Made by a program: the position numbers and the translations under genes
The notes under the pieces: model-generated
Seen by the model: only the letters and a program-made list of their open reading frames with translations
The model's database searches: none
What the model was told of the DNA's origin: nothing
Part shown: in pieces, positions 1 to 21,800 of the stretch
How the letters are laid out: each line of letters opens with the position of its first letter
Position numbering within the stretch: position 1 is the first letter of the stretch
IMG/VR virus record: IMGVR_UViG_3300021254_000251
Coordinates: 1 to 21,800 of that record
Strand: one strand, 5' to 3'
DNA from: a virus
DNA length: 21,800 nucleotides

Positions 1-7086: not shown

Positions 7087-7638
7087 TTATTCTACGTTTT
7101 TAACTTTTTCTGCTAGGGCTTTAAGCTCTCTCTCTTTACGCTCTTTCTTTTTACGTGCCTTTTTCTCAGCCTGACGTTTGCGGGCGGCCGCACGTTCTTT
7201 TTCTTCTCTTTCTCTTTTAATTCTTTCTGTCTCTTGCTCTTTAAAGAGTTTTTTTGCTTCCTTTACTTTCTTAACCCAATATTTTTGATATTTCATTTCA
7301 TGGGCTTTGTGTTCAACGCCTTCTTTTGTAAACCTATTACTATTTATAAGTTTAGAATAAGCAAGATAAATAGCAAAATCAAAATCGAAAGCATCTTCTT
7401 TATTACATACTGTTTTAATTTGAGTCCCAAATTTAAAAGTAAAACGTAATACTTTATTAGGGACAAGAATTTCAATTTTTACTATTTCTGAATAAAATAT
7501 ATCATCTGTTATTGGATTGTTTTTTGTTTTTTGAATAGCTTTGGCAATAACACTATTTGCATATATGTCACTCGCATTAATAGTAATTGATTGTGATGTT
7601 GGTACTGATGAAAAATGCATAAGTTCTGAATAATTCAT
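7087..7638 (-). CDS. Hypothetical protein with a globular N-domain and a highly charged Lys/Glu/Arg-rich helical C-terminal tail; first gene of the MVP-like operon
   Basis: 183-aa ORF. The C-terminal ~60 aa reads KEAKKLFKEQETERIKREREEKERAAARKRQAEKKARKKKERKERELKALAEKVKNVE. RBS aaaaaggagaaaa. Directly precedes the MVP-like gene (41-nt spacer). Confidence 0.55.
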   Translation of the reverse strand: MNYSELMHFSSVPTSQSITINASDIYANSVIAKAIQKTKNNPITDDIFYSEIVKIEILVPNKVLRFTFKFGTQIKTVCNKEDAFDFDFAIYLAYSKLINSNRFTKEGVEHKAHEMKYQKYWVKKVKEAKKLFKEQETERIKREREEKERAAARKRQAEKKARKKKERKERELKALAEKVKNVE

Positions 7639-7794
7639 TTTTTATTTTCTCCTTTTTTTATTATGATAATATTATATAATAATTTTTTTAAAAGGTCAAA
7701 TTCAAGAAAAATAGGATTTAGGTTTTTTATTTTTAAAAGAATATATAAATAGGAGAATTAGTATAGATTATACTATAAAAAGGAGGAAAAATAG
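7639..7794. promoter_or_regulatory. Divergent intergenic/promoter region between the minus-strand (standard-code) module and the plus-strand (TAG-recoded) structural module
   Basis: 156-bp extremely AT-rich spacer between two divergent start codons. Contains TATAAT/TATAAA-like hexamers on both strands and the RBS aaaggagg 8 nt before the ATG at 7795. Exact promoters cannot be assigned by eye. Confidence 0.4.
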
Positions 7795-10701
7795 ATGCCA
7801 GGAATAAATAATAATTTATACCCACCTATTTTTAAAACAGCATATGCGCCTGCTTTCGCTGATGAATGTAGAGTTTATTTTGCAATATCTAATTATAATA
7901 ATTTAGATGATATTGATATAAATAAAGTACAAGTAATTGTACAAAATCAAAAAACGAATCAATCTGTATTAAAAAAAGAATCATACCCTAGCGGTATAAA
8001 AATTGCGTCTTTAAAAACAGATCTTGAACGAGCAGGAGATGATAGATATTATATTGAATTAATGGATTCTGATATTGAAGGAAAAACGGGTTTTAGTTAC
8101 AATCAATATTATAAAGTTCAAATTAGATTTACTGCGAAGAATAAACAAGTAAAAAATATTTCAAATTCGCAGAAAATAGATAATTGGTTAAATGAAACTT
8201 TACAATATTTTTCTTAGTGGTCAACGGTAGTATTAATAAAACCTGTTAGTCGTTTAAAAATTTCTTTAAAATATTTTGAACAAGAATCTTAGAGTAATAC
8301 TTTAACAACTAATTCTTTTACTGTTCTTGGATAGGTGAAGCATGAAGTTGATTCTGATAAAGAGGAATTAAAAAATTATAGAATATCCGTATATACCGAA
8401 GACGGAGAGTTATTAGAAGATAGTGGATAGTTACTTTTTAATGAGGATAATTAGATTCAATATCATTGCCGATATAATTTTTAGAATGGAGACTATAAAA
8501 TAAAAGTGTCCGTATTAACTAAAAATTTATATTTTCAATAGCAAGTTTTTGATTTTCAGGTGTCCGCCGTTGCTTATACTAATTTTGAGGCAGTGATTTC
8601 TGCGGATATAGATAATAAAAATGCATGCGCGGTTATTTCTGTTAAAAAGGATTTAATGGTTGGGTTGAATACTAATATAGTAATTTAGAGAACTTCTAGT
8701 AAAGAAGATTTTAAATATTGGTAGGATGTTTATACAACTTCAATTCCTGCAAATAGTATTTTAAATTTTACTTGGAAAGATTATACTATTGAAAGCGGCG
8801 TTTGGTATAAATATAGAGTATCTAAACGAAATCAATAGAATTTTAGATCAACACCTATTGAAATAAAAAATCCTATTATGGCAGATTTTGAAGATATATT
8901 TTTAACTAATATCGAAGGACAATTAAAAATTCGATTCGATCCTCAAATTAATAATTTTTCTAAAGTCGTATCGGAGTCCTTAGTAGAAACAATTGGTTCT
9001 CAATATCCTTTTATTAGAAGGAATGGTAAAGTTGGATATAAAACTTTTTCTATCTCTGGAACTATATCTTATTTAACAGATATAGGTTCTAATTTAATGC
9101 ATGCTTCTAAAACATAGCTGTATGGAGATTCGGCAAATTTATATAAAGAATATAATCAATAGAACAATATTAATTTATATAATGATATTACTCAGGAAAA
9201 AGTTTTTCGAGATAAAGTATTAGATTTTTTATATGAGAATAATGTAAAATTGTATAAATCTTCAACAGAAGGTAATCTTTTAGTTAAATTAATGAATATT
9301 AGTTTAACTCCTAATAATACATTAAGTAGACAAATCTATAGTTTTACATGTACTGCATACGAAATTGATACTTTTAATTATAATAATTGTATAAAATATT
9401 TTATTCAAGACCCTGGCCAATACGTTTAGGAAGATATTTTATTAATACAAAGATATGGACAGCTTTATTATCCTAATTTAAGTGTATATTATCCTCAAGA
9501 GGATGAGTCTAAACATTTTAATAATAATGATTTATATTTTGGAGCAGGATAGATTTTATCAACGTTAATAAAACAAAAGTATCAAACTTTAACTAGTGAA
9601 GATATTGATATTAATATAAATAAACTATCTTATTTAAAAATTACTTTAACAAGTCCTCCTTATTTAATTGGAGTGATAGAAAATTAGCCTTATCGTATTA
9701 CAGATAATACATCCGTGGCTAATGCAGTTTATTCTGGCCATATAGTTAAAATTAATGGTGTTCCAATTATAATTAATAAAGACGGCATATATTAGCTTTC
9801 TAATGATGATACGGCAGTCACTTCATTGCAGTTTATTTCTCCTTATGAACAAGGCGTTATAGATTTTGAAGTTTATATAGAAGAAAGCGAAAAACAAAAA
9901 GTGGATTTTAAAGGATATAATAGTTTTAATAAAATAGGTCAGCTATGGGGAACTTTTAGCTTCTTTGATAGTTTAAAAGAAAATCTTTGTAATAATATAA
10001 CAAATAGGTATCTTTTTACAAACGATTCTTATGAACAAGAGGTTCAACAAATTAATGGTATAAGATTTCAGGCGGAGCCTGGAACGGTTATTTTTGTACG
10101 AGAAAATCAAGATGGCCAATACGAAAAACATATTTTAAATGAAACTGGATTATTATAGTTTTATGATTAGGATACTAATATTCAAGGTTTTTATTTTATG
10201 GGACCGAAACTTGAAGAAGTGTCAGCGGAAGAGAAAGATAAATATGGTTTAAAACCTTATCAATTTTTTAATACAAATGAACCTATTACTTTGGATGTTA
10301 TAAAGCATCCGCAAAATAATTATGTTTATTATTTTTCTTCATACAATAGTATTACTGATACTTTAACGGTTCCCGCGGGTTAGCTTCATGATTATGGAGA
10401 TAATGAAATAGATGGTAATGCTTTAGTTATTTCTGATAATACTTTAAATGGTAATTTAATAGGCCCTAATATTTTACAATTATATTCTAATTTAAATGAT
10501 ACTACATATACATGGGACGCTACAAGTCAAGAAGCTAGAGAATTAAATAATGAGACTTTAGGATTATTATTTGCTACTGCTAATAGTTGGATTTATTATC
10601 AAGGTGTGTGGTATCCTTTTTCTCTTGAGCATCAAGTACCTTTAACTCAAACTGAAGCTATAATAGATTATTATTGTACAGTTTTGAAAAGGAGGTATTA
10701 A
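7795..10701 (+). CDS. Large virion structural protein (tail/baseplate module), about 968 codons including about 22 in-frame TAG codons read as sense
   Basis: RBS aaaggagg then ATG 7795. The ORF-track fragments 7795..8217, 8878..9117, 9826..10158 and 10198..10383 share frame 1. Hand reading shows the intervening stretches are open in that frame apart from TAG. The first TAA in frame is at 10699..10701, immediately before the RBS/ATG of the next gene. Function inferred only from operon context. Confidence 0.65.
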
Positions 10702-10706
10702 TTTTT

Positions 10707-12842
10707 ATGAATAAAAGTACAAAATATCAAAAGTATTTGAATGATGCCGCTTTTTTAAAATAGCTTACTGAATTACATATAAAAGATTATTTTGTAAAAA
10801 TAGCTGTTTTAGATTGGAAAGAGAATTTTATTGAAAATATTGAAGGTAAAGTAATAAGCGCAAGTATTAATATAGATGGGAATAGTATTATTCGTCGTAC
10901 CGCAACTTTAAGTGTATTAATAGATGAAACTAATAATGATATTACTAACGTTAAAAATATTTTATCTATTAATAAAAAAATTAATTTACAAATAGGTTTT
11001 ATTAATAGCACGGATAAATATTTAGATGAGCCTATTATTTGGTTTCCTCTTGGAGTTTATGTAATAACTGATAATTCAATTTCTTATTCAAGCACTGGAT
11101 TGGTAGCATCGTTACAATTAAAAGATAAAATGTGTTTATTAAACGGTAATTGCGGTGGGACCTTTCCCGCATCAGTTATTTTTGATACTTATACGACTGT
11201 TGATGAAAACGGACATGAAGTAATTGAGCGACCTACTATTTATCAAATTATTCAAGAGTTAGTAAATCATTTTGGCGGGGAGCAGCTTGGAAAAATTATT
11301 ATTTCTGATTTAGATAACCGTGTTAAACAAGTTATGAAATGGACCGGGAATTCGCCTTTATATGTTGCTAAATTTTCTTAGGATCAATATTTTTATACAA
11401 CGGATTCTAGTAATCCTAATATAGTAAAAAATAATCAGAAATTTCCAAAACAGGCTTTTGAATATGGAGAAGATGTAGGATATATTTATACAGATTTTAC
11501 ATATCCTGGAGAATTAATTGGAGACGCGGGTAGCACTATTACTGATATACTAGAACAGATAAAAAATGTATTAGGTAATTTTGAATATTTTTATGATTTA
11601 AATGGCAATTTTGTTTTTAGATAGAAAAAAAATTATTTAAACAATGCTCAATCTAAATATATTTTAGATAATGTTAAGGCAGAAGAGAATGATAGAACTA
11701 TCTTACCTGATTATATTAATTCTTTAGGGTAGAACAATGCATTAAGTGCTTATTTAATTGAAATAAATAATGGAACTTCCGCCTATGAATTTAATAATAG
11801 TAATTTAATTTCTAGTTATAGTAATACTCCAAAATATAGTGAGATAAAAAATGATTTTGTAGTATGGGGTATTAGAAAAAGTACATAGGGGATAGAGATT
11901 CCGCTCCGTTATCACTTAGCTATTGATAAAAAACCTCAAATAAATAATTCTTATTATGTTTTTGAATATTAGGATGAAACTGATGGATTAAAAAAATGGT
12001 ATCGTCCAATATTTTTAGAAACAAATAAAGATCGACCTACAAAAGGAAGCGCGGGAGTCTTTTATTGTGTGGGCGCATCTGAAGAAAAGATAAAAGAAAA
12101 ATAGTCTAAAATAGCAAGTTTTCCTATTTATAAATGGGGAGATAACGGTTATGAAAAAATAGATTCTCACTTAGAGAAAATCACTACAAAAGATTGGCGG
12201 ACATAGTTATTGATGCAAGGTTTAGAAGGCAATGTATTAGGAACTGAAAGTAATTATTATTTTGCGGAATTGTTTAACGAATGGCCTCAAATATATGATG
12301 TAAGAGCAGGTAAATTTTTTAAAGAGACACTTAATAATCCTACATAGATAAATTATTTTTTAGATTTTATTGATGCTCCCGCATCTCCTATTGCAGAACT
12401 TGATGTAAATAATATAGGTCGCCGCACGAAAGTTTTTAATGAAGAATCTAATGTTAATTGCGTTTTTTAGGCATGGATTCCAGATTTAATATTAATAAAT
12501 ACTGATGATGAAGATAAAGGAATTTTAACAGAATAGTGTGTTGCAAGAGGTCAGCCATATTATCAAGTTGGCCCTGAAATCTATGATTCTCTTGAGACAG
12601 GCGGTTTTCGTTATTCCGCATACGAAGAAATTAGACAAGTAATTCATTAGTATACTAAATATAATGAATCTATTTCTTTACAAACGATACCTATTTATTA
12701 TCTTGAACCTAATACTAGAATTACCGTTAATAATACAGAAAGTAATATTTATGGAGATTATATGATTGAAAGTTTATCTTTTACTCTTGATAATTCTAGT
12801 ATGCTAACCATTAATGCAACAAGAGTTCCAGATAAGATTTAA
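10707..12842 (+). CDS. Virion structural protein (tail/baseplate-associated), about 711 codons with about 13 in-frame TAG
   Basis: RBS aaaaggagg at 10687..10695 and ATG 10707. Single frame (includes ORF-track fragment 11100..11381). Only TAG interrupts until TAA at 12840..12842. C-terminal ...IYGDYMIESLSFTLDNSSMLTINATRVPDKI. The next gene's RBS follows directly. Confidence 0.65.
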
Positions 12843-12856
12843 AGGAGATAAAAGGA

Positions 12857-13567
12857 ATGAGTTATCAAATAGGACAATTTAGAAAAGAAATGAAATCTAA
12901 TTATTTAAATTAGTTTTCATCTTTCCATAGCCAAAAAGTAAAAACAAGTACATAGATTTCAACAGATATTTATTTTTAGGATATAGGGTTTTTATTTGAT
13001 GGCGGGCAAAGTTTTGAACATGGAAAAAATTATTATGTAAAATTAAAAATAAAAAGAAGTTTAACAAATGATTTTAATTTTACATTAGTATTACAAGAAA
13101 GGGATGAAAGTCAAGTCTACAATGAACAATTTTTAAAGACTTTTTATCTTCCAAAACTTCAAAATAATGAAGATACTAACGATAGTTTAGTTGTAGAGGT
13201 TGTTTTCAATCCATTAGTAAATTTTAATTATTTAACATTAAAGTTAAATAGAACTGCGGAAGATTTTAATATTAAAAACGATGATAAAAGCGCAGGAAGA
13301 CTTTTTGAAGTGGTTGAAGAAGAATGTAATTGTTATTAGATTGAAAATGTAATTTCGTCTATCGCAGGAGTAAATGAATTTATAAAAATTGGTGTACAAG
13401 GTCCTTCAGGATTTTTAATGTGTATTAATGGAGAAGAAATAAGAATTGGACCGAGTGGAATTTATTAGATAAAAAATGGATATAAAATAAATTTTATAGG
13501 ATTCATTATAACGGCAGCAGATAATAACTCTTCTAATAATTATTTTATATTAGATTATCAATATTAA
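12857..13567 (+). CDS. Structural protein, 236 codons with 5 in-frame TAG; contains IGVQGPSGFLMCINGEEIRIGPSGIY segment
   Basis: RBS aaaggagataaaagga and ATG 12857. Frame is open except for TAG until TAA 13565..13567. The next gene's RBS overlaps the stop. Confidence 0.6.
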
Positions 13568-13584
13568 AAGGAGAATGTAACAAT

Positions 13585-16224
13585 ATGAATTACGGAAGTT
13601 TTTATGGAGGCCGCAGAGGAACCTCTTTTATTATTGCAAAAAGCTATCCCGATATTATATCTATGACGAATGATTTTGCGGAAGGGAATGATTTTTTAGA
13701 CGTTGCATATGATGAATATGTACTTATTAATACAGTAAATAAAAATCATCCTGATAACGGAAAACTGTTCAGAAGAGGGTATGATTATAATAGCAATAGA
13801 ACGATTTCTGGGACAAGAGCATATGATAGTAATGGAGACGAGATAATTAATGGAACTTAGCAGCAATATCTTGAAGCTACATATGTATTAAAAAATGATA
13901 TTCCCGCGCATGGCGCAGTCTATATAGGAACAATTGTAGGTCCTTCAGGGCGAGGCTCGCTTTTATCTTTTGTGTCATATGATAAGGTTGAAGAATATAA
14001 AAATAATACACCTGATACAAGAAAGATGGGCGGATCTGGAACTGCGGAATTGATGCCTGGTAAAGATAGTCAAGGTAATTATAATGATGATATTTTATGG
14101 AACAGCGTTTCTATTATATCGAATAATCATGAATCAAGTACTGCTTATATTGGTTTTAAAATTCCGTATCCTGTAATAGACTTTGAAATAAAAGAAATTA
14201 CTCCATATCAATAGTCAGAAATCGTAAGAATTGACGATCAAATGCACCCATTTTATGAAAAATGGTCAATAGCAATTCCGCCAGGAAAATTTGGTAATGC
14301 TGTAATAAGTATGAAAAAAATAAATACAGCTAATTATTTTTCTGATGATTCTACTATTACTGATTTTTTACCACCTATTTATTCTACACCTCAAAGTAAT
14401 GAGGCAATGAGCATAGAAGATTTTAAGGCGGCGGGTATATAGGAAGGCGACGATATAATTGTTTATTAGTATAAAGATTATGCTAATAATGCAGATTTAA
14501 GTAAAACAAAATTATGTTATTTAGCACCTCACAAACAAATTGAAAATATTAATATTAATTCTGAAAATGGAACATTAACAATCTCTTATACAGATAATAA
14601 AGTAGATACGTTTGAAAATGCGATTTCCGCAGTTAAGTAGCTATCTTTTACTAATGGAGTATTACGTATAAAATATAATACAGGCCAAGAGGTTAATATT
14701 GATATTATTTATATAGATAAAGTTTTATTAAATGATAACGGTATCTTAGCATATAAGAAGAATATAGAAGATCCTAATTTTGATTTAGAAGCGGTTACCG
14801 CCGATGATACAGATCATGTGTTAGGAATAATAAAATGGATAGATAATATTCAATATGATAATACATCAAAGAATTTAAGAATTAATTATAATACTGAAAA
14901 TACTTAGGATATTTCTATTCCTTATATTAGTGATATTACTTTTTTAGAAGATGGAACCGTGCAAATCAGAAAAGGCGGAGATGATTGGGAAAACGTTACC
15001 TATACAGAGAATGGATAGACAAAAGATAGGGTTCTTAAATGGATAGATAATATTACTTATAATCGTGATAATGATTCTGTACAAATTTTTTATAATACAG
15101 ATAAAGAACGCCCAGGCACTATATTTTCTAATGTTTTTAATCGTATTTTAAGAATAGAATTTCAGGAAGATGTTTCTTTTGATGATGGTTCTACTGGACC
15201 AGGTTTTATTATTTCTTATGCAGATGAATCAACAGATAAAATTCATTTTTCAACAGGCCACTTAATAAAGAGTATGTCTATTGTTTCTGGCGGGCCGGAA
15301 GAAAGCGAAGGCGGGGAAACAACTTATTCTAATTCTAAACTTGCAATTCAATATACTGATAATTCTGTAGAAGAATTAGATTTAAACGGAAAATTAATTA
15401 GTAATATGTCTTTTGTAAGTGATGAAGGTACAGATATTCCGACTTCTAATTTAATAGTTACCTATGATAATCAACAAACTCAATCTTTGAATTTTGTTTA
15501 TCCAAGAAGTGCTGTAGTAGAAGATTCTACAATAGAAGATTCTCATAAAATAAAATTTTATGATTCTCTAGGCCAACAAATGTCAGAGTCAAATCCTATT
15601 ACGGGTATTGAGAGTGTTATTATAGATGAAAATAATAGGTTATTAGTTCTTTATAATAATCCAACCGCGCGCGATAGTATTCCCGATACTAGAGCTGTTG
15701 TTAGAACAGGATTAAATGGTACAGCTTTAACATGGGATGATTTAGGGCTTGTCCGCACTAATTCAGGTCTTTTGATTGGTAAAAATTTAAAAATGGAATA
15801 GATACAGCCTGTAGGTAGTGAATAGCCATTAACAATTGACCAAATTATTGCTTATTTAAATGAAAATTATACAGATGGATAGGTTAATGGGTCATTATAT
15901 CGTATTATAACTATTGGATAGGATTTAGAAAATAAACAATTTTATGGTTTTGACACTGAAAAAGCTACTTGGTATTTATTAGGATCTATTCCTGAAGCCA
16001 TTCCAGGAAGTAAAGATTGTGTTTGCGGAACTCTTGAAGATTTTAATTCTGCTTTTGATGTTAAAAAATATGAATTAATCACTGGTGGACTTTTCTTTAT
16101 TGTAAAAGATGATGAAGAAGTAGAGGAAGAATCAGAACCTATTTATGATGGAGATATTCCTGATGAAGAAGATATTCCTGAATAGGAGGAACCACTTTCA
16201 GACGAGATTGAGGAGGGTATCTAA
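13585..16224 (+). CDS. Large structural protein, probably fibre/receptor-binding, with internal repeated beta-rich modules; 879 codons with about 13 in-frame TAG
   Basis: RBS aaaggagaatg...ATG 13585. ORF-track fragments 13585..13860, 13972..14214, 14242..14442 and 15274..15801 are all frame 1 and are joined by TAG only. TAA at 16222..16224. Internal repeats such as KWIDNIQYDNTSKNLRINYNTENT / KWIDNITYNRDNDSVQIFYNTDKE. Acidic C-terminus DGDIPDEEDIPEQEEPLSDEIEEGI. Confidence 0.65.
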
Positions 16225-16226
16225 TT

Positions 16227-16535
16227 ATGAATGGTTATCAGGGACAAATTCGTGCTAGAGATGCTTCAAATAAAAAGTTTTTAGCAGGACAAGATATTAT
16301 ATCTTTAATTCAAGAGCAAACTACTCCAACTATAAAATATTTAAAAAGAATTGGTATTTTTGCTCCATAGGGAACGAAGGTATCAATTAATAATACAAAT
16401 GATAGTACAGTGGAAAAGATTATATAGATTGGAAAAACTAAAATCTATTAGGTAGAAGATGTAGAAATAAGAGAGTTCCACTTTCTTTAGGACTCTACTT
16501 CTGAAGTTATTATAGATTATATTATAGAATATTAA
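16227..16535 (+). CDS. Small hypothetical protein (102 aa if the 4 in-frame TAG are sense)
   Basis: RBS gaggaggg 10 nt upstream of ATG 16227. 103 codons free of TAA/TGA in very AT-rich DNA, ending TAA 16533..16535, followed by a terminator hairpin. Weaker than its neighbours. Confidence 0.45.
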
Positions 16536-16583
16536 GGTCAAAAAGTATTAAATCTTATTTTTGATTTTTGATTTATGAAAAGG

Positions 16584-16626
16584 AAAGGATATTAATTTTA
16601 AAAAGATTAATATCCTTTTCTTTTAT
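16584..16626 (+). terminator. Rho-independent terminator after the first structural sub-operon
   Basis: 13-bp perfect inverted repeat aaaggatattaat (16584..16596) / attaatatccttt (16606..16618) followed by ttcttttat. Confidence 0.6.
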
Positions 16627-16644
16627 ATATAAGGAGAAATATAT

Positions 16645-17466
16645 ATGGATAAATTAAAATATATTCGAGTACAGAATAAAGATGGTACTTTTGGTAATAA
16701 AATTCCTGTTGCAGTAGATAGTAATAATATTATTATGTCTGATGGAGATACTCTTCAAAATTTTGCAAATGATATTGAAAATGATCTTGGGCAAATAACT
16801 GAGGAAATAAAAGGTTCTCATACTGGACAAAACGGAAAAGTTTATCAAAATTTAAAAGAACATCTTAATGATATATCAGCACAGATAGAAAATGAAAAGA
16901 TTTTAACTTTAGTTATCTCTAATGAAGTCCATATTATTCCTACTGATGAAAATGGCGCAGGAGGAGATTTTTCTCATTGTTTTTCTAATATAATTGTGTA
17001 TTATGGAGAACAAGATATAACGGATAGTGAAGATATTGTTTGGGATGTTAATATTCCTGATAATATATTAGCTTTATGGGATGAAGAATCTTATAAAATT
17101 ACAATAAAAAATATGGTAAACGATAGTGCTGTTATTTCTATTCATATTACATATAAAAATAAAGAAAGTTAGAAAAAAATAATTGTTAAAAAAGTAAAAG
17201 GAGGAAAAACTCCTATTGTAGTAGAAATAGAATCAAGCGCCGGAAATATTTTTAAAAATGGAGGAATTAATACAACTTTAAAAGCTATAGTTAAAAGAGG
17301 CGGAGAAGATATTAGTAGTTCCGTTACTAATTTTCATTGGATTAAATATAATCAAAATGGAGAGAGGGATTTAAATTGGAGTAAAACTAATTCTCAAACT
17401 ATTTAGTTAACGTCTCTTGACTTCACAAATAAAGCAATTTTTATTTGTGAAGTAACAATAAATTAA
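16645..17466 (+). CDS. Fibre-associated structural protein, 273 codons with 2 in-frame TAG
   Basis: RBS aaggag and ATG 16645. After the TAG at 17170 the frame continues (KKIIVKKVKGGKTPIVVEIESSAGNIFKNGG...) to TAA 17464..17466 with no new start codon nearby. N-terminal MDKLKYIRVQNKDGTFGNKIPVAVDSNNIIMSDGDTLQNF resembles tail-fibre N-termini. Confidence 0.6.
17421..17452 (+). promoter_or_regulatory. Perfect 13-bp stem-loop inside the 3' end of gene 16645..17466
   Basis: cttcacaaataaa (17421..17433), loop gcaatt, tttatttgtgaag (17440..17452). No U-run follows. The next gene's RBS aaggaagg is 15 nt downstream. Confidence 0.35.
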
Positions 17467-17480
17467 GGAAGGAAATAAAT

Positions 17481-19955
17481 ATGGCGCAGACTACTTATGG
17501 TTCAATTACACTTACTTCTTATAATTCTATAACAAAAATAGAAGTTTATTATTATAAATCAACTAGTGCCGTGGCTCTCTCTGGGGGGTCGTGGTCTACT
17601 ACTAATCCCACTTGGGAAAATGGTAAATATATATGGCAGAAAATTAAAACGCTTTATGAAGATGGATCAAGCACAGAAAGTGATGCAGTAAATATTACAG
17701 GTCAGCAAGGTAAATCTGGTGAAGCTGCATTTTCATATAAGTTAACTTCATCTGAATCTGTAATTGTATTATTAAAAACAGGAGAATATTCAACTAATTA
17801 GATTACTTTCAACGCGACATATAAACAGGGCAATAATCCAATTGCATCATATGATGGTGGATTTGTTATTCAATATTCAATAAATGGCGTTGAATGGGTT
17901 ACAGATTATACGTCATTAGAGAATGAATCATCTAAAATTTACACCGTACCTGAAAATATATTAATTATTAAGTGTTTATTATATCAAACTAAAGATTGTG
18001 ATGAATTACTAGATATTATAACTGTTCCCATTGTCAAAGATGGTATTGATGGAACTGGAGTGATGACTAATTTATTCCCTATTTATTTAGTATCTGATAA
18101 AGATAAAGGTATAACTCTTGATGATCATGGGTGGACAAGATTTAAACCATCACTTGATACTGAAAACAAATATTTATGGATTGATTATATTTCAAGATAT
18201 GCTGAAGGTAATATAAAGCCACAGTTGATTGAAAAGACTGGTAATAAAATTGCTTTTGACTATCATGGTGAGAGAAGTCCTTTTGAAAGCATAATTATTG
18301 ACATTACACCCGTTCAATCTGGAAGTGGCGCACCCTCTTTAGGTAACAAACGCCATATAAGTGGTTGGACAAGTATTGATATAAGGCAGGCTGATATTAA
18401 TCTTATGCCCTATGAAGCAGGAAAATATATGCTGGGTTTATCAGAAGATAGTGGCACTCTTAATAATTAGATATTAAATTTAGAAAACACAATGTTTACG
18501 ATACAAGGAGACACCTTAATCATTACAAAGGGCGATTTAGGAACACATATTGCATTTCCTGAAGAAGTTGGCACTGTTTATGGTGGTAAATACAATGTTA
18601 CTACAGGTGTATTAATGATCACACATGGTTATATTGATAAATATAATAATGAGCCTCTTCCTTCAACTTGGATTTCTGATCGTGATGTATATGTAAAAGG
18701 CACTAAACCGTCAGTTGATGCATAGGTAGTTTTTGAATTGAGTGAACCCCTAGTATATGAATTAACGCCTCAGGAAATTATGATTTTTGAACATTCAAAT
18801 TCTATTTATGCTTCTACGGGCGATATATCAATTTCTTATTATGATTATCAAACTATGACCAGTCCTTACATAGATTATGCGCTTGTGTCTGTTTTTGATG
18901 CTTCTACTGCTGCATTAGAAGAGGCGACTCAATTAAAACAAGATTTTCAAGAATTACAAGAAGATATTCAAACACAACTTGACCAAAAAGTTGAAACATG
19001 GTGTCAAATTAATGACCCCGCCCTGTCTTGGACTACAACTGATTTAAAATAGCAGCATAATGGAGACATTTGGTATTATATCGGAGAATCTAATATGTCA
19101 TATAAAAATAATACGACTTATAAATATGTGGCTTCAACAGGAAAATGGATGCCATATGCAGTAAGTGCTGATCTTTTTGATAAAATAGATATGAAAACTA
19201 CTATTTATTATGGTGAAATTACAGATACATTCTCTAATATAGAAGCAGGTGATTATCTTGTAGATTCTACGAATGGAAGCACTTATAGATATGAAAATGA
19301 CCAATGGATTAAAGTAACAGATTATACCTCTGCTATAAATGAATTAGAGTAGAAAATTTTAACAGCTTTAAATAATAAAGTAAATAGAACTGGAGATACT
19401 TTTACAGCTTCTGTGGGTATTAATAATGGATACCTTTTAGCAAAGCATGATGACAACTAGTGTTATCTTGAAGCTATGGGGGAAGCAGGTGGTAAAGCAC
19501 GATTAATGTCTATGAAAGATAGTCCAATTATTGGTCTTTATGGTGTTTATAATGATGCAAGTCAATGGTCAGTTCAACATGATTGTAGTACAAATAAAAC
19601 AGAATTACCAGCATTAGTTATGAGTAGTTCCGCGTCTGGAACAGTCGGATCTTCATTCTCTGGGGCATCTCAAAAATATTGTTATTTATATAAAATTGGT
19701 AAGATTGTATTTATGAGTATGAGTTTAGGGTATTCAGATAACTCGACTACTATAGCTACGAATACAACTTTATTCACTGTTCCTACAGGTTATAGACCCG
19801 CGGCTGAAGCACGTCTACCTGCGCAAATTGATAGCAAAACGTCTGCTCAAAGTTATCCAGCAAGTATAACTGTAGCAACTAATGGTCAAATTCAGCAAAA
19901 TACTAGTAGCGCGGCGACAGGTATTTATTGTTTCGGTATGTGGGAAACCAATTAA
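17481..19955 (+). CDS. Tail fibre protein with phage-tail-repeat-like motifs, 824 codons with 6 in-frame TAG
   Basis: RBS aaggaagg and ATG 17481. ORF-track fragments 17481.., 18060.., 18492.., 18738.., 19095.. and 19476..19955 are all frame 0 and joined by TAG only, ending TAA 19953..19955. N-terminal SITLTSYNSITKIEVYYYKSTSAVALSGGSWSTTNPTWENGKYIWQKIKTLYEDGSS and later KYLWIDYISRYAEG fit the Y...T.P.....Y.W.R phage-tail-repeat pattern. Ser/Thr-rich C-terminal domain. Confidence 0.7.
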
Positions 19956-19974
19956 TTAAAAGGAGGTGATTAAG

Positions 19975-20946
19975 ATGGATGATAATGTAATTATAGCTAA
20001 ATTTAATCATAATTCAGAAATCACAACTAAACCAAGCACTCAATGGAATCGTGGGCAAATTCTTAAAATTAAAGGAATCCATGATTTACCGTCTACTTTT
20101 GAGGTAGAAACTTCCAATTATAGAGAGTATGGTGCCAAAAGATATTTAGGTTAGAATTATGAATTCGTAATTCCAGATGAATATTTTGAATCTGGGAAAA
20201 TGATTTATATCTGGATTATGAAACGAGTCGAGTCTTCAGATATTACATCAAAATATCTTGTGAAAATTCCACTTAGGACACGTCAGAAGCCTTTAGATTA
20301 TGATGTAGATTCTGAAAAAAGGGACATTGTAGCAGAAGCTATTGTTGCTTTACAGAACGCTGAAACAGAAATTAATTCTAAAATGGATGATGTTATTGAA
20401 TATGAACAAAAGATAACTAAAGTTGAAGAATCATTTAATAATCTGACAGCATTGGCAACTACTCTCCCGCCCGGTTCTGAGGCGACTGTTGATAAGTCAA
20501 AAGATGAAGAAGGAAATTATATGATCTTCAACTTTGGCATCCCTAAGGGAGAAAAAGGTGATAAGGGCGACACTGGTGCCAAGGGCGATAAGGGTGATAC
20601 ATATACTCTTACTCCACAAGATAAGACTGATATTATCAATGCATATAAAGAAGATATGACTGAACAAACCAATCAGATATTGGCCAACTTACGGGAAGAA
20701 GTGGATGAAACTATGACCACAATGGAACGGCATGAACAGACTGCGAAACAGTATTCTGATCAATCTGTCGCGTCAGCTGAGTCTGCACAAGTAAGCGCTG
20801 ATAGGGCTGAACAGGCTGCAAGTCAAGGTGGTTACATGTATTTTACTATTGAAGATGGTAATTTAATTATGGAAAAGACATCTAACGTAGATGTTGATTT
20901 CAGTATTGAAGATGGAAATTTATATATGGAGGTGGGGAATGTATGA
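19975..20946 (+). CDS. Tail fibre/fibre-associated protein with a short collagen-like G-X-Y repeat (GEKGDKGDTGAKGDKGDT); 323 codons with 1 in-frame TAG (20152..20154)
   Basis: RBS aaaggagg 19959..19966 and ATG 19975. The ORF-track pieces 19966..20154 and 20200..20946 are in the same frame and separated only by the TAG. Ends with TGA 20944..20946, overlapping the next ATG (ATGA). Confidence 0.6.
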
Positions 20947-21173
20947 GTGATCTTGTAAAAAAAGACTTGGGTACTGTAAGTGCTTATAAGTATGCTAAGT
21001 TGCATGGTTATACGGGTACTGAAGATGAATTCGGAGTGCTTATGGCTAGTTATGCAAGTGTTGCGCAAGAAGCTAGGCAGTTTGCTCAAAGTGCAAGTCA
21101 GTCTGCTGAAGCGACACGGAATTTATTTAATAGTATTCGAGTAGTAGATACAACACTTGAGATAGGAGAATAA
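20943..21173 (+). CDS. Small protein (76 aa) between fibre genes; Ala/Ser/Gln-rich helical C-terminal half
   Basis: ORF track. Start overlaps the upstream stop (ATGA), suggesting translational coupling. TAA at 21171..21173. Confidence 0.5.
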   Translation: MSDLVKKDLGTVSAYKYAKLHGYTGTEDEFGVLMASYASVAQEARQFAQSASQSAEATRNLFNSIRVVDTTLEIGE

Positions 21174-21175
21174 AT

Positions 21176-21800
21176 ATGAGTGTAATAGATAAAATTAAAC
21201 TTGATGGGACTACCTATGATGTAGGTAAGACGCCCGATACCACTCTTGCTGTTAGCGGATCTCCTGCTGATGCTGCAAAAGTTGGTACTGAATTAGATAA
21301 AAAAGTAGATAAAGTCACGGGAAAAGGACTGAGCACAGAAGATTTTACTACAGCTGAAAAAACAAAGTTGGCTGGAATTGCTGAAGGAGCAACAGCACTG
21401 ACGATTGACCCGACACTGACGAAGGAAGGGCAGGCCGCAGATGCGTCTGAGACTGGGAATAAAATAACTAGTTTAAAGGAAGATTTAGATGAGAACGTTA
21501 ATGATTTAAAGAGCGGTATTATAAATGTCATCGACACAACCCTTGAACTTACCCGCAAAGCACCGGAATCTGTGGCAAATAACTACGGGCTTTTGTCTAC
21601 TGGATATGCAAAATACAATACAAGCTGTTGTGTGCTTAAATACCCTGTCACAGAAGGAAGCACCATACTCATTAAATCCCCGACTCCCGCAGTAAGCAAT
21701 TATGCAAGTTTCCAGTTCCAGAGTGCTGCAGGTGCTTCAGAATCAAGCAACGTCAATCTTGTGGGGACACCTTACACAACGAAGACCTACGGTTATATCG
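21176..21800 (+). CDS. Tail fibre / receptor-binding protein (N-terminal part; continues beyond window)
   Basis: ATG 21176, 2 nt after the previous TAA. Hand translation gives MSVIDKIKLDGTTYDVGKTPDTTLAVSGSPADAAKVGTELDKKVDKVTGKGLSTEDFTTAEKTKLAGIAEGATALTIDPTLTKEGQAADASETGNKITSLKEDL.... The DKV.GKGLS..DFT..EK.KL.GIE.GA block is a motif I recognise from tail fibres and hyaluronidase N-termini of Gram-positive phages. Open to the end of the window with no TAG/TAA/TGA. Confidence 0.7.
   Translation, partial: MSVIDKIKLDGTTYDVGKTPDTTLAVSGSPADAAKVGTELDKKVDKVTGKGLSTEDFTTAEKTKLAGIAEGATALTIDPTLTKEGQAADASETGNKITSLKEDLDENVNDLKSGIINVIDTTLELTRKAPESVANNYGLLSTGYAKYNTSCCVLKYPVTEGSTILIKSPTPAVSNYASFQFQSAAGASESSNVNLVGTPYTTKTYGYI

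What the first reader, a model, noticed from the sequence alone, without database searches (positions are those of the whole stretch)
7795..20154. Late/structural operon is written in a recoded genetic code: TAG is a sense codon (probably Gln)
Seen directly: of 17 plus-strand ORF-track entries between 7795 and 20154, 16 end in TAG. Consecutive fragments within a gene always share the same reading frame (7795/8878/9826/10198 frame 1; 13585/13972/14242/15274 frame 1; 17481/18060/18492/18738/19095/19476 frame 0). Reading codon by codon across the gaps, I find only TAG interruptions and no TAA or TGA over stretches of 2-3 kb in DNA that is about 70% AT. Each chain of fragments ends at a TAA placed a few nt before a strong GGAGG-type RBS and the next ATG. 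Treating TAG as sense gives eight clean, tightly packed genes of 100-970 codons containing about 60 TAGs by my hand count. TAG often sits next to CAA (caa tag caa at about 8539; aat caa tag aat at about 8833 and 9156; tat caa tag at 14209). CAG is rare. This fits TAG arising from CAG and encoding Gln, as in other amber-recoded phages; established examples are crAss-like and Lak phages and the recoded gut phages with suppressor tRNA(CUA). Ser/Trp/Tyr cannot be excluded from this window alone. No suppressor tRNA gene is visible here, so it must lie elsewhere or be supplied by the host.
Basis: partly seen in the sequence, partly recalled or inferred. Interest (0 to 1): 0.9.

Follow-up and report, generated by a model that had tools for sequence, protein, structure and literature searches.

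The report
Phage reads TAG stop as glutamate
The tail and lysis genes of this ~140-kb gut phage are full of in-frame TAG "stop" codons that are read as an amino acid, and comparison with dozens of relatives indicates glutamate rather than the glutamine assumed for all recoded phages so far, so public databases mistranslate these proteins.

Summary
With TAG as sense, 7795-20946 (+) becomes eight tightly packed genes (102-968 aa) holding 61 in-frame TAGs and no internal TAA or TGA. The leftward early genes avoid in-frame TAG (at most one disputed case). An independent public gene caller gives the same eight models.

- I defined conserved columns on 45 TAG-free relatives. The window has TAG at 7 of 26 Glu-conserved columns, 0 of 12 Gln-conserved columns and 1 of 509 others.
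- 32 related recoded genomes show the same pattern: 150/749 at Glu columns, 2/347 at Gln columns.
- Six other relatives show the opposite pattern (2/150 and 26/67). So the method does detect Gln where Gln is used.
- In the same genome's endolysin, two conserved TAG sites align with Glu in 5 of 5 non-recoded phage endolysins.

The source genome (ENA ERZ1756110 scaffold, identical over 21,094 bases) encodes its own tRNA(CUA) about 12.7 kb beyond the window. That tRNA has tRNA-Glu hallmarks.

I found no report of TAG-to-Glu in phages. Public databases translate these sites as Gln.

This is a new variant of a known phenomenon. No proteomic proof exists.

The parts
7795..10701 (+). g1: 968-aa tail/baseplate-module protein with 19 in-frame TAG, ending in TAA. 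TAGs at 8215 and 9793 fall in Glu-conserved columns.
   Evidence: Searches give the gene model. PHROG 30026 matches residues 291-537 across 5 TAGs. Full-length alignments to relatives. Conserved-column test.
10707..12842 (+). g2: 711-aa tail protein with 12 in-frame TAG, ending in TAA. TAGs at 11622, 12204, 12468 and 12534 fall in Glu-conserved columns.
   Evidence: PHROG 32343 and tail PHROG 1887. More than 4000 homologues. Syntenic with Enterococcus phage VRE9/EF1 genes. Column tests. The public protein P0001 has Q at all 12 sites.
12857..13567 (+). g3: 236-aa protein with 5 in-frame TAG, ending in TAA. The TAG at 13466 falls in a Glu-conserved column.
13585..16224 (+). g4: 879-aa protein with 12 in-frame TAG, ending in TAA. 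The TAG at 14467 is the only window TAG in a conserved non-Glu column (Asp).
16227..16535 (+). g5: 102-aa protein with 4 in-frame TAG. Three of them (residues 67, 75, 88) align with GAA/GAG in nearly all close relatives.
16580..16622 (+). 20-bp hairpin followed by a T-rich tract, between g5 and g6. It looks like a terminator and may split the block into two transcription units.
   Evidence: This is a pattern match only.
16645..17466 (+). g6: 273-aa tail-fibre-like protein with 2 in-frame TAG.
   Evidence: PHROG tail and tail-fibre families 3267 and 6468. Gene model.
17481..19955 (+). g7: 824-aa tail-fibre-like protein with 6 in-frame TAG, ending in TAA.
19975..20946 (+). g8: 323-aa protein with a collagen-like GDKGDTGAKGDKGD stretch and 1 in-frame TAG (20152-20154), ending in TGA.
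7642..7794 (.). Divergent intergenic gap between the TAG-poor leftward block and the TAG-rich rightward block. It holds a strong leftward promoter-like site at 7699-7671 (TTGACC-17-TATAAT).
   Evidence: consensus match only. Gene layout.
1..7641 (-). Leftward block of genes. Complete genes have no internal in-frame TAG, except the disputed TAG at 2967-2969. All end in TAA. It encodes a phosphoesterase, an AAA_33 kinase, an RNA ligase, an MVP-shoulder protein and others. It serves as the standard-code-compatible contrast to the late block.
20943..21800 (+). Two further rightward genes without TAG: a 76-aa ORF (20943-21173) and the start of an 816-aa Metallophos-domain protein (21176 onward).

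Best explanation
The window is part of a ~140-kb virulent-type gut phage whose late genes (tail, fibre and endolysin) are written in a code where UAG is a sense codon for glutamate.

Shown:
- TAG is in frame 61 times in eight genes that otherwise stop only at TAA or TGA.
- These TAGs occupy positions that are Glu in TAG-free relatives.
- The same genome carries its own tRNA with anticodon CUA, inside an array of at least 20 tRNAs about 12.7 kb to the right of the window.
- That tRNA has the architecture of a Bacillota tRNA-Glu.

Inferred:
- After infection the phage expresses this suppressor tRNA, and a host GluRS charges it with Glu.
- It is not converted to Gln, because it lacks the U1-A72 pair that bacterial GatCAB requires.
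- It competes with release factor 1 at UAG.
- About 18% of the Glu positions in late proteins therefore depend on the phage tRNA. Late proteins can be completed only once the tRNA is present, while early genes, almost free of TAG, are translatable at once in a standard-code host.
- This is the late-gene translational lock proposed for other recoded phages, reached here with a different amino acid.
For: 1. TAG is sense.
- Eight clean ORFs with ribosome-binding sites.
- The chance of no TAA or TGA is about e^-271.
- Homologues and PHROG profiles align across the TAGs.
- Identical gene models come from an independent caller.

2. TAG behaves as Glu at the DNA level, so the test is not circular.
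- Partners of TAG in five close relatives are 35% Glu, 13% Asp and 5% Gln. Glu codons give almost the same profile (37/13/6). Gln codons give 9% Glu and 42% Gln.
- The likelihood ranks Glu first, with Asp 194 and Gln 227 log units behind.
- Among six genomes, 26 of 35 invariant-Glu columns contain TAG, against 2 of 22 invariant-Gln columns (Fisher 1.5e-6).
- Against 45 TAG-free relatives, all 26 Glu-conserved columns contain TAG in at least one recoded genome.
- 32 genomes put TAG at 150/749 Glu-column codons, 2/347 Gln-column codons and 21/13461 other codons.
- The window itself scores 7/26, 0/12 and 1/509.
- Positive control: six relatives show the reverse pattern (2/150 Glu, 26/67 Gln), so the method calls Gln where Gln is used.

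3. A second gene agrees. The genome's GH25+CHAP endolysin has 9 TAGs. At the two conserved sites, 5 of 5 unrelated phage endolysins (Dorea phage, Dulem viruses, gut phage contigs), none recoded in the aligned region, have Glu.

4. Composition agrees. Late genes have 66 Glu + 14 TAG = 80 per 1000 codons. Early genes have 80 Glu per 1000.

5. The tRNA.
- The window is identical to ENA ERZ1756110 scaffold_1573790 over 21,094 bases.
- tRNA(CUA) lies at L023 5834-5909 and scores 53 bits on Rfam tRNA.
- It has U11-A24, a 13.22 mismatch giving a 3-bp D stem, A46, a 4-nt variable loop lacking nucleotide 47, and A73.
- It shares the acceptor GGCTC/GGGCT with the genome's own tRNA-Glu(UUC).
- Its D arm is one base from GGTCAARCGGTTAAGAC. 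In 120 Bacillota genomes that motif sits in 111 tRNA-Glu (87 UUC, 24 CUC) plus one read ambiguously as Glu or SeC, out of 112.
- Among 595 Bacillota tRNAs, tRNA-Glu is its best-matching isotype and Gln is not in the top eight.
- A relative (L188) carries an almost canonical Bacillota tRNA-Glu with a CUA anticodon.
- Published identity rules name U11-A24, the 13-22:46 triple and the absence of nucleotide 47 as major GluRS determinants (PMC9976931). They name U1-A72 as the GatCAB determinant (PMC2811023).
Against: - There is no peptide evidence. Everything is comparative.
- In E. coli, GluRS reads U34 and C36 as strong determinants (PMC9976931). The suppressor has C34 and A36, so efficient glutamylation is not guaranteed. 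It may need a tolerant host GluRS or a factor in the roughly 90 kb of genome I could not read.
- The tRNA has a G7.G66 mismatch, and its isotype margin is modest (best identity 0.70 to Glu, 0.66 to Thr).
- The window itself has Gln at 2 of 26 Glu-conserved columns, so Gln is tolerated at some such sites.
- About half of the window's TAGs lie in variable columns and say nothing.
- I have no usable homologue columns for g7 and g8, and only about 86 residues of one relative for g6.
- The nearest named relative, phAss-1, was reported as TAG-to-Gln (PMC10607447). NCBI files it under 'Caudoviricetes code 15 clade'.
- The host and its aaRS/GatCAB set are unknown.
Confidence: 0.85

Rival explanations
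1. Standard 'code 15': TAG is read as glutamine through a Gln-type suppressor, as in crAss-like, Lak and phAss-1 phages. The Glu signal would be only tolerated Glu/Gln exchange.
For: - It is the only amber reassignment described for phages with standard-code hosts (Borges preprint; Peters et al.).
- phAss-1, which shares the g2 homologue at 32% identity, was reported as Gln.
- Six relatives in this family do show a Gln pattern.
- The window has Gln at 2 Glu-conserved columns.
Against: - If TAG were Gln, it should swap freely with CAA/CAG at conserved Gln columns. The window has 0/12 and the 32 E-type genomes 2/347, against 20% at Glu columns.
- The partner profile of TAG equals that of Glu codons, not Gln codons.
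- Gln is 227 log-likelihood units worse than Glu.
- The genome's tRNA(CUA) differs from its own tRNA-Gln(UUG) and lacks U1-A72.
- Endolysin sites align with Glu in 5 of 5 homologues.
Confidence: 0.06
2. Mixed or non-standard decoding: UAG is read ambiguously, or as a modified or non-canonical acidic residue that evolution treats like Glu. Partial GatCAB amidation of Glu-tRNA(CUA) would give both Glu and Gln.
For: - Comparative data only show that the residue is interchangeable with Glu.
- Many Bacillota make Gln-tRNA through Glu-tRNA (PMC9976931), so a Glu/Gln mixture is chemically plausible.
- ARAGORN labels the tRNA 'Pyl' by anticodon alone.
Against: - The near-absence of TAG at Gln-conserved columns argues against a large Gln fraction.
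- The tRNA has a normal cloverleaf with a TTCGA T loop and a 4-nt variable loop. It lacks tRNA-Pyl features (6-bp anticodon stem, 3-nt variable loop, tiny D loop).
- No pyl or aaRS genes appear in the ~50 kb of the genome that I read.
Confidence: 0.07
3. No recoding: the fragments are separate short genes or pseudogene debris under the standard code, or the TAGs come from assembly or sequencing error.
For: Under table 11 the region is a string of short ORFs, and GenBank annotators split the phAss-1 homologue into five CDS.
Against: - No TAA or TGA occurs in 4316 codons (about e^-271).
- Only the first fragment of each chain has a ribosome-binding site and ATG.
- Homologues, including TAG-free ones, align through every TAG.
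- The same sequence was assembled independently in ENA and Logan data.
- TAG positions differ between relatives but keep the frame.
Confidence: 0.01

Closest known systems
Amber-recoded gut phages using genetic code 15 (TAG to Gln): crAss-like, Lak and Sapphire clades, and phAss-1 / NCBI 'Caudoviricetes code 15 clade'
   Same: - In-frame TAG is concentrated in structural and lysis genes.
- Early genes are almost TAG-free.
- TAA is the dominant stop.
- The phage encodes its own tRNA(CUA) within a large tRNA array.
- The habitat is the human or animal gut, and the genome exceeds 100 kb.
- The g2 homologue is shared with phAss-1 (32% identity).
   Different: - The amino acid: TAG tracks Glu, not Gln.
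- The suppressor is tRNA-Glu-like. One phAss-1 CUA tRNA has a 4-bp D stem and an unpaired 1-72 position and is closest to Bacillota tRNA-Trp.
- Published surveys list suppressor isotypes Gln, Trp, Ile and Tyr, not Glu (PMC10879173). One states that only TAG-to-Gln and TGA-to-Trp were seen.
Peritrich ciliate nuclear code (NCBI table 30: TAA/TAG to Glu); other ciliate UAG reassignments are described in PMC11687900, of which I saw only the title and abstract
   Same: A stop codon is reassigned to glutamate through a tRNA-Glu-type adaptor, whose anticodon differs from a Glu anticodon at position 36 (the table and this point are from my own knowledge).
   Different: - That is a eukaryotic nuclear genome in which the whole organism uses the code and the release factor is altered.
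- Here a virus uses the code for a subset of genes inside a host that presumably reads UAG as stop.
- Only TAG is reassigned here, not TAA.
Late-gene 'code switch' model for recoded phages (Borges et al., bioRxiv 10.1101/2021.08.26.457843)
   Same: - Recoded codons sit in tail and endolysin genes and not in replication or repair genes.
- TAG-free, Glu-type and Gln-type lineages occur within one protein family, which fits rapid code change.
   Different: - No release-factor gene or aaRS was seen in the ~50 kb read.
- Timing of expression is untested.
- The holin has 0 TAG while the endolysin has 9.
Enterococcus phages EF1/EF5/VRE9 (~140 kb, standard code)
   Same: They have syntenic homologues of g1 (PHROG 30026) and g2 (PHROG 32343).
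   Different: - They have no in-frame TAG.
- Protein identity is only 26-29%.
- They serve as a standard-code outgroup: Glu sits at 4 of the 11 window TAG positions that align, Gln at 1.

Membership tests
Stop-codon-recoded phage (amber sense codon, any amino acid) | In-frame TAG in genes whose homologues are continuous, with TAA/TGA as the only real stops | tested here: met
   61 in-frame TAGs in 8 genes. Full-length alignments span them. All genes stop at TAA or TGA.
Stop-codon-recoded phage (amber sense codon, any amino acid) | Phage-encoded suppressor tRNA with anticodon CUA | tested here: met
   Absent from the window. Present in the identical source scaffold at L023 5834-5909, about 12.7 kb beyond the right end.
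Stop-codon-recoded phage (amber sense codon, any amino acid) | Recoding biased to late (structural and lysis) genes | tested here: met
   Tail genes have 14 TAG per 1000 codons and the endolysin has 9 TAGs. The RNA-repair, gyrase and other leftward genes have 0, apart from a few small or mobile ORFs. 'Late' is inferred from function, not measured.
Genetic code 15 (TAG = Gln) | TAG positions correspond to Gln in standard-code homologues | tested here: not met
   The window has TAG at 0/12 Gln-conserved columns and 7/26 Glu-conserved columns. E-type genomes score 2/347 against 150/749. Endolysin sites align with Glu in 5 of 5 homologues.
Genetic code 15 (TAG = Gln) | Suppressor tRNA of glutamine type (U1-A72 or a weak first pair, G73, Gln-like D arm) | tested here: not met
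   The tRNA has G1.U72, A73, a Glu-type D arm and a 4-nt variable loop. It is unlike the genome's tRNA-Gln(UUG).
Proposed TAG = Glu code | TAG positions correspond to Glu in TAG-free homologues, with a Glu-like substitution profile | tested here: met
Proposed TAG = Glu code | Suppressor tRNA carries GluRS identity elements outside the anticodon (U11-A24, non-Watson-Crick 13-22 with A46, no nucleotide 47) | tested here: met
   Sequence read. Identity rules from PMC9976931. The D-arm motif is specific to tRNA-Glu in Bacillota.
Proposed TAG = Glu code | Glu is actually inserted at UAG during translation | not testable with these tools
   This needs proteomics or aminoacylation assays.
Pyrrolysine decoding of UAG | tRNA-Pyl architecture and pylSBCD genes | tested here: not met
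   The cloverleaf is ordinary. No pyl genes occur in the ~50 kb read. The rest of the genome was not read.

The most novel reading that the evidence does not exclude
A previously undescribed genetic-code variant in prokaryotic viruses: UAG = glutamate.
- It is carried by a tRNA-Glu-derived CUA suppressor.
- A large clade of ~120-180-kb gut and rumen phages of Bacillota uses it.
- Sister lineages in the same family use UAG = Gln or no recoding, so the same stop codon was captured independently for two different amino acids.
- Current pipelines (code 15) and public protein databases write Gln at thousands of true Glu positions.
Probability: 0.6. Interest if true: 0.85.

Novelty: new variant of a known kind. 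Interest (0 to 1): 0.8.

Why it matters
- Stop-codon recoding in phages has been treated as two codes, TAG-to-Gln and TGA-to-Trp, and explained by the special ease of hijacking GlnRS and TrpRS. A TAG-to-Glu lineage would show a wider set of possible reassignments and would implicate GluRS.
- Three states (TAG-free, Glu-type and Gln-type) occur in one protein family. That gives a natural system for asking how a stop codon is captured and what decides the amino acid.
- Code-15 translation puts the wrong residue at about 1.4% of positions in the late proteins of this clade. For example, all 12 TAG sites of g2 are Gln in the public entry. This affects structure prediction, proteomic searches and annotation.
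- A natural Glu-inserting amber suppressor could also be useful for genetic-code engineering in Gram-positive bacteria.

Tried and rejected
- Megablast of the late block against 50,697 phage records found nothing. The phage has no close cultured relative.
- Pfam gave no significant domain for g1-g8. Their roles therefore rest on PHROG tail and tail-fibre hits.
- PDB alignments of the endolysin placed TAG 32 at a variable position (Leu/Ser/Ala), which is uninformative.
- The ARAGORN label 'tRNA-Pyl' comes from the anticodon only. I rejected it on structure.
- The nucleotide context around TAG (-1 and +4) does not differ from that of GAA/GAG.
- The CAA-neighbour and rare-CAG arguments are not significant.
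- A first full MAFFT run timed out.
- I tried to find the suppressor of the six Gln-type relatives with a phAss-1-like tRNA pattern. It hit only other contigs, and their fetched flanks hold no tRNAs. The tRNA contrast between Glu-type and Gln-type lineages within the family is therefore untested.
- Six literature searches for amber-to-glutamate in phages found no report. The library is incomplete, so absence is not proof.
- TGA-sense and TAA-sense readings do not improve the ORFs.

Full report
**Observation**

The window is 31% G+C. Under the bacterial code, the plus strand from 7795 to 20154 is a string of short ORFs. All 17 ORFs of at least 60 aa were checked: 16 end in TAG and one in TAA, and fragments keep a common frame within each gene.

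If only TAA and TGA stop translation, the region becomes eight adjacent genes:
- g1 7795-10701
- g2 10707-12842
- g3 12857-13567
- g4 13585-16224
- g5 16227-16535
- g6 16645-17466
- g7 17481-19955
- g8 19975-20946

Each has a GGAG-type ribosome-binding site and an ATG. Sizes run from 102 to 968 aa. Together they hold 61 in-frame TAGs and no internal TAA or TGA.

From base composition, TAA or TGA is expected at 6.1% of codons. Their absence from 4316 codons has a probability near e^-271.

The complete leftward genes of 517-7641 have no internal in-frame TAG and stop at TAA; the exception is the TAG at 2967-2969, which is either a stop or a sense codon. The partial gene at 1-527 has none in its true frame.

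TGA-sense and TAA-sense readings do not help. The block really ends at 20946, not 20154.

**Are the chains single genes?**

PHROG profiles match across several TAGs: g1 residues 291-537 and g2 residues 6-414. Homologues from eleven other contigs align end to end with g1-g5.

The public protein collection holds more than 4000 full-length relatives of g2. Its own gene caller predicts proteins of 968, 711, 236, 879, 102, 273, 824 and 323 aa on a contig that is identical to the window over 21,094 bases: ENA ERZ1756110 scaffold_1573790, 140,477 bp.

The rival reading of separate genes or debris is excluded.

**Which amino acid?**

I compared codons, not database translations, so that a caller's choice of Gln could not feed back into the result.

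*Five close recoded relatives (50-69% identical in g2).*
- The sense codons opposite TAG are GAA/GAG in 35% of cases, Asp codons in 13% and Gln codons in 5%.
- That is the profile of Glu codons (37/13/6). Gln codons give 9% Glu and 42% Gln.
- A likelihood built from the same alignments puts Glu first, with Asp 194 and Gln 227 log units behind.
- In columns where all sense codons of the six genomes agree, TAG accompanies Glu in 26 of 35 columns, Gln in 2 of 22 and Asp in 0 of 40 (Fisher 1.5e-6 for Glu against Gln).

*Eighty further loci from IMG/VR, mapped codon by codon onto the window.*
- 38 genomes carry in-frame TAG, at 5-24 per 1000 codons.
- 45 relatives have none in 700-2500 aligned codons. 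These served as a standard-code reference.
- Columns at least 80% conserved in the reference set comprise 26 Glu, 12 Gln and 509 other columns.
- All 26 Glu columns contain TAG in at least one recoded genome.

*The recoded genomes split cleanly into two groups.*

| Group | Glu columns | Gln columns | Other columns |
|---|---|---|---|
| 32 genomes | 150/749 | 2/347 | 21/13461 |
| 6 genomes | 2/150 | 26/67 | 12/2836 |
| Window | 7/26 | 0/12 | 1/509 |

The window's seven Glu-column TAGs are at 8215, 9793, 11622, 12204, 12468, 12534 and 13466. Its single other-column TAG is in an Asp column.

The six Gln-type genomes are a built-in positive control. The method finds Gln where Gln is used, and it does not find Gln in the window's lineage.

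*A second, unrelated gene agrees.* The genome's GH25+CHAP endolysin lies outside the window and has 9 TAGs. At the two TAGs inside the conserved CHAP-like region, all five unrelated phage endolysins (none recoded in the aligned region) have Glu.

*Composition fits.* Glu plus TAG is 80 per 1000 codons in late genes, and Glu alone is 80 per 1000 in early genes.

*The public translation shows the expected artefact.* The public g2 entry has Gln at all 12 TAG sites. In an alignment of 120 database homologues there are 15 two-state Glu/Gln columns, a class second only to Ile/Val, and only one near-invariant Glu column. That is the expected signature of Glu sites being written as Gln.

**The adaptor**

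The window has no tRNA. I walked along the identical scaffold and found an array of at least 20 tRNAs. It includes tRNA(CUA) at L023 5834-5909, which corresponds to about 34.5 kb in window coordinates, on the opposite strand. Rfam confirms it as a tRNA at 53 bits.

Its sequence is GGCTCGGTGGTCAAACGGTTAAAGACGCTGGTCTCTAAAACCAGAGATTTGAGTTCGACTCTCAAGCGGGCTACCA. It folds with these features:
- G1.U72 and A73;
- U11-A24 and an A13.A22 mismatch, giving a 3-bp D stem;
- A46 and a four-base variable loop lacking nucleotide 47;
- an acceptor (GGCTC/GGGCT) shared with the genome's own tRNA-Glu(UUC).

It is unlike the genome's tRNA-Gln(UUG).

A review of tRNA identity lists U11-A24, the 13-22:46 triple and the absence of nucleotide 47 as major GluRS determinants (PMC9976931).

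The D-arm motif GGTCAARCGGTTAAGAC is one base shorter than the suppressor's. I searched for it in bacterial genomes. The first 120 hits were almost all Bacillota. The tRNAs carrying it were 111 tRNA-Glu (87 UUC, 24 CUC) plus one read ambiguously as Glu or SeC, out of 112.

Against 595 Bacillota tRNAs of all isotypes, tRNA-Glu is the best match both for this suppressor and for the second suppressor family found in relatives. Gln is not among the top eight.

One relative (L188) carries what is nearly a canonical Bacillota tRNA-Glu with a CUA anticodon.

By contrast, one CUA tRNA of phAss-1 has a 4-bp D stem and an unpaired first position and is closest to tRNA-Trp. Another has a long variable arm.

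**Mechanism**

*Shown:* a sense TAG that tracks Glu, a phage-borne Glu-type tRNA(CUA), a TAG-rich late block and a nearly TAG-free early block.

*Inferred:*
- A host GluRS charges the tRNA.
- The product stays Glu, because bacterial GatCAB needs U1-A72 (PMC2811023) and the tRNA has G1.U72.
- The tRNA competes with RF1.
- Completion of tail and lysis proteins then depends on expression of the tRNA array. This is the timing lock proposed for recoded phages.

*Weak points:*
- C34 and A36 replace two strong anticodon determinants of E. coli GluRS.
- The host is unknown. Endolysin relatives come from Dorea, Coprococcus and Clostridium phages, and the tRNA looks Bacillota-like.
- About 90 kb of the genome was not read, so a phage aaRS or release-factor gene cannot be excluded.
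- No protein-level data exist.

**Comparison and novelty**

Late-gene amber recoding with a phage tRNA(CUA) is well known, and NCBI even has a 'Caudoviricetes code 15 clade' that holds phAss-1. On that level the finding is a new member of a known kind.

The amino acid is the difference.
- The main survey states that only TAG-to-Gln and TGA-to-Trp were observed.
- Proteomic validation concerned Gln.
- A survey of 180 suppressor tRNAs reported Gln, Trp, Ile and Tyr isotypes.
- One huge-phage study left the residue unresolved.
- Six full-text searches found no amber-to-Glu phage.
- Stop-to-Glu is known to me only from ciliate nuclear codes (table 30, from my own knowledge).

I therefore rate it a new variant of a known kind.

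A rough neighbour-joining tree of g2 places the window in one of two Glu-type clades. The Gln-type lineages nest among TAG-free ones. This suggests several code changes within the family, but a single-protein distance tree cannot settle that.

**Verdict**

| Claim | Probability |
|---|---|
| TAG is sense | about 0.99 |
| TAG tracks Glu in this lineage | about 0.85-0.9 |
| Charging route as described | about 0.6-0.7 |
| Both true and previously undescribed | about 0.6 |

Noticed in passing
window 1-2826, minus strand: A calcineurin-like phosphoesterase (1-527), an AAA_33/KTI12-type kinase (517-1008), a 184-aa ORF and an RNA ligase with a PHA02142 OB fold (1600-2826) lie in a row. This looks like an RNA/tRNA repair cassette of the T4 Pnk/Rnl type. 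That would make sense in a phage that depends on at least 20 tRNAs of its own, including the suppressor.
   Followed up: partly
window 4557-7046, minus strand: An 829-aa protein has a Major Vault Protein shoulder domain (PF11978, E 1.9e-23) and a vault repeat. A close relative also shows a weak Band_7 hit. This is an unusual domain for a phage, its function is unknown, and it is TAG-free.
   Followed up: no
window 2829-3611, minus strand: This gene is absent from a relative (L014) whose g2 protein is 96% identical to the window's. It has a single TAG at 2967-2969. Either it stops there (214 aa, leaving a 140-nt gap), or TAG is sense (260 aa, with the TAA at 2829-2831 abutting the RNA ligase start). 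The public caller chose 260 aa. It may be a mobile insertion.
   Followed up: partly
L023 1481-2098 (same genome, about 38 kb in window-equivalent coordinates): A ROOL RNA (Rfam RF03087, 289 bits, full length) sits inside the phage tRNA array, a few kb from the suppressor tRNA.
   Followed up: no
L015 16436-19846 (same genome, left of the window): The gyrase/topoisomerase IV A-subunit gene is split into 169-aa and 608-aa parts by a GIY-YIG ORF that itself has 4 in-frame TAGs. The relative L014 has an intact 781-aa gene. This is probably an intron or homing-endonuclease insertion.
   Followed up: no
L015 11617-13353 (same genome): The r1t-type holin has 0 TAG while the adjacent GH25+CHAP endolysin has 9. 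If recoding gates lysis, it acts through the endolysin and not the holin.
   Followed up: partly
Loci L179, L183, L187, L202, L209, L228, compared with 32 other recoded loci and 45 TAG-free loci: Within one family of g2 homologues there are three states: no in-frame TAG, TAG at Glu columns and TAG at Gln columns. Four genomes (L175, L181, L201, L206) have only 1-2 TAGs and may be at the start or end of recoding.
   Followed up: partly
L025 12445-12610 (phAss-1, OQ749652.1): The two adjacent CUA tRNAs of phAss-1 are of different types. One is about 75 nt and closest to Bacillota tRNA-Trp. The other is about 91 nt with a long variable arm, like Ser, Leu or Tyr tRNAs. The published assignment of TAG to Gln for that phage may deserve a codon-level re-check.
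   Followed up: partly
L009 21504-21579, L010 20347-20422, L016-L022, L189, L192, L205: A second suppressor family (consensus CGCCCGATAGTGGAGTGGCTTAACAC...CTCTAAA...GGATCCTGGGTTCGAATCCCAG...) has C1-G72, a G2.U71 wobble, A73 and a 5-nt variable loop. It is shared by both Glu-type clades. It also matches tRNA-Glu best, but less typically than the window genome's tRNA.
   Followed up: partly
window 16580-16622: A perfect 20-bp AT-rich hairpin followed by a T-rich tract lies in the only sizeable gap (110 nt) of the late block. It may be a terminator or a processing site.
   Followed up: no

Follow-up and report, generated by a model that had tools for sequence, protein, structure and literature searches.

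Nested tail-fibre modules that probably differ in age at the end of the late operon of a TAG-recoded phage

The late operon of the phage studied here probably ends in a tail-fibre cluster made of nested, exchangeable modules that differ in age. The window, that is the whole stretch of 21,800 nucleotides analysed, would in the same reading, and with the same confidence, be the early/late junction of a large TAG-to-Gln recoded phage (about 130–190 kb going by its relatives), and a Clostridia-type Firmicute is its likely host. An earlier note had proposed that positions 20200–21800, at the distal fibre genes, represent a recently acquired receptor-binding module. What we find is ordinary tail-fibre mosaicism, here in a recoded phage, rather than a fresh import, because the first gene of this block starts further upstream, holds a recoded TAG and occurs in sister recoded phages. 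The late genes considered below (g1–g10) are all carried by the + strand.

Between 7795 and 21800 of the + strand, long open reading frames (102–968 aa) can be recovered only by treating TAG as a sense codon, as in genetic code 15; the standard code yields fragments. Recoding of TGA or TAA brings no ORF gain and both stay stops. In-frame TAGs are aligned with Gln codons of homologues: CAG or CAA stands opposite window TAGs in two sister TAG-recoded phages, L001 and L005, and in L076 (JAEEGL014364967.1), a TAG-free contig whose stops are all TAA or TGA, so that its code is not readable from them. Conversely, TAGs unique to L005 stand opposite CAA or CAG of the window, and more distant homologues carry variable residues (K, N, T, H) at the window TAG sites. 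No suppressor tRNA (anticodon CTA) lies within the 21.8-kb window. In the tRNA scan, the window and 27 of 29 related loci, which together make up only a minor portion of ~140-kb genomes, proved free of any tRNA; the other two loci, L002 (ERZ27280375 k141_59831) and L008, have a single tRNA-Leu each and no other tRNA.

The tail/baseplate-like genes g1–g5 (7795–16535) form the backbone of this TAG-recoded operon and served as reference for composition. They contain 52 in-frame TAGs, corresponding to 1.8% of codons and 34% of Gln-type codons, with a GC3 of 0.13–0.17. All backbone TAG sites covered by L010 or L005 are kept as TAG, and the backbone homologues of two more distant recoded phages (L009 and L058) are likewise TAG-rich. 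The lineage is absent from the GenBank phage set, where the MVP-like early gene m6 matches three huge-phage records only, at ~40% aa. Assignment of the window phage to the phAss-1 group was rejected because m6 has no phAss-1 match in this collection.

The gene that spans 20200 is g8, which encodes a fibre protein of 323 aa (19975–20946) and ends with TGA. According to the earlier note, genes from 20200 onward contain no in-frame TAG, the one at 20152 lying just upstream. This gene boundary has to be corrected: g8 starts at ATG 19975, preceded by AAAGGAGGTGA with a strong Shine-Dalgarno site, AAGGAGGTGA (19960–19969), read from the sequence 5 nt upstream of the ATG, and the TAG at 20152–20154 is its codon 60. 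Homologue alignment and an AF2 model agree with its reading as Gln, which would give the peptide YLGQNYEFVIPDEYFESGK across this position; in the model, the codon falls between strands 55–60 and 63–65 of a beta-sandwich. The codon is TAG in the window and in L005, CAG in L001 and CAC in L076, and standard-code homologues carry His. Full-length homologues (P0001, 95%; P0002, 91%) and N-terminal homologues all run across the site. The possibility that this TAG is a real stop yielding two proteins was considered and rejected, because relatives have CAG or CAC at this site, which lies within a conserved domain modelled with confidence.

The predicted layout of g8 comprises an N-terminal beta-sandwich (aa 1–100), a helix, a small beta domain, a collagen-like (GXY)6 repeat, a long helix and C-terminal beta-hairpin repeats. 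A PDB fold search with the AF2 model of homologue P0001 (mean pLDDT 69) retrieved nothing beyond generic Ig/FN3-like sandwiches, none of them a significant match. The collagen-like repeat noticed earlier is indeed present, as GEKGDKGDTGAKGDKGDT at 20548–20601. It consists of only six GXY triplets and g8 has no match to PF01391 (Collagen), nor to any other Pfam family, at E<=0.01, although many of its database matches carry PF01391; the Pfam search gave nothing for g9 or g10 either. Homology of g8 to standard-code phages ends at this repeat: blastn to L002 stops at 20572 and tblastn to L006 and L008 at residues 209–216. Residues 1 to ~209 are 72–82% identical in P0003–P0014, L002 and L006, and the C-termini differ, those of P0003–P0014 diverging past the GXY repeat. 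The repeat is therefore a candidate recombination joint, and g8 has a conserved N-terminal anchor followed by a replaced tip.

Composition changes close to this joint. The DNA is more GC-rich from about 20200, as first noticed (GC 0.3966 for 20200–21800 versus 0.2901 for 7795–20150), and the two GC-rich strings quoted then are located at 20557 and 21428. With the + strand operon genes concatenated, the single best GC3 change-point is at 20443 (LLR 29.5, against a maximum of 8.9 across 300 codon shuffles), GC3 being 0.161 on its left and 0.317 on its right (chi-square p=2.5e-16). The boundary placed at ~20200 is compatible with it because the support interval, 19620–20521, includes that position. 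Codon usage shifts too: RSCU of 20443–21799 correlates with that of g1–g5 with r=0.45, as compared to r of at least 0.88 for random 451-codon backbone samples, and the share of CAG in CAA+CAG, a check proposed at the outset, rises from 16/101 to 9/16 (p=0.001). Composition and codon usage of the distal block thus differ from its flanks beyond sampling noise, and the distal fibre genes do form a compositionally distinct mosaic region. The codon usage of the preceding segment, from g6 to the N-terminal part of g8, is backbone-like (RSCU r=0.94). In the window as a whole, the GC of 20200–21800 is not exceptional, the early genes m4 and m6 having a GC of 0.39 and a GC3 of 0.28–0.32; both also show deviant codon usage.

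The break in GC, GC3 and codon usage near 20.2–20.5 kb, the absence of TAG in the 547 codons after 20154 and the occurrence of fibre genes of this lineage in standard-code phages would all be accommodated if the whole of 20200–21800 were a single recent receptor-binding import from a standard-code phage, TAG-free since newly arrived. We hold this to be quite improbable, and recent acquisition of the whole block is not supported, its timing and boundaries being contradicted. Besides the start of g8 at 19975 and its recoded TAG, the segment 20200–21463 is found in L001 and L005 at 89–98% nt identity depending on the segment, so it must have been acquired before these two sister recoded phages split. 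No near-identical copy, and hence no donor of a recent transfer, was found in a demonstrably standard-code phage or prophage among GenBank phages, IMG/VR, JGI metagenomes, GTDB genomes and a set of 5.8 billion proteins. A blastn search of 19900–21800 against GenBank phages gave short motif matches only, with Erwinia jumbo phages at the collagen repeat and with crAss-like cr10_1 at the g10 motif. Finally, the block is composite, with GC3 of 0.33, 0.22, 0.28 and 0.39 in its four successive parts, and the point of replacement is at ~21464.

The block is closest to its homologues in the two TAG-recoded phages L001 and L005 and in the TAG-free contig L076 (88% nt). The earlier note had conceded that recoded closest homologues with TAG at equivalent sites would speak against acquisition; this holds for L005, which has TAG at the same codon, and not for L001, which has CAG. 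Identity between the window and L005 is 96.7–100% in g2–g6, 91–95% in g7, 98% in the N-terminal part of g8, 94% in its C-terminal part and g9, and 89% in the N-terminal part of g10.

A compositional outlier is not automatically foreign, because GC heterogeneity is general in the window (GC3 ~0.3 in m4 and m6 as well). The distal fibre genes might then be long-resident, without any transfer, their composition resulting from protein make-up and gene-specific selection and the absence of TAG being partly due to chance. Candidate selective forces would be those acting on Ala/Gly/Thr-rich fibres, codon bias, and avoidance of TAG where dosage or timing must not hinge on suppression. GC1 and GC2 are raised along with GC3 in the distal Ala/Gly/Thr-rich proteins, and amino-acid composition accounts for part of the GC rise. 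The conserved early genes m4 and m6 have a similar GC3 with no sign of transfer, and all close relatives have the same composition shift. The depletion of TAG past 20154 is significant with respect to the whole upstream operon (p=9e-4), but the region has 19 Gln codons only, and compared with its neighbours, g6 to the N-terminal part of g8, the difference is 0/19 versus 9/54 (p=0.10). In the recoded phage L058, where g1–g6 are TAG-rich, a single TAG occurs in >3000 distal fibre codons; three of its distal fibre genes are TAG-free yet have the GC3 of the backbone (0.15), which would fit selection against TAG and not recent arrival. What makes residence without transfer nonetheless unlikely is the strength of the synonymous signal, with a doubling of GC3 and an RSCU correlation of 0.45 as against at least 0.88, together with a composition break ~100–150 nt upstream of the GXY-repeat homology breakpoint. 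Moreover, the distal part of g10 is replaced in each relative, and the fibre genes also occur in phages with no detectable backbone homologue in the stretch read upstream.

The presence of these genes in standard-code phages bears on a wider region than the one initially delimited. The fibre protein encoded by g6 (16645–17466, 273 aa, 2 TAGs) has homologues in both recoded and standard-code phages: its N-terminal anchor of ~70 aa is common to recoded relatives, and residues 68–272 are 43% identical to a 1034-aa protein of standard-code phages. The large fibre/host-specificity protein encoded by g7 (17481–19955, 824 aa, 6 TAGs) has domains found in standard-code phage proteins of 2257–2579 aa, with 58% aa identity across residues 5–283, and the N-terminal part of g8 is shared with standard-code phages at 78–82% aa (77% nt to L002). 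Altogether, from residue ~68 of g6 to the collagen-like repeat of g8 (about 16846–20600), homologues with 43–82% aa identity are found in standard-code phage contigs of 105–157 kb. The long ORFs of L002, L006, L008, L059 and L060 (up to 2579 aa) have no in-frame TAG, and one L002 gene terminates at TAG. BLASTP and phmmer detected no g1–g5 homologue in the three ORFs that precede the fibre cluster of L059, nor was any detectable in the ORFs of the 7–10 kb read upstream of the fibre genes in L002, L059 and L060; these absences concern the handful of ORFs nearest to the fibre clusters on their upstream side. None of the standard-code contigs sharing the fibre genes is among the best 80 of 129 matches to m6. 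In L058, the distal fibre genes are 65–92% aa identical to those of standard-code phages.

The distribution is therefore patchy for the segment from the C-terminal part of g6 to the N-terminal part of g8 (L002, L059, L060), as it is for the distal domain of g10 (Clostridia MAG L113, P0242); the segment in between, from the C-terminal part of g8 to the N-terminal part of g10, is carried by close relatives and L076 only. These comparisons support an exchange between the recoded lineage and standard-code phages that would span about 16846–20600. The idea of fibre exchange with standard-code phages thus survives as far as sharing is concerned, but the shared segment is mostly upstream of the block for which it was proposed and its codon usage is that of the backbone.

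TAG codons differ in apparent age along the same axis. TAG sites covered by L005 are kept in 34/34 cases in g2–g6 and in 3/7 in g7–g8 (p=3e-4). Of the six g7 sites, L005 varies at four, where it has CAG, CAA or CGG, and L001 has CAG at three. At the g7–g8 sites that it covers, L076 has CAG, CAA, CGA or CAC, and the corresponding residues of standard-code homologues are K, N, T, A or H, which suggests that TAG is the derived state. The TAGs of g7–g8 thus appear, from these alignments, to be young as well as polymorphic. This polarity argues against transfer in the opposite direction, in which the fibre cluster would have originated in the recoded lineage and exported its TAG-free alleles, low TAG reflecting purifying gene flow in a shared pool. 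Such export is compatible with the backbone-like codon usage of both the segment from g6 to the N-terminal part of g8 (r=0.94) and the standard-code fibre genes, and presumably only TAG-free alleles can work in a standard-code phage, but it leaves the distinct codon usage of 20450–21800 unexplained and we give it little credence. No donor was identified for 20450–21800, whose nearest relatives are those in the sister recoded phages and L076.

Downstream of g8, whose stop overlaps the g9 start (ATGA), g9 (20943–21173) encodes a small Ala/Ser/Gln-rich, coiled-coil-like protein of 76 aa and ends with TAA, in line with the TGA/TAA stops reported for this region. Its ends are conserved and its middle varies in length, the protein having 97 aa in L005, 219 in L001 and ~212 in L076. 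The N-terminal adaptor of g10 (aa 1–96, 21176–21463) is conserved in L001, L005 and L076 (89–95% nt, 83–90% aa), and the remainder of the protein is unrelated among them. As in g8, a conserved N-terminus is followed by a replaced C-terminus, and the truly hypervariable point appears from this comparison to be within g10, after residue ~96 (about 21464). A fibre motif, DKVTGKGLSTEDFTTAEKTKLAGIAEGA, occurs in g10 at 21308–21391. It had been described as widely shared among tail fibres of Gram-positive phages; it is widespread in many unrelated phages, but not Gram-positive-specific, since fibres of Pseudomonas, Salinivibrio and crAss-like phages have it too. The 208-aa g10 fragment has no match to PF11133 (phi29-type head fibre) or any other Pfam family, some homologues of its N-terminal motif being annotated PF11133; its PHROG matches are tail and tail-fibre families.

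Only the start of the distal, putatively receptor-binding part of g10 (21464–21800) is included before the window end, and it has the highest GC3 of the block (0.39). A full-length g10-type protein of 816 aa (P0241) is identical over aa 1–208 and carries at its C-terminus a calcineurin-like metallophosphoesterase domain, a hint that g10 may have a receptor-binding or host-range role. A word-based search with residues 99–208 gave no match; exhaustive HMMER found 27 relatives, P0241 included. Neither IMG/VR nor JGI metagenomes nor GTDB genomes yielded DNA for the remainder of g10. A Clostridia MAG of 59% GC has a g10-like distal domain (56% aa), where it is compositionally foreign too, because the gene has a GC3 of 0.55 among neighbours at 0.82–0.89.

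The modular organisation that we consider probable would consist of three layers. The first (about 16846–20600: C-terminus of g6, g7, N-terminus of g8) would be common to standard-code phages and have the codon usage of the backbone, with TAGs that are few, seemingly recent and mostly CAG-to-TAG transitions at variable sites. The second (about 20450–21463: C-terminus of g8 past the hinge, g9, N-terminal adaptor of g10) would have its own codon usage, with GC3 ~0.3 and CAG-rich, and be TAG-free and inherited by all close relatives. The third (from 21464 onward) would be the receptor-binding or enzymatic end of g10, replaced in every relative. Beyond the observed composition break, gene model, homology breakpoints and TAG polymorphism, we infer the mechanism of exchange and a direction of transfer that would be import. 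Recombination at conserved joints (N-terminal anchors, GXY repeat, g10 adaptor motif) may drive the exchange. The imported pieces would be drawn from a TAG-free gene pool and gain TAG only slowly once in a recoded genome, and module swaps would alter host range. More tentatively, the fibre cluster could be a shared "code-neutral" gene pool in families mixing standard-code and TAG-recoded phages, with TAG count and polymorphism as a residence clock. Distal fibre genes would then stay TAG-poor in recoded genomes because only TAG-free alleles can circulate; CAC, CAG and TAG at g8 codon 60 would represent one step of this clock, and recoding would work like a one-way valve for gene flow within a single operon.

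Collagen-like repeats reportedly flank a variable host-specificity region in Streptococcus thermophilus phages, as described by Duplessis and Moineau in 2001. The present cluster resembles such modular exchange of tail fibres and receptor-binding proteins by the conserved N-terminal anchors and replaced C-terminal domains of g8 and g10, the GXY repeat at a breakpoint, the patchy composition, and the presence of the cluster in phages between which no homology of the upstream tail genes is detectable. Another example of such exchange is a host-recognition module common to distantly related Alteromonas phages (PMC10579305). Unlike in known cases, exchange would here take place across phages that read TAG differently, so that imported genes must be TAG-free, and imports would then visibly gain TAG. 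The exchange is read from sequence comparison.

Gut phages with TAG-to-Gln recoding have reportedly been described by Peters et al. Two other sources (Borges et al., bioRxiv 10.1101/2021.08.26.457843; PMC10607447 for the phAss-1 group) report them for code 15, the recoding being found mostly in late structural and lysis genes. As in these phages, the early genes of the window largely use the standard code, and Gln-aligned in-frame TAGs abound in the late operon; recoded and standard-code members occur in the same family and the recoding pattern differs between close relatives. Neither of these two texts seems to describe a gradient of TAG along the late operon that is linked to fibre exchange.

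At this locus, the influence of a changed genetic code on gene exchange among related viruses can be addressed in a concrete case, as one operon has three adjoining fibre-module layers of different TAG load and sister genomes catch single CAG/TAG switches. The corrected gene model is also of use for the annotation of recoded phages, a standard-code gene caller splitting g8 and hiding its anchor domain, and for host-range prediction, where the swappable unit would be the g10 tip past residue ~96 rather than the 1.6-kb block in its entirety. Residues 4–129 of g8, in the N-terminal beta-sandwich anchor, are 31% aa identical to the gp16 tail fiber of Ruminococcus gnavus phage phiRg519T2 (MT980838.1), a 37-kb standard-code temperate phage that matches by this anchor domain only. 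This match supports both the tail-fibre role of g8 and a Clostridia-type host.

The plus-strand late operon, from 7795 to the end of the window, is intact only when TAG is read as a sense codon. This reading gives ten ORFs, g1 to g10, with 61 in-frame TAGs; recoding of TGA or TAA did not restore these plus-strand ORFs. PHROG matches assign g2, g6, g7 and g10 to tail or tail fibre. In the best reading of this locus, a TAG-recoded phage carries a mosaic cluster of tail-fibre genes in three layers, with a first layer running from the C-terminal part of g6 through g7 to the N-terminal part of g8 (about 16846–20600), a second from the C-terminal part of g8 through g9 to the start of g10 (about 20450–21463) and a third formed by the distal part of g10 (21464 onward).

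An earlier note had proposed that a TAG-free, standard-code fibre module starts at about 20200. The gene lying there, g8, starts at ATG 19975, preceded by AAAGGAGGTGA, and TAG 20152 is its codon 60, in frame, so that the first of the supposed ‘standard-code’ genes is itself recoded. Two database proteins, one of 323 aa and 95% identical to g8 and the other of 324 aa and 91% identical, align without a break over the TAG site, as do a dozen more that resemble g8 only in its N-terminal ∼200 residues. Codon 60 is TAG in L005 and CAG in L001 (sister recoded phages), CAC in the TAG-free contig L076 and His in standard-code homologues. In the AlphaFold model of the 95% homologue, residue 60 lies within a confidently predicted beta-sandwich (residues 1–100, pLDDT 80–90).

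The compositional and codon-usage discontinuity described in the same note was confirmed, with GC of 0.397 in 20200–21800 compared to 0.290 in 7795–20150, and the quoted GC-rich strings, the (GXY)6 tract (20548–20601) and the g10 motif (21308–21391) were all found. The best single GC3 change-point is at 20443 (support interval 19620–20521; log-likelihood ratio 29.5, against a maximum of 8.9 among 300 shuffles), GC3 rising from 0.161 on the left to 0.317 on the right. This break at ∼20.4 kb falls within g8, ∼100–150 nt upstream of the collagen-like hinge. Codon usage in 20443–21799 correlates with that of the g1–g5 backbone (7795–16535) at r = 0.45, compared to r ≥ 0.88 for backbone samples of equal size and 0.94 for g6–g8N, and the main Gln codon switches from CAA to CAG (p = 0.001). 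Since GC1 and GC2 also rise, part of the shift reflects protein composition, and since GC3 is also ∼0.3 in the early genes m4 and m6, the genome is compositionally heterogeneous in general.

TAG is likewise recoded in the closest relatives, L001 (5.1 kb) and L005, which comes from a 23-kb JGI contig. Both have g7 (17481–19955), g8, g9 (20943–21173 in the window) and g10 up to residue ∼96 (from 21176) in the same order, at 89–98% nt identity by segment. Block 20200–21463 was therefore present before the three phages diverged, and the claim of one recently imported 1.6-kb block is not supported. Recent import is partly refuted by the criterion that the note itself had set, namely that the closest homologues belong to recoded phages with TAG at equivalent sites: both relatives are recoded, and L005 has TAG at the same codon. 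L076 matches g7N, the entire g8, g9 and g10N at 88% identity. Its ∼3790 codons include no in-frame TAG, and its genes all stop at TAA or TGA, so that it is assignable to neither code. At the six window TAG sites of g7–g8 that it covers, it has CAG (three times), CAA, CGA and CAC. No donor of 20450–21800 was found.

Exchange with standard-code phages occurs, judging from homology, mostly upstream of 20200. TAG-free ORFs of up to 2579 aa are present in L002–L004 (from a 105-kb contig), L006/L059 (140 kb) and L008/L060 (157 kb), the latter two contigs with GC ∼0.37, and TAG terminates one L002 gene. Common to the window and standard-code contigs are g8 residues 1–190/209 (78–82% aa; 77% nt to L002), g7 residues 5–283 (58% aa) and residues 68–272 of g6 (16645–17466; 43% aa); no g1–g5 homologues were detected by BLASTP or phmmer in the three ORFs (7 kb) upstream of the L059 fibre cluster. 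The homology ends at the collagen-like repeat (blastn at 20572, tblastn at residues 209–216), beyond which g8 homologues have unrelated C-termini. In published work on recoded phages (10.1101/2021.08.26.457843; PMC10607447), recoding is found mainly in late genes, and standard-code and recoded phages occur as close relatives; a term search of these two texts turned up neither horizontal transfer nor recombination. What is modestly new here is that exchange crosses genetic codes; the phenomenon as such is well known.

TAG density falls along the operon, from 1.8% of codons in g1–g5 to 0.8% in g6–g8N (p = 0.015) and then to zero. The 547 codons after 20154 contain no TAG, yet they include just 19 Gln codons; the absence is significant against the whole operon (p = 9e-4) but not against g6–g8N (0/19 versus 9/54, p = 0.10). 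TAG sites of g1–g6 are kept as TAG at all covered positions in the relative L010 (20/20) and in L005 (34/34), whereas only 3/7 of those in g7–g8 are kept in L005 (p = 3e-4), the others being CAG, CAA or CGG. From these comparisons, fibre-gene TAGs look younger than backbone TAGs. In the model that we infer, fibre modules would enter the recoded genome TAG-free, and resident modules would then gain TAG from CAG through C-to-T transitions; the lower TAG conservation in g7–g8 and the falling density fit this model. The idea that exchange with standard-code phages takes place and explains why fibre modules are poor in TAG is plausible and has partial support. The arrangement recurs in L058, a more distant recoded relative (from a 142-kb contig), with 61 TAGs in its g1–g6 homologues and a single one in the >3000 codons of its distal fibre genes, which are 65–92% identical (aa) to the standard-code phages above. 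Three of its fibre genes (10810–16343; 843, 575 and 411 aa) have a backbone-like GC3 of 0.15 and one TAG in 1829 codons. TAG depletion is there decoupled from GC3, so that a simple ‘not yet ameliorated’ explanation does not apply, which hints that fibres are kept TAG-free by selection or ongoing gene flow.

On sequence comparison, the hypervariable end is the g10 tip: residues 1–96 are 83–90% identical (aa) in L001, L005 and L076, after which all four phages are unrelated. The alternative tip of L005 contains an in-frame TAG. A full-length version of the window g10 in the representative library (P0241, 816 aa, identical across residues 1–208) has, beyond the window end, a C-terminal calcineurin-like metallophosphoesterase domain (PF00149, residues 538–752). 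Such a domain suggests that the receptor-binding tip is an enzyme cleaving phosphodiesters, teichoic acid or capsule being, speculatively, plausible targets. Another protein, P0242, fuses a g9-like coil to a tip 67% identical to that of g10. A Clostridia MAG of 59% GC holds a 56%-identical stretch within a gene whose GC3 is 0.55, compared to 0.82–0.89 for its neighbours; the tip thus moves between genomes that differ widely in composition. The adaptor motif of g10, which the note had placed among motifs shared widely by tail fibres of Gram-positive phages and prophages, is no Gram-positive marker: fibre proteins with this motif come from Clostridium tetani, Pseudomonas, Salinivibrio and crAss-like phages. 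The intervening g9 is a length-variable linker protein, of 76 aa in the window, 97 in L005 (9705–9998), 219 in L001 (4134–4793) and ∼212 in L076 (9360–9998). Its termini are conserved, and its Ala/Ser/Gln-rich middle, an in-frame indel hot spot, varies among very close relatives.

The minus strand of 1–7641 carries genes readable in the standard code (metallophosphatase, AAA_33 kinase, RNA ligase and m6). The 829-aa m6 (4557–7046, minus strand) has major vault protein shoulder (PF11978) and vault repeat (PF17795) domains. Its homologues on at least 129 IMG/VR contigs (53–99% aa; long contigs mostly 120–200 kb) assign the phage to a large uncultured family with both TAG-recoded and apparently standard-code members; among GenBank phages, its only matches are three huge-phage records (LR756500, LR756501 and LR756503; 462–735 kb) at ∼40% aa. 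Adjoining m6 across the family is a conserved RNA-repair-like cassette (3–2826, minus strand), comprising the metallophosphatase m1, the AAA_33/KTI12-like kinase m2 and the RNA ligase m4 with a PHA02142 OB-fold, which may serve tRNA repair against host anticodon nucleases. The stop of m5 (2829–3611, minus strand) is a TAG (2967–2969). Taken as Gln, it adds 46 aa up to a TAA, and this extension (…HDKEKNKYCFDNNIILIRIPY…) resembles the conserved end of a PD-(D/E)XK-type nuclease fold, after an EYDGEQH motif. Homologues of m5 in the related loci L009 and L035 have two in-frame TAGs each, so the minus-strand block is not purely standard code, and m5 may be a recoded homing-endonuclease-like gene. 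An AT-rich stretch (3612–4556, GC ∼0.25–0.27) holds only short ORFs of 65–86 aa. The 156-nt AT-rich divergent region between m7 and g1 (7639–7794) presumably contains the early and late promoters. The m6 proteins of the window and of the 142-kb relative (L013/L058) are 84% identical (aa), compared to 47%, 61%, 39%, 32%, 49% and 48% for g1 to g6, respectively, a much faster divergence in the recoded late genes than in the adjacent standard-code genes.
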